A stretch of DNA of 64,000 nt, taken from NCBI RefSeq assembly GCF_038025025.1, contig NW_027117339.1, forward strand, positions 1,364,001 through 1,428,000, given 5' to 3'. The translations under genes were made by a program, and so were the position numbers. Source of the stretch: Phyllosticta citribraziliensis (taxonomy: Eukaryota). The notes under the pieces were generated by a model that did no database searches, had not been told where the DNA came from, and saw only the letters and a program-made list of their open reading frames with translations. This document shows, piece by piece, positions 1 to 64,000 of the stretch (positions within the stretch are counted from its first letter, which is position 1; every line of letters begins with the position of its first letter).

Positions 1-3000
1 CAGCGACGTGAATAGGCGGGGAGTGGAGGGTATTGAGGCGCGCGGTCAAGGACAGAGCGCGAAGGATTGTTGGCGTAAGTTGATCCGCGGTTGGAAGGTA
101 AGCAGGTTGGATGCTGGCTATGAGGGCGAAGATGGCCGAGGTGCTTGTTTTGTTGCGCCTATTGATGAGTAGAGGTGGTTAGTGCTCAGCGGTCTTCGCA
201 GGGGAGGAGGATGACCTACACTTTTTCGTCTTTGCGCAAACCATCTCCGTCGTCAATATCCATCTCATCGCCGTCACCTTTTCCGGTGTACTCGTCAATG
301 GTCGGCTCGATGATGTCCGCTACCATCCAACTCCTCTCAATGTCATCCCGTGCCCTGGCGACTCGCCCCAGCGGCTCAAAAGCGTACTGCCGGTACGTCT
401 TGTTCTGTCGCTTTGACTCGCGAACAATAATCCTCCCAATCTCCTTTCGCACAGGCTCTTCAGGCCTCCACAATTGGCCGCTGCGCTCCACGAAGCGCGC
501 GAACGCATTCAAGACCTCTTCTTTGCCCTCCCAGCTCTTACCATCTACGGCCTTCACCAGCGCCGGCCACACTATCTCGGCGTTTGCGCGCGTCATATCG
601 TCCAAGGAGCTGGCGAGCGCATTGGAAGCTCCAGCGATAGCCTTCGCAGCCGCGTGCTTGAGTGCCCACTGCTGCGAGTCCAAGTACTTTTGGGCCAGCT
701 CAACAATATCTTTGACGTAGAGTTGGACAGCCATGGAGCCACCCACATTGTCATCCCATGCGCGATTGAAGACCTCGGCCACGGGAGCAGCTGTATCGTG
801 TTTTGCAACAAAGATGAACGGAAGCAACTCTGTGGAGAACGAGTTGAACTTGTCGGACGCATGTTTGGAGAAGGCAACAATGATGTCACCAGCTTCAACA
901 CGGTGTCGTTCGCTGTCCGACTCAAAGTACATGCGCTTGGTGAAGGCGATTAAGGACATCAGTGCTTTGTCCGAAGCCAGGCGTGCGAGGTATCCTACGG
1001 CGGCGGCGTACGCAGCGGACACAGTCTCATTGCGGTCGTGAATGAACTTCTCAAGAAGCTTGAGGAAGTGATCGGCGTACGGTTTGAACAAAAAGCTCCG
1101 GCGAGTCGTCAAGGAGACGAGTACTCGGCTGGCGCCGACCTTCGAGGGAAGGCTCATGGCAGTCTTGATGGCGCTTTCGAGCCGTGGTTTCAAAGCCTCC
1201 ATGGACTCGGGGTCGAGATGATCGATGCAAGATTCGATGGCCTCCATGACTGGGGATTTCCTGATACCGCCAAGGCGTGCGTCGTCAATCTGTTGTTCTG
1301 TAAGCCCGTACTCCTTCGCCTTCATGTGCAGCATGTTGATCGATTCATGTTCCGTGTCGCTGAGGAAGGAGATGAGGCGCTCCACGAGTTCCGGAATGTA
1401 CTGGTTTAGAATCTTTGCACTGCTCTTCTTGATGATCTCCAGTAAAGTGTGCATGGCAAATGCTTGAGCCTCCTTCACACTTGATCCGATTCCAGAATTG
1501 GACATCAGAAAAGGGAGGACATGTGCGAGCATTTTATTAGCCTTTTTGGACGAACCGTCGCCAGATTCTAGGCTACGGGTCAAGATGCCAACCAAGACAC
1601 GAGCAAGACCAGCGGCGGCTTTCCGGACAGAGTCTTTGATGTCGTCCAGTACTTTGAAGCACGCAGTCCAGATGTCGCCCAGATATTTCTCGTACTAGAT
1701 TGAACCAGTCAGCAGGACAAATACTATGGGAGGAGGGATTTTCACCTTTTCGATTTCTCTGCCCTGGACGAGATCAGCTATCGCGGCACACGAAGCTTCT
1801 CTAGCACGCCACTCTCTGCCTAGAATGTTCTGCAACAGATCTTGCATGATGGCGTCAAAGTGTTGGTTCAGGGTGGCATTGGAGTCCTTGACAAGTGCAT
1901 CCCAAATGTCTTTCATAGAGCGTTGGACATTGGTATTCGGATCAAAGCTGATTTTGTCAGCTCCCTGTCATATCACCTCTCAATAGGGCGCTTACCGATA
2001 TCTGTAGAGCTTTGGATAGAGCTTTGGATTCGCCGCCAAATACCCGTCCACACTGGAGTCGCTTAGGACAGTACTGAGACCAAATCGACCAAACGCAGCA
2101 CGACTTGACCAGATGGCGTTGTTGGAAGCTAAGGACATGAACCGGTACACCAAACTCGGATCGCCAACTTCAGAAGCAAGATTGAGAATGTCTTTGTACG
2201 TCGTTACGCTGCCGTCGCCTGTTGGCAAAGCTCCAGGCTCGAAAAGCTGAGTGTCATCGGAAACGTTTCCAGAAAGTTTTGGTTTGTTATCAGAGAAGCT
2301 GCCGACGAGGTCACGGACCAAATCGTCTTTCAATGACCGATCTCCCTTTTCGTAAACCAAGCCGAGCCCGCGAGAGGCCGCTTCTTGAACGACTTCGTCG
2401 CGGTCAGACAGACAAAGCTTGAATGCGTTTTGACAGTCACCCAATCGAGTCTGGACCTGAGAAAGGTGTCCGCAAAATTTAACCAGACACAAGAGCCAGA
2501 TTACAGACGCCTTCTTTAGCGCCGGCTTGGTTTTGCGACAATTCCCCAGTACTTGGTCCAGGATTCGGGGCAGGGTGTTGAGTCTTGAAGGCCCTCTCGG
2601 AAATGAAGCGTCGATATCCATTTTCGGTGCCAGCACAGCAGAGTCCCAGCTGGCGGCCAAGCAGCTGACAGCCTCGCCAATGGCGAATTGGGATTCCGCT
2701 TGGCGGACTTCATGAAGTTCGAAAATCTGGTCTTCGATGTACTTCAGGTTCGGGTCATCATCCTTCTCATCAGGCACCATGCTGAAATGTCCAAGAGCCA
2801 ATATTGCTCTTTCGCTTCCGGCCTTGGCGCTCTTCATGACCTCGTCTACGATGGTGGTATAGTTGGCCTTGGCCACCACAAAGGCAGGAATGTTCTCGGG
2901 CTTGATGACATAGAACAAAGCCAGCTGACTGAGAGCCAGGTATGTCGATTCCCTCAAAGTTTTATCAGTGGACTCCTTCAGAATGTCGATAAGGTTCGCG

Positions 3001-5652
3001 GAGAGCGTGACCAGATTTTCTTGAGAAGCAGACCCGCGACGCCGTCTTGCAACAAGTCTGCTACAGTAGTACGCCACCGCAAGGAGGGCACCGGCAGCTT
3101 GATTGACTTGACTGCCCACTGATTCCCGCCATGGTGCTACTTTTTCGAGCAAGAAATTGAGGGATTCTTCGGCGTCCGATGCCATAACAGCACTGTGAGT
3201 TGCGAGTAGGCCGTATGCGTGTGCAGCAACAGCTCGAGTCGGCTCGTGATTGGACAGGATGCACGGCTCGAGCGACCTGAATGCCGGTGCAGCACCGGAC
3301 ATGTCCAGCAAATCGTCATGACTCAAGGCACAGAGTTCGACAAATTTCTCGCCGCATTCGCCAAGTCCTACGCCCCCTTCCCATATGAGACCCTCGAAGC
3401 CACCACACATGAGAGCGAGGACAGAATGCAGTATTTGGCCTTGCTCTTCGGTGGCTCTGATTAGGTAGGACTTGACAGCATCTCTCGCGCGCATGTCTGC
3501 TGAGACAGCAGTATCCAGCTTCCTCGCCCAGTCGGCGTCTACTGGGAGATCATAATCCTGGGTCCTAAGGGCTTCGTTCAGGCAGATGCGACGGAGGTAT
3601 GAAAACGAGGCTGCATATGCATGCGCATAGTGCTGCTTGAACTGCAAGATTTGTTGACGTGGACGTATCTTCGAGCTTGATGGCGGCTCGTTTGAGAGGG
3701 AAAGCAGATACTTTGACAGCTTCTCAAAGTCCGGGAATGAAAACTCGTCGTTAGGTCGGTCTAATGAAGAGTACAAGAGGCAAGACCAATGTGGGTCGAG
3801 TCCACGATTGCCCTCTTCTCGAACTTCCTGTCCTTCGGACGACGGACCACTTATGGCCAATATGTCAATCCATCGAGCCACAACATCGCTGTACGGCAAG
3901 CATCTGTTGGCGAAGCGCACTGCAGCATACCGAGTGCTGCGGCGGGGTTTCGAATGCTCGTCATCTTTGTTTGTGTCGTCTTCCATTTGTTCGAGAAGTA
4001 ATTCTCGGAGGCTCTTGTGGATCTCGGCATTGTTGAAAGATGACAGTGCACCGAGAACACTTGAAAGACATTCGTCTATGCTGACTGCAGTATCCCTTCC
4101 AGAGTTGTCTTCGCTCAGAGATCTGAACAGCCATCGGAGCAAGCTCAAGTTCGGCTCAAGAATGGTTTCTTCTGGCGCAGCTTTCGCGAGGAGGCCAATC
4201 ACTTCAAAAACGACCCCGCGCAAGGCAATGTCTTCGCCTGGGTTTGGTTTTGGCCATCCTTGGTCCTCGACAAAGGATTTTAGTCGATGCACAAGCGTAG
4301 GTCCCACAACCCGTAGATCAGATGGTGATCCACAACGCGCCAGAAAACTGACAAACGTGAAAATTGCAGATCTCAACTTGAAGACCTCCCTACCGCGAGC
4401 ACCAGCCGGGGCTTGAGAAGAGGCCCCGTCGCCCCCTGATTCAAATGTCAGACCTTCCTCGACAAGTCGGCAGACATTGTCCGTGAATGTCGTGGCTTTG
4501 ACGGATTTGGCGAGGTAGGACAGAATCTTGATCCTTAGGGCTGGTCTTGCGGGCTGCGGGCCGCCAGGGGTCTGGCTACCAAAGTAAATGTCATAGAACT
4601 GACGAATGGTTTTGGAATCTTCCAGATCTGTTTTGGGAAGGGTTCTCTTTAGCATATCATCACCAATATCAGAGATTCGCGAGTTTGTGTCTGCTGACGC
4701 ATAAACGGCGGGAAATAACCTCTCCTCGTCGGTGAACATGCCACTAGCGAGAAATTTTGAAGCCATGACTTTGGCCTCTGCAAGATTCATGCCACCTTCA
4801 GCCGATGGGTCCCAGACGCCTGGGCTCCCTTGGAGTGACAGGAACTGGTATTCATCGGAGGATATTCCTGGACAGGTAATAGACGTTCCCGTTGCGGAAG
4901 GTCCTGTCCGGACCACAGAAAAAAGAATCAGCTTGCCGAACCAGAAAGCCAGAAACTTGGCATCTTCATCGCTGACACCAAGCCTTTCCCTCAACTGCTC
5001 ATCGTCTTTGCTTCCTCGTGGTGGTAGACGGAAGTGCGCCAGAAGACGCAGCAACAGGTTGAAGAGTTGCGATCCATGTTGAGCTGCCTTGGCTGTGTCG
5101 GCGGCAATGCCGTTGATCAGTACCGGCAAAAGGTCAAGCTTATCGTTGAGCGGTTGTCGCGCTAACCCTCGCTGAATGTACAAAAGGTCAAAATGGCGAA
5201 TCAGCGGGACGTCGGCATGCTCTTTGAATTGCTTCAACAGGGCACCGACAGGTAATTTGATGTCCCTGAGAAGGAAAAAGAAAACGTCAGCCAGAGACTC
5301 ATTGATAGTTTCAGGGGAAAAGACTCACTGTGGTCTCACACGAGTGTTTATGTGCTGACAGACGGCTATAACCTGCAAGTCAAGCGGTGCATCAGCGGCG
5401 ACATAGCACGTGAGGCGTGATTGCTTCGCGACCAAGGCGGGAGATGCGGCAAAATCCACCGGGTGGAAGTAATAAGGCACAGAGACAACGTACCTTTTGA
5501 CGCACGCTGGGATGCTCGGAAGCTAGCTTGAGTAAAAGCGGAGACAGGTAGGTGTTGAGGAGAGACTCCAGCTTCGCGTCCGAGTCGGCCAGCGCTATGC
5601 GCAACTCGACCTTGCCGATGAGCTCAAGCTCCCGGGTCTCGTTGGAAGCCAT
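1..5652 (-). CDS. ECM29: Proteasome adaptor/scaffold Ecm29 (HEAT-repeat protein), multi-exon, runs off the window at the 3' end
   Basis: N-terminus MASNETRELELIGKVELRIALADSDAKLESLLNTYLSPLLLKLASEH and motifs DPSLVYRFMSLASNNAIWSSRAAFGRFG, KLYPKLYRYRFDP and EWRAREASCAAIADL are typical of Ecm29. ORFs 5392-5727, 1992-5237, 1695-1916 and 216-1595 are joined by GT-AG introns, and the last exon is open to position 1. Confidence 0.93.
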
Positions 5653-6279
5653 GATAGCGCGGTGGAGAGTCAACAAGGGGAATAAAGGTACCCTCTTGCC
5701 ATGGAGACGAGCGGATCCCAATCTCAAGACTGCCGTGGGGACGTGAGGTGGAGGTCGAACGTGTACTGGGATTACTCACCTAGAGCGCAGACGGGACTGT
5801 GGCCATGCCCGGGCGGTCCAGGCAGGCGCCGCCTGCGCGGCACGGCAGTGGCACCAGTGGTAGACCGCCAACGGGCCGATGATCTGCCGCACTCACCGCC
5901 CGCGGTACGGTACTGGCAGAAGCGATGACGCTGCCCAGTGCAGGTGCTCCAACTCCCCGGCCAGCTGCCTTTTGCCGCGCCCTTCACCCATCCTCTCTAA
6001 GCTCAACACCCACTGTCGCGGCGACACTCATCTATTTCTCTGCACTCACTCTCATTCTCTCTACAGACTTTGGGCGCCCCCCGCCTCGTCGCAACCCGCC
6101 ACAACCACTTTGCACCTATCAAGTCTCGGCCATTCGCTCTCCACGCCCCGGCGCATCTGCACCTTGGCCTTCTTCGCGCCGTTGCAGAGCTCATCTGTGG
6201 ATCACGACATCGACATCGACCTCTCAGCGCTTGCTGTGTAAGCCTGTTGCCAGGCACTCTCTCGTATCCCACCACCGCC

Positions 6280-7890
6280 ATGGACGACAACATTGCCAAC
6301 TTTACAAGCATCACTGGCGCCGATCCTCAGCGAGCGACCCAGTATCTCCAACTCACCGATGGCAACCTCGAGCAAGCCATCCAACTCTTCTTTGACAGCC
6401 CCAACTTGGACGTTGGTGGGTCCGCCACTCAGCCAGCAACGTCCGATAGCGGCCAAGCGCATGAGCCCATCCGCATCGACTCGGATGACGATGATCTTGA
6501 CGAAGATGAAGCCATTGCCACCGAATCCCGTCAAGGCAGTGGCCCGCCCGGTCACAATGTAGATGATGATGAGGCCATGGCCCGCAGGCTCCAGGAAGAA
6601 ATGTACGGCGACGGTGCCAATGACCCCATTGGTGGTGTACGCGCCCCGATGGCACGCACAACCGAGACATTGGTGGGTCCCGGCGCAGGCTACGATGATG
6701 AGGATGGCATGCATGCTGCCATCATGTCACAGATGGCTAGGAGAAGAGGCGCACCAAGTGAGTTTGATACCTCTGAACGAAGGGCAACTTGGATCTGACA
6801 AAATTTAGCTCGGCCGGGCATTTTCAACCAGCGCAACACGGCGTCCGTCTGGGATGAGGGCGAAGGCGATCCCTCTGCCCGCCGCCGGAACCTTGCTTCT
6901 TCGACCGGCGGTGCATCCGAGGCTTCTTCGAAGTCCAATCTTCTCGCCGAGCTCTATCGTCCACCGTTCGAAATAATGTCGCCGCTGGGGTGGGACGAGG
7001 CCCGCGACGAAGGCAAGGCCGACCAGAAGTGGCTGCTCGTCAATGTCCAAGACCCGGCGATTTTCGATTGCCAGGTCCTGAACCGCGATATCTGGAAGAA
7101 TGACCAAATCAAAGACACTGTCAAGGAAAACTTCATCTTCCTCCAGTACAACAAGGACGATGCTAGTGGTCAGAACTACATCAACTACTACTTCCATGAG
7201 CGGGACAACCAAGCTGCTTATCCACACATCGCCATTGTGGATCCCAGGACCGGCGAACAAGTCAAGGTCTGCGCCTCCGGTCCGCCTGTGCCTAAACCGA
7301 TGGAGTTCTTGATGCTGCTGCACGAATTTCTGGATCGCTACAGTCTCGATGCCAAAGCTCGCAACCCTGTCGCTCAGCGCAAGCCGGAGAAGAAGAGCAG
7401 GGATGTTCACCGCATGACGGAGGAAGAAATGTTGGAAATGGCTCTTCAAAACAGCCTGGCAAACGAAGGAGAGGGTCCAAGAGCTGAGGATCCCGACGAC
7501 CTCACCAAGGCCCTGGAGGGCAAAGGCAAGGGCAGGGCGGAAGATGTCGAAATGCAGGAATCCGCAACCGCCTCCCACTCTGATTCCGTCTTTGCTCAAA
7601 TTTCATCCGACAACCCTCACACGGAACCGGACAACGACCCCAAGACGACCACTCGCATTCAGTTCCGCCACTCGAATGGTCGCGACATTCGCCGCTTTGC
7701 CGTTACCGATCCAGTGCGCCGAATCTATGAATGGCTCAAGGCTTCGCCTCTCAAGGGATTCGAGGGCAAGGAGGGCGCCGAGTTCGAGCTCAGTTTTATG
7801 GGAAAGAACCTGATTGATCTCCTCGACCAAAGCATCGAGCAAGCTGGTTTGAAGAATGGAACCGTCATGGTTGAGTACGTCGAGGGATAG
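6280..7890 (+). CDS. UBX-domain Cdc48/p97 adaptor (UBA-like + UAS thioredoxin-like + UBX; Ubx5/UBXN7 type)
   Basis: ATG at 6280 starts a UBA-like segment (MDDNIANFTSITGADPQRATQYLQLTDGNLEQAIQLFF). Intron ~6758-6808 (GTGAGT..TTTAG). UAS segment KWLLVNVQDPAIFDCQVLNRDIWK and C-terminal UBX TTRIQFRHSNGRDIRRF...SIEQAGLKN. Confidence 0.92.
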
Positions 7891-8944
7891 AGCATTTGCG
7901 TCGTAGCACTGGGGATGGCGCTGGCAGGCTGAGGTCCTCCTTTTTTCATTTCAGTGGCATCATTGGCGTTCTACGGTCCATGGAGACCTTGGAGGAGTAG
8001 ACGGGATTTGCAACAGTGCATACCTTGACAGGTACCGGCGGCACTATCTAGCACCTTGCTTCTTTGGGAGAGGACGAATGAGTGCTGTTTCGAGCACTAA
8101 TAGACGGATATCACTCTGCGGAGCTAGCTGGATGCCTTGCTCAGACCAGCGCTAGGTCTCGGATGCAAGCAGCTCCAAGTAGACCTTCAGCCTCATTTTT
8201 TTCTCTTTGGTATTTTCCCGCTTGCCAAAAGCAAGAATAATACTCACACCCCCACATCTCCGCACTTCTGCACTTGTCACCCCACATCTCTCCGCACCTC
8301 ACCTCCCTCGTATGCGGGTGATTGTGGCTCTATGCGCGCCTGCTCTAGTTCTACTACCTGCCCCTCTTACCACTGTCGGGTCTTGGCATCTTGCGAATCG
8401 AATGCTGGCAAATACACGGGGAAGGGCGCGTCGACAGGTGCACATGGATTTTCCGAGCTGCTCATGGAGTGGAGAAGAGAAAGCCACAGTGCAGTACAGC
8501 AGAGGACGAGAGTAGGGTATATTGTGTATACAATAGCCACACAAGAGAAGGGATTGGTAGACTGTGACATGGGCAGATTGGAGAGTTGATGCAGAAAGAC
8601 CAGGATGAAAATCAGAAGGTAGAGCGGGCGACGCCGCAAGTGTCGTTTGAGAAGATAGTAGATGCTGATGCATGAAATAATAATATTACTGCCCTTCCAG
8701 GGACACTCAAATGCTGATCCGAAGCCTGAAACTGCCCGGCATGCGTCTGAAAAGAGGAAGAGAGGTGTTTGATATCCGCGAAAAAGAACAGAAAGACAGA
8801 AACGCCGCCCATGTCATCGTAGGTAGTCCAAGGAAAAAACCGGAAGCGCCTGCCGTCGTCCATCCGTTTTTCACATCAACAAGAAAAAGGGAAAGGGCCC
8901 CTTCACATCCAGCATTCCGGATGATTCAAGCGTGGGAGCGTCGT

Positions 8945-9247
8945 CTAGCGACCCATGGCCCTGAAAGCGCGTTCGGCGCAGGCATCGCAGCCAATCTCGT
9001 CGTACTCGCTGTTCAAGCAAGTGCAAAAGACGCCCTTGATGATGGCGGGCTTGGTGGCAGTGGTGGTGATGTTCGCCTTGTTGCTCGCGGGCTCGAGATC
9101 GGTGGCTGCGGGCGTTGAGGGCAGCGACTGGTCGTCGTTGGGGTGCTCGATGGCGCTGAGGGCGCGTTCGATGCATTTGGCGCAGCCCAGCTCGTCGTAG
9201 GTTGGGTCGAAGCAGGTGCAGATGATGCCGCTGACTGGTGCTGGCAT
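8945..9247 (-). CDS. Small hypothetical protein (100 aa) with two Cys-rich repeats
   Basis: ATG at 9247 in acaATG context after a CA-rich leader; TATAAA-like element ~9500. Two repeats: GIICTCFDPTYDELGCAKCIERA and GVFCTCLNSEYDEIGCDACAERA. Confidence 0.7.
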   Translation of the reverse strand: MPAPVSGIICTCFDPTYDELGCAKCIERALSAIEHPNDDQSLPSTPAATDLEPASNKANITTTATKPAIIKGVFCTCLNSEYDEIGCDACAERAFRAMGR

Positions 9248-10169
9248 TGTGGAGGTGGTTTGTTGTTGTTTTTTGTTTGAGGTGTTTGAGGTAGTGGTTG
9301 AGTGTGTTTCTGGGGGTGGCAATCTCCAAGTAGGTAGATTGATATAGGTAGGCAGGGAATTTGGGTCGAAGTAGCCAGATGACCAGGGCGTGGGGGTTGG
9401 TCAGATGCAGAGTTGGTAGTGAGATAGTTGTCTCGATGTAGTTTGAGTCTTTGGATGATGTCCAGAAAGAAGGCTTTACTGCCACACAGAAACGCCTAGC
9501 TTTATATCAAACGTGAACACCAGGATGCACATGAAGAAAAAACTCATCCATGACGCCAATACCAGCCAAGCAAAACTGGGCCATGACTCGCAGGGCTGGG
9601 GTGGCAAGAAGGGGAAACCGGATCACCCCACCGTCAGCAAGACAGCTGCACAGGCTACATAGCACAGCCTGGGCCCAGTCTCGAGGGCTCTTCCGAAACC
9701 AAACGAGCCTAAGCGCTCAGGAGCTGGTGGTTCGAGCGGTCGACTGACCGGAATTTGTCTGCCTCCAGGTGTTGCAACGTGGGACCTGACGGCCTCGCGA
9801 CAAACCGCCGGATGCGCCCAGTGTGCCGTCGGGAAAAGTCGCGACCTCTGACTTGACCAGCCTCCGTGTATTCCCAGCGCCCATCACAATTTTCCAAGTC
9901 GTGACACCTACGCAATGCACAGGAGGCTCTGTAGTTCCAACCAGCTCTTGCCGCACATCTGCCCGGGCTGCTCTTTGGGGAAACCGGGAATGCCAGGTCC
10001 AACCAAACCAGACCATGAACTGCCCGATCGTTTGCTGGCAAGCGTTGCTTTTATGCGCCCAAGAGCGGTGATGCTGTCTAGGGTCCAAGCTCGAGTACCT
10101 AGCGCTGCATCCGCCTGACGCCATGCCTGCTCCTCCAGCCATTTCATCTACAAAACCCCCAGATTCAAC

Positions 10170-11370
10170 ATGTCGACCGCGCCCAAAACGCTCGGACACG
10201 TCGCTGTCGTCGGAGGCTGCGGCTTCCTCGGTCGTCACATCGTAGACCTGCTCGTCGAACGGTTCCCCGAGAGCCGCGTCTCCGTCCTCGACCTGCGCAC
10301 GTCCAAGAACCGCAACCCGTCGTCCAAAGTCTCGTACCACGATGCCGACATCACCAGCGAAGAGTCAACCAAGTCGCTCTTTGAGAAGCTGAGGCCTGAT
10401 GTCGTTATCCACACGGCCAGCCCCGTTGCGCATGGCATTCCGCACGAGGTCATGTACAAGGTCAACGTAGACGGAACCAGGAACTTGCTGCGCGCTTCGC
10501 AGGAGAGCGGCGTCAAGGCGTTTGTCTACACGAGCAGCGCAAGCGTCATCTTCGACAGTACGACTGAGCTCGTCAATGCCGACGAGTCGTACCCAGTGAT
10601 TGCTGGCGACGACCAGCCGAGCTACTACACGTCCACCAAGGTGCGCCTCTTGCTCTCCAACCCTTGCCTATTCTGACTGACCCAATCATCTGCAGGTCTG
10701 GGGCGAGCAATCCGTACTCAAAGCCAATCGCACAGAACTCTACCCTCGCTTCCTCACATGCAGCATCCGACCAGCTGGCATCTTCGGCGAAGGCGACGTA
10801 CAAATGCTGCCCCAAATGCTCGGCGCCTACTTCCGCAAGCAACACAAGTTCCAGCTCGGCGACAACACCAACCTCTTCGACTTTACGTACGCCGGCAACG
10901 TGGCGCACGCGCACCTGCTCGCCGCCGCGGCGCTGCTCCAGACGTCGGCGCTGCACCCGACGGTGCCGCTCGACTCGGAACGCGTCGACGGCGAGCCCTT
11001 CTTCGTGACAAACGACCAACCCGTTCCCTTCTGGGACTTTGCCCGCGCCGTCTGGCGCCAGGCCGGCCCGCCGCTACCCATGGACAAGGTCTGGGTGCTG
11101 CCCAAGGACGTCATGCTGCCCATCGGCTCGCTGCTCGAGTCGATATTCTGGGTCTTTGGCAAGAAGCCCAGCTTGAGCCGCGAGCAGGTCTTCTATAGCA
11201 CCGTCAGGAGGTACTACAACATTGACAAGGCCAAGCGTAGACTGGGTTATCGCCCCGTCGTCCAGTTGGGCGAGGGAATCAAGAAGGGTGTCGACGAGGT
11301 GCTCGACCGTGACGGCCCCGAGTGGGCTTGGGTCAAGGCGGGGGCAGCAGCGCCGCAAAAGTCTGGCTAG
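10170..11370 (+). CDS. ERG26: C-3 sterol dehydrogenase / sterol-4-alpha-carboxylate 3-dehydrogenase (3-beta-HSD family)
   Basis: Rossmann motif VVGGCGFLG, VIHTASP, FVYTSSASV, catalytic YTSTK, then RPAGIFGEGD and FDFTYAGNVAHAH. One intron, 10641-10695. Confidence 0.9.
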
Positions 11371-12492
11371 CAGCCTTGAGGAGAATTGGTTATTGTGGTG
11401 GGCACGTTTATCTATGGCCCATTCGACTTTCGTGTAAACACTGTAATAAGATCTTGTGGAGGAAGAACCGCACGGGGCGCAAAGCTCTATCGTCAGCACT
11501 CGATTTTCAACCCTAGTTGAAGAATGAGAGTATCGGGAGACTGCCACGTACTCCGTATTTTTCTCATCACAGTACAGAGCAATCCCTCATCCTCTCGAAC
11601 CTCTCAAGAAAAACGGATCAGTCCCTCCGCCAAACCCCATCAACGATCATTCCAAACTCCACTTCCCCCGCAAACAGGCCACATCACTGAACCCCAATCA
11701 GTTGCACTAACCCCAAATCAGCCTAGCCCCCGCCCCGCGTTTCGGCTCGTCGTCTGCCGCAAGGGCCATCGGGCCGGCTCCCGCAAACGGTCGGCCCGCA
11801 GAGCAATCCAGGAGGGTTTGGAGGAATGAGGTCATTGGCTAAGAATGACAAAGTATTTTGCCATGTATGTAGTTGAGCGGGAAACGGTGGTTCTCCGGTC
11901 AGACGCGAATGCTGGCATCGATCGGATGTAAGTCAGATGGCTCGGAAGCAAACATGGTGCCTAGATCCTCGGCAAGCACAATCACATAGGTCTTTAGGCA
12001 CCATATCGGAGCGAGCGAGTTGCGTCACGGGCCCGAGTCTAAGGCAGGTACGTCCCGTCGTTCGTCGAGGGTACCGCTGCTAGCGCGAAGAACAGCGCAG
12101 ACGCCTAGAGGCAGGCAGATCGCGAAGAGGCGAGCGAGGTAAGGCGTGGTGAGGTTGTGGGATCGGTAGGCTCGTCTATGACGGCATGACTGTCTCACAC
12201 TGCGGGCCAGGCGGCGTGATTCTGAGATGGCTGCTAGTGTAGCTGATTACGTTTGTTGTGGACGATGCGCTTCATAAACGTGTTGTGAGATTGGTAGTGG
12301 TCAAAGGTTAATTTCCAATCCAAGCCGATCTGCTGCGTCCTCCTGAATCCTTGCAGCCTATGGTAGCTTTCTTATATGCTTGTGCGGATCTCCCGTTTGC
12401 CTTTGAGAACTGTCTGTCCTATCTTCGCACGCTCGAGTCGACTCGCCGTACCGTTGCTCTTTCGGGAATTTAGTAGCAACCTGGCTTGCAAA

Positions 12493-13496
12493 ATGCCGTC
12501 GCAGGACAAGTACACAGACCCCGAGTTGAGGGAGCAGGTCAAGGAGGAGATCAAGGAAGGCGACAAAGGCGGGGCCCCAGGTCAGTGGTCTGCCCGCAAG
12601 GTTTGTATTCCCCACCCCTTTTTCGGCAGAATTGAGTGAGTAGAGCTCACGCGCCACAGGCACAAATGATGGCTTCCGAGTACAAGAAGCGCGGTGGCGA
12701 CTACACCACTTCGAAAGATGACCAAGTCAAGTCGCAAAAGAACTTGTCCAAGTGGACAGACGAAGAATGGCAGACCAAAGAGGGCAGTGGTCACGCGAAG
12801 CAGTCAGATGGTACCGAGAAAAGATACTTGCCCAAAAAGGCTTGGGAGGACATGAGCGAAGGGGAGAAGGAAGAGACAGAAAAGGCAAAGGTGGAGGGAG
12901 GGAAGCAGGGGAAGCAGTACGTTGGCAACACGGACAAAGCTAAGAAGAGCAGGAAGAAAGCGAGTGACGAGGCTGAAGAAAAGGACGAGGAGAAAAATAG
13001 CGCGTCTGAGGAAGAACGTGCCGATGATGCCGAACAAGAAAACGGGTCTGCCTCTGACAACGGAGAAGAGTCTCCATCTGATGGAGAGAAGAAGAAAACA
13101 AGGGGTCAAAAGCGTGGCCGACCTCGCAAGTCCGAGTCGTCGCCCAATAAAAAGTCGAAAACCGACGCAAGGACAGGCGAGCAGAATGGCTCCTCGAAGG
13201 GTTCCCAGGATGTGAAAGGCGCTAAGAACGGCGACACAGTTGGATCCAAGCACGACAAAGCTGAACCACCAGCAGAACAAGGCTCCAAGGACCGCTTACC
13301 AAAGGAGGGCCAGAATGTCCACTGGAAGGCTTTGCCAGGCTATGTCGAGGGTGAAGTGGTGGAAATTGTGGACGAAGAAAAAGAGGTGGAGGGTAAGCAG
13401 GTCAAAGGCAGTAAGGGTGACCCAAGAATCGTGTTGCGCAGCAAGTCGACAGGGAAGATCTGCGTGCATAAGCCAGAGGCCGTCTTCTTTGACTAA
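12493..13496 (+). CDS. Charged protein with an N-terminal DUF5872-like domain and a C-terminal DUF2945/Hva1 Tudor-like domain
   Basis: MPSQDKYTDPELREQVKEEIKEGDKGGAPGQWSARK, intron ~12601-12659, then AQMMASEYKKRGGDY..RYLPKKAW. C-terminal VHWK..VEGEVVE..DPRIVLRSKSTGKICVHKPEAV. Domain names are from memory, not from a search. Confidence 0.8.
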
Positions 13497-14090
13497 GTCG
13501 ACGGGTTGGAAAGCTCCTTGTTGTTGCCCATGCAATCGACTTTGGCGTAGTTTCCTCCTGATAGATAGCGAGTGGCATTGGTTAAATGAAACTCGACCAC
13601 GCCCCACCATTCTTTTTGCTTGGGACAACGCCTTGCCATGGTTGAGTGGGATGATCGAGATCCGCGGAGGCGCCCCAAAGGGGAAAACGGATGATGCAAA
13701 GGCATGGAACTCGGGCAAGGAAGTAAACAATCAGCACGTCAACCACATAGTTGCTGAAGGCGTCGTGTTCTTCTCAAATGCCAAAGAAGTTGAGGGCCAT
13801 TGCCAAAGTGAAGAGTGAATGAGGGGCAGTGGAAGTAGGTCTCGACTCTAAAGACTCACAGCAGACGCTCGGGCCCTTCGTTTCGCATACACGCCGCGGT
13901 CACCTGCATCCGCCGCCTACGGTACTTACCTACCTACCTTGCTGTACACCTCCACAACGCCCACTCCGCCGCTCTCCAACCTCCTCTCTCCTACCGCACC
14001 CTCCGACTCTCGAAGGGTGCTTTGGAAACCTCGCTCGCTCCTCAATTGGACCTCTGCCATCCTCGTTCCAGGTGGCACTCCATCGCAACC

Positions 14091-14949
14091 ATGTACATAA
14101 CAGAGGAGCTCTTCGAATCGGCGGATCCAACCTACAGCCCAGGTACGAGGCAAACGGACTCGCACGAACCCCTCGGAAAGAGAAAGAGGACAGCAACCGA
14201 TGATGTCTATACCGCAAACTTTCTGTACGTCTCACCCTGGCCTAGTTGGACCCTGATCCACTTCGCTCTTAGCCCGCTCGCCCCTCTCCCGCAACACCGT
14301 GATCTTGCCTTGTGCTTCGACACCATCTGGCTTATTGGACGGTCTTTTTCCGATGGCATCATTCTAACTTCCTACCAGCCCTACCAAAAACCTCAAACTC
14401 GCCTCGCTGCTAGACGAAAAATACGCCGAAGCCCCCGCCACCGCATCTCTTTACAACTACAACCACCTTGCCCAGCAACAGCCACAACAGCAGCGCCCTC
14501 GAAAACGGGCTGTCCCGCACCCACGCCTTCACGTCCAGGCTCAACATCTTCGCTCGCGGCCGCCACTACAGAACGTCCATCAAAACTGCAGGACCATCCT
14601 CAACGAGACTACGACAAAGGCTACCAGCTCACCCTCGACACCAGACCTCAACCCTTGTCATTGCTGCCACCGCAGCCCGCACACTAAGAAGGACCTGGAA
14701 GGATACATGGCATGCGAGGCTTGTGGGGCGCGGACGTGCTTCATCTGTTTGCGGCAGTGCGTTGGCAGCAGGTGTGGTGACGGTGCAGAACCAAGTGCTG
14801 TCGAGAAAGACGCAAAAGCTTATGGCATAGGGAATGGATGCGGAGGCAGAAAAATATGTCGAGCATGCTGCGTGGAACGCGGGGAGGAAGGAGACACATG
14901 GTGTTTACGGTGCCTAGAGGGCGAGGGGGAGGACACAATCATGGGTTGA
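14091..14949 (+). CDS. Hypothetical protein with an NLS-like motif and a Cys-rich, probably zinc-binding C-terminus
   Basis: Exon 1 MYITEEL..GKRKR, intron ~14226-14378 (GTACGT..CTAAC..CAG), then exon 2 open to 14949 with CHCC, CEACGARTCFICLRQC, ICRACC and WCLRC. Confidence 0.72.
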
Positions 14950-16059
14950 AAAAGCAGACACTCCACCGACTGCTTGAGAAGGCCACGAGATCTTTTCAGG
15001 CCAGTCCAGACAAAATCAAACAAGAAACATGTTGTATGGTGGAGGCCATACCACACAACGAGGAGGAGGAGCAGAAGCGGATACATCACGAGGCGGCACC
15101 AGCCACCAACACCATTATTCAGAGATTCGGATGAAACAGAGCATTGCGGTACGCTTCAAATTGGCTGGAGCAGGTATGGAATGCATAATCGCGGGTATGG
15201 CACGAAACGAGCACGGCATCACGCAAATCTATTGTGCAGCAGGCGTTTCGTATATTATACCCCATTTAAACAGGCAAGCAGTGATAGGCAAGGGGATCAT
15301 CACAGGGCAGATCAGGCAAGCAAGGCATATATCTCAGCGGCATGAATAGGCGCGGCGGCATAGCATGGCAGGCGGCGCATCTTTGATTTGGGACTAGGCA
15401 GGTAGCATCTTTTACATAGCAATGGCATGGCTTTGGACAGAAGATTTTACGCTTTGAGCATTACTATATTGTTTTCATTTGTTTGGAAAAGTTATCTCTC
15501 TGGAAATGTGTAGCTCTTTTACCGGCTTGCGAATTTCCGCCGAGCAAGTTTCCAGCCATGTTTTTCTTGGGTCCATGGTCAGTGTCGATTTTCTTTTCCC
15601 TTCCATCTTGCGATTACACAACAGCAAAGAAAAGCAACACCATCACAGACTCAGCTTGGAGTTTTGCCCTATTCTTTTACGATTGCTCTCTACACACACC
15701 GGCAGTACCGCCAATGCCGAGACAGCTCAAACACCAACAGCACCCGTCCCAAGCTGATAGCCGCTCTGAAACACGGCACAGTCCATTATGTCGTTGACTT
15801 CGTACATGCATCACGCTCTCTCTTTTACCCACTCGTGCCAACCGGCTTATCGGCAACCGCTACGCCAAACTGCAGCGTCCCCACGAAGAAGAGTTAAAGA
15901 ACCGCAGACTGAAAGAAAGAAGTGCAAAGGTTGCAACAGCAGAGATTGATGTAGGGAAGCCGGTTCCCCGACAAGTAGTGTGAACAAATCGATTGCGAAA
16001 AGATCGAATCTTTCTCAAAACACCCTCGACACTTTCAAGACACAGGACGGCAATCGACG

Positions 16060-17004
16060 CTAGGAGTAGGTGCCGGGCTTTTCCTCCTGAGACACCAAGG
16101 GACTCTCCTTGATCTCGCGCTTCTCGCGGCGGCGCACGAGGAACCAGTCGACCGACCAGCCGACAAACACGACGCCGACAAAGACAGTCGCCGTCCACGC
16201 GAGCGCCATGAACTTGTGGCCAGCGTGGCCCTCGAGCCCGACGCCGTTCCCGGCGTCATTGATGACTTTGGCGCCCAGGGCGCCGACGGCCGTCGCGATG
16301 ACGGTGCCGGTGCCAACGCCAAACAGGTTGAGGCCGGCGATGGCAGCGTTTAGCAAGGCGACGCGGCGGCCGACGAAGACGACGCCGGTCCACGTGGCGA
16401 AGAGGGACATGAAGTTGAAGATGACGGCCAGGATGAAGAAGGCGACGAGCGCGTGCCAGGCGCTCTTCATGGCCGCCAGCTCGTCCGACAGATTGGTCGG
16501 GAAGTTGATCTGCGTCAGCGTGTCGCCCGCCTGCGTCTGCTTCATCGAGTCCTCGATTTGCTGGATCGGGTTGAACGCGAACGACGCCGACGGCTTGCTG
16601 CAGCCCGTCACGTTCTTGTGAATCTTGCTAGCCGGCACGTCCGAGTCGGGCACGGGTTGTGGCGTGTATGTCCCGTTGCAACCTGCGAACATGTGCGCCG
16701 AGTAAAAGTCTTGGATGTGCAGGTCTTTGGCCAGCGAGCCGATGGCAGAGTTGAGCCCGGAATTGATGCCGCCCGTCAAAGGTTGCGTCAGGTTATTGAA
16801 GAGCGGCGCCAGTGGATTGTCCGGGTCGTCGTTGGCGTCGGCAAAGTTTTGATAGGCGTTGGCCCCGATGCGCGAGGTGTTAAGCGTCAAGATGTGGTAT
16901 TGCTCCCCTTGGCCCGCGTGGCGCCCGGCGAACATGGCCACGAAGGTGAGGACTAATGCGATGAAGGAGAAGGTAGCGTAGATGATGGCGTGGAATCTCA
17001 CCAT
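16060..17004 (-). CDS. SUR7/PalI-family tetraspan membrane protein
   Basis: N-terminal hydrophobic helix, extracellular loop with IQDFYSAHMFAGCNG..C (claudin-like Cys pair), three further TM helices and GHKFMALAW. No intron. Confidence 0.88.
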   Translation of the reverse strand: MVRFHAIIYATFSFIALVLTFVAMFAGRHAGQGEQYHILTLNTSRIGANAYQNFADANDDPDNPLAPLFNNLTQPLTGGINSGLNSAIGSLAKDLHIQDFYSAHMFAGCNGTYTPQPVPDSDVPASKIHKNVTGCSKPSASFAFNPIQQIEDSMKQTQAGDTLTQINFPTNLSDELAAMKSAWHALVAFFILAVIFNFMSLFATWTGVVFVGRRVALLNAAIAGLNLFGVGTGTVIATAVGALGAKVINDAGNGVGLEGHAGHKFMALAWTATVFVGVVFVGWSVDWFLVRRREKREIKESPLVSQEEKPGTYS

Positions 17005-17982
17005 GGTTGCGGTGGAAGGTGGTCGTCTGTCAGTGGGATGAAAACTAGGCGCGAGAGGATGGTTGGATCAACAGAGGTATTACAGGTCTCCAGCATAGAA
17101 GTGATGGAGACGCGAGAACTTGGGAAATGCAAGACTTCGACTAGACGAAGCAGTTAAAAGCTCTAGTATGCCTTGGGGTCTTGGGGCTCCTATATAGGCG
17201 TGGTTGCTTCATCTTGGACAGGCCAATGCTGCAGGTGCCTGCCACCCCAAACCCAATGCGGGACCAAAAACTTGCAACCAAACGACCTGGGAGCCGTGAG
17301 ACTCTACGTCAAAGGGCCTGTGCACCAAGTCCTAACAGGGACATAGTTACGAGCGCGCAGGACGGCTGGTCAGGAGAAGCGAAGTCCTGTGACTTGGGGG
17401 GTATCGTGTCGCACCGGCAGAGCTAGCCACAGGCCCATACCCGTCATCGCGCCCGCCGCCACAGGCCTTCCCCTCGTCGCGAGGTATTGGCAGATTCGCG
17501 CCCATCGAATCTGGTCGAGGCGATCTGGGTGCAGGGACTAGACTGGCACAAAGCAGATGCGTCATAACAGCACTCCAGCCAACCAATCGAAGCACTATAC
17601 GAGCGATACAAAACAATAAGCGACGGCGATGATGGCACTCCTGGGGCGATTCGGTCATGATCAAAACTCTTCTTTCGATGCTTCTATTCTTGAACGTACA
17701 AGGCGTGCGTCATCTTCGCCTAGGACTGTTCCGTGTCACTAGGACCTGACAACGACTCCTTTCGTGCTGTTGTCGTCTGTACGACGCAAGCTTTTGGGCT
17801 TACAATCTCCCGCAGCCTCGGCTTGGGGTGGAGGGGGAAACGACGCTTCCACAGTGCTATGCCACAGGTGGTGACAGGGCGACGTTCGTGGTGACTTGGC
17901 GTTGATCCCAAGCGCAAACTCATGTTCTCATAAATCGTGTATCATCCGAAACCTTGCTCTTGTTTTTATCGACACTGCAGAT

Positions 17983-18804
17983 TCAGCCAGGCTTCTTCGA
18001 CGCTCTTCTAGGTTGGGACATGTTTGTATTTTGCTGAGTGATTCGGTCCGTAAAGGGCGAATACGGGGCGGCAATGCGGTGGACTGGAGCGCGCATCTGT
18101 CCGGGAGGAGCATGGCCTGGACGTTGGCGCTGCTCAAGGTGGATCTTGTCCAGAGATTCCCCAACGACATGGTACTTGTCCCAGTTGATCGGGGGACAAC
18201 GAAAGATGTTTTGCATTTCCGGCACAGGTCCAAATTTGGGTGGCGGCGGGCCCGAAGTTGGCGAGCGAGCCTCATCATCGCTATCCTCCTGGTCGCTGTT
18301 TAGGAGAGATTCCAGTCCGCCGAGAGTCGGGCCCAGGACGTCATTGCTTTCGCGTTTTGGCTTCAGGCGGCCAGACTTCAGCTCGTCGACAAAGGCCTCT
18401 GGCTCGGCGACAGCAGCCTGCTTGATCTTTTGGAGAGTCTGAATGTCTTTTTTGCTCTTGTCGCGTTGGATCTGAAGCAGAGCGATTGCAGAGCGCAGTG
18501 CGATGGCGTCGGTGTTTTCCGTCTCGTCGATGGACTTGGACGGGGGCTGCGGCATGAAGTCTAGGGCCGGAGGAGGAATGACGCGGTCGGCTTGATCAGA
18601 AGGCGCCAGCTGAGCGATTGTGGCAACTGGCGTTATAGGGGATACCGGCGGGCGTGGAGGAGAGTCGGGGGCATGATTGTTGGTGGTTGCGTGCGCTACG
18701 GCTGGAGTTTCGGGAAGGCGGTGGGCAGGCGAAACTTGGAGAGGTGACACGGTTGAGTCATTCCTGGCCTTGTCTGGCAACGCGAAGTCGAGGGCGGGCG
18801 GCAT
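17983..18804 (-). CDS. Hypothetical protein, Pro-rich with a central coiled coil
   Basis: ATG at 18804. Segments ENTDAIALRSAIALLQIQRDKSKKDIQTL and QNIFRCPPINWDKYHVVGESLDKIHLEQ resemble a conserved fungal family; codon usage is coding-like. Confidence 0.8.
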   Translation of the reverse strand: MPPALDFALPDKARNDSTVSPLQVSPAHRLPETPAVAHATTNNHAPDSPPRPPVSPITPVATIAQLAPSDQADRVIPPPALDFMPQPPSKSIDETENTDAIALRSAIALLQIQRDKSKKDIQTLQKIKQAAVAEPEAFVDELKSGRLKPKRESNDVLGPTLGGLESLLNSDQEDSDDEARSPTSGPPPPKFGPVPEMQNIFRCPPINWDKYHVVGESLDKIHLEQRQRPGHAPPGQMRAPVHRIAAPYSPFTDRITQQNTNMSQPRRASKKPG

Positions 18805-19156
18805 CGTGAGAAGAATGGAGGGAGGGAGGGAGGGGAGGAGAAGTGTGGCCACGAGCGCAGCGGAGAGAGAGGAGCGACGTAGTTGGAAAGCAAGGGCCAC
18901 GAGAGAAGGCCCGAGCAAACCAGGCAATGGAACCAAAGTGGAGGTCGGCCGTAGGTGGGGCTATCGCGATCGGAGGCCCGTGGTCGATGTCGCCGTGTGA
19001 GATCAGAGATGAGGAGTGGAGTGCCGTGGGTGGTGCGGTGTCTGCACGTGGAATTTGGAATGGACCGCCGGCGGGAACGGAATGGTGGATGAGGTGCTGA
19101 GGTAAACAACTTTCCTGGTATGCGCCAAACGGGCCACGGTACAGGTACCCGCTCCA

Positions 19157-19254
19157 CCAGTCCAGTCCAGTCCAGTCCAGCTATGTATTGTGCCGAGTCT
19201 CCGTCCTCTCACCACTCCACTCCACTCCACTCCACCTTACCTTACCCTACCCTA
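19157..19254 (+). repeat. Short pentanucleotide tandem repeats (CCAGT)n, (CTCCA)n, (CCTTA/CCCTA)n
   Basis: Visible directly as ccagtccagtccagtccagtccag and ccactccactccactccactccac. Confidence 0.8.
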
Positions 19255-20009
19255 GCCCGCCAGCCGGACTTCTCCTCCCCGGGCGCTCCTCAGCCCCAGA
19301 CGGCCCAGCCGCTTACGACGCTCTTCTTCCTGCGAATTTGCATAGGGCTGATGATCCCCTGGCACTCGACCGGACCTGACCTGACGCTGCAAGACATGGC
19401 AAACGGCCTCCACGCGCCATGACGGCCGTGCCCCCAAGCCCAGCAGCATCGTGATTCTCTTTGGGATGGTGCTGCGTCTCGATTTGTCTTAGCCCTCCCA
19501 ATGTATTTTTACTTATTCGCATGCTCCAGTCGTAGCTACCAGACTCCCGCTCTTCCCGTCTCTTCTACTATTTATGGTCCCGGCCACCTGACTCTCTGAT
19601 CTCATCGCATGGTGCTTTTTTTCTTTTCTTTTTTCTACAGTCTTTCCCTTCTCCATTCCGCTCCTTTCAATCAACTTTCGTCGAAGCCGGCCCAGCTTCT
19701 CGGGTCTGCCCAACTTTCTTTACACTTCCGCACCACTTCGTCTGGACGAATCACCGCTCTCCATTTCGCCGATACGCTCTCCAGCAAGGAGCTTAGTCCT
19801 CGGCCGTGATTTGAGCTGTATTACCACAACGTTCAGGATCAACCAATCCGACTTCTCAAACACCCGCTCTAGCCACGCGCCTTGCCACCTGCGCATTCTC
19901 ATCTTGTCCATATTTTTCACCGTCATCCGCTCTCACTCACTCTTCATGCCCACATCAATCCGGTCCACACACGCTGCAAATCCACAAGAATCCGCATCCA
20001 TCTAGAACC

Positions 20010-20888
20010 ATGGCTCGCCAGACGGAGTCTCCCGCGGCTAACGACAAATCAACATCGAGGGACGCGGTGCGAATTCCCAGACTGACCTATCGCAACCGCC
20101 TCCCGCAAGATTCCACCGATACCATCGAACCTGTTTCCAAACCAGCGTTAGACGCGCAACCTGTTTTCCCAGGAAACGAAAGACGCGCGGATCCAGCGCA
20201 GCGACAAGTCTCTGCAGCAACTTCGCTAGAGTCGAGTCTAGTCGGCGGACCAGCCAGGCCTAGCTCAGCCACCACACCAGGGAAAACAAATCAACCGACT
20301 AGCGCAGACGCCTTTGCGCAGCGGCGCTCGGACAGCATCGCTGTTGACAAGAAGGCCAAGAAGACCAAGTTGCGAGGCATCTCGCTTTTGGGCTTCTTGG
20401 CCGTCAAAGAGCCCTCTGCCAATGCCCTAGAGCATTTTGCCAGGCAAGAGCAGAGGCGGGCTGAGGCGAAGGGTTCCATTTCCGTTGCGTCAATGTCCCA
20501 TCAGAAAATGCCCGAGGGCGTTCCCAGGGTGAATACCAAGTGGGATGGACTACCCGAAGCTGTCAAGACGAGGCCGGGCACCTCTACCGACAGGCAATCG
20601 ACTGCCCGCTCTTTTTCCAGCAGCCGGTTATCGACCGCCACCGAAGACTCGAAAAGAAGCAAGTCGACCACATCGACCACATCGACCATCGACTTTGCTC
20701 TTAGTACACCATCGGTTGAGGAAATCAGCCCCAGACCCGTGAATCTGTCTTCCGCCCGACAAGACAGCGGAACTGGAAGCGAGGCCATGCGCTCCAGAAC
20801 TGGTGGCTTGACCTCTGGAGCTGTGCGTTTTGCTCAGCCTCACCCTAGCATCAACGAAGTGGCTCCTTGGGCTGAGCCGCCTTTATGA
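20010..20888 (+). CDS. Hypothetical Ser/Thr-rich protein
   Basis: 292-aa ORF in accATGg context. A conserved-looking core (LLGFLAVKEPSANALEHFA..KMPEGVPRVNTKWDGLPE) sits in a disordered background. Confidence 0.72.
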   Translation: MARQTESPAANDKSTSRDAVRIPRLTYRNRLPQDSTDTIEPVSKPALDAQPVFPGNERRADPAQRQVSAATSLESSLVGGPARPSSATTPGKTNQPTSADAFAQRRSDSIAVDKKAKKTKLRGISLLGFLAVKEPSANALEHFARQEQRRAEAKGSISVASMSHQKMPEGVPRVNTKWDGLPEAVKTRPGTSTDRQSTARSFSSSRLSTATEDSKRSKSTTSTTSTIDFALSTPSVEEISPRPVNLSSARQDSGTGSEAMRSRTGGLTSGAVRFAQPHPSINEVAPWAEPPL

Positions 20889-23010
20889 ACGCCACCCGTT
20901 CCTACAGTCCTGTCAAATCAAACAACACGACTGCCGCTCGCTTAATCGCGACTTGCGCGAATGGACACCTAACTCTGCCCACATGGCTGGAGCCGACCGT
21001 TGGAAGTCCAGGCGCCGAAATCTCAAAATCTGTCATTCTTTCCACTCTCATGTTCAAACCTGGTACTCCACTCAGAGAGTGCGGGCTGCCAAGGACATGA
21101 AAATCCAAATAGAATTTGGATCTTTTCAGGAAGTCTCGTTCACCAAGCGAGGCTAGGGAAGGAAAGGCGAGGTGAGCCAGCCAGCCCATGGTTGGGCTCC
21201 CTTGAGATGGAGCTACTCCCCACCACACCAGATCGTGGCGAGCGGAGTGAGCCGTCCCGAGTGGAAGGAGACAGAGGGAAGAACAAGCCACCTGGACGGG
21301 GCTATTCGAAGGATGCTTTTTCCGAACTTTTTTTCAGAACAACATTCCTAATATCTAATTTCTGTATTGAGTCTCAATAGCAGGCAGAGAGAAAGAAGTT
21401 GGAGGTCAGTGTTCAGCTTCGCTATCGAGGCGGCAATAGTTGATGGACAGTAGCGTCCAGATGAGAATGGTCAGAAGCAGCTTGGAACCAAGTCGTATGC
21501 GACATGATTCAACTCCGCTCTGCGTGATTTGACAAGGTCGTTAAACACATGGGGCTCTGTACAAAAACTCCCAGAGCCGGCTTGGCGCGCACAACCCTGG
21601 TGGTTACCGGATGGCAGTGGTGATGATTGACGTCAGCGTCGATGGCGGGGAAGACCAATTTCATTACGTATCTCAGCAACACAAAGATCTGGCTTCACCT
21701 GCTGCACCCCGCGTGTGGCGGTCCTCTCGGTTATCATCTATCTGCCGCCCTGCAGAGAGCCAGAGCGGGCCGACATCCGCCTTTACCAATGCCCAACACG
21801 ACTGGACCTGAACAACAACGACGCGTCGTCGAACAATCGGCAACAGGCATCATGATGCAACCAACATCCTTCCCACGGATTACCTCCGCGCTCGAGGCGT
21901 ACTTCTTGTAAGCCAGAGAAATTCTGCGTCGCATGGACCTACCCGACACAGTATGTACTCGCGCTATCAAAACGCCCCACGGCATATGTACATACGTGCT
22001 TGCGGGAGGCGGCAGCGAGCGAGCGAGAAACCAAGACATCGGTCATCGTCCAGCCGATATGCAGCAGGGGTTGCCGCTGCGAACTTTCCCTTTGAGATCT
22101 CAGTATGCGGTCAATCCTGACCCTTGGCTGCAGTTCTCCCAATCCTGAATACTTGGCCTTTCCTCTTTGGCCCAGTGGCAGTCGTTGCTGTTTATTTTGT
22201 GCAGAAGAGCAGGACATTTTCTGCGTCGTTGGTTTTCGCGCGCGACCTGGATAAGCACATTGTTCCTCCACGAAGAGCACCAAAACTGCCCCCACAGTAT
22301 TGGCATTGGAGCGATATCGTCGCAATCTGAGCCATGACTTTTAAACACGGCGCCTGAATCGCTATCAAAAGTCAACCAGCCAGTCAGTCAACCCATCGAG
22401 GACGCGGCCGCTGACAACCACCACGGCGGCAATGGAGAACGAAACATGTCCAGCATTCCGCACCGAGATTCGCGAGTCCGAGGGTGTATCTCTTTCGATC
22501 AAACGGAAGCTTTCCGCTTTTCTGGGGATTTGGAGGGGTATGTGGCGCAGAGATAGGCTGCGCTGCCGTAGGTCGCTGCTGCTGCTCGCTATCTTGTCGA
22601 TGATAAGGCGCGGAGGCCAGTCGACGCAGCTCGTTGGAGACAGACGTGCCAACCAGACTGTCTAACCAGTCCCTGGTCATTTGACGGTAATTTACGCCTG
22701 TCATTGGGTCATGATTGGATCCCACATGGCCGCCGCACTCCTTTCCTTGTAGGTTATAGATGCCTATTTGGGTCTGGTCGCCGTTGTTCCTATCATCGGC
22801 TCCAGGAGGGGTCCTTGTTCGCCGTAAACTCCATATAGTCTAGCTACTCAGAGCCGTACTGACAGAAGGTTCTGTATCTGCATATTATTCCTCTCCCGCC
22901 GTGCAGTAGCAGATACAGCAGCAGCAGCAGCCAACTCGTGCCCAGTCGCCCGTCGCTTTCTTGGTCGCATCCCCACCTCTTCTCATAAATGCAAAGCACT
23001 TGCTTTGAAT

Positions 23011-24832
23011 ATGGTCGAACGGAATCACAGCATCACATCGGGATCCTACCATAAGCGAACCGTTGCTGATGAGCCGGTAACTTCGATTCTGCCAGGTAAG
23101 AAGCATTTTCGTTGGAAGAATCTTAAACTGACTTTCTGCCAGCCGGTGACATTCCGTTCGACCCGACCCACGAGTTCGATCAAGATGAAGAAGTGCTCGC
23201 CGCTCTTGGATACAAGTCTGAATTCAAGCGAGAGTTCAGCTTGTTCACGACGTTTTGCGTTTCCTTTGCGGTCCTAGGTCTCCTCCCCAGCTTCGCTAGT
23301 ACCTTGTACTATGGCATGGGCTACGCAGGTACCGCTGGCATGACCTGGGGCTGGTTGATTGCCATGGTCGGAATCCAGTCAGTGGCTTTTAGTATGGCCG
23401 AGCTTTGCTCTTCGATGCCCACCAGCGGCGGCCTCTATTACGCTGCCGCTGTCCTCGCTCCTCCTGGATGGGGCCCCCTCGCTGCGTGGGTGACTGGATG
23501 GTCCAACTGGCTGGCTCAGATCACGGCCGCGCCGTCTGTCAACTACGGAGCTTCTGCCATGATGCTCGCGGCCGCGTCGATCAACAATCCGGATTACACG
23601 CCGACGGAATACCAGACGTTCCTGCTCACTGTGCTCCTCATGATCATCCACAGCTTCATGTCTAGCATGCCCACGAGGTGGCTGGCACGGCTCAACTCAT
23701 ACGGGTCCATCTTCAATGTGTTGGCGCTTTTTGCAGTCATCATCCTGATCCTGGCTGGCACGGACCGAGAATCACGAGGCTTGTCGCGCTTTGGCAAGTC
23801 AAGTCAGGTCTGGGGAGAGGTTTACGAAGGCATGGACTATCCGGCTGGACTGCGAGTGCTGGCCAGTTTCGTCGCTGTTATTTGGACCATGTCTGGTTAC
23901 GACTCCCCCTTTCACTTGGCCGAAGAGTGCTCCAACGCCAACATGGCGTCGCCGCGGGCCATAGTCATGACGTCTTCGGTTGGTGGCGTCTTTGGCTGGG
24001 TCTTGCAGCTGGTTGTTGCGTACACCGTGGTCGACGTTTCCGCGGTCTTGGACTCGGATCTTGGACAGCCGTTTGCTGCATACTTGATCCAATGTGTGCC
24101 TGAGAAGATCGCCATCGCCGTCCTGGCTTTGACCGTCATCGCCGGCTTCGCCATGGGCCAGGGCTGCATGATTGCCGCCTCTCGAGTCACATTTGCATAT
24201 GCGCGTGACGGCTGTCTTCCCGGGTCGACTTTCTGGGCCAGAGTCAACAAGCACACGCGCACGCCTGTCAACGCCGTGTGGTTCAACTGCGTGCTGGGAT
24301 GCCTCATGCTCTTGCTTATATTCGCCGGAGAGGTAGCAATCGACGCCATCTTCAGCATTGGCGGACTGGCGGCCTTCTTCGCCTTCACGACGCCGATTTT
24401 TATCCGCGTCTTCTTCACCAGAGGCAACTTCAGGCCCGGTCCCTGGAACCTGGGTCGCCTGAGCATCCCCATTGGCGCCGTTGCGTCGGCCTTTGTGGCT
24501 TTGATGATTCCCATTCTCTGCCTCCCAGCGACGAGAGGCGCCAACCTCACGTAAGTTTTTCTTCTGTTGGATCGATTTGGCACGACTGACATTTGCACAG
24601 GATTGATGGAATGAACTGGACCGTCGTCGTCTGGGGCGGCACTATGCTCATTGCTCTCGGGTGGTGGATCATCTCGGCGAGAAAGTGGTTCAAGGGCCCG
24701 AAGGTCAACATCCAGCACATGATGGTTGGCCGGGAGGCAGAGGTTTTGGAGGGGAAGGATGCGACTCCCTCGGGCAGTCTTCGTGATGATGCACCGCCTC
24801 CGAAGGCGGTTGACGCGGGTGTTTTGGAATGA
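23011..24832 (+). CDS. APC-superfamily amino acid/GABA/polyamine permease (ACT family, UGA4/TPO5-like)
   Basis: LAALGYKSEFKREFS, SMAELCSSMPTSGGLYY, WTMSGYDSPFHLAEE, ASRVTFAYARDG and FRPGPWNLG. Introns ~23096-23142 and ~24551-24600. Confidence 0.93.
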
Positions 24833-25776
24833 CTGTTTGGAAAGATACCAATTTCATTTTTTTAGATGCAAGAATTCGAAGTGTGCTGTGGAAGCTGAGA
24901 TGTTGAACGTGACGTGCCGTGCCGACATGCTGGTTTCGGACCAGGGGCATCGTTTACCTCTATAGGCCTAGTTTTGGCTGAATCATCCAACACCACTTAC
25001 CTCGTGTTGCGGCCAAGCCGCTCTTGATGCTCCTCGTGAATTCGAAACAGTTGCATTACTCCTGGTTGTGCCTTAAATGATTGATGCCATGATGCTGCCA
25101 AACGATTCATGCCGTCTCGCAAGGTGTGCTCATAGCAAACCGTAGGCTGAAGTGTTTGCGTAAAGACCGTATGCGGCATTTGATTTTGGGCCTTTTGAAG
25201 TCGTCTTCCTTGGAGTGCGCGGATCACAATTTGCCCTGCCGTCATCGCTTCGACCGGCCATTTACGTCAACATGTGAGAGGTTTGGACGACGTGCAGAGT
25301 CCAGGAGGGAGTCGATGCGCCTGTACCTCCTGCATGCTTGTTGTCCAGGAAATCGGCAAGGGAAAGACAACGAGAGCGCATCGAAGACTCTGGACCAGAG
25401 CGTGAAGAGCCAGAGATCGACGCGTGGCGCTGGCGGTTGATAGCGACAGGCGGCCGGGCCCCCTATCCAAGCAAAAGCACTGCATCGACTCGCATTATTG
25501 CAGCAAACCGAACCGCGCCTTATCGATAAAACTCCACCACCCACGTCCCCGGGAAGGGGAACGCGCTCCTTCCCTGTCCTCACTTCCCTGTCGGTTTGTT
25601 CCACAGCTCGCTCCACTGCCAGCGCCCGACTCTTCTTCAACTCTCTCCACCACCTCCGTTTGCCCTCCCTCCCACGCTCTGTACACAATTCGCTGGCGCA
25701 GCATCCGACCAACGCCATCCGCTCTCGTCCGCTTCAATCCGAGCCCCTTACCTGTCGCCAACCGCTCTGACCCGCC

Positions 25777-27081
25777 ATGGCGACCGATCTCAGCAAGTGG
25801 GACAGCGACCAGACGCTGTACCTGTTCACGTCCCTGACGGCTGGCTCCTCGCACATTGTCACGGCCACTTCGCGCATGGAAACAATCCTCAAAGCGAATC
25901 GCATTCCCTTCACGTACATCGACACGGCCACAAATGAGGAAGCGAGGAAGCTCTTTCAGCGCAGGGCTGCCGGGAAGAAACTGCCACTGCTTGTGAAGGA
26001 GGGCTATGTTCTGGGTGTAAGTGTTGTAGCGGCGATCAAGTCCTCACCTGACGTCTTGCCGAGCAAATCTCGGGATCCATGAACTGCGGCTTCGGAGCGC
26101 TGCTCCACTCACGTCCACGTCCCATAGCTTATAATTTTAACAGGACATCCTCGAAATTGAAGAGTTGAACGAGTTCGGTGAGCTTCCAGACGTCATTGGC
26201 CCCGCGCCAACGGTAGCTACTTCAATTACTACCGCGCCACAAAACCCCAACTTCAAAGCGCCCTACGGGAGTGCTGCACCACCCAAAGAGGGAGGCTCGT
26301 CTGCTGCCTCGACTACATCTGCGTCAAGGGAGAAGGAGAACGAGCCTTCGCTGTCGGTCGAGGTGCAAGAGGCAATGGCTCGAGCAAGCAGTGAGGTCGC
26401 ATCCATCGCTGCGAGCAAGAAGAGCACTCCCTCTATCAAAGTAGCAGAGACTGAGTGAGTTGCCCGTCGCACTCATTAGTTCGAGGCTTCTGATGTTGGA
26501 ACAGGACGCCAGCGGAAAGGACTAGTACGGACAAGCCTCGCTCCTCCATTGATTCGGCTGCCATCTCAGTCAAGTCGTCCATTGCCCCGATGCCTGACAC
26601 TCCAGCCACCGCGACATCTGGCGATCAACTGGCAGGTCAGCCGGATCACAAAGTCCACCGGGGATCATCCGTTTCTGAGGCTGCGGAGGGCGACATAAAA
26701 AAGGTTGAAGAAGCGACAACGATACCGGAGGGCAAGGAATACCAGCCCCACGACATTCCCACGGAGACACCAAGTGCGGAGCCATCCCTGGCATCTGCGT
26801 CGCGCCCACCAACCATGTATGACGACGAAACCTTGGGCAAGGCCTCTTTCGAGTCTACTGAAGCAGCCATGGCAGACGCCGAGAAGGACTTGCTCAGAGA
26901 GCTCGAGCGAGGAATCACGCACACTTCGATTGAGGACCAACCCAACGCCGAAAGTTCAAAATCGGGAGCCCCCGCGGATGCAAAGGAACCTACAAACACT
27001 ACGACGGCAGAGGAGGAGCCAGAGAAGGGCAAACAGAAAGCGGCGGACAACGGCGCGCAGGATGGTGAGAGCGAGGCTTAA
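25777..27081 (+). CDS. SH3BGR/glutaredoxin-like thioredoxin-fold protein with a long acidic disordered tail
   Basis: LYLFTSLTAGSSHIVTATSRMETILKANRIPF..D.ATNEEARKL..KKLPLLV. Introns ~26017-26143 and ~26455-26505 link ORFs 25777, 26165 and 26590. Confidence 0.82.
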
Positions 27082-29733
27082 TCTTGTTCAGCACATTTGA
27101 CATTCATCCTTTTCTGCATTCTTCGTCATTGATCGCTATATTGCCTGCCAATGGATGAGAGCGGAAAGTTAATACATCGCCATGTGCCACAGCCATAGCC
27201 CCGCAGCAGCAGCAAGAACCGCAAGCGTCAGCCGCGCCAAAGCCAAAACCCAACCAGCCGGTCGCGACGGCGGCGTCGTCATTCCGAGCCTCATTGGCCA
27301 GCCTCTTCACCGCGTGCTTTGCGGGCCGGGCGTCAACGTCTAAAACGACGGCGGCGGCGGACTCGCGGCGGGCAAGCGTCTAAGGGGAGCCTTGCCGTGA
27401 GGTAAGGTTGGCAGCGCAGCGTGGAATGGGCACGAGGACGAAAAGGGGCTCGCTCCACGCGAGCAACTTGTCGCACCTTGCTTGCCTTCCGCACCGCGCT
27501 GTCTCTGCCCCGCGCCCTCGAGCCACGACCAACGACGACGAAACCCCCTTGCCTACGAACCCGACCAATGAGCTGCCCCTGGCTGCGAACCTCGACTCGA
27601 ATACCCCATCCCGAGCGAACCATGAAGCGAACGACCGACCGACGAACGAAACCTCAAAACCTCAAACCACACCAAGCGAGCGAAACTCGTCCTCTTTTCA
27701 GCACTTCAACACCACATCACCAGCCCTATGTTTGACCGCAGATCCCCGCCCACTGCTGCTACCGCCGCCTCCCCCTTCTTCCGCCCCGCCCCCGCCGTCA
27801 CCCGTCAACTGTCGGCGGTCCTTTATGCACAAAGTCAGCGCTGCCCGTCGATTACCGCACCGTCCCCCTGCCGTTACACCAACGACGCTATACAGACGCT
27901 TCGACGTCAAGACAGGGTTCGACGCGCGTTCGAGAGCGCTCTTGGATTTTCCACCTGCCCCCGCCTTTCTGTCGTCAATGTCGAAACGGGTGCACCATTT
28001 CCGGAGCCACATTCGGCAAGTTGTCTCGACTACCCTGCCCGTCTCGCCCCCTTTCCCCCTTTCCCCAAATGCACATACACTGCCCGATACCCCCTGCACA
28101 TGGCCCGAATTTCTTCTCTATCCCCCGGTCGTCAGTCCTCTGACGGCTGTCCGGGTTTCTTCTTCATGTTCACACTGCTGCCACGATCTGCCGAGTCGCC
28201 GACCTTCGACCCAACGGCCGTACTGTGGATATACACAGCCACGCAGAGTCTACACCACAGACGAAGTACATCTCGTCGTCATTGATCTCGACGATGATCG
28301 GATGCAGCAATCGAAGATGGACCTTTTCCAAAGCGTGCGCCGACGGGGCTGCCGGGATGGACGAATGGATGGCTATTCGCTAGCTGACCACCAGTCTCCC
28401 TATCCGGCTTCCGCAAGCGTACGGCAGGTCGCTCGACACCCTTTTCTCCTTCGTAGTATGGATATGTGGAGTGGACAAGATTCTTTCTCCACTTTTTCCC
28501 GCCCTTTTTCTTTTTTAACCTTCTCCTCTAAATCATGTGCCTACTGCCTCTTTTCACCTCATCGCCTGATTTCCTGTCTCCTACTTGTTGCTCACTGCTT
28601 CTTTTCTACATTTGATTCCCCCACCATCGATCTAGCCGGTTGGCGCTCGCCTGCCGCCTCTGGATCTGCAGTTCTGTGTGATTTCCTTTCCCGCGTTGCT
28701 GTCGTCTTTTCTGTCTACATTCCGCTTTGTAATTGTCTCTACGTGCATGTAAATTGGCGGGTTGATGTATAGTCAGTCGTATGTATGTACAAATCAAGGA
28801 GGAGAAAAACAAAGTGTACAAAAGGGATAAGGAAAGGAAGAGCAGAGGTGTACAGCGAATTACTCTTGCTATGAATGGAGCGACGGGGGTAATGTATAGC
28901 GGAGAGTGATTGCTTGATCACCCGGGAGATGCAGGCTGAGAGGAGCTCTGTATGTTTTTGTTTCTTCTGCCTCTCCTGTACATTTATTACCTGTCGGTGT
29001 TACATTCTCACATACTTCGTGGAGTGTATGTTGCATTCTATTCTTCGTTTGACCAAATTCTTGCAACCTTTAAGTCTAGGTAGCACTTGCTTCGTCTTCT
29101 TTTAGTGCTGTCGTGTCTGTCCATGTCTGTGGGCAGGGTGAACCGTGACGCGGAGTTTGAAACGCATCCATGAATGTGGCACTGAGACACGCCAGAAGCA
29201 GAGGCAGAAGCAGAAGCAAGATGAATTCATAAGAAAGGTCGATTCAATTTGGATTCGATGGTACATGGCCGTCAATCTCAGTGCTTTGAGAAATATTCCT
29301 CATTTCTTTCCGTCTTGCCCTTGCGGGCTGGGCTGACTGCAACACGAAGCATGCCGCTCGTTGATCTTCTCAAACCCCGGTAATGAATATATGTAGGTGA
29401 GAATGGGAGAAAGGAAATGTTCAAAGAAACCGCCAATCCGCCGGCCATGACATCGCAGCTGCTTGCGCTCGCGCGCACATGATTTATGTTTTCGCCACAC
29501 GAGAAAAGGGTTAAAGGAAGGGCAAGGTATAGTTGCCGTGAAGAAGGAGAGTCGGGATCCAGCGCCGTAACCCACCCACCCCTTCCCATGAGTGGTAAAT
29601 GAGCCCAATTTCAAAAAAAGAAAGGAGATAGCTTACGCAACACCATCGCCGTGGGCATGTACACCGTTCTACGCCTAACCCGTCAAAGCCACAAGACCTT
29701 GAACATGAAAAGTCGAAGTCGGCACCTTAGCAC

Positions 29734-31590
29734 TCAGACAGACGAGGCAGAAGAGTACGAGACGGGTTGCTGACCCTTTGAGGCCAGGACGCTGCTAAGA
29801 GCGTCGCGGACCTCGAACTCCTCGATGACGGCGCCGAAGCTGTATGCGGAGAAGAAATGGCAAGTCAGTCTTTTGGAGTCCTTGTGGGATGCTGCCGTTG
29901 AAAGTTGCGCGTTTTTGGGTCGGTTGGTGTTTGTTGGAGAGGGGATAAGAAAAACGGTAATACAGCAATCGTCGTAGAAAGCAAGGAGACAAAGACAGAG
30001 ACCGAGGGAAACAGAGAAAGGGGATGATGAATGGAGGCTACAGAGGCTATCAAGGTTCTCGTGCCAGATATCATGAAAAGATAATAATCAACCCCGGGGA
30101 AAGTGCTCTTGTGTTGATATGGTAATATGCGTGTGCTGAAAAAGTCGTCGAAGAAATCGCAGGTCAAACATACCCATAACACCGCACCTTGGCCAACAGG
30201 TCCTCCTTCATAATGGCCATGTCATCCGTGGTGAGCTCGGCCAGGCGAGGGTGACCCAAGATCATGGCCCATGCCATGACGGGCGTCATCTCGCCCTCCA
30301 TGACTGGCAGCCTGTTGCTCAAATCGAGCAGTTTCATGAGGTCACCTGTGCCGACGTCGGGCATCTTGTGGGGATATTGCTCCTTGGGAGCGTTCGCAAT
30401 GTGCGAGTGCGGCGGGCACGTCGTCATCAGGGCGTGGCCCGATACTTCGGCCTCGCTGTCCTGGCTGCGTACCAGTAAGAATTGCATGTGGTCCATGCAT
30501 GGCTTCTCGAGACTGCAATGCCGGTGCGCAACGAGACGTCAGATTAGTGATTTCCAGAGACGTGGTGGGCTTGAGTTTGCTTCAGAGAACCGCCTTTGGG
30601 TGATGGATAGAGGGCCCGGAAAGCACAAGAGGGGTCCGTTACCTACCTGCCAGAGGTAGGTGGGCGGGCTCATTTGCTGACCGTGCTACTGAGGTGGTGG
30701 AGAGAGATAGGGTGTGCGGTCGTACGTTAAAACAAAATCAATGCCAATTTGGTCATAGTTCATCCCGTTGTTTTGCGGGAGGACTCCTGGATGGGCGGGA
30801 GCCATGCCCGCCATGGACATATTTGCAGCGCCGCGCTGAGGTATCGAGGGCGGCGGAGATGTGTAACCGGTTGAGGCGGAGCCAGTGTTGTAGCTTCCCG
30901 AAACGCTTCCCCTCGAGCTTCCGTCGTAGCTTGATGTTCCAGCCATTCGAAACCCGCCGCTCGGACTGTTGGTGTCGTAGCTTATGCCATGGGCGGCCAA
31001 GAGTTCCTTGAGCCTCCTGTTTTCTTCGGCAATGGCATCGCGCTCCTGCGCCGTGACGGCAAAGAGGTCCTTTAGGCGCAAGACTTCCTGCTCCAAGGCT
31101 TTGATGTACATTTCCTTGCGCTCTCGGTGGGTCCTGGGCGGACGTGAGACCAAGTTGGGACGGCCGGGATCAGGCTACGTACCGCTGTGCTTGGCGATTG
31201 AGCTCTTGCCTGCGCGTCAAGGCAGGCTTGCTGTCAGGCTTGGGGCCGCGCCTCTTTGGCGGCTGACCATCTGCGGAGTTCAGCCAACCAATCACTCGAC
31301 TTGTTGGGGAGCAAACCTCTTGTCATTTTCTTGTCTCCAAACTTTCCGAAAAAAGGGAAACTTGAAAGAGGGTGTTTGGGGCTGGTTTCGGTTTCTGATA
31401 CGGCATACGGCGGTTGGCACTCCACCGTCTGCACGAGGCTCGTCGACGCGGTCGTCTTGCTCGAAATATGCTCCACGGATGGAGCAGAGGAACGGGCAGG
31501 ATCGAAGCGGTCGACGGCCTCGAGGGGTGGAGAGCCATGGCCGCAAGGCATTAGCGACGTGTCCCAAGTAGTGGCGGTTGCTTGAATCAT
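29734..31590 (-). CDS. flbB: bZIP transcription factor, FlbB orthologue (asexual development regulator); start codon uncertain
   Basis: Spliced translation: ..KKMTR|DGQPPKRRGPKPDSKPALTRRQELNRQAQR|THRERKEMYIKALEQEVLRL..IGIDFVLT|LEKPCMDHMQ..SGHALM..TPVMAW..KVRCYG|FGAVIEEFEVRDAL..*. These motifs match Aspergillus FlbB as I recall it. Confidence 0.85.
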
Positions 31591-32602
31591 TTTGCAACGC
31601 TACGGCGGGGGTCGAAGGAGGATGGAAGACCAGAGGGGAAGGAGAGGTAGGTAGGTGGGTACAAAAGAGCAAACGAATCCTTTGGGCATTGAAGAAAATG
31701 GCATGAAGACAAGAGGCTAGATTCAAACAGAAAGAGGAGCCGGTCAGACTAAGGCTCCCAGACGTGCGGTGCCAGACAATGCCGCAGGGCAGGTCATATG
31801 GCAAGGTAGCCTGTCAGAGACTAGTGTTGATGGCGGCAAAGTTGGGACGCTAAGCAATTGACAGGGCCATGACCCAAAAGGAGAGGGACAAACGGACGAA
31901 AGAAAGGTCGACTTACCGAAAGCGTTGGACTGCTGGTGGAAGTGTTGGTCCATGTTGTCTGGCGAGAGGGCGGCCATGGTGGGTCAATGGGCGCATGGAC
32001 TGGGGCAGGAACAAGATTGCGGGAAGGATGGGGTTGATGGTGTGGAGAAGATGGAAGGATTCTGGAAGAGCCGGGGCGGTGTTTAATAGTTAGGTGGACT
32101 GGCGGTGATGTCGCATGAAGCTCTGATCACAGGGTGCGACGGGAGTGGTTGAGCAGAGATGCGGATACTGACGTCTGACAGATGAGGCGCAGAGCAGAGC
32201 GAGATGTCTGGCAGTCTGTCTGTTCTGGCGGATGACAAAAAGGGCGTCACGTCGAGAGGTTCCAGCGTTTCGACGCTTGGACGCAAAGAGACGGCGCGGT
32301 GGATTTGGAATGGGCGGGGCGGGCGTGGAAGACGAGGCTGCGGGCATGGGTCTGGAGCGGGCCGCGTCCAGGCGGGAGGGGAGGATGCTTCCTTGGAGCT
32401 TGGAGCTTGGAGCTTGTTGCTTGGAGCTTGGTAGTCGATGCTTGAAGGATGGCGAGGGAGAGATGATGTCGAGCGTTTGGAGGGAGGTTAGTCAGGCAGG
32501 GCAGGCAGGGCTACCTGTACATCCAAGTCAGGAGCAGGAGCAGGAGCAGGACGGGCCGGCGACGCTCCCTCCCGGGCCCCCCTCCGCTCCCTCAGCTGAT
32601 GG

Positions 32603-32637
32603 CCGACCGACCGACCGACCCGACCGACCCGACCCGA

Positions 32638-32685
<48 letters not shown>
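32603..32685 (+). repeat. Degenerate microsatellite (CCGA)n/(CCCGA)n/(CCCCGA)n in the divergent flbB-acyltransferase intergenic region
   Basis: Visible directly; the minus strand reads (GGGGTC)n. Confidence 0.9.
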
Positions 32686-32764
32686 ACTCCCTCTCTTCTC
32701 TCCCTCCCACGTCTCCCCTCCCCCAGACTTCTCTCACACCTCACATACCGTACCGTAGTCATCC

Positions 32765-33951
32765 ATGGCCGCCCTGTATCCCCTCCACCTCCACCTCGTC
32801 TCCACACCGCTCCGCCTCGTGCGCGCCGTAGTCCTCGTGCTCCCCTGGCTGGCCTACCTGCTGCTCGTCGACGCCGTGCTGTCTCTCTTGTTGCCCTTCA
32901 AGCTCTTCGCCCCCACGGCCGTCTACAACGCCTCGTCTGTGCTCGCCGAATCTGTCTGGGCTTGGATCCAGGCCGTCTTCACCCGCTGCAATCGCGCCCG
33001 CATCGTCGTCTCCACAAGCTGCCCGCTGCCCCGTGCTGAGTCCGCCATCGTCGTTTCCAACCATGTTGCCTGGAGCGACTTTTACATGATCCAGCAGCTT
33101 GCCCTGCACCAGGGAATGCTTGGCCGCTGCCGCTGGTTCGCCAAGAAGTCGTTGCGTTGGGTGCCCTTTCTCGGCTGGGGCCTCTGGGCCATGGGCATGC
33201 CCCTCGTGAGCAGACGCTGGACCACCGACCGCCTCGAGTTGGACAGAGTCTTCCGAGGCATCATCCATAGACAATGGCCCGTCTGTACGTATCCTGCCTA
33301 CCTGCCTGCCTGCCTGTCCTTTCCTCGCCTCCCGCGCCATTTTCGCCGGAACCCGTCCGGTTGGCTGCAGTTCCCATGCTCGTGTGCCCTCATGAAAATG
33401 TCCCTGTCCGTTTTTGGACCCCTGTGCACTACCACACCATCTGCCATGTCTGTCTGCTGCTAACTCATCTTCCAGGGCTCGTCTCCTATAGTGAAGGCAC
33501 ACGCTTCACCTCGGCAGCCCACACTGCTGCTGTTGCCTACTCCAAGTCCCATTTGCGGCCCGCCCCGATCCACACCTTGCTCCCGCGGCCCAAGGGCTTC
33601 GTTGCCGCCGTTACGGCCCTACGAGCTGCGCCTCAAGTCCGCGCCGTTTACGACGTTACGATAGCCTATTCAAAGGCTGGCTCTCCTCTTCGCTTCCAGG
33701 CTGCCGGCGCCCCATCTTTCTGGCAAACCCTCGTGACTCCCAACTTTTACGAGGCCGGATGGCGCACCTTTGTCCATGTCGACCGTTTTGAGCTTAGCCA
33801 GTTGCCAGAAGATGACGATGGTCTGGCGGCATGGTTAGACGGGAGATGGGTCGCCAAGGGGCAGAGGCTCGAGGGTCTGCGGGAAGCGCTGGCCAAAGGC
33901 GAGTCCTGGGTCGACGATCAAGGCCTGGGAGGCGTCGTGTTAGAGAAGTGA
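32765..33951 (+). CDS. Phospholipid/glycerol acyltransferase (PlsC domain, Cst26/LCLAT1-like)
   Basis: Motif I NHVAWSDF, FAKKSLRWVPFLGWG, motif III SYSEGTRF, TLLPRPKGF and VYDVTIAY. Intron ~33286-33475. Confidence 0.9.
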
Positions 33952-35754
33952 TCTTTTGCATACATCTTCTGAGCCTGTTAATTTCCACTGCATTAATTCC
34001 TGCTTTGCACATCTTGCTCATCCTTGTTGCAGCATAGCATAACATGTAAATCGGCCACAGCAGTCAAGCATATGGCGGCATCGAACCACGGGTATTCTCG
34101 ACTTGTTTGCTTTTCAATCTTTTTTATTTCCTCCCTTTGTCTTTTTCTATTTCTGGCCAGTTCGCCCATATCGGCGCTTAGCCCCGCAGTCATCTTGTCC
34201 AATATACACAATCACGAGGCTTGGCCAGCACATCAAACAGACAAAACTTCCACCCGCCTCAGAGGGGTACACCAAGCGCTGCTATCCGCCGTCCAAAGGT
34301 TACAGGGCGGGTAACCACCTGAGGTTTGATCGAGGTCGATCCCTCGACAACAAACGGTCAAGTCACGACATGCTCATCTCAGCCCTCTCTCCTGACCCGC
34401 AGCGCAGCCAGCCCAGTGACTGGTCTCTTCAGCCCTACCCAGTCTCCCGCCGTTCCCACCGTCCGTAATACGGGTGTCCTGAACGTGGTTGAAATGCTCA
34501 GCCTTCCATAATTCCGCCCAGGAGTACTCGTCTAAGCCTGCCGTGCTGCCTTTTTGGCTCCTGCCGACCCAGCCCACGCTTCCCCACACTTATACTCCCA
34601 AATATAGCTCTCCATGGCCGAGTATGACGATAGCCATGGCCATGAAAGACCTGCTACCCTGTGTATCAGCGAAACTAGGGTCCTGTTCGCGTCCACGACG
34701 TAGCCTGACGGAGACGAAGACGACATTGTCCGTCTCTTGGAGGCGCGCGGTACAAGATCAGGGCTGGCGGATTGTCCATTTCCGGCCAACTCGGTCTGCA
34801 AGCTAGCACAAATGTCGCCATCTCTGACACGGAGGCGGGATGATCTCAACTGCCGATGACTTGGTCGTTCTCCTGGTATCTCGTGCCTGCACCCCTTTAC
34901 CAAAACGAACAAGCTAACTGAGAGCACCAGCCGTCAACCAACATTGCTCTCCTCTATCCAACGTGCCTTTTGAGCAATTGAGGCAGCAGCAGCATCATCA
35001 TGCCCCGTAAACACATGAAAACGGCAACGCAAGCGCATCATGAAACCGTACGCACGCACACACGCCCCTGCCTTTCTTGCACATCTCGTTGCACACCACC
35101 AGCAAGCTCAAACACCCACCCACTTAGTGCCCTGTCATTATTCCCACCGATCTATTAATCTTATTGCCGAGATGGATGCTCCAGTACGTGGTCGATGGCC
35201 GAAGCCGACCTGTCAAACACCACAGCCACACGCGTCCCTCCGTGGCCTGCGTGGCATGCAAACACATCCACCACTCCTTCTACAGCCACTTGCTGTTGCA
35301 TGCCTTCCCCTTTCTGCCTTGTCTCTCTTCCCCTCCCGGCTGTATACGGTCAAGATAACCCCGACGCCTGGCCTTCCGTCGTCTTTCCCTTCCCCTCTTC
35401 CTTCCTACCCGTCCATCCGCGTCAACCAACGGGGCCGAGATGTGCACAACTTGTGATCTCCAGGCACGCACGCACTGCAAGCCGACCACCACACACCTAC
35501 ATGTACCTTGCCCATCAACGGCTCATACCACGCGTCACTCCCGTCCGTCCGTCCGTCTGCCGGCTGCTCACTTCCCTTCCATTTCTGCCCACCCGTCCGG
35601 CCACCCGGCTGTTCGCCCATCCGTCTTCCGTCGGCAACGTGCTCTTTCCATCCTCCTGTCGACGCCCTCACTGCAAGGTAAGGCTCGTCTCCCGCACACA
35701 TACCTACCTACCTACCTAGGTACGGTACGTGCTGCCGACCCAGTCACGCTCTTC

Positions 35755-36110
35755 CCTGCCCTGCCTCGCCCTGCCTCGCCCTGCCTCGCCCTGCCCACCC
35801 GCAACAGTTCCCACATCCACCCGCCGTCGCCTGCAGCACCCGTCTTGCACGAGCACGCGAACGAGCGGACGGATAGACGGATGAGTTTCCCGGGTCACGG
35901 GGAAGGGAGGAATGGAGGGAGAACAGGCGAGAAAGAGAAAGAGAGCGAGAGGCACGAAATGGAGAGTCTTCAATACAAGCAAGTCCTATTTCTGCTACCA
36001 TCACCGCCGCTGCTGCGACTGCGACTGCGACTGCGAACTGCGACTTTGACAATGCTACTGCAGCTGCGAACTGCGACTGCGAATTGCGACTTTGACAATG
36101 CTACTGCACC
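35755..36110 (+). repeat. Low-complexity tandem repeats: (CCCTGCCTCG)x3-4, (CTGCGA)n and a duplicated ~32-nt unit CTGCGAA(C/T)TGCGACTTTGACAATGCTACTGCA
   Basis: Visible directly at 35755-35795 and 36013-36108. Confidence 0.8.
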
Positions 36111-37279
36111 TGCTTTGCGATGCTACTCAAACTTGGGACGCGGTTTGCTGGTGTGCTGAGCGCGTCTGGGTTCATGTGAGGTGAGACGAGATGGAGTGAT
36201 CGAGAGTGGTGTGTGGGGAGCGAGCGGATGGATGATGCATGCAGAAATAGAAAGGAAAGACCAGAAAGGGGGTGAAAGAGGCGACGAGGGATGACGGAAG
36301 GACGGCAGGCATTGCGAAGAGATGAAGAGATGAGGCAGAAGCTTTCTCTTCATCTGACACTAGATGCAAGTTCTTGCTGTAAGATAGTGCTGTAGTGATT
36401 CAACTCGACGTTGTGCCCTGCTCCTCTCGTTCGTATCCATAATCTGCGCTCACTTTTGCCACCGTATCCCTCTCCAGCTCTACCTTACCATCAGACGCGT
36501 TGTTCCTCAACTAATGCTCCTGCCCGCCACCAACCTACTCTCTACCGTCTTCCATCGTCCTCAGCTACTTGCTGTGCATGAGGCGACCAAGTGCCAGCAG
36601 CCAAACGGTCCGGCGATGACGACGATTCTGCCGCCTCAATCGCATCTGCAGACCAGGATCTGGATTACTAGTACCTAGGTGAGTCCTAGAGAGCATGACG
36701 CGCATACAGTGTACGAAGGATCGTGCAAGAGGGCCTCTGGGTACTATCGGCACAGGATGCCTGGCCGGTTGGCCGAGCACAAAGACACGAGGGCATCGCA
36801 TGTACGTTGCGGTCCAGTCGCACAGCTCGGCTACCTGTCTGGGGGAACCAAAGGGAGAACGAGGGAGAAAGCGACGTCGTCGTCATGATGGCCACCACTG
36901 CTACCACAATCATTCGCAACGGCCAAAATTCCCGGTTTAGAGCTCGCCTGCGTCGCTGGCAAGCAAGCCAGGTGGCTGAGCAGACCTAGCGGTGCGGTGC
37001 GGCGCGGTGCGGTCCGGGTCTTTGTTGGAGGCACGAGGCACACAAAGGACAGACGACAGAAACGGGGCCGCGGCAAGCCTTGCCACTTTCTTCTTTCCCC
37101 TTTTTGGATCTGCGCACGATGACCTGTAGCATTTGCAACGTCTTGCAGACCAAGAGAGGCGGCAGCACAAAACACACACACCAAATACAAGAAGGAATAA
37201 GCCGTGATTCTAAAAGTAGATATCAAGCCTACCTAGGCACGCACCGATCTACGGTAGGTGGCAGCACGCCTCGGTCTTC

Positions 37280-38804
37280 TCAAAAGTAGTTACTGGAGCC
37301 AGCATAGTCTGACCGCGTGCCGGGGAAGGCTCCGATAGGGTCGTCGTTGTTGTTGGTGTCATTGTCGTCGTCGACGCCGCTGTCGTCTTCGTCGCCGGCA
37401 AAGGCCGAGTCACTCGGATCAGGTGGCGCGCGCATGCGCGTGACGATGGCCTCGTCGAGGCAAGGCAGCTTGAAAGGCTTGGGCGTGTGGTATTCGCGGC
37501 CGGACGGCATGGTGGCCAGCAGAGGCTCGAACGGGGGAATCGTGTCCATTCCGACCTTTTTCGACATCATTGTCAGCAAAACAAGGCTCATTTGCGGATT
37601 GGCAGATTTCTCTCAGGAGAGGCTGGGGTCCCCGCACCGTGTCGTTCATCCGGACCCATTTCTTCTCCAGCATCTCCACGACCCTGCCCTCTTCGAGCCT
37701 CCCCGCGTCGGTGCCCCAGTCGACCCCCTTTTCGATCTTTTTGTCCTCGCGCTTCTCCGCCCGGTCTTTTTTGAGTTTTGCTGTGAAGCTCTTTGCCTTC
37801 TTTTCATCGTCTCCCGTTGCCCCCAGAAACCCCAGCTCCTTCCTAGCCCCTCTGAGCCATGCGATGCCCTCGCCCGTCTTTGCCGACAGCTCTGCATCGA
37901 TCCCGAAGAACCGACATGCCTTGCCCCGTGCCGTCCTTTTGAGATCATCGAGATAGCGCGCCAACGCCTCGTCCACCTTGCTCGCTCCGCCCAGCGTCGC
38001 CTGTCCGCGAGCAGCATGCTCTGCCGCCGCCAGGCACAGCCGCGCAAACAAATGCGCCCGCACCTTGGGAATGTCGGGCGCCTTGAACATCCAGTCTTTG
38101 GACTGCTTGTTGCGGTCCTCGGCCACCACGGCGGGATACGGGTCGTCCTTGGAGACGGCGATGAGCGTGGCCTCTGCGAGAGACAGCTCGGCCAGCGCGT
38201 TGAGCACCGGCGCGCTAATGTCACCGACGGCGGCCGGACTGGTCCACTGCCCCGATCGCTGGACCAGATAGGCGTGAATCGAGTGCGCATCCAGGAACGA
38301 GCGCATTGCTGACGAAATGGCTCCAGTGCGCTGTTCTGGCGTGGGAAGGGTGGCAGAGCTCTGTAGCGAGTGCAGCTGCGCGCGCGCAAGAAGCGAGTAG
38401 ACGTACGCCAGGGTAGAGAGAACAAAGAGGATTTCGGCCTCCAGGCTCTGGAGCTTGACGCGGGGAGGGTCGCGTCCGGGCAGCGTTGCCGTGAGCGTTG
38501 CTCGCCAGTCGACTTGGAGCTCTTTGACAAGGACAACATCCACCTCTTCACTGCCAATGCTCTTGCCGCTGAGCCCTGCGTCTAACACGGAGAGGTACGG
38601 AATGTACTCGTTCAGCGCCGACAGCACCGTGGGCAGATTGGCCGCTTGGGACGACGGCGGAAGCCGCTTGTGCCTCTTGAGAACGTCGCGCAGCACTCCT
38701 CGACATGTCGTTGCGGCGAGCGGGAGCGATGGATGGGTGTTGCTGTTGAAAAAGTCGGCAAATGAGAGAGCGCCCGTGGTGGGAAGCTGGAAGGGAAAAG
38801 GCAT
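37280..38804 (-). CDS. palC: pH-response regulator PalC (Bro1-domain protein)
   Basis: MPFPFQLPTT N-terminus, LAEATLIAVSKDDPYPA, DWMFKAPDIPKVRAHLFARLCLAAAEHA, GKACRFFGIDAE and KWVRMNDT, then an intron, then ..MPSGREYH..NYF*. Confidence 0.9.
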
Positions 38805-39342
38805 TGCTGATAGCTGGTCCTGGTGTTGAGGTCGAAGTGACGTTGAGGGCGAGCCGAAGGAACGCTCCCCACTGTTGTCAGCGCCTCAGCCTGGCTTGGC
38901 CTCCTCTCGATGCTTCAGGAATCGCGCTTGGCAGGAGATCAGCAAGCTGCCGCCTCGCATGGTCTGTTGATGTGCGACGATGGGTCTCTGGTTCGCGTTG
39001 GTGGTCGAGCGTCGAGGGAAACGCCGAAGCTGGGCAGTGGCAGGGACAGAGCTAGGTGGGTGAGCCGCCCGCAGTGCAGTGCCTCGACAGCTGGAGCGTA
39101 GCACGTCAACATCATGAGACACCTGCTTCAACTTCTCAATGCAGCCGATTTTTTGGTATCATACAACGAGCCTAAGTTCACCAGTTTCGCTTTCAAAAAT
39201 GATCGACAGACTCGCGATGGCCGCACCGATGTTCCATTCCTCTATTTCGGTGTTCTAACCGTGCTGGCCGTAATTGACCGTAGCTGCGCCCGTGCCAGAT
39301 CCAGCCAGACATTCCATCTATCACGCAGCACCAGTGTCGACT

Positions 39343-39765
39343 TTAGTTTCGAGGGTCGCCAGGGTACTTGTAGCCCTCGGGAGGCAGGTGCTTCATCTCC
39401 CACAAGTATCCCTTGATCTTGCAGTGCTTCATGAGCTCAAAGTATCTCTCTGGAGCTGCGTTAGCTTGCGCAATCCAAAGCATTGGCCCGGGTGTAGCCA
39501 TTGGGTCTTGCTGCTCGTCCAACCCTCCTCACAACTGACCTCTCAAGTGTCCGCAATTCTGCAAGTGGTTGACGCCCTCCCTGCGATAGCATTTGCCCAT
39601 CTCCTCGCGCACAAGTCGTGCCATCATGAGCTTGACCCATTGTTCACGGATAATGGCATCTTGCGCCTTCTTGATGCCCTCGTCGTCATCGAAGCTGACG
39701 CCCTGGAAACTGGGCGGGACCGTGGGCTTCCTCTTGAGATACGCCTCAGATTCGGGGATGGGCAT
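39343..39765 (-). CDS. NADH:ubiquinone oxidoreductase 12-kDa accessory subunit (NDUFB10/PDSW family)
   Basis: IIREQWVKLMMARLVREEMGKCYRREGVNHLQNCGHLR, intron ~39539-39450, then ERYFELMK..KIKGY..PRN*. Confidence 0.92.
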
Positions 39766-40054
39766 GGCGGATTGCGGGTCGTGGGCGAGGGAGAGACGGT
39801 TAATTCAACGAGGCAGCGCACTTGCGAGCGATTGAAGGCGCTCGCAGAGACAGAGGGTGGGAGCGAGGAGAGGTGAGTGGTTGATGCCGTGAAGCTGGAG
39901 CTCTCGGATAGGTAATGGGGAGGCCGTCGTTCGTCCACTCTCGCCGCCCCGGGCTGGGCTAGGCTGGCCAGGTCGTGCACCACCCGAGCCCGAACCTGGG
40001 GCTCCGCGCCAAGATCGCCCGCCCTCCCGTTGTGCCGTCTCGTCTCCATCTCTT

Positions 40055-40453
40055 CTACTTTGCTCCTCCAGAGCTCACCCTCAGCCCCGCCTTGATCCTC
40101 CCAAATCGCCCCTTGGTCGCCCGTACGCTACTGCCGGCATCCTCGCCTCCCCACGTCTTCCACGCATTCTGCTCCGCCTGTCGGCTCTGGTAACGCATGC
40201 GCCATTTCCACTCCTCGAACCGGACCTCTCCGCCTCGCATATCCGCCTCCTCGAGCAGCGCATCTCGCTGTTGCTGACACGGCCAGCAGAGCGAGTAGAC
40301 CTTCTTGGTTTGGAACGGGTGCGATTGCGGGAAACAAGTCTCGGAATACCCAATGGCTGGATTATACGACGACGCCGAGCAGAGGAGTAACGGCCCCGGT
40401 TGCCAAAATGAATGGCCACAGGTTTGAAAGATGCACAGTTTGTAGAAACACAT
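40055..40453 (-). CDS. Small hypothetical protein with Cys/His motifs
   Basis: MCFY..C..CGH..C..C..HPFQT..LCWPC pattern, seen in small fungal zinc-binding-like proteins; acaATG context. Confidence 0.7.
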   Translation of the reverse strand: MCFYKLCIFQTCGHSFWQPGPLLLCSASSYNPAIGYSETCFPQSHPFQTKKVYSLCWPCQQQRDALLEEADMRGGEVRFEEWKWRMRYQSRQAEQNAWKTWGGEDAGSSVRATKGRFGRIKAGLRVSSGGAK

Positions 40454-41082
40454 TGTGGAAAGAGGCTCCGGTGGAAGCGCAACTTGGAGACGGACTCGAT
40501 TCCTACTTATGGCGTCGAAGACTGGCCACAGTTCCTTTCACGAGGTGGAAAGACTCTTTGTCTTCATACCTCCAAGCGGTCATCCGCCCAACATGACCGT
40601 TTTCTTGTCTTTGTTGTCGCTTGCACAAGGCGCCAACTCGAAGGCTATACTGGCCATTCTTCCATCATCCAAAAGCGGCGTCTCAGTCGACTGCCTGGAG
40701 GGCTCGCGCGATTGTCAGCCGTGACTGGATTTTGTCACACAGATCTTGTTGTGAGCACACATTGTTCGCGGGAACAAACTCAGGCCTTGTCCTATGATGT
40801 ACGCAAAGAGAATCTGTTCTTCAGTGTGTACGTCTCTGGCGGACGTCAATGCTTCAGGCTCCCGACGTGGTCTCGTTGGATTCAATTGATTGATGGACAG
40901 AGATGTAGCAAAACGTGACATTACAGCCATTGAGGCGACAGCTATTCCTTCATGTCAAGTTTGTCCATGGCAATCACACTCCTTGATATCATGTTTGCCA
41001 GCGGCAGCTATTCTCCTTCGTATCCCGTTCACTAATTGTAGCCATTCGCCTTTGCGTGTCATTTGCTGATGGTACATTGTCA

Positions 41083-42473
41083 TCACAGCCTCGACTTCAC
41101 CTTCCTGGTCAGGTTCCTACAAAGCATGGTCAGCACACGTCACGACAGCCTGGGGGTTTCTCAATCGACTTACTGAATACCACTCACCTCTCGCGAGCGA
41201 AGGACTTGGCCGGCTCCGGCTTGTTGTCGAGAATCTTTTCAATCTCCTCCTGAACTTCGGGGGTGAGCTTGTCTAGAAGCTTCAAAGCACCAACATTCTC
41301 GATGATCTGCTGAGGCTTGGATGCTCCAAGAATGACGGTGCTAACGTTCTTGTTCTTGGCGCACCACGCGAGAGCCAGCTGGCTGACCGAACCACCGAGC
41401 CTATCGGCGACGGCGGTGAGCTTCCTGACCTTTTCAATCTTGGCCTGGCCCTCGGGCGACTTGAGCTCCTTGACGGTGTTTTCAAAGAAAGCCTTGTTCT
41501 GGGCAAAGCGAGAGTCCTCGGGGACACCATCGTTGTACTTGCCGGTCAAGAGACCCGAGGCGAGAGGACTCCAGATGGTGGTTCCGTACTGGAACTGCTC
41601 GAAAACGGGCGCGTACTCGACCTCGAAGCGCTCGCGGTGGAAGGCGTTGTATTGCGGCTGCTCGACGACTGGGGCGATCAGGTTGTACTTTTCGGCAATC
41701 AAAGTCGCCTCAGTGATCTGAGTGGCGCTCCATTCCGAGGTACCCCAGTAGTAAGCCAGGTTCAGGTTGCGGATGACTTGGGTGAAGCCCTCGACAATCT
41801 CCTTCATGGGAGTGCTAACAAGACGTCAGTGGCGAAGGTCAAAGTGGGTCTGAACAACGTACCCAACATCAGGACGGTGGGCAAAGACAATGTCGACGTA
41901 AGGCGTCTGGAGACGCTCCAAGCAGCTCTTGAGACCTTCAACGACGTGCTTGCGAGATAGACCACGGGTGTTCGGCTCCTTCCTGCCGGTGCCGAAGAAG
42001 ACCTTGCACAAAAGTTAGAGCAGGGTTTGGGGAGGATGCGGGACAGAATATACATACCTTGGTGGACAGGACGTACTCGTCCCTCGGCCAGTCGAGCTCC
42101 TTGAAAGCGTTGCCCATCTCAATCTCACACTGGCCGTTGGAGTAGACCTCTGCGGTATCAAAAAAGTTGATGCCGTGGTCCCAAGCGGTTTGCATGCAGT
42201 CCTTGACGATGTTGCCCTTCTGGGTGCCACCGTAGGTGACTGCGAGCTGTCAGCATCCCAATTGATTGCAGGCAGGCGTGGCGACTTACGCCATCCTCCA
42301 AGGCTCAGAACAGAGACCTTGAGACCAGTAGGTCCCAGGTACTTGAAGGTCATGTCCTTGGGGTCGAAAGCGGAGCGGACTGCCATTGTTGCTGCTGTTC
42401 TGGATAGAGTGGGATTGAAGAGTGAGGGGATATGGGAGGAAAGAAGGAAAGGGCGCTGCAGAAGACGGGACAT
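41083..42473 (-). CDS. Aldo-keto reductase, voltage-gated K+ channel beta-subunit-like (AKR6); alternative N- and C-termini predicted
   Basis: [27 protein letters not shown] (catalytic D/Y), [39 protein letters not shown] and [13 protein letters not shown]. The unspliced stop is at 41184; the spliced PTS1 isoform ends at 41083. Confidence 0.93.
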
Positions 42474-43524
42474 GAGTGGGAAAAAGAGCGTACCCGTAGC
42501 GTGTTAGGGCGCGGAGGCCACAGCAGCCGTGACGTGCTCGTCAAGCCGGTTGACGGAGGTAAAGCTATCTCCGACTTGTATTGCCAGAGACCCCGCACCC
42601 TTTGCCTCGCCTTACTCTAGTGGCAATCCCTCGGTTCTCGTGGTGCCAGTTACCATCATGTCGTCGTTGTCTCTCTTCAACAAAACATCCCCCCGAGATC
42701 CCAGGCTCTGTCGCCATGGCATTGTGCATGCTCTCGCTGTACTCAGGTCAGGAGAGGGGAGCTTATTGGAGCTTGGGCCACTCAGGTGGTCCGCCCTCGC
42801 TCTTCGGCCCGTTATCGAACAAGGGACCTTGAAGTCCAGGGCAGGTCCCTCCCGCGTCTGCTGCAACTACCTGCAACACCATCACCTTGATGTCTCGTGC
42901 TAATGTTAGTGACGTATCCTGTTCACCATGAACTCGAGCTTGAGCTCGACAGCGCGAAAGATTACACAACCTTGACAGGCCCGTATTTTCTGCCGGAAGC
43001 ATCTGTCCCGTTTCTTTCCCTTCTCGTATTCCACATGGCCGCAAAATGCACTTTTCCGTCTCCATCGGGCTTCTCCGAAACGAAGATAAAACCAGCCAAC
43101 TCAAGTTTAAAGCTGTAAGTAGACTTGCCGTGTTAAATCGAAGGTAGTAGCATACCACTAGTAAAGGGAGCATAGTAATACATATTCCTCTAGTATCTAC
43201 ATTGTTGTAAAGGAGTACCAGTCAACCGCCATGGACCTTGCCCTCAGGTTTATCACGAACATTAATGGTGAACGCAGGTGTGGTGAAGACTTCAATTTTT
43301 TAAAGATTTATTGTTTATCAACGCGCATGGAAGACGAAATGAAACCTCAGGTATCCATTCACTTTCTGTCGGCAACACCACAGTACGTGTCGAAAGAAAT
43401 GAGACTCCCTGGCAATATGAGTGTACCTAGGGAGCATTCATTTACTGCTGTAGCTGCGCTTAAGGAGAATTCATGTACTCCTACGTCGAGCTTGGGAAGG
43501 AAGCAGTCGTTCATTGCTGTTGGC

Positions 43525-44805
43525 TCACGAATTGGCTCCAGAACTTTGGAATTCCGACAAGAGAGCCCGCAAAGCTGCAGTATTCCGTTCCTGAGCAGCA
43601 ATCGACGCCGCAAGCGCTGCCTGCAAAGACTGTGTGCGGTCTGAAACACACTCTCTCTGCGTCTCCGTCGATTTCGACCCCGACGTCTCTTTGGAAGAGT
43701 TGTCTTTGACGCCAATTCCAGCAGCGGCAGCAGGACGAAGTGACACCACTGGAGCTTTTTGCTTGCCATTATCGATCGACTGCGTAGAGGGACAAAAGAC
43801 GCTCGACTGCAACGACTTCATCTCCGCCGTATCATCGTCCAGCTCATTGGCAGAGCTCCGGGCCTGGCGGTCTTTTGTTGATTCCAGCATTTTTATCGCG
43901 ACCGGCACGAAGAAGATGAGCAGCCCAATCGAGGCCGTCACAATGTACAAGATCATGACGCGCATGGCATCGGCTTGACTGGCAAAATTGTCGAGATTTC
44001 GAGACCACGAACTTCCGACGTAGATGCCCAGGCCGGCCAAGAAGAAGATCACAGAATAGTAGAGCAGCATGGCCGGGACGTTGATGATGAAGACTGCGCT
44101 GAGAGATGCCCTCCGCGGTCCCTCGAGCAGAGTCTGGTTATAGGGCGATCGAGAGCGAACCCGACTCATCCGGTTGCGAAGCCTCGTGCGCCTGTCCAAT
44201 CCGGCCTCGGAGTCAGAGACTGGCCCATCGTCAGCCGGTTGGCTCAGCCATAGCCTTAGATCTTGTGGCCCAAATAGACTGTTGAGCCTCTGTTGCAGGA
44301 GACACGAATGTACCACAGTCAGAGCTCCTGTGACGAGCGCGACCGTAAAAGCGCCTATGGCTGTCCAGTGAGTCTCGTCCAATGACCCCAGGCTATAGCC
44401 TGTCATGGCGACTTGCGCAAGGATGGCGCCCGCAACGGCGAGCATAGCAAAGTCTTCGGCAAAAGACTTCTTGACATTCGCAACTTCGTCGTCGGTGGCG
44501 TCGATGACGTGCTCCTTAATCCTCCGCAGAATGCCAGACGCGCTGGGAAGCATGACGATGAGGAAACAGCTTTTGACGAAGCCATACTTTTCCTTTTCTC
44601 TCAAGTCTCGGAAGGTCTGTCGGATGCCGGCGAACGTCACCACCTTGACAAGTTTGTTGAGAGTGGGTACGTCTTGAAATGAGTGCTTGATGTCGTTGAC
44701 CAGCAAAGAAGGCCACTTTCCTTTCCTGGGGGAATCCATGGGGAAGATGAGATCAAGGACCCTTCGAAAATGCGTTCTTCGTCGACAGACAGGCTGGTCA
44801 AACAT
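43525..44805 (-). CDS. Hypothetical membrane protein with about 4 TM helices; 5' end uncertain
   Basis: 431-aa open frame with four hydrophobic segments (FAMLAVAGAILAQVAM, WTAIGAFTVALVTGALTVV, VPAMLLYYSVIFFLAGLGIYVG, VMILYIVTASIGLLIFFVP) and a coiled-coil-like tail. Confidence 0.75.
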   Translation of the reverse strand: MFDQPVCRRRTHFRRVLDLIFPMDSPRKGKWPSLLVNDIKHSFQDVPTLNKLVKVVTFAGIRQTFRDLREKEKYGFVKSCFLIVMLPSASGILRRIKEHVIDATDDEVANVKKSFAEDFAMLAVAGAILAQVAMTGYSLGSLDETHWTAIGAFTVALVTGALTVVHSCLLQQRLNSLFGPQDLRLWLSQPADDGPVSDSEAGLDRRTRLRNRMSRVRSRSPYNQTLLEGPRRASLSAVFIINVPAMLLYYSVIFFLAGLGIYVGSSWSRNLDNFASQADAMRVMILYIVTASIGLLIFFVPVAIKMLESTKDRQARSSANELDDDTAEMKSLQSSVFCPSTQSIDNGKQKAPVVSLRPAAAAGIGVKDNSSKETSGSKSTETQRECVSDRTQSLQAALAASIAAQERNTAALRALLSEFQSSGANS

Positions 44806-45568
44806 GCCGCCCTGGGACAATGTATTTAAGCACCCATACCCCCAGCGGAGTCCCAGGTATCAAAACAAGGCTGGACCCCAAAGACACCACAGTCTTGAAG
44901 CCAACACCCCCAAAAACGAGCTCCTCGTGGCTTAGGAGACCATCGATTCTTCAAAAGCAGAGGCCATTGGACAACAGATATCGTGGCTTGGATTACACGC
45001 ATAAGATTGATCAAGAGTGCAAGCTGACGTGCAGATTTGCGCTTCCTCAACCAACCAAACGTCGGGACGATGGGGCCATATCCAGAAGCCACCGCCGACG
45101 AGGGCTTTGCGGAATTCGTCTTGTTATTCAGTTTGGGGGTGGCGTGCGCGGAGCATTCGAGTCCGCGGGCTTGATGCGGACATGCGAAGCATGAGAGCCC
45201 CCAAATAGAGCGAGGCGACGGTGCATCAGGCTGTCTGGCTGCTCATTGGGGAAGTGGTTGCTGCGTGCCAGCGCAACGTTTTGCATCGGACCTGCGTCTT
45301 TCGGCTATCTCATAACATACGCTGATTAAGGGAAAAAATTGCCTATCACGCTTAGTTTGGGACTGGACCAAAAATCAATTGAATTCGCTTGAATATGAAA
45401 AACCAAGTCGCTGTTTGCGTGCTATGTGTGCACTTCTTTTCAGTCTCACCTTCTGACTTTTGACGTCTTGGGGATGTGATCCGCGCATTTTTGGTGGCAA
45501 TGGACTCGCCCAACTCACTATCAGGAGCAAGCCTCCACCTCTGCCATCACCTGCAAGCACTCACGGAA

Positions 45569-48338
45569 TCAGATCTTCCTGCCAAGATCACCCTTACGGT
45601 TCTGCCACGCTTCGCCACGCAGCTGCTTGGCATAGCTGCTCTGCTCGCTGTAAGTCGGCAGGCCGACATGTTTGTTGATGAAGTCCAAAACGGCCGTGTG
45701 CCACAAGAGGCTGTTTTCCGGCTTGAGTACCTGCAAGTTTTCCATTAGTACACGTAAACATATGACGTGTTCTTTGAAGTAGCCATAGGCCATCGAAAGG
45801 AATGCAAGCTTGCCACCCAACCATTGCGGCAGAGGGATGATTGTAAGGACGGCAGACTTACCCAGTGATTCTCATTTGGGAAGCTCAAAAACTCGCTCTC
45901 AACGCCGCGCTCCTGGAGCACGTTGAAGGCGGCAAGGCCTTCTGCAATTGTCAAGCGATAATCGAGCTCGTTGTGGATGATGAGGTGCGGCGTGCTCCAG
46001 TTGCCAGTGTGCGCCGACGGATCCCACTTCTGCCAAGAAGAGGGATTTTTCCAGTACGGGCCCTCTATAAATGTGCAGACATGTCATTAGCTTTGATGCA
46101 GGGAATTTAGGAGGGGGATTACGGGATTAATCTCACCAAGATCATGGAATGGAAACCAAACCTCTTCCGAGGCAAGTTGGCTGACCATGCTGAAGACGCC
46201 ATCATGGGTAATGAGCGCCTTGAACTTGCGTCCAAGCTCATGGCCTTGAATCCAGTTGGTCATGTAGCCTGCGAAATCGAAAGTCAGCAAGACTTGAAGG
46301 GTTTGACAGTCACTAGTCCTGCTCACCTCCGTAAGAAGCACCAAGCTCAACGGCATTGGATGTATCAACGTAGTCGAGGTTCGCTTCGATGTATTCGAAG
46401 CCCTTGACAATGTCCACGTATGGAAGACCTCCCCACTCTCCTTGAATGGCGTCGGTGAGCGCTTGTCCATAACCTGTGGAGCCTGTGGGATTGGGAGCTA
46501 TGACAACGTAGCCCTGTTCAGCAAAGACGGCCGGGTTCCATCTCGTGCTCCAACTGTCCTCCCAAGCGCCCTGCGGCCCTCCATGAATAAGGTACGCCAG
46601 AGGATACTTCTGACCCGCTGAAAAGTTGGATGGCTTGACCACCCAGGCGTGGATCTGTTCAGCAGCACCAGGGTACCAAATTTCGGAAACTTGGTCACGA
46701 GAGAGGCCAAAGGCGGCGCCGTTCTTTGAATTCGACGAAATAACGTCGGCGTTTCCACTGGCGGAGTCATAGTAGAAGTAGATACTGTTGTCGACAAGGG
46801 AGCTGCCGGAAATGAAGACGTCACCGTTTGAAAGTGGGTAGGCGGAAGAAATCGCGCCGTCGTAAAACACCTTCTTGGGCAGGCTGGTGGAATTTCCAAA
46901 GGCAGAGGAAGCTGCGAGCGTGAAAAGAGCCACACGACCATGCTCTTCGGCGGTCAGGTAAAGCTTCTTGCCATCATGACTCCAGAATACTGAAGAAGGG
47001 CTGCGGTCCCAGGCACCTTTCCGGTCTGCAGTCGCAAGTGCATTGACGGTCGAGTTGGGCTCCGCAACGTTCGTGAGCACAAAGAGCTGAAGCTTGTCGG
47101 ATTCGTATTGCTCATTCTGACGACGAAGAAAAGCTAGCTGTTTTCCATCGGGCGAGAAGACTGGAGAAGTAGCTTGTCCATTGAACCCGGACGTCTGGAT
47201 CTGAATGGGCGATGGAGGAGTTGACGCGGTGAAGTCCGACAAGGGAACAAAATACGGGTTGATTTTTGTGTAGACTGCAGGCTGAAGCACCGGGTCTTTC
47301 GACACGAAAGCGATTCCACTGCTGCTGACATCAAAGTTGTCCGTTGAGCCGAACTGCGGGACTGGGCTTTCAAGGTTGGTGCCTTTCAGGAGGTTCGCCA
47401 CTGAGGACAATTTGTAGTGAGATCCGCCCTTCTTCAAGTTTCCGTAGAAAATGGTTTGTCGCTGCTGGGTTATATAAGAATCCCAGTGTCGGACGAAAAT
47501 GGCACCGTAGAGTCTTCCCGTGGTTTGCGAAGAAGTGACCTTTTCTGAGTTGTAGATGCTGCCATCTGGGTTTGAGTTGCCGGTGACTGTGAATGCATAC
47601 GAGCCATTCGCAAGGGACGCAACCTTGACTCCGCTTACAGAGCCATCTATGTTCCCAGCCGTATAGTTGCTAGCGTTTGTTAGCGTCCAATCCTTTTGAC
47701 CAGATGTCGGTGAAAGGGGGCCGGCTCTTCTTCTCTCTGGGGCAGATGGTCACTCGATCTTTGACCACCGTCGTCGAAAATGGTCCGTCTCTGCTTGCTC
47801 TGAATTCTGGCACATGGCCAATTGTGACACAGAGCGAAATACCGTTTCCTCTGTTAACGAGTTCCACATGACAGCGAAAGTCCGCGGACCCCGGTAGACT
47901 CCGCGGCAATTTTGGTGTCGAAGTGCAAACTGAAATGACAAGTACCTACCTAGTAGAGAAGCTGTCATGAGGCCCTACAAGCACGTCCGTCGTTCCATTC
48001 GATCCCGGGGCCAGGATGAGAACGTCGCCATTCTCGAGCCAAGTAGGGTCAGAAGCATCAGCATTGTCGGTGACGAGAGTGGACTTCTTGGAAGCAACAT
48101 CCAGGACACGAATTTCCGAAGACTGCGAGTGATCTTGAAAGTCGTAGGTAGAGACGGAATAGAGAACCTTTGAGCCGTCTGCGTTGGGAATGCCGTCGCC
48201 TCGTCGAGGAGCGCTGAGGAGCGCCTCGGGAGTGAACTTTTGAGCCTTGATTGTCATGGTAAAGGCGAGGAAGAAGAAGAGCAGCGAGTGGAGAAAAGAA
48301 GGATGTGAGGAGCGGGAAGAAGGTACTGTTGCCGCCAT
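45569..48338 (-). CDS. dpp5: Dipeptidyl-peptidase V-like S9 serine peptidase
   Basis: KFTPEALLSAPRR, FVRHWD, YLIHGGPQGAWEDSWSTRWNP, nucleophile motif GASYGG, HNELDYRL and FPNENHWVLKPENS. Four introns. Confidence 0.92.
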
Positions 48339-49500
48339 TGGTGGTTTCAAGTCAGCCCACGTGCTGCTGCTGACGATGGATGGCTAGGAAGAATCAAGCA
48401 GGACAAAGAGCGACAACAATCCCATGAACCAAGACCGTGGATGAAGCGTAGAAATAACAGAGACAACGCCTGTCTGCGCTGCATGAAGCAGCACGCCATG
48501 TCCGCTTCATCGTGCCAAGATCTAACCATTCGAACGTTTGGGGCAACTGATGTGCACGGCGGAACGGCCAGATCCATTGAGCGGCCGATTGAGTGACTGT
48601 GGGAGCACAGAGATGCAATGAGAAGGGGCCCTTACCTGCAGTACCTACTCACTGTGCGGGGGCGACTTGCTCGTTAGGGCAGCTCTATCTGGCCACGCCG
48701 ACTCGGCTAGTTCAGGCGGCCGAGATCAATCAGCGTTGGACCGTAGACGGTGTTGATAAAAAGCGAGATGGCGAAATACAACGGTGGGTTTTGATGCTGA
48801 GGGCCGGGATGCACGAGTACACTGATGGCCGGAAAGGGCAGGTCCAAAAGACGCCGTCCCCGCCCGCTTTGCCCGAGGGAGCGTTCCGCCGCGCCGCTGC
48901 GTCGTGCTTCCGACCCTTGTCTCCAGCCACCTTCTCGTCGACTGTCCACTGGCAGGGCAACGAGAAAGACAACTTCATTAGGAACGGGCAGGTCTCAGGT
49001 CGAATCACTCCGATTGGTTTGCGGTCAGACTAGCTCACATTACTAGCCATCACGGGATTCGTAAGTCGTTAGCAAAGTCATCGAATGAAGACTGTCTCCG
49101 GCCGCTGGTCTGATGCACCGGCAAGCGCTCCTGTTCGGCTGCCTTTCTCCGTATCACAGACCACGCCCTCTTTGTCATCTCCACAAGTTGTGCCTGACGA
49201 CAGATAGGACAAAGCCGGTTTGTCAAGCAAATGTGATTTGGAAAAGCTCAAAGTCGAGTCGGTCCCCTCATCAAAATATTTGCGCCAATTGGTTACTGGC
49301 CTTGCACGAATTCCACGATTCTCGGCAGGAATCCAGACGATGAGAGAGCTGCCGATTAACAGAGCAGGATTTCCTCTGGAGAAGCTCCTGGTTATCTGAC
49401 GATGGTGTCAATTGAAATAAAACTGACAATCGTACACGCCATTGCCATGCTCCTGACGCCTGCCCGGGTATCAAAACAAAAAATATTGGACCTGTGGGAA

Positions 49501-50870
49501 TTACTCGACAAAGTCACCATCCTCGGGCAGCTCCGCAATGACGTCTTGCACGATCTTGATCAACTCATCGATGTCCGGTCTTTCAGAGGGCTCGACGCGC
49601 AGACATTTCCGCACAACTTCCTTAACAGGTTCGCTGATGCTGCCCTCCTGCGGCGCCGCGGGTTGCGACGCAGGTTGTTTCCCGTGCTTCTGCGCTGAAC
49701 CTTCGTCTGGGAAGCGCCAGTCGCCGCCGAGCACGCAAAGGCTGAGACTACCTCCAGTCTCTTCGGACCGCGCCTCGAAAGGCGACTTGCCAACTAGACA
49801 AGCGTACAGCGTACAGCCCAATGACCAGATATCCACCTGAGTATCAATTACTGTATCGGTCTTAACGTCGAATAGCTCCGGCGCGCGGTAAGGCATCGTG
49901 CTGTGTTCCGCTGCCGTGTCTTGGACTTGCAGCGCGAGCGAGCGTGACGTAATCGGGATGGGGGATGGCGCGAGAGAGCCAAGGTCCATGAGAATTGGAG
50001 TCTTGCCGTCGTCGCCGATCATGATGTTGCCTGTAATTCTGTTAGTCGACAACTCGCGATGTCTCGAGCAACTTTCTGACCTGGTTTGATATCCCTATGC
50101 GCATACGCCCTCAGCTCGCCTGGACCGACGCCTTCCTGCGCAGCGGTGACCTCATCATCCATCAAGGGCTCTGCTTCGTCGTCCTCGCTGTCTTGGCTCC
50201 GGTTCTTTCCCTTGCCAGCCCGCGCGCCTACTTCTTCGTCCGCCGCTGCGGCTTCTTGTCTAACCCGCTTCGCGTTGCCTTGCGATGCGGCACCTCCAGG
50301 TCCTCCCTTGACTTTGTATTGGTGCATGGCTTTCAATGCTTTGCAAATTCCCAAGAGTAGGACCATGAGCCTGCGCTCAGGGAAACGAGTGTGGTTGACC
50401 AGGTTGGCATTGATCAAGTCCTGCAGGTTGCCTCTCCTGTAATATGGGAGCAGGATGTACACGGTTTTGGCGCCGGGGTCAGATCTGTCAGAAGCGATGC
50501 TGTGGTCGATGCAGTGAATGATGTTGGGGTGCGGCGCGAATAGGCTGTAGGCCTCGACTTCCTTGAGGGCTTGTGAGACCGACTCCTGGCCGAAGGGACA
50601 CCTAATCTTCTTCAAGGCGTAGAGATTCGAGCCCGATTTGTCTTGGACGAGGTAGACGTAGGAAAAGCCGCCCTAGATTGAAGAAATCAATTAGCCGTCC
50701 CGCAGGTCTCTTCATCCAAGCTGATCCTAGGGGCCGCTTACCTCTCCTAGCAGGCGCAGGATCTTGAAGCTCCGGCTATTGATTTTGAGCTGCGGCGACC
50801 CTGGGAAACATGACATGCAGTTTGTCAAGGAGTAGACCAAGTCGAAAAGGTAAGAAGCGAGTGAAGACAT
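49501..50870 (-). CDS. ENV7: NAK-family Ser/Thr protein kinase (Env7/STK16-like)
   Basis: N-terminal CMSCF, LLGE|GGFSYVYLV, YALKKIRC, AHRDIKP|GN, DLGS, TMPYRAPELF and DIWSLGC. Introns ~50741-50673 and ~50080-50032. Confidence 0.88.
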
Positions 50871-51387
50871 GCTGAATCGCGATGTGGCGCCTCCCGGGTA
50901 GGTAGACTCTCCAGAGGAAGGAAGACTGGCGGGGAATTCGGGATGGTAACCACTACGGTGAACTCGCGATAGCTCCAGTTTGGCGGTTGTAACGGGTATT
51001 CAAAAGAGAGGAGTCTGGAATATCCTGGGGTTGTAGAATAGTAAGCTGGTGGTGTTTACGTGGAAAGTTGGGGCTTTGGTGCTGCGGCAGCGACTTACGT
51101 TGGTCGGCAGCTCGGCAAAGATGCCTCAGTCCTCAGGCAACATAATGATTCACGCCTCAAATGCTAGGGCGGTCTCCTGGCTTCTCCACACTATCTTGAT
51201 CAAGGATCAGGTGGCTTTGTTTGCCTACCCTTCTAAATGCTTGTCCCTGAGCTAATGCCAAACAACCTTATCCATATCGTCAATTGAAAAGTCGATTGAA
51301 TGCGAATCAGTCTCGTATTCGCATCCAAGACATGAACCATGCAAGGCACAACCACCAAACCATCAGAAAATGCGTCGAAAATGAGAG

Positions 51388-52369
51388 CTATGGCTTCTTC
51401 GCGACCGCGCGAAGTCTGACGTATCCAATCCACCAGCTTCCATCCTCCTCTCTCCGACAGCTAGATCTGAGCACTTCCACAACCCACTTCACCACTTCGG
51501 CTCTCTTCAGCTCATTCACCTTCTCCAGAAGTTGAGCTCCGAAAAGCCTCACCCATCCATCCAGCCCTCCCTCGTCATCACCCGTGAGCTTCGTCGGTCT
51601 GTACTCCAACTCGACCTTTTCTACGTTGAATCCCACGTCCTCAAGCGTCGTCGCCATCCATTTCTCCGAAGGGAAGAACCAGGGGTCGGCCGCTCTCACC
51701 TCATCAAGCGGGATGCCGTGTATGACGAGCGCCGCAATGATGGTTGATCGGACTTCGGCCACGTTTCCTGCTCCTCCCATTTCGAAGACGAGGGCGCCGC
51801 CGGGCTTCAGTGCATTGAAAGCATCTACAAACACGTCCCGGCGGGTCTCCGGGTTCCGCAGGATCCAGTGGTAGGCAGCGTTTGAGAATACCTTGTCCCA
51901 GCTGCCATTGAGGACATCTGGGGCTTCTTTTGACAATTTGGTGCAATCGGCAACTCGGAAGGCGAGATTCGGGTGCTTGGAGTGAGCGTAGTCGGCCTGA
52001 GCAGAGCTGATCATGGATGGGGAGGCGTCAAGACCGACAACACGGCCAAGTTGTGCGGCAGCGGCAATTTGAGCAGTAAGAGGTCCGTCTCCACATCCTA
52101 TGTCGAGAACGGTATCGGTGGGTTGAGCATCAAGGTAAGACACCACAGTACTGGTGAGTTTTGGGACAAAGGACGCCGAAGTGTTGTAGGCCTAGTGTTG
52201 AATGAGAACATTGAAACTTTGGATCAAAAGTAGAACATGGTGCAAGAAGAAGAGACAAATGCGTGATAACTCAGCTCGTGTCTCTGATGGTTGGTAAGAT
52301 AAACACAGAAATAGACGTGACTACCTTCGAAGTCCAATGGTCCTTGTTGGTAGTCTGGGTTGGAGGCAT
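51388..52369 (-). CDS. Class I SAM-dependent methyltransferase (trans-aconitate methyltransferase-like)
   Basis: MPPTQTTNKDHWTSK, intron, then AYNTSASFVPKL..VLDIGCGDG..DKVFSNAAYHW..EMGGAGN..YVRLR. Confidence 0.9.
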
Positions 52370-52873
52370 TTTTCTGGGAGCTTAGCTTTGAGGTACAAAG
52401 TTGCATCAAGTCAGTATTTAAGGACGGGTTCCCCAATCGGGAATGCCGACATCGGCCGTCAGACTGACCCGCTATCCATTAGCATCTGCATAAGTGGCGA
52501 GAATGGCGGATGATACTGGGAATTGCCCTCCGAGCTCGGCGGCCGTCATCACAACAGATCGGCAATTTTCTGTCGAGTTGGAGGAATCTCACCATGCTGT
52601 CAGGTCATGATGTCCAGAAATACAGAGTAACTAGGGAAAGAAAGTTGGAGGAATGCCGGAGAATTCATTGTAAAGTCAAGACAGAGGTTGACCTCACCAG
52701 ATCGCCAAACAATCGTCAATAGCGACATCAACAGGAGATGTCGCTGAAATGCACAATCAATAGAGCCAAACCCCGGCCATGCTAGATTCGTTCTCGCATG
52801 CCTCAAAATGATACCACATACGCCGATGCTATGCATACCCAAAATCAAGTCAACCGAGAGTGAAAAGTATGAA

Positions 52874-53380
52874 TCACACTCCGTACCACCTCATCCAGCC
52901 CTTTTCTGCGGCACGCGCGGCCTCCCTCTCCATCTCGACCTGCTTTTCTATCCGGGCAATAGCGAAATCGACTTGCTTCTTGGATTCCTCAATAGGAGTG
53001 TCGCAACCTCGGAGGCCGATGAACTTGCCAAGTTTACGGCGCTTGATGGCGAGGCGATCCTCAGGGCTGAGCGCCGGATCGGCGAGGAACTCGACATCCC
53101 AGTGCATGGGGCAGGGGTAGAGCTCAGTCCACTGGTTGGCTGTCGTTTGATGGTAGTAGGCGGCAATATTGTCCAGCTGCTCCTCGTTCAAAAGCCAAAA
53201 GTGCAACAGGCTCTTCGGGAAGTCCGGGTGCGGTGGACCACATGGCATGGGATAGAGAGGGCACAGCCTAAGCTTGAGCTTGTCGACCTTCTGCACAAAG
53301 TCGGGAGAGCTCCGGGCTGTCGAGTTGGACATGATGTTGCTAGGGAGCTGGGCTTGGTCGCTTCTGTGTGTCGCATCCAT
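52874..53380 (-). CDS. Conserved-looking fungal hypothetical protein
   Basis: ATG at 53380 (aacATGg). Motifs HPDFPKSLLHFWLL..QLDNIAAYYHQ and KRRKLGKFIGLRGCDTP. Confidence 0.8.
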   Translation of the reverse strand: MDATHRSDQAQLPSNIMSNSTARSSPDFVQKVDKLKLRLCPLYPMPCGPPHPDFPKSLLHFWLLNEEQLDNIAAYYHQTTANQWTELYPCPMHWDVEFLADPALSPEDRLAIKRRKLGKFIGLRGCDTPIEESKKQVDFAIARIEKQVEMEREAARAAEKGWMRWYGV

Positions 53381-54356
53381 GTTTATTGAGCTTTCCAATG
53401 ACAGTGTCCGTTGGTTGAAAAATATTACGGGCTGGCCGTGTGTCGAAATGTTTGTGTGGTAGTCTCAAGGTCTCGGAAACTGGAAATGAAGAGGGACTCG
53501 CTGAAAAGCAGCTACGACCAGCGTAGAAAAAGTAAGGTGGTCGAAAGAAGGAGCTGGGTTAGAAGAGTGAGTCGAGGATGGGAAAGGGCTGGATGCGATT
53601 CCAATATATGCTCTACCGCTTCTTTGTGAACCGAGCTCTTTCAGCAATGTGCTAGATTTAGCATCACGGGGAAAGAATAGAAAGAAACAACAAAGGAGGG
53701 AGCCCGAGGACAATCCTGGGCATTCTTATTCTTTGGTCTTTGAGCGGCAAACAAAGACAGTTCTCAACGTCGAAGTTGCAAGACACGCGCGCGGACTTGG
53801 CAGTCGCAAGCTGGGTGCTTTGTTGGTGTCAGCCTTGTTTCATTGTGGACTCCATCATAGGTTCCGCAGTAATAGGGTATGGCACAGCGCGTAGATTGCC
53901 AATGATAGAACAGGAAGACATGAGGTCAAGGCAACGGGAGCGGTGAACAGCCACTTCGAGGCCCAAGCACCTGCATCCCATCCCCAAGCGACCGAAGCAA
54001 ATATCAGTTATGCAGTCCGCGCGGTTTTGTCTCCTCGAAGAGTAAGGCGTCTTGGTCGCGGCCCTGAGCTGTTGTGATGCCTGGGAATTGTCAATCAAAG
54101 TCGGGCATGGTTGGTGTGGACGAGCAGAGTAGAGGCGCCGATTCTCCAACGAAACTTGTTGGACTCCCGCTTGGATCTCGAAGCGCGAGAGACGATGTTC
54201 GGGATTTGCGTTGGGACTGGTGTGTACGTTGGAGTTCAAGGTTCTGCCAGCTGTTGGTGTCAGGGTTGCCTTTGCGAGGTCCCGTCGAGTGGGAGTGGCC
54301 CTGGTCACCCCCTTAGTCAGCGGTGTCCCCGAACTAATATCGCGGCACGCCCGCTG

Positions 54357-54369
54357 ACGCGCGACGCGT
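54357..54369 (+). promoter_or_regulatory. Tandem MCB-like (MluI cell-cycle box) elements upstream of PCNA
   Basis: ACGCGCGACGCGT about 150 nt upstream of the PCNA start. ACGCGT elements are established G1/S (MBF) sites in fungal PCNA promoters. Confidence 0.65.
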
Positions 54370-54519
54370 CCGACCCGCGACAGAGCTTAAAATCCCCCAG
54401 TGCTCGTTGGCTTCGCCTCAACCACCACCTTACTCGAACCCAACCCACCAAGCGTCCTTGCTTTCGTCTTTCCTCTCTCCTGATACCCAATTCCCGCGTG
54501 TAATACCTCACCTGCAAAG

Positions 54520-55514
54520 AGTAAGGCTCCATCGCCCCATAGCGCCCGCCGACACGGACTAACTTGTCGCAGTGTTGGAGGCCAAGCTTTCGCAGCCTAT
54601 GCTGCTAAAGAAGGTCTGTACCGCTCTTACAGCCATTCTGACTGCTGCTAATCCAGCCAAAGATTGTCGATGCGATCAAGAACCTCGTACAAGACTGCAA
54701 CTTTGACTGCAATGAGTCGGGTATGGCGCTGCAAGCCATGGACAACTCTCACGTCGCGCTTGTGTCCATGGTGCTCAAGACGGAGCTGTTCAACCGGTGG
54801 CGTTGTGACAGGAACCTTGCCCTGGGAATCAACCTTACGTCGCTGAACAAGGTCCTCAAGTCGTTGCAAAGCGACGACCTGCTTTCCATCACCGCTGAAG
54901 ACACCCCCGATGTCATCAGCTTCGCGTTCGAGAGCACGGAGAGCGACAGGTTCAGCCAGTATGACCTCAAGCTCATGGACATCGACCAAGAGCACCTTGG
55001 AATTCCCGAGACAGATTACGCCGCGGTCGTCAAGATGCCTTCGAGCGAGTTCCAAAGGATCACAAAGGATTTGATGCAACTCTCCGAGTCAGGTATGATA
55101 CAACGGCAAGCACGCTGTGGCGGTGGCTGACGGACAACAGTCGCGATCGAGTGCACGAAAGAGGGCATCAAGTTCTCTTGCCAGGGCGAGATTGGCTCTG
55201 GTTCCATCACGTTGAGGCAGCACAAGGAGGTTGAGAACCCGGACAACAGCGTGGAAATCACCCTTTCGGAACCCGTCTCCCTCACATTCTCCCTCAAGTA
55301 CCTCTCCAACTTCACCGCTGCCACCGGCCTGTCCTCAACCGTCAAGCTTTCTCTTTCCAACGAGGTGCCGCTGATGGTGGAGTACCCTCTCGTCGACCCG
55401 AACGCGACTGAGAGCAACAGCCACCTGAAGTTCTACTTGGCTCCCAAGGTACGTTTGCGAAATATACCATGGATGCACATGCTCACCATTTTGCAGATTG
55501 GCGACGAGGAGTAG
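54520..55514 (+). CDS. POL30: Proliferating cell nuclear antigen
   Basis: Spliced translation: [81 protein letters not shown]. Four introns. Confidence 0.97.
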
Positions 55515-55844
55515 ACGAAGCGCACCCGACAGCTTACGAACGACCAACGATTACTTCTCCTTGTAGGAATACAACCAAAAGGTACATGATGCGGACGCAG
55601 ACTGGTGAGGGCAGGTTTTAGAGACATCGTGACATGGGGGGGCTGTATTGCGATTCTGGGTGGTTTTGATGCGGAAAAATCGGCGCGATTCCAAGGCACG
55701 CCCGGTTCATCGACCGCGGGGTTGATGTCCAGGCACACGGCCCCACACGTCACCGCGCCGCGGCCTCGCTCGCAGATAAGGTAGAAGAAATTCCATCTCT
55801 GCGACATTCACACTTTCCACACCGTTTTCCTCCTCCGTGCAATC

Positions 55845-57289
55845 ATGGCCGACGAGCATTCAATACCAGAAACCCGAGTTCTCGCCATAGCGAGCCATGT
55901 AGGTGCCTCTGCAGAGTCATCGGACCACGACTGATCGCGCGACAGGTTGCTCATGGGTGAGTCAATACCACTGCACAGCGCTTCGACTCTAAAGGCATGC
56001 AGCTATGTTGGAAACACGATGGCAACATTCATCATGCAAGCACTCGGGTGCGAGGTATCGGCAATCAATACGGTGCATTACAGTCAGACCTGATCCATAT
56101 CCTGCTCGGTGTAAACCACAACTTACCGTTGCGCGCACACTAGGCAATCACACGGCATACAAACAAGTCAAGGGACGCAAGACGACAGCGGACGAGATTC
56201 TCGAATTGTACGACGGCCTGAAGCAATCCTATCTGAACAACTTCGACGTCCTGCTTTCCGGATACATGCCCAGTGCGGAAGCTGTGCAAGCGGTAGGCAA
56301 GATTGGCAGAGACTTGAGGTTCAACGCGTCAGGCAGGCCGGGATCCTTCTTCTGGGGTGGGTAGGCGTCTCCCAAGATGCAGCCCGAATACCAGATGGGG
56401 AGAAGGGACTGATCTCTTTTAGCGCTTGACCCCGTCATGGGCGACCAAGGCCGTTGCTATGTACCGGAGAACGAGATTCCAGAGTACAAGGCCCTGCTGC
56501 GTGAAGCGGACCTGATTTTGCCCAACCAATTCGAGGCCGAGTAAGTTGGTTCATGATCCTCGAGTTTCCGCCTTCCTTTTTCCCGTTTGGAATCGCGTCA
56601 CTAAATTGTTTTCAAGACTCCTCTCCTCTACCAAAATCAAGAACATTCCCACTCTCGCTACTGCAATCGAAACATTGCACCGCACCTATCAGATACCTCA
56701 TATCATCATAACCAGCCTCCGTCTTTCTCCGGTCGACGGCACCATAACTCCTGACGCCGAGACAAATCCTACGCACCTGACCATCATCGGAAGCACCGCT
56801 CGAACAGACCACTCTCCTCGCCTCTTTCGCGTCGATGTACCCGCCCTCCCTCTCTTCTTCTCTGGCACTGGCGACATGTTTGCTGCCCTCACCGTGGCTC
56901 GCCTGAGAGAAGCCAGCGCCCGCGCGAACCTCCTAAACACAGCTTCATGGCGGAGCCCTGACGAAGTAGGCGCGGGAGACTTGCCGCTCGCGCAAGCTGT
57001 CGAGCGTGTCTTGGAGAGCATGCAGGCAGTTTTGAAGAAAACTATGCGTGCATACGAGAAGGAGATGGAGACGCTTGAGGCAGAAGATGACAGAGCTGGT
57101 TTGAGCGCCAACAGCGAAGGGGAGCGGGATCGCGAGGTCAAGAGACATTTGCGGCGGATGAGGGCAAGCGAAGTGAGGGTTGTGAGGAATGTAGGGGATT
57201 TGCTGCTGCGGGAAACAGAGGATGAGAGGGAGAAGTTTACCGCAACAGAGGTGGTGGTTGACGCCAGCCAATCGTCGACTCCACTTTGA
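55845..57289 (+). CDS. BUD16: Pyridoxal kinase (PdxK/Bud16)
   Basis: [51 protein letters not shown] and [11 protein letters not shown]. Five introns, including an 11-nt micro-exon. Confidence 0.93.
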
Positions 57290-58708
57290 CATTTCACCAG
57301 GCACAAGAAGCAAGACCAGTGGAGTCACTGACATAGACAAGATGAATTAAAGACTTCGAGTTCCGGGCGATCCCCCTGTTGAAGACAGCGCGCCGGCCTC
57401 GCGAGCGGAAGGAAATGTATCTACCTGGAAGGTTCACGGCCTCGTGCCCTTTCGCTTGATCATTACATCGCTTCCGAAACTTCGAATCTCTCCACATATG
57501 GTATCTCCGCATGTAATTCTATGACAGGGTTGCAAAAGCCTGCGGTTTCATGGACAACGACTGTTTCGCCCACTGGATCGAGCATCAGCAGAGACCAACC
57601 GCTTCTGAAACCCACTATAAATTCACAATCACTGCGCTGCCGAGTAGAATTCCACAGTTTCTTCGTCTGGTTGTGGAGCTAGCTGAAGGTGGTCGGTTAC
57701 TACCATGCCGACCGTGGCTCGAGGTGTCAGTCTCTTTAGCAATCACTGGCCAAGCATACTGGAAACATACAGAGAGGAACATTGGGACCTCAAGAGCTAA
57801 TGGAAAATGCTGGCTGGGCTCGGCTCTCACAATTTCCAGAAAGTTTGGCAGCAAGAAACACAGATTGATGAGGTGGCACGCCACGGTCACAACCTCTTGG
57901 CCCGATGTCGCCGTAGAAAAGTTGGCATCTGGACTGCACTGTGCAGTGGCGGTGCAGTATCCCTCCAGTCCTCGTAACTCGTGCTGAAGTCCAGTCAGAT
58001 GCAACCGAAGGGGCGCTCTTGTAGGATCTCCTCCTTGAAACGGCCGACCTGGTGCCCACAAGACAGCATTGTCTGTTGCTTGTCGCGCCGATCGGCTTGT
58101 CGTAACAGAGCCTGCGGTGTCGTGTGGGCCTGCCTTTGGACCCGTGAGCATGCAAGGTGAGTTTTCAGGTGCGATTTCTCAAGTTTGATCATGTAGGCTC
58201 GCACCACGTGTTCTTGAAGTCGAGCTGCTGTCACTGGTGCAAGTCTTGCTGGATTTGGCGCCTCATGGGCACGCAGAGCCTGCAGCGCTGCCGCTGCGGA
58301 GAGGTCGAATCTCCAAGGACTCCAAGAAAAGAGCGAAGCGCGGCGCTCACAGTCACCCAATGTGGGCGCTCCTTCCTACTCCGGGGCACCGCCTGCTTCT
58401 CGACGCGTCGCGTCACCCAACACCCTCTCCCCGCAACCGCACCACCGCACCACCACAGCTCTATTGCGCGCTCTTACCTCACGCCGCGCTCCTCCAAAGA
58501 CTTCAGCATCCCCAGAGGCGACGCAACTTGTCGCCTCAGCTTCGCTCCCTCTGCTCAGCTTTGTCAAAAGCTCGCCGTCGAAGCGAAAACTGGTCGAGTT
58601 GCTGAGAGGTCTTGCAGACTCTCCAGAGTGAGCGCACAGAGCATCAAACCCGATCGTTGTCTTCTTCATCTTCACATCCATGAAAGCGGCACCCTGATTG
58701 AATACAAC

Positions 58709-60517
58709 ATGGATGAGCAAGAAGAGGGCGGCAGCGCGTCTCAAAGAAGCAACATTCCCCGGGCGGTTCTCGTCAGCAAAACCAAGGTGAGATGACCTGG
58801 AACCAGCGAGATGCAGCCTGGAGCAATCACTAAAGTTCTATCTCGAGATAAAGAACGAAGACAGTGACAACAATGCGCCCAACGACCAAGGAATCACCCC
58901 AGCAGTGAAAGTCTCAAGTCAGATTGGCCAAGGGCGTTCGGCAGTAAGCATGCCCCGCTACCAAATTGCCAGGGCCAAGCAACTTACAAGTCAAGCAGAA
59001 ATTGCGCAATGGCGTATACCGTCAATACGTGGTGCTCGAATCGAGGGTGCCGTTCAGCATCCAGACAATGGTATCGTGCCGCCGCGCAAGTCCACAGACC
59101 ATTTACTGACTTCGAATAGATGAACATCGACGAAGGCCCAATGGCTGGATACGAAGCGATCATCGTCAAACCCTCCAAGACCTTCCGATTTCTGGAGCTT
59201 CCTCGCGAACTTCGAGACAGAATTCTCTTGCTTGCTTTGCTTGTGCCTGAGGCCCGGGTCCAACATCGCCAGACCAGGACCGTCGACTATGTAAACAGCG
59301 GCTTCGGTAACGGCTTTAAAACTGTCAAGATCTTCTCTCACACAACGATTTGCACACCTGGTCTACTCCTCGTATGTCATCAAGTCCACGCAGAGTCTCT
59401 TCCCATCATGTACGGTAAGACTATGTTCGAGATTCGATCTGCACGCAGACTTGAAGAGTTTGTGGAGAAGATTGGCCACAACGCCAGATTCGTCAAGACT
59501 ATGTCTATCACGGGATCAAGTCTCACGGGATCAAGTATCGACGACTTGTATGGAAAAGCAGACCTCCTTTCGAAACTGGTATACTTAAACCGCCTCAATC
59601 TCATCCACCGCCATGAGACTTGTGAGTCTTTTAACAGTCCCATCGCCATTGCAGAAGAGTTTTATAATATTGCCACAAGCTGGATTCACGAAGTCGGGAT
59701 CATAAAAGGCAACAGATACGCTGCAGTGGATGTCATAAAGTTCCAGGATTGTTCTTCTGCATGGAATGCAGATTTCCGCGCCCAGTTGAAATTCTACATC
59801 GAGAAACGGCCCAGCGCGTTCCGTTTTCTTCAGTTACCCCGGACTGTGCGTCTGAGCATATATGAGCTCGCCATGACCGACCAGTCAGACTACGCAATCG
59901 AAGAGATCCCAGGGATGGAGAGCGAGCCACAGCCTGGAGGAATAATCGCCTTCCATCAAACAAGAGTCAGGGAGCATGGTGCTCGAGTGGTCGACCGCGT
60001 ACACCCTGGAATGATCTACAGATCAAATGCCGTAACCCCGGGTCTTCTACAAGTCAACAGATCGGTTCACAATGAGTCTTTGCCCATTCTTTACTCAAGA
60101 AATACGTTTTCCTTTTCCTTCATCACATTACTTGACGACGCCGGAATCCGCACAATGCTGGAGACATTTTTCAACCAGATTGGAGCTTCAGTAGCATACA
60201 TCAAGCGGTTAGCTGTGGCAAGGCTCATTCCGGAGTGGAGAATCCCGCCAACTCTTATCCACCTCGAAAAGCTCTACATGCCAATGACAGAGGGCTATTG
60301 GACAAAGAAAAAGAATCCAATCATTGCTGCCAGAGATTTCTATACTCGAGAACGTCTGTGGATAGAAGGAGTCGCCTCTTTTCGTGGCGACAGGATGGCC
60401 GTGCTGAATATCATTTCCCCAACGACGGGTCATGATATGAACTTGGTTTCGGCAGAACACCGCACATGGGAACCGAAATTCCGCGCAGAGCTGCGAAGGC
60501 TCTTGCTCCTCAACTGA
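58709..60517 (+). CDS. Protein with two tandem F-box-like/DUF7730-like units; 5' exons tentative
   Basis: Two copies of FRFL(E/Q)LP..R..I / TPGLL.V...VH.ESLPI.Y....F in ORF 59120-60517. An upstream phase-0 intron at 59071-59119 and a candidate ATG at 58709. Confidence 0.78.
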
Positions 60518-61580
60518 ATCAAAAAGTGCTGCGTCTGCGTGGAGGACAAGCACTTGCTCGGTTGCACACTTGCTCAGGAACACTGAATCTCAACTTGAGG
60601 GAGTTTCAGTCATGGATTAACGCTTTCTTAGTGCGTCTATTGCAGTCTCATGCACGACCAACTCCGCCATCGAAGAAGAGGGCGGATTGGCGCACTGGGC
60701 CTTCGCTTTCCAGTTGACTTCTGAACATTGCGAGGGACAAGTGACCGGTACGATTTGCATTTGATACTTTTGCAGTATACGAAAGCAAATGATGTCAATG
60801 AGTGTTTGCTTTCATTTTAAAATGAAGCCCGCGGAGACGAAAGGTCCTGTCAACTGTCAGGTGTGCAAGAGTGCTGTGGCTTACTGTTGGCAAGAAACTG
60901 ACAATAGACAAATGAGGGGTACTACCCGATAATCAGTTGATTTCGTGGAGTCCACTTTGCAAGCATCGTACAGAGCTCGAGAGCCATTGTGAACATGTAT
61001 TGCGCTTGGCCGGAGAGACACACCAGAAGCACTACATCCAAAAGTGAAGACTGAAAGAGCGCGTCAACACCAGTTCATCGAATGAGGGCGATTCAAACAT
61101 GCATTTGGTCTTTCAAAAAACATACGACATGCTCTGTGGTGTTGAGGGGCCAGGAGCAGGGACCAATTAAGCTATGTTTGGCTTACTTCCGGATGGGCCC
61201 GGGAGGCCAGGATTGACGGTCCATGTGCCTTGCGATTTAGTTCAAGTTGACTCGGTGCACAGCAAACAGGACTGCTTGAGATGGGCTAGGTGTACGCACC
61301 ATACCAGAATCTGAACAGGAGCAAATTCACTTGATCTCCAACCTCTATCCTCTGTGGCTGAATCATGCCGTTCCGTGGCTCGCGTGCCAAACGCCCTGTC
61401 TGCGGACCAAGTATTAAGTCCAGCAATAAATCTGACAGTCACTGCGTAGTCCTTCCAGCAGATGCAGATCTCATGCCTAAAAATGAGGTGGCATCAGTCG
61501 ATTTGCTCTCAGTCTCACGCAATGAGCTCGCGGTTGGACTTTTACGCACCTGTTACGAGAACAAGCCAGCTAACTCTTAG

Positions 61581-62661
61581 CCAGAACACCCAGGGCAATT
61601 CGAGGACTTATACGCTCAGACTGGACCTGTCTTCGGCCCATCCGTTTGACGTTTCTCATCTCTCGCGAATTGTAAGCAACAGGCATCATTCGGGACGTTG
61701 ACTGATTATTTGGTGGGAACAGATTCAAACTGGAGAACAGGTCGGCCAATACGCTCTTGTCATCAAAACATGGCATGACTTGGCCGGCTTTTGGAGGCTT
61801 CCTCACGAGATCAAGCAAATAAACTTGCGCTACGTCATGACCAACGCTTCCCCTGTTCATATCAGGGGGCGTGGATACAGGATCTACTCTCCCCGTGCAC
61901 AACTGCGGTACCCGGAAACAACAAACCCATACGGAGCCGCAAAATTTAAAGCGCTTAAGCTGAACGAAACACTTACTCCGGGGCTCCTGACCGCTGGGAA
62001 ACAGCTGAGCAGCGAGGCAGTGGAAGCTTTGTGCGGCGGAAACGTCTTTTCGACGACAAGTTCAAACCTACCGATGTTCCTCTCAACAATTGGCGACATG
62101 GCTTGCGAGTCTCTTCATCGATTGCAGATTGAAGTGGAAATAGCCAAGGATTGGAAGCTGAGTGGGCTGTCTTGTCTGTCCAAATTGCCTCGCCTGAGAG
62201 AACTGCTGCTCAGTTTCGCGAGAGTCGGGGGCAAATACGTCCAGCTCTTTGCCGCCAAGCTCTTCTTTGAACAAACACGGGAGTGGATAACCACGATTGG
62301 GGAAAGACGGCATGACAGGTTCGCTGCAGCAAACACCATCAAAGCGACGTCAAGAAGAACGTGTCCACCATCCCAGGGCTTTATGCCTCCGTACGATCGA
62401 GAAAGTCGCGAGATGGTAATACGCGACGCTGGGTGTTCCAACTTTGACGGCGATTTGCGGAAATTCATTGATGAGCCGGGTCTGGCAGAGTCAGACGAGT
62501 TGTCTACTTGCTTCGCCACTCACAGGCTTCCCCAACAGTACAGTGGTCCGGAGTGGTCTAGGTGGAGAATTATTGAAGATGTCAGGGCCAGAGGAGTTTT
62601 TCTGGACGATCTTGTTGACGATCTTGGCAGCGATACCGTCAACATAGGGCCAGTCTACTGA
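61581..62661 (+). CDS. F-box-like/DUF7730-like paralogue; start not determined
   Basis: FWRLPHEIKQI..TPGLLTAGKQLSSEAVEALCGGNVF..FLSTIG. The intron at 61672-61722 joins an upstream exon in frame. Confidence 0.68.
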
Positions 62662-63328
62662 TGCATAATTCTACTCGCCCCAGATCCAACGAGGGCATTG
62701 AGATGAACATCAAGGCTCTCTTATGTACGTCGCCTCCAGCCAGACATGAGTTGTTTCGGCGTAAGACTCTTTTTAAGAAAAGACCCTTGGAGCACATCCA
62801 ATTCAGTGGACTTGAGCAATAAAAGGTTAAATGGCGGGTGGATGAACCAGGGAGGCGTCTGGATGCTTCTTGGGCAGGAGAAATGGCGTTCGAAGGTTCG
62901 TACATCTGCAGCATGTGAAACTCCGCCGTCTCCAGCTCTTAAAGCTAAGGACAGCTCGAAAGCAGAGTGGTTGATGAGTTGAGAGTTGAGAGCATTCCGA
63001 GCCAAAGCAGGGATAGCGCATATAGGCGGTCCAATGGCCTTGGAGAAACCCAATTACGCCTTGCAAAGCTCTCGTCCCGGCCGCCTTCCTGGACTGTGCA
63101 GTGACTCACTAGCTGCACAGTTAAAAGTTGAACGCATAAGCCGAACGGGTTCACAGTGCTGGGGTCATCCATACAAAATATCTCCCATCCTGCCAACCAC
63201 GTCCGACACATAAAATCCTCATGGGTGCCAGAACCGACTGTCTGTCGCGACAAGCCAGCCTCATTCACTGTGGAGTTTTCCAAAGCTTTCTCTCCGACAC
63301 GCCACCCCCAGCCAAAAAGTAGTTCTCC

Positions 63329-64000
63329 ATGGAGATCCCTCAGGACCAAAATGAAGCCGAAGAAGACATGAAGGACTTTTTCGTGGGCTTCCTCGGAAAC
63401 TTCAGCGACAAAAGCGTAGGCATGGTGGTGCGGTTTGACGGAGTGGTAAGCGATCCGGCTCCAATGTCATTGCAGCAAGGCTGATTGTCCAGAAAAGTCA
63501 GACCTCACGCTTCATGAGCGCAGGTGTGCTTCACAGGATCCAGAACGAGCAAACAGCCGAGGCCAATTGGTAGGTGCGCTGGACCAAATCTTGGAAGAGT
63601 GTCCTCGCAATACGAACAACCGCAAAGAATGGCTGGGAAATGCCATTGATAAAATATCTGTTGATCCAACGCCGTCATATGAGTCTCCGCTGTTGGTTCC
63701 CGGTCAGGACGGTCACTGTGAGACTGGACGCCACCGTCTTGAGCTTTCGCTGAAGTCTCGTTTCCCGCTTGAGCTTGTCGACATTGTGAGTTGGCGGCAA
63801 TGCCATTGAATTTGGCTAATCCTCTTGCAGGGTCATGTCTGTCTCGGTCCCCGAATCGGACAGCATGTGATTTACCTCAAAATGCTCTATCAGTTTCCAA
63901 AGTTTCTGGATCTAGCACGAGAGCTGAGGGACATGGTTTACAAATATCTGATTGTTCACCACAATGAAATTTTCATCCCGCGAGACTGGAAGTTTTCCGA
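63329..64000 (+). CDS. Third F-box-like paralogue, partial at the window end
   Basis: After the intron at 63786-63830 the frame reads GHVCLGPRIGQHVIYLKMLYQFPKFLDLARELRDMVYKYLIVHHNEIFIP. Candidate ATG at 63329; internal exon structure is tentative. Confidence 0.62.

Follow-up and report, generated by a model that had tools for sequence, protein, structure and literature searches.

The bZIP factor FosB loses its C-terminal part by alternative splicing, and the product, delta-FosB, still binds DNA and dimerises. The protein and its function are established, in an animal gene whose origin is unrelated to flbB. To our knowledge, delta-FosB carries no conserved new tail. Among fungal transcription factors, the splice variants of Ste12 offer a comparison. 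At the flbB locus described here the DNA-binding and dimerisation domain is likewise kept and the C-terminal domain lost (224 versus 359 aa), as known here from RNA forms.

FlbB is a model for fungal tip-to-nucleus signalling, a behaviour that depends on its C-terminal domain. Orthologues of FlbB are characterised by tip localisation that depends on FlbE and by control of brlA. In Aspergillus nidulans, both the tip localisation or accumulation of FlbB and conidiation require C272 and C382, and passage through the tip is a prerequisite for timely brlA control (10.1101/467563). C272 and C382 are the two cysteines reported as fully conserved in Dothideomycetes (PMC3053368). In Zymoseptoria tritici, deletion mutants of flbB showed no sporulation phenotype (PMC6102487). 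Aspergillus fumigatus flbB produces two transcripts and two polypeptides, FlbB alpha and beta, both of which are needed; these (420 and 390 aa) differ by start codon, and the C-terminal domain is not lost (review PMC3741515).

Intron retention in A. nidulans AN1569 puts a premature stop after the DNA-binding domain, and the retained form is the more abundant. Unlike the case of flbB, no conserved intron-encoded tail or second donor is reported in the accessible text (PMC8396895). Alternative splicing coupled to nonsense-mediated decay (AS-NMD) likewise involves a conserved event, one that places a stop over 50 nt before a junction, in the available part of PMC6173133; in flbB, on the other hand, most of the message carries the stop, and the additional codons are under protein constraint.

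Truncating splice variants of transcription factors are already known; a conserved short form of FlbB with a tail was not found in print. The literature searched, with most subscription papers outside its scope, held no C-terminally truncated or retained FlbB isoform and no such tail, and a search on the tail motif found nothing relevant. The supplements of genome-wide splicing studies (PMC9801653, PMC4029826, PMC8942408) may list the event. In the accessible A. nidulans FlbB literature only full-length forms appear.

Structure and identity of the locus

The flbB orthologue of a Phyllosticta lay on the minus strand, from 31977 to 29734 of the window (the whole stretch of 64,000 nt that was analysed). 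RNA contigs came from four of the nine listed runs, X1, X2, X3 and X8, two with the label of the window's species and two of relatives; X4–X7 and X9 were outside the set. All four runs showed spliced joints and therefore contained RNA. The features, all on the minus strand, were as follows.

31917–31977, minus: exon 1, first in-frame ATG at 31977; joint 31917/31394 in runs X1 and X2
31395–31916, minus: intron 1, 522 nt (RNA contigs; retained form 7% of depth in X1)
31317–31394, minus: exon 2 (RNA contigs)
31271–31316, minus: intron 2, 46 nt (joint in all four runs; no retained contig)
31183–31270, minus: exon 3, bZIP basic region RRGPKPDSKPALTRRQELNRQAQR (RNA contigs, translation)
31134–31182, minus: intron 3, 49 nt (RNA contigs; no retained contig)
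30726–31133, minus: exon 4, with leucine zipper, Ser/Pro-rich linker and first half of helix 1 of the C-terminal domain (..YDQIGIDFVLT)
30513–30725, minus: intron 4, 213 nt, kept whole in the major message (RNA contigs)
30720–30725, minus: proximal donor AAC/GTACGA, weak; its use gives the full-length 359 aa
30686–30725, minus: intron-encoded tail YDRTPYLSPPPQ and stop TAG (30688–30686), the end of the 224-aa short form
30641–30646, minus: distal donor CAG/GTAGGT, not seen used in the window's species, counterpart used in relatives
30642, minus: third GT, TAG/GTAACG (sequence)
30641–30661, minus: predicted 8-bp hairpin over distal donor positions −2 to +6 (fold; weak lead)
30537–30548, minus: branch-point-like ACTAATC (30548) and TCTGACG (30543) (sequence)
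30513–30515, minus: shared acceptor CAG (TGCAG, ends 30513) (sequence, RNA joint)
30174–30512, minus: exon 5, C-terminal domain with PCMDH (C217) and KVRCYG (C323); 3' UTR in the short form
29840–30173, minus: intron 5, 334 nt (retained at 17% in X1); part of the 3' UTR when the short form is made
29734–29839, minus: coding part of exon 6, including the full-length stop

The window's exon 5 was 96% identical to a protein of Phyllosticta paracitricarpa and 95% to one of P. capitalensis, and had a single match in its own genome. In a 27-row tree, which carried a long-branch warning and did not include the A. nidulans protein, the P. paracitricarpa protein P0121 stood in for the window's gene. 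It grouped with Eurotiomycete, Sordariomycete and Leotiomycete orthologues and was split from eight paralogues (100/100). P0121 shared 40% identity with a Talaromyces orthologue over 363 columns.

An N-terminal bZIP was present, with RGPKPDSKPA-TRRQELNRQAQRTHRERKE invariant in 20 of 20 sequences. Pfam bZIP_1 matched P0121 at E 2.4e-4 (21.6 bits, below the cut-off of 27.6). The predicted structure of P0121 (mean pLDDT 59.6) had a long helix at 111–168, and a fold search covering the coiled coil alone returned only coiled coils (Z at most 6.5). FlbB orthologues are expected to have a Yap1/Pap1-like C-terminal domain; a PAP1 match (E 0.016) was confined to the C-end of P0217.

C217 (PCMDH) is, by spacing, the equivalent of C272, and C323 (KVRCYG) is that of C382; the window's KVRCYGFG agreed with the C382 oligonucleotide of PMC3053368. 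The window gene had five introns, the same number as reported for FlbB orthologues. The bZIP, the cysteine equivalents and the number of introns are shared with A. nidulans FlbB as far as described in the accessible text of PMC3053368 and 10.1101/467563. The name flbB given in the preliminary description stands.

Three further features of the region were observed. Intron 1 contained an open frame (31395–31590, minus strand) that begins with an ATG at 31590 (MIQATATTWDTSLMPCGHGSPP..) and continues into exon 2. This ATG is also the start of similar-looking GenBank models from two Phyllosticta species, Neofusicoccum and Macrophomina. It may be an annotation error that they share, or a second N-terminus that would recall A. 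fumigatus alpha and beta. Intron 5 was 334 nt long in the window, versus 46–81 nt in 24 other distinct copies. A GTCGGG/GGTC simple repeat occupied 32600–32690, between flbB and a divergent frame at 32759–33463 that reads as acyltransferase-like.

Two predicted proteins encoded across intron 4

The distal donor at 30646 was 79 nt beyond the proximal donor, and the stop TAG was 39 nt before it. The distal donor matched the U1 consensus at 9 of 11 positions, and the proximal donor at 5 of 11. The preliminary description had proposed a weak donor at 30725, a stronger one at 30646, a shared acceptor, and a tail and stop between the donors; all were found at those minus-strand positions, with the same spacing and order of strength.

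Joining 30725 to 30513 encodes IDFVLT-LEKPCMDH, and flbB spliced as in the RNA gave a protein of 359 aa. Retention and distal splicing gave one identical protein of 224 aa, ending in FVLTYDRTPYLSPPPQ. By translation this form keeps the bZIP and lacks the C-terminal domain with the C272 and C382 equivalents, as had been claimed for the truncated isoform. From its stop to the intron-5 junction there were 512 nt in the retained form and 378 nt in the distal form; AS-NMD calls for at least 50 nt, and such an arrangement may trigger NMD. The position of intron 4 splits a predicted helix (247–273 of P0121) at the beginning of the C-terminal domain.

The hairpin predicted over the distal donor was equally closed in 70 of 1000 shuffles, and its counterpart in locus L033 in 26 of 1000. 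The constitutive intron-3 donor was as closed as the distal donor (8 of 200 shuffles). On these comparisons we treated the hairpin only as a lead. The fold of the whole intron 4 had no unusual structure (z −0.2).

The proximal donor did not have T at +6 in 41 of 42 distinct introns. The Leu codon before it (window 30726–30730, minus strand) was TTA or CTA in 35 of 42 distinct loci, which creates a branch-point-like YTAAC at the donor. This may aid U5 pairing or hinder U1.

Retention of intron 4 in the RNA

The joint 30725>30513 had depths of 636.7, 47.8, 68.5 and 0 in X1, X2, X3 and X8, and an unbroken contig over intron 4 (30483–30755) had depths of 1204.9, 74.5 and 139.9 in X1, X2 and X3; these are contig means, not junction counts, from contigs that do not phase introns and lose rare forms. 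By contig depth, retention amounted to 65% in X1, 61% in X2 and 67% in X3. The retained form was the sole one in X8, in which a contig (30174–31132) kept intron 4 with introns 2, 3 and 5 removed. Among the other introns in X1, intron 1 was retained at 7% and intron 5 at 17%, and introns 2 and 3 gave no retained contig. A partial intron-5 contig in X2 had a depth of 164 versus 351.

The short message supposed in the preliminary description does exist, in all four runs and abundantly, and the full-length joint was found in three of them. The short message seen in the window's species, and in two close relatives, arises by retention of the whole intron.

Exon depths on either side of intron 4 were nearly equal in X1 (2376/2285) and X3 (249/215), and cleavage inside the intron was therefore not the main route. 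Intronic polyadenylation as the main route was rejected on these depths and on the retained contig being joined at both ends; X2, with a strong 3' bias, was uninformative.

No joint using 30646 or 30642 appeared in the contigs of the four runs, and the retained contig was unbroken across 30646. This bears on whether the distal donor is the main route to the short form in this species. The donor is strong (9 of 11), its counterpart is conserved and used in relatives, and in X1 the retained and spliced depths together (1842) fell about 20% below the exon depth (2285–2376), which leaves room for a lost minor branch. On the other hand, the distal intron would be 134 nt, versus 48–64 nt in 20 of the 22 introns listed, and the hairpin may tentatively cover the donor. 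We consider this route very improbable as the main one. Because rare forms are lost from contigs and a fifth of the X1 exon depth is missing, minor use of 30646 may well occur, and we give it an even chance. The two-donor route proposed earlier therefore stood in relatives (loci L011, L040, L050 and L055, below), and in the window's species retention was seen without a 30646 joint.

The retained or distal form might instead serve only to lower the dose of full-length FlbB, by NMD or nuclear detention, with the tail acting as an RNA element that steers donor choice. This alternative is a real one because the stop precedes intron 5 by 512 nt and the exon junction complex takes part in Neurospora NMD (PMC6173133). 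It would also fit the weak proximal donor and the rare Leu codon, TTA or CTA, before it. Against it, the stop-bearing form predominated at steady state, with 61–67% of contig depth, where AS-NMD would deplete it.

Conservation and codon pattern of the tail

A first homologue search, with a query that included the tail, gave 597 matches; among the best 120, 73 had the window's tail and 117 the motif. This search was biased by the tail in its query, and conservation was therefore retested without it. A profile search without the tail found 30 short forms among the 150 matches listed, 17 of them with the motif.

Metagenome loci were gathered by bZIP patterns only. Of 274 confirmed loci the best 80 were kept, and the window was added as the 81st row. 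These rows comprised 49 complete introns, 8 cut ones, 4 distal-spliced, 12 without the intron and 8 not scored. The motif [YH][LMPI]SP[PS] was in frame in 57 of the 61 rows showing the 5' end of the intron (window included), and in 38 of 42 distinct ones, counts that ignore kinship and over-represent Pleosporales-like loci. The four rows without it were L059, L061, L062 and L072. The preliminary description had staked its reading partly on the tail being conserved in relatives, and on conservation that reading holds strongly.

Over the 23 distinct tails of equal length, pN/pS was 0.16 in the coding frame, while the two remaining frames gave 2.1 and 6.7. The minor letters of these tails were distributed 12/2/48 over codon positions 1/2/3. 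Variant tail codon types were synonymous in 19 of 28 cases (p 7e-5 versus an assumed 0.31, by a statistic that ignores the tree). The spacer before the motif had seven lengths, from 5 to 17 codons, and the frame was always kept. In 73 of 78 motif-bearing tails, among 112 distinct tails examined, the Ser of the Ser-Pro was 4–5 residues from the C-terminus. The pN of the tail (0.059) was above that of the flanking exon codons (0.032 and 0.016).

Synonymous divergence was 0.37 in the tail versus 0.80 and 0.62 in the flanking exon codons. At about half that of the exons, it suggested that an RNA-level constraint or splicing element probably overlaps the tail. The reduced synonymous change and the position of the stop far upstream of the intron-5 junction are what a device for lowering FlbB dose would show. 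Such an RNA element, however, needs neither changes that follow codon position nor a single frame, and it does not require the motif in frame over seven spacer lengths. We regard the dose-lowering explanation as unlikely, though to be taken seriously. The abundance of the stop-bearing form and the coding-type changes in the tail lead us to argue, against the NMD alternative, that the short form has a role as a protein.

The tail could also be an accident of read-through, from the neutral leak of a weak intron. Retention is the commonest splicing variant in fungi (PMC9801653, accessible text), and the tail was lost in several lineages. This is largely refuted by the motif in 38 of 42 distinct introns and by the coding-type evolution, and the Eurotiomycete read-throughs described below give the look of unselected tails; we hold it to be highly improbable.

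The tail was also considered as a hidden pyrimidine tract with an acceptor. This was rejected, as several relatives end in CAA-CAA-TAA without AG.

Within the linker of 55 of 120 full-length proteins (P0121–P0240) there was a YTSPP, which resembles the tail motif, and YPSPP occurred 6 times. The tail may be a second copy of a motif already used in the FlbB linker.

Second donor and routes in relatives

A donor of the form GT[AG]NG[TC], behind the stop and at least 45 nt before the acceptor, was present in 23 of 29 distinct long introns, versus 3.4 expected from shuffles. In 20 of those 23 it was 50–65 nt before the acceptor. None of eight intron-5 controls had one. The window's distal donor was unusually strong and unusually far (134 nt) from the acceptor.

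Distal splicing was used: L011 matched L012 except that the final 52 nt of the intron (GTACGT..TAACAG) were missing from it, with 380 of 382 letters alike. L040, L050 and L055 were distal-spliced too, with the acceptor exon joined without AG. Sorting of 27 transcript-type contigs, under a ranking that favoured full-length forms, gave 9 full-length, 11 retained, 3 with the distal donor, 1 cut inside the intron and 3 without anchor; L050 was the fourth distal-donor contig by separate intron analyses. L046, which ends in AG and has a branch-type site, was scored as retained, not distal.

Ten short introns (61–88 nt) had no room for a second donor. In Leotiomycete-like short introns the stop adjoined the branch point (tagCTAAC), and retained transcripts were found (L032, L066). 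We concluded that selection keeps the product while the route varies.

In the window, as in L033, a CAG stands just before the distal donor and could in principle serve as an acceptor (CAG/GT, 30647/30646); the distal product would then be an intermediate of a two-step, recursive removal leading to full-length mRNA. Only 2 of the 22 introns listed had AG before the distal donor, no branch-type hexamer was upstream of 30647, no 30725>30647 joint was found, and the distal-spliced transcripts of relatives end without AG. A recursive splice site, or a pair of abutting twin introns, was ruled out by the first three of these, and we give two-step removal practically no credence.

Taxonomic spread and loss of the tail

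Named holders of the tail were Dothideomycetes (Curvularia, Alternaria, Pseudocercospora, Trypethelium), Arthoniomycetes (Coniocarpon), Candelariomycetes (Candelina), Coniocybomycetes (Sclerophora), Leotiomycetes (Botrytis) and Sordariomycetes (Hypoxylon, Diatrype, Thielaviopsis and others). The short form is already in databases as an unlabelled model. Some GenBank genes had both forms, such as Pseudocercospora AC578_549 (P0202, P0440), or gave the short form as an alternative transcript, t2 or t3, as in models P0287 and P0113.

A Eurotiomycete query without the tail gave 119 matches: 22 Eurotiomycete-type read-throughs, typed by the PQL/PEL anchor context, 80 other short forms and 17 without anchor. 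The Eurotiomycete-type sequences had the intron at the same place but without a conserved tail; the read-through was random and the motif was present in 1 of 22. In 19 of these read-throughs the first codons read stop or x-Val, the outcome expected of canonical donors. The other short forms had the motif in 49 of 80, and the 31 without it included Fusarium culmorum, Pyricularia grisea, Sporothrix and Microdochium. In Eurotiomycetes the donor appears to have been hardened and the tail lost, judging from these sequences.

L020 and L037 were genomic-looking copies without intron 4, capable of the full-length protein only. Five Sclerotiniaceae models (P0442, P0451, P0211, P0204, P0228) pointed to additional splicing within the tail (..DSSSTFLSPPRQ joined to upstream sequence; ..TYGKDSSST-LERPC), and flbB may have more than two isoforms in this family.

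A probable splice switch in FlbB

We interpreted intron 4 as probably a splice switch of old origin, maintained by selection, that chooses between the full-length and the truncated FlbB. Use of the weak proximal donor gives the 359-aa protein. If that donor is skipped, the frame continues through 12 intron codons, ending Y-[L/M/P]-S-P-P-P, to a stop. The resulting 224-aa protein would retain the bZIP, for DNA binding and dimerisation, and would lack the folded C-terminal domain together with both essential cysteines. The bypass would be by whole-intron retention, the main route seen in the window's species, or, in many Dothideomycetes, by the second donor, which would remove only an intron of standard length from the new 3' UTR.

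The short message is presumably translated. Its protein would be unable to carry out the tip-localising step and would be nuclear without that control. It may bind the same sites or dimerise with full-length FlbB, damping or altering the output. The tail would be a short linear motif, at a guess a proline-directed phosphorylation site or a degron, that sets activity or half-life.

A wider reading is possible, and we put it forward tentatively: ancestral FlbB would have been a two-protein system, with the commonest product outside Eurotiomycetes a short, tip-skipping bZIP with a conserved C-terminal phospho-motif of its own, and with the splicing ratio as a developmental or stress switch. If so, FlbB would have become a dedicated activator of conidiation in Aspergillus partly through the steps by which Eurotiomycetes lost the tail and hardened the donor.

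At intron 4 of flbB, a splicing event has been maintained in six fungal classes. Part of the intron is under selection at the protein level, and two routes, interchangeable in outcome, lead to the same product. If most flbB messages elsewhere lack the C-terminal domain, then annotations, C-terminal tags and complementation with a single cDNA would miss the main product. The role of flbB outside Aspergillus would then be testable isoform by isoform.

Follow-up and report, generated by a model that had tools for sequence, protein, structure and literature searches.

Cryptic PTS1 signals for peroxisomal import that arise by alternative splicing have been described for GAPDH of Ustilago maydis and PGK of Aspergillus nidulans (Freitag et al. 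2012, as cited in PMC3798809 and PMC9549241). The splicing-dependent peroxisomal isoforms enumerated in the available sections of PMC3798809 are those of Yarrowia lipolytica MDH, Candida albicans Gnd1, pumpkin hydroxypyruvate reductase and the same two glycolytic enzymes, and the available sections of a 2022 review (PMC9549241) add no aldo-keto reductase. According to the portion consulted of Kabran et al. 2012 (PMC3372373), the competing splice sites of Y. lipolytica MDH2 are 4 nt apart and their ratio shifts with carbon source. Readthrough PTS1s are reported in the accessible text of Stiebler et al. 2014 (PMC4207609) for U. maydis PGK, Tpi1, Rpe1 and Art1, and for mammalian LDHB and MDH1.

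The gene described here, which encodes a Kv-beta-type aldo-keto reductase (AKR) of Phyllosticta citribraziliensis, is a probable new client of this known mechanism, in a variant that places the stop codon within the splice donor. As far as the sections available describe them, U. maydis GAPDH and A. nidulans PGK resemble the AKR in that a major cytosolic isoform is accompanied by a minor one to which 3' splicing appends a PTS1, with conservation in fungi; they differ in that the AKR is not glycolytic, and its stop codon is part of the 5' splice site, which constrains the last codon to AGG. Y. lipolytica MDH2, as presented in the same partial sources, likewise selects between a cytosolic and a PTS1 isoform (ending AKI) by alternative splicing of the last intron, but it does so with two 3' splice sites and a frameshift, whereas the AKR has two 5' splice sites and keeps its frame via a split Arg codon. 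The readthrough systems, again on the portion of the literature consulted, share with the AKR a cryptic PTS1 past the stop codon, in an oxidoreductase that is abundant in the cytosol and of which a small share is extended; in contrast to them, readthrough of the AKR stop codon gives no PTS1, and its context is TGA GT, not TGA CT. U. maydis Art1 was considered as an ortholog with a known cryptic PTS1 and was rejected, as it is um03914, 'related to lactaldehyde reductase', a different enzyme (PMC4207609, accessible text). Within the full-text literature searched, the candidate lists in the supplement of Freitag et al. 2012 being outside its scope, nothing was found that links a fungal Kv-beta-like or AKR6 enzyme to peroxisomes or to the splicing event, nor was a peroxisomal form of any AKR6 protein found; in the original prediction, too, the switch was not known to have been described.

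The window (the whole stretch of 64,000 nucleotides that was analysed) contains the AKR as a minus-strand gene with four introns. Its neighbours are unrelated genes, one with a BRO1-like match below the Pfam cut-off and the other a peptidase S9. RNA was sought in Logan contigs of four runs (X2, X3, X4 and X8) out of 24 listed, chosen because their contig totals exceed the size of a fungal genome or because they are recorded as RNA; all four contain RNA, since the upstream introns are spliced out. The features of the gene are as follows.

42290..42386, minus strand: exon 1, with the annotated start ATG at 42386-42384; the spliced products are the protein models P0125 and P0126
42289-42240, minus strand: intron 1, 50 nt; joint 42239>42290 in four of four RNA runs
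42058..42239, minus strand: exon 2, with active-site Asp and Tyr (FDTAEVY) and Lys (STK), from RNA joints and alignment with Kv-beta2 3lut_A
42057-42003, minus strand: intron 2, 55 nt; joint in four of four RNA runs
41863..42002, minus strand: exon 3, which carries AHRPD, from RNA joints and the Kv-beta2 alignment
41862-41815, minus strand: intron 3, 48 nt; joint in three of four RNA runs
41188..41814, minus strand: core of exon 4, common to both isoforms; its last two bases, AG, are the first two of Arg349
41182..41187, minus strand: donor 1, GTGAGT, with GT at 41187-41186; 71-nt joint 41115>41187 in run X2
41186-41184, minus strand: stop codon TGA of the short form, inside donor 1 and removed when donor 1 is used
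41168..41173, minus strand: donor 2, GTAAGT, 11 nt (41183-41173) past the stop codon; 57-nt joint 41115>41173
41129..41134, minus strand: branch-point-like GCTGAC, with its A at 41130, 12 nt ahead of the acceptor AG; read from sequence only
41117..41123, minus strand: acceptor TTTGTAG, used by both donors; both RNA joints end here
41116-41086, then TGA at 41085-41083, minus strand: mini-exon, consisting of the G that completes Arg349 and 10 codons for a PTS1-like tail

The 3' end of exon 4 reads ...GCT CGC GAG AG|G TGA GT on the minus strand, so that the stop codon can be seen, base for base, inside a GTGAGT donor whose intron starts at 41187, as had been claimed. A second donor, GTAAGT at 41173, is indeed present just past the stop codon, and the branch GCTGAC, the acceptor TTTGTAG (41117) and the intron sizes of 71 and 57 nt had all been given correctly.

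Products were derived by splicing the window sequence by coordinates in a script. Removal of the 71-nt intron gives a protein of 359 aa, identical over its full length to P0125, with a ten-residue C-terminal tail that ends in SRL; removal of the 57-nt intron gives a protein of 349 aa that ends in ARER and is identical to P0126, and so does a message in which the intron is retained. When donor 2 is used the stop codon is retained, so the 57-nt intron falls in the 3'UTR. PTS1 tripeptides are of the [SAC][KRH][LM] type, and basic residues just upstream provide a PTS1-enhancing context. The extreme C-terminus of the long isoform, SRL followed by the stop codon, is a tripeptide of this type, and it is preceded by two Lys residues, at -4 and -6, and by an Arg at -7; both the basic-preceded SRL end of the 71-nt splice product and the ...ARER end, devoid of PTS1, of the other two forms were thus recovered in silico as expected. 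Readthrough of the TGA was rejected as a source of the PTS1, as the readthrough products, from the unspliced and the 57-nt-spliced message, end in ...DVC and ...FRT.

Both junctions that the original prediction had asked for, 41187>41117 and 41173>41117, were found as RNA, in one and four of the four runs, respectively. The 57-nt joint that keeps the stop codon (41115>41173) has a depth of 13208 in X2, and in X3, X4 and X8 it sits in long contigs, the shorter side of the joint being 93 to 143 letters. In X2, the deepest run, the 71-nt joint that removes the stop codon (41115>41187), with GT..AG ends, was found at a depth of 2216, on one short contig in which the shorter side is 28 letters and which is flagged 'between: not known'. 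The depths of donor 1 and donor 2 joints in X2 are in a ratio of about 1:6, contig depths being rough and not a true isoform ratio; as these depths differ, the two joints belong to separate contigs. A 509-letter contig of X2 starts exactly at 41187 and an 827-letter contig stops exactly at 41116, breaks that are to be expected of an assembly graph with a branch at each site. The 71-nt joint was not found in the contigs of X3, X4 and X8, in a type of assembly that drops rare variants and with depths of about 7 in X3 and X4. Run X8 derives from a related organism, for which no differences are listed in the mini-exon, 11 substitutions and 4 indels are listed directly downstream, and 23 more differences are unlisted.

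On the evidence of its sequence, the gene product is identified as a predicted NADPH-type member of the Kv-beta (AKR6) aldo-keto reductases. The last exon by itself matches Pfam PF00248 (Aldo_ket_red) with an E value of 5.1e-25, and this domain was found on 120 of 120 listed homologs. The best solved relatives are Kv-beta2 (3lut_A, E 3.8e-98) and AKR6D1 (8hw0, E 1.1e-97), in alignments that span residues 12/13 to 341/345; the top 13 PDB matches are all Kv-beta2 or AKR6D1, with E values of about 1e-97, and the AKR family that ranks next is at 1e-47. By the rule of AKR nomenclature, members of a family share over 40% identity. Mammalian Kv-beta2/AKR6 (PDB 3lut, 1exb) and AKR6D1 (8hw0) have the same barrel as the fungal protein and share its Asp, Tyr and Lys, which are conserved in the active site in comparison with Kv-beta2 3lut_A (FDTAEVY, T/STK). 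In the same alignment, the His of AHRPD in the fungal protein corresponds to Asn in Kv-beta2, and a channel partner is not evidenced for the fungal AKR. Asp, Tyr, Lys and (His) presumably form the AKR catalytic tetrad, the roles of these residues being assigned from general knowledge. An AlphaFold model computed with 33 homologs (pTM 0.80) forms a barrel of alternating strands and helices, and residues 346-359, including the tail, have pLDDT below 50; the model fits a C-terminus of the 359-aa protein that would be a free, flexible tail outside the barrel.

Protein databases were searched with the last exon; of 8000 candidates that were scored, 7948 proteins reached E <= 1e-40, and 120 of these were listed. 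The top match is a Phyllosticta cluster of 11 members, comprising three 359-aa models, five 349-aa models that end in ...ARER, and three fragments. The 359-aa models belong to P. citriasiana (...DASRKVKSKL), P. capitalensis (...NSTRKVKPRL) and P. citribraziliensis, so that a tail core of RKVK[SP][KR]L is kept across three Phyllosticta species. P0125 (359 aa, SRL) and P0126 (349 aa) are both GenBank models of P. citribraziliensis, and the long isoform is therefore not hidden, as it had been called. The 359-aa models in GenBank may be ab initio predictions, hence not independent of the sequence pattern. A PTS1-like extension is present in 4 of the 120 listed matches, namely P0002 (SKL) and three Diplodia models (...LRQAKL), and a cluster member from Botryosphaeria dothidea also ends in ...LRQAKL. 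Nearly all other named models among the matches listed end at a conserved ...GRxR, and sister models of the same species terminate at R. Annotation of this gene is thus inconsistent, as one species has both 349-aa and 359-aa models and the short form alone represents nearly all other named orthologs.

Conservation of the design was assessed in metagenome contigs, which were scanned with an alignment of the last exon; 320 stretches matched, 222 of these encode relatives, and the best 80 of the 222, with 68-82% identity, were taken as the ortholog set. In 64 of the 80 loci the first in-frame stop codon is preceded by a G, so that a GT straddles the boundary of last codon and stop, typically in the form AGG TAG GT, AGG TGA GC or AGG TAA GA. 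Of 59 distinct loci that end in ...RxR, 38 use AGG for the final Arg, as against 5.7% of 348 other Arg codons of the exon, and 46 use a codon with G in the last position, as against 12% (binomial p 4.5e-31, a value inflated by relatedness). At least 150 nt of downstream sequence was available for 58 of the 64 loci with a straddling GT, and these formed 45 distinct groups. Tails were predicted by allowing an intron to start at the straddling GT and to end at any AG located 30-320 nt past the stop codon, with a tail of at most 30 residues. A tail ending in x[KR]L was found in 25 of the 45 groups, in comparison with 3.9 +/- 1.9 (maximum 9) in 200 shuffles of the downstream DNA, and a tail of the strict form [SAC][KRH][LM] in 19 of the 45, in comparison with 1.1 +/- 1.1 (maximum 5) in 200 shuffles. 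A control in the wrong phases was weak when any AG was accepted (25 versus 21 and 19 of 45), a comparison that does not discriminate because some AG is usually on hand in every phase; with YAG acceptors only, the contrast was sharper, at 22 versus 9 and 6, and this version and the shuffles are the more telling controls.

The tail ends observed were AKL, SKL, SRL, PKL, ARL, TKL, GKL, VKL, LKL, MKL and QRL, of which LKL, MKL, VKL, GKL, TKL and QRL, all metagenomic, are non-canonical tripeptides, as is PRL of P. capitalensis. An x[KR]L tail was absent in 20 of the 45 groups; a looser inspection of these revealed SKI (two groups), SKM, SRF and ANL, and nothing convincing in about 14, many of which group with a Sordariales protein in a clade of poor support. 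Just 11 of 31 groups have a strict CTRAY branch motif ahead of the acceptor that was chosen, and the motif was not used as support. Conservation of a PTS1 exon in the 3' ends of orthologs, which had been proposed as a check, is thus observed both in annotated models (SKL, PRL and AKL) and in the 25 metagenomic groups with x[KR]L. The loci were labelled by their nearest named proteins and placed in a quick gene tree, which leaves 40 of its 92 inner branches open and mixes Dothideomycetes with Sordariomycetes; labels and tree are too weak for claims at the level of classes. Two placements are close: L004 shares 95% identity with Coniosporium apollinis, and L069 is separated from Coniochaeta hoffmannii by zero distance.

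The arrangement of donors varies among the relatives. Tandem donors 4 nt apart (AGG TAG|GTGAGT or similar), of which the first removes the stop codon and the second keeps it, were found in 6 of 31 tail-bearing groups. Other groups have one donor, often sub-consensus (GTGAGC, GTAGGC), for which the alternative is intron retention, and Phyllosticta has two good donors 14 nt apart. The theme is a common one with several versions, that of Phyllosticta among them, and the second donor is not essential to it. The two-donor switch of the original prediction is supported at this locus, with its peroxisomal arm predicted; the design is not specific to this copy and is widely conserved among relatives.

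Transcripts of other fungi appear to be represented among the environmental sequences. An intronless full-length coding region is present in 23 of the 80 loci, which are regarded as transcript-like contigs on the basis of this structure. Eight of these (L002, L011, L014, L020, L027, L029, L030 and L034) still hold the intron that straddles the stop codon, followed by an x[KR]L mini-exon, and three further transcript-like contigs hold it ahead of tails ending in SKI or SRF. Two others (L053 and L057) run from ...GRKR straight into 12-residue tails ending in SRL and SKL, which match the splice predicted for the related L029. These retained and spliced contigs together indicate that both forms exist as RNA in other fungi. 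A second protein search yielded a metagenomic cluster (361 aa, 14 members) that has the same kind of tail, and a 218-aa protein ending in AKL.

We consider it quite probable that the gene carries a conserved alternative-5'-splice-site switch that would distribute a Kv-beta-type AKR between cytosol and peroxisome, with import of the long isoform by PEX5 predicted from its sequence. In such a switch, two 5' splice sites would compete for the acceptor at 41117 in the last intron. Use of the major donor, at 41173, would leave the TGA in the message and produce the 349-aa protein ending in ...ARER, which would remain outside peroxisomes. The donor at 41187 would cut between the second and third bases of the last Arg codon, so that the stop codon would leave with the intron, and joining to G|AAC... 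would rebuild the Arg, keep the frame and add the ten-residue tail to give 359 aa. The SRL tail with Lys and Arg upstream would serve as a PTS1, by which PEX5 would import the minor isoform into the peroxisomal matrix, and the peroxisomal share of the enzyme would be set by the proportion in which the donors are used (about 1:6 in X2). The stop-in-donor anatomy, the two mRNA junctions, and the conservation of the design and of its PTS1-like mini-exon are matters of observation; from the consensus tripeptide and its conservation we assign the tail as a putative PTS1, and we infer PEX5 binding, import, and a contribution to peroxisomal aldehyde/ketone reduction or NADP(H) balance.

One of the four runs shows the 71-nt junction, at minor depth, and X2 is so deep (>10,000) that rare mis-splicing would be assembled from it too; donor 1 might accordingly be used through its resemblance to the consensus, as splicing noise, and yield an SRL tail that has no selected function. 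We regard noise as unlikely in view of the PTS1-like tails behind the straddling GT in 25 of 45 groups versus 3.9 in shuffles, the RKVK[SP][KR]L core in three Phyllosticta species together with AKL in Botryosphaeriaceae, the strong bias to AGG at the last codon, and the assembly of L053 and L057 as spliced transcripts. These last two loci show the spliced form only, and three Phyllosticta and four Botryosphaeriaceae GenBank models are long, as they would be if the SRL form were the constitutive product and the short form an artefact of annotation or assembly. That possibility is very slight, however, given that the stop-keeping junction occurs in all four runs and is about six-fold deeper in X2, that of the 8 full-length proteins in the Phyllosticta cluster 5 are 349-aa models, and that 8 cDNA-like environmental contigs keep the intron.

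Some function of the tail other than peroxisomal import would also preserve it, either as a basic nuclear or membrane-binding signal or through an effect of a 3'UTR intron on the fate of the mRNA. Lys and Arg abound in the tails, donor 2 puts an intron in the 3'UTR 11 nt past the stop codon, and some of the tripeptides are outside the classical consensus. Such a role is improbable nonetheless, as the best-conserved element is the terminal x[KR]L with an immediate stop codon, not the number or spacing of basic residues, and basic residues upstream are in any case a known enhancer context of PTS1. Furthermore, AKL, PKL, SKL and SRL ends are scored 'targeted' in the portions consulted of Tables S1 and S2 of PMC4207609.

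A switch between cytosol and peroxisome, which is the reading preferred here, would add the Kv-beta-type AKR as a new enzyme class to the few cytosolic oxidoreductases with a cryptic PTS1, and confirmation of import would point to a reduction of carbonyls with NADPH within fungal peroxisomes. Minor isoforms produced by splicing or readthrough escape gene models and proteomics, with the consequence that peroxisomal proteomes are under-counted. The signature of this locus and its relatives (a last Arg codon AGG, a stop codon that coincides with donor positions +2 to +4, and a basic mini-exon ending in x[KR]L) is unusually clear and could serve as a genome-wide search pattern for hidden peroxisomal isoforms.

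A broader reading, to which we would give a little less than even credence, is that the stop-in-donor arrangement is an old device of Pezizomycotina, present in Dothideomycetes and at least one lineage of Sordariomycetes and lost in a Sordariales-like clade, that titrates the AKR into peroxisomes, and that in some lineages, this one among them, an upstream in-frame AUG adds a mitochondrial presequence. If this were true, one gene would serve three compartments, and an AKR6 enzyme would be a previously unrecognised part of the way in which fungal peroxisomes detoxify aldehydes or balance NADP(H). A. nidulans IdpA, as described in the available sections of PMC3798809, is a single gene that serves cytosol, mitochondria and peroxisomes, and the AKR gene may have the same three-way potential; the PTS1 of IdpA is constitutive and its N-terminus varies by alternative transcription starts, whereas in the AKR it is the C-terminus that varies, the N-terminal variant being a candidate read from the sequence. 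An upstream in-frame ATG at 42473-42471 would extend the AKR by 29 codons (42387..42473, minus strand) that encode no acidic residue, a possible mitochondrial presequence. This 29-residue extension aligns with annotated N-terminal extensions of Xylariales orthologs, and RNA contigs of X4 and X8 extend to 42488 and 42493, respectively.

The Kv-beta-type aldo-keto reductase gene of the window may also possess an alternative start, at an upstream ATG from which, judging by sequence, a mitochondrial isoform would be translated:

42387-42473, minus strand: upstream in-frame ATG and 29 codons ahead of the annotated start (from the sequence)

This stretch can be aligned to the annotated N-terminal extensions of Xylariales orthologs of 376-385 aa (Daldinia, Hypoxylon, Jackrogersella), which start with MSR..R and finish with ..ATM. 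RNA contigs of sequencing runs X4 (to 42488) and X8 (to 42493) extend past the upstream ATG; in run X3 they end at 42456. The 29 codons specify three Arg, one His and no acidic residues, and Ser, Thr and Leu are plentiful. A contig of 3026 letters from X2, the deepest of the four RNA-containing runs, with intron 1 removed, runs more than 2.6 kb upstream of window position 42600; it may represent an extended 5' transcript or be joined to the adjacent gene, and contigs do not distinguish the two.

In the metagenomic ortholog L028, both an N-terminal presequence-like signal and a C-terminal tail signal may sit in one gene:

L028, cDNA-like contig: ORF with its end at 1232, taken from the first ATG

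Counted from its first Met, L028 encodes 380 aa with a presequence-like N-terminal extension, and removal of its stop-straddling intron yields a tail ending in SKI. In five other cDNA-like contigs (L011, L034, L032, L044, L003), 21-73 open codons, none of them an ATG, precede the annotated Met; these could be due to chance, or might point to N-terminal extensions that start at a non-AUG codon, a feature that work cited in PMC9549241 reports for other fungal enzymes with dual targeting.

A subgroup of orthologs (L063, L074, L075, L077, L080) stops directly after ...NKP, ten codons early, and in three of these five loci a GT straddles the early stop; L077, the sole one of the three with downstream sequence long enough to examine, showed no PTS1-like tail beyond that stop. 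Several ortholog models (P0011, P0051, P0087, P0114, P0159, P0197) end in ...GR[EQ]RL, exceeding the usual stop by one residue. The ERL version of this end is shared with the readthrough tail of Ustilago maydis Art1; according to PMC4207609, that tail sends GFP into peroxisomes even though its predictor score, -16.7, is poor.

Follow-up and report, generated by a model that had tools for sequence, protein, structure and literature searches.

The locus studied here raises the question of whether a single aldo-keto reductase gene delivers its product to mitochondria, cytosol, and peroxisomes. Within the window (the whole stretch of DNA analysed, 64,000 nucleotides) the gene lies on the minus strand and is spliced. 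The coding part of exon 1 in the long form (42290..42473), exon 2 (42058..42239), and exon 3 (41863..42002) are delimited by RNA contigs and by comparison with database records; the coding part of exon 4 (41184..41814), which includes the TGA of the main form (41186-41184), is supported by RNA contigs and by a match to PF00248 (E 8e-25). The joints of introns 1 (42240..42289) and 2 (42003..42057) are seen in four of four RNA runs, and the joint of intron 3 (41815..41862) in three of the four; the acceptor of intron 2 is AAG, and the next YAG-type site follows 36 nt later.

The best solved relatives of the protein are Kv-beta subunits (PDB 3lut, 2a79) and AKR6D1 (8hw0), which match over the whole domain with E about 1e-96. 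The reductase has the catalytic residues Asp60, Tyr65, and Lys93; in the alignment, its His135 faces the Asn that Kv-beta2 has as the fourth catalytic residue. The product is probably a Kv-beta-like (AKR6-like) NADPH-dependent carbonyl reductase, activity and substrate both being predictions from sequence, and its database name, 'potassium channel beta subunit', appears to rest on likeness. Fungi are not known to have Shaker-type channels. Read from ATG 42386, the 349-residue protein matches record P0229, labelled Phyllosticta citribraziliensis, at every residue and shows 94-95% identity to records of P. citricarpa, P. paracitricarpa, and P. capitalensis.

Four public RNA runs (X1-X4) of the 24 listed were examined, all as assembled contigs; these are RNA, since spliced joints are present in them, and they reveal no strand, transcription start, or abundance, so that their counts and depths speak for presence only. 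At the 3' end they contain an alternative intron (41117..41187) with two donors: donor 41173, the major one, keeps the stop and is seen in four of four runs, while donor 41187, the minor one, removes it and is seen in one (X2), with a contig depth of 2216 vs 13208 for the donor 41173 form. Both splice forms are thus directly observed, and the 3' splice switch proposed in the sequence-only reading exists. The last exon of the minor form (41083..41116), defined by RNA contigs and record P0228, encodes a 10-residue tail ending in SRL (PTS1-type); P0228 is identical to the short form carrying this tail. PTS1-type ends occur in 6 of the 119 top orthologue records. Among smut fungi, Ustilago orthologues (P0050, P0341, P0345, P0347, P0352) are annotated as pairs of 353 and 369 residues; the longer records inspected (P0050, P0341) end in SKL, which suggests that the 3' switch reaches basidiomycetes, and none of these records shows an N-terminal extension.

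At the 5' end, two in-frame ATGs and their contexts are read directly from the DNA. The upstream ATG opens a 29-codon extension (42387..42473), a candidate mitochondrial presequence in the light of its sequence, relatives, and RNA contigs, and has the context CTC ATG T (C at -3); the main start codon (42384..42386) has the context ACA ATG G, with A at -3 and G at +4. The distance between them is 87 nt, with no intervening ATG in any frame, and 11 codons upstream of the upstream ATG the frame is closed by an in-frame TAA (42504..42506). At -3, all 15 control start codons of this genome have A, vs C at ATG 42473, whose context is thus locally unusual. The extension contains 3 Arg, no Lys, no Asp/Glu, 8 Ser/Thr, and 3 Pro. 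The earlier observations that a weak ATG stands in frame with a strong one and that the two enclose 29 acid-free residues hold, the former on the minus strand and the latter by residue count. Much of this composition follows from a pyrimidine-rich tract (42400..42490; 0.77-0.87 C+T), within which lie the upstream ATG and the greater part of the extension. Farther upstream, a 15-codon open reading frame (42612..42659), whose two ATGs stand at 42659 and 42656 (A at -3 for the latter), is present only in the longest leaders, lies inside the X1 contig, and may damp translation of these leaders. A bacterial promoter scan, a method unsuited to a fungus, yielded nothing.

The strongest competing explanation is that the upstream ATG is incidental to a pyrimidine-rich leader, that any long form is untargeted, and that the gene serves only cytosol and peroxisome. 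We assessed it against the 15 control start codons, which belong to eight CCT subunits, Hsp60, and six genes of the isocitrate/isopropylmalate-dehydrogenase family, the gene labels being presumptive. An open in-frame upstream ATG is found in 3 of the 15, and the control leaders read as protein yield similar peptides, with 9.6% Arg and 3.6% Asp+Glu (1246 residues); the leader belonging to the cytosolic chaperonin CCT2 does no worse than the extension, as it contains 3 Arg without any acid and reaches a hydrophobic moment of 0.61 (extension, 0.56). Of open dinucleotide shuffles of the extension's 84 nt, 65% lack Asp/Glu, 10% also have at least three basic residues, and 2% combine absence of acid and at least three basic residues with the observed hydrophobic moment. 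In four true presequences from the same genome, Arg numbers 4-8 and the moment ranges over 0.49-0.82; the extension, with 3 Arg, 0.56, and more Pro, stands at the weak end relative to them. Hence, the Arg/Ser/Leu-rich, acid-free composition, taken in the sequence-only reading as the mark of a matrix-targeting peptide, does not discriminate the extension from ordinary leaders: the upstream ATG alone, or the composition alone, is no more than chance. Generally, Arg/Ser-rich acid-free upstream extensions are what pyrimidine-rich fungal leaders yield by default and are not evidence by themselves.

Motif content within this genome divides. The R-x-[FLY]-[STA] motif, which we take to be the R-3 motif of the mitochondrial processing peptidase, is found in 1 of 15 leader controls and is absent from the extension of this gene, in line with an incidental ATG; the extension matches what we presume to be an R-10-type pattern. 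It opens with a hydrophobic-x-x-hydrophobic-hydrophobic pattern, presumably a Tom20 motif, which is shared by only 2 of 15 controls and speaks against an incidental origin. An ESM Atlas search with the 30-residue extension gave no usable match and is uninformative. Two loci of this genome have features of their own. At the 5' end of the NADP-isocitrate dehydrogenase gene (L107; G000:C8:1662150-1665599, minus), the layout is that of idpA: the first ATG, which has A at -3, is followed by 74 presequence-like residues and then by a second in-frame ATG; the C-terminus of the gene product is EKL, not a clear PTS1. The homoisocitrate-dehydrogenase-like gene (L100; G000:C1:991813-995613, about 970-1040), one of the controls, shows open in-frame ATGs at distances of 22, 60, and 99 codons before the chosen start, and may not be a true negative control, since the 22-codon extension could be a presequence.

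Conservation is more telling. Record P0235 of P. paracitricarpa (388 residues) combines the long form with the PTS1 tail, its extension being identical in 25 of 29 positions; record P0004 of P. capitalensis likewise has the long form with the PTS1 tail, and its extension is identical in 20 of 27 positions with a 2-residue in-frame gap. Judged from these records, ATG and frame are kept in three Phyllosticta species, the gap in one of them being in frame, which argues against an incidental ATG. Beyond the genus, 14 of the 119 top orthologue records, out of 120 listed, are extended (13 by the cut-off and one with 15 residues); annotation under-counts the extension, as long and short records exist side by side for N. 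crassa (orthologue record EAA36333.2, P0248), E. dermatitidis, D. amygdali, and P. capitalensis. A search for longer proteins, supplemented by cluster look-ups, brought the extended records to 40 of 222 (9 records without the anchor being dropped from the count), in a set that is enriched and does not give a frequency. In a later look-up, 12 of 93 records were extended, six of them ascomycete; 10 of the 12 extensions do not resemble presequences (six from Cryptococcus, three Hortaea-like, and one from a lichen), so that spurious extensions exist, as the incidental explanation would have it.

A metagenome scan gave 80 loci, of which 68, about 47-55% identical and bacterial-looking, were set aside, and 5 of the 12 examined were truncated or not from Pezizomycotina. 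An upstream in-frame ATG is present at two (L007, L027) of the seven informative Pezizomycotina DNA loci, with a basic and acid-free extension in both cases, and absent from five. An orthologue lacking the upstream ATG (L011, about 450-580) has 42 open codons before its start, and a non-AUG start is possible there. The extension is thus real in part of the family and patchy: the conservation in orthologues that the sequence-only reading named as a check is seen in Phyllosticta, and presequence-like extensions occur in many other orders, whereas the patchiness, with two of seven DNA loci, fits an incidental ATG.

Family-wide features of the extensions weigh on the other side. We collected 46 ascomycete extensions, each of which precedes a second Met that is retained; they represent 10 order-level groups, to which some records were assigned with the help of a quick tree. 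No Asp/Glu is found in 40 of the 46, and R-x-[FLY]-[STA] is found in 29, vs 9.2 expected in shuffles; weighted by order, the motif is seen in 4.8 of 10, vs 1.9 expected (P about 0.04). For the first 40 extensions with one weight per order, 2.3 Asp/Glu are seen vs 12.6 expected (P about 0.001), the expectation being taken from the leaders of this genome, which may not fit other genomes. Loss of acidic residues and excess of a peptidase-type motif beyond the leader background both argue against an incidental ATG. Of the first 40 extensions, 39 have 22 residues or more, and, to judge by the residue that precedes the second Met, at least 45 of 46 records have a purine at -3, so that the second ATG stays strong. 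The Tom20-like pattern and early Arg are enriched over the 46 records (P 0.01 and 0.04, respectively), and not by order (P 0.45 and 0.42).

A candidate cleavage mark, Arg at -5 from the second Met, was considered separately and rejected. It is found in 22 of 40 extensions and in this gene; with clustering at 90% (18 clusters), the observed conservation was reached in 20 of 20000 shuffles, and with clustering at 85% and 82%, in 9227 and 16556, respectively. By order, the number was 2928 of 20000, and the residue is absent from 12 of the 12 later extensions. Having failed both the correction for kinship and the new data, Arg at -5 is kept as no more than a hint.

Taken together, we regard an incidental ATG as somewhat unlikely, while still the most serious competitor. 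A second alternative accepts the presequence and derives both forms solely from two transcription starts, as in A. nidulans idpA, without leaky scanning. The contigs reach different 5' ends: 42681 in X1, beyond 43000 in X2, 42488 in X4 (15 nt before the upstream ATG), and 42456 in X3, i.e., downstream of the upstream ATG and between both ATGs. The upstream ATG is included unspliced in contigs of three of four runs (X1, X2, and X4); transcripts covering it are therefore observed directly, and the prospect that all transcription starts lie downstream of 42473, which would have told against the sequence-only reading, does not agree with these three runs, contigs being unable to map starts as such. 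Pyrimidine tracts are tied to transcription starts in filamentous fungi, and the tract here lies across the extension. Together with the X3 contig end and the precedent of idpA (PMC3798809), this is consistent with two starts; however, a weak upstream context is needed by leaky scanning and not by two promoters, and, by contrast, the first ATG of the NADP-isocitrate dehydrogenase gene of this genome has A at -3. Exclusive use of two starts is accordingly quite improbable. Removal of the upstream ATG by a leader intron, for which a donor-like GTAAGG (42615), a branch-like CTAAC (42507), and an acceptor-like CAG ending at 42456, exactly at the X3 contig end, are present, is very unlikely indeed, since no joint is seen in four of four runs, the contigs cross either the entire segment (X1 and X2) or the acceptor (X4) without splicing, and the branch-to-acceptor distance would be 52 nt vs 14-17 nt in introns 1, 3, and 4.

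We hence favour, with a probability of roughly 0.6, a main cytosolic form accompanied by two minor ones, a mitochondrial form that arises by leaky scanning and a PTS1 form that arises by splicing. The earlier claim that the long form is mitochondrial is retained as probable on other grounds than composition, which fails as a reason: conservation in Phyllosticta, the extensions in other orders, and the RNA contigs. The gene would then carry an address switch at each end, the two working independently. On messages starting upstream of 42473, a minority of ribosomes would initiate at the weak, probably cap-near ATG, yielding a 378-residue precursor, whose 29-residue presequence would direct it to mitochondria and then be trimmed. 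Leaking past ATG 42473 would be helped by its poor context and perhaps by a short leader (the X4 contig ends 15 nt upstream); cap-near AUGs are described as leaky (PMC7049704). Most ribosomes would scan to the strong ATG 42386 and produce the 349-residue cytosolic form, to which transcription starts inside the pyrimidine tract probably add. Use of the minor 3' donor would swap the stop for the PTS1 tail and send a protein of 359 residues to the peroxisome, whereas both signals together would give a rare form of 388 residues, expected mainly in mitochondria by the precedent described for idpA (PMC3798809).

If this is true, a widespread enzyme labelled as a potassium-channel subunit is a reductase for mitochondria, cytosol, and peroxisomes made from one gene; annotation, which mostly begins with the second Met, overlooks a form; and the substrate is narrowed to something met in all three compartments, possibly reactive carbonyls or a redox shuttle. 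Two neighbouring genes on the minus strand are recorded here in their own right. A BRO1-domain gene (37419-38804), with a match below the family cut-off, may resemble the pH-signalling protein PalC; at 39529-39765, the first exon of a small protein, with no Pfam match, shows a putative likeness to the 12 kDa accessory subunit of respiratory complex I.

Each element of the favoured arrangement has known counterparts. Weak-then-strong in-frame AUG pairs around a predicted presequence are described as common in Cryptococcus and N. crassa; in C. neoformans, a strong second AUG is in frame in 110 of 167 genes, and a presequence is predicted in 41 of these 110 (PMC7049704). The reductase gene likewise has a weak first ATG, a strong second one, and a presequence-like peptide between them, with a spacing of 87 nt vs a median of 69 nt (PMC7049704); unlike those dual-AUG genes as described there, it adds an independent 3' switch predicted to give a peroxisomal form. 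The reductase family is not named in the main text of that paper, and no match was found in its supplement, whose Table S4 gives gene ids only in the first 40 of its 167 rows (PMC7049704); the commonest C. neoformans orthologue record (P0326) starts at the second Met, and this negative carries no weight for the present gene.

The closest counterpart in outcome is A. nidulans idpA, reviewed as a single gene that provides mitochondrial, cytosolic, and peroxisomal NADP-isocitrate dehydrogenase (PMC3798809). The likeness would comprise one gene for three compartments, an optional N-terminal presequence, and a C-terminal PTS1; the difference is that idpA is described as using alternative transcription starts with the PTS1 on both forms (PMC3798809), whereas here splicing makes the PTS1 itself optional and the first ATG seems to be leaky. 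Cryptic PTS1 signals made by splicing are reviewed for U. maydis GAPDH, A. nidulans PGK, and Y. lipolytica malate dehydrogenase, where likewise a minor splice form swaps the stop for a PTS1 tail; unlike the present gene, these are described there as serving cytosol and peroxisome only (PMC3798809). With S. cerevisiae Ptc5, which has a presequence and a PTS1 and is described as reaching peroxisomes through mitochondria (PMC9549241), the 388-residue form would share both signals, being here predicted and rare, as the product of two minor events.

A far bolder extrapolation, which we consider a long shot, is that in many filamentous ascomycetes this channel-less Kv-beta relative has two independent switches giving four forms, that the doubly addressed form, far from being waste, travels by way of both mitochondria and peroxisomes, or connects them, like Ptc5, and that the whole acts as a regulated carbonyl- or NADPH-handling shuttle across three compartments, pointing to the ancestral channel-free role of Kv-beta. 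A search by title and abstract found no study in which this fungal enzyme had been localised; subscription papers, supplementary lists, or proteomes may hold one. Each of the two switches, as well as the three-compartment outcome, is already known from other genes; as the mechanisms are known, the gain lies not in a new principle but in this enzyme as a new, testable case, with an orthologue in the model fungus N. crassa.
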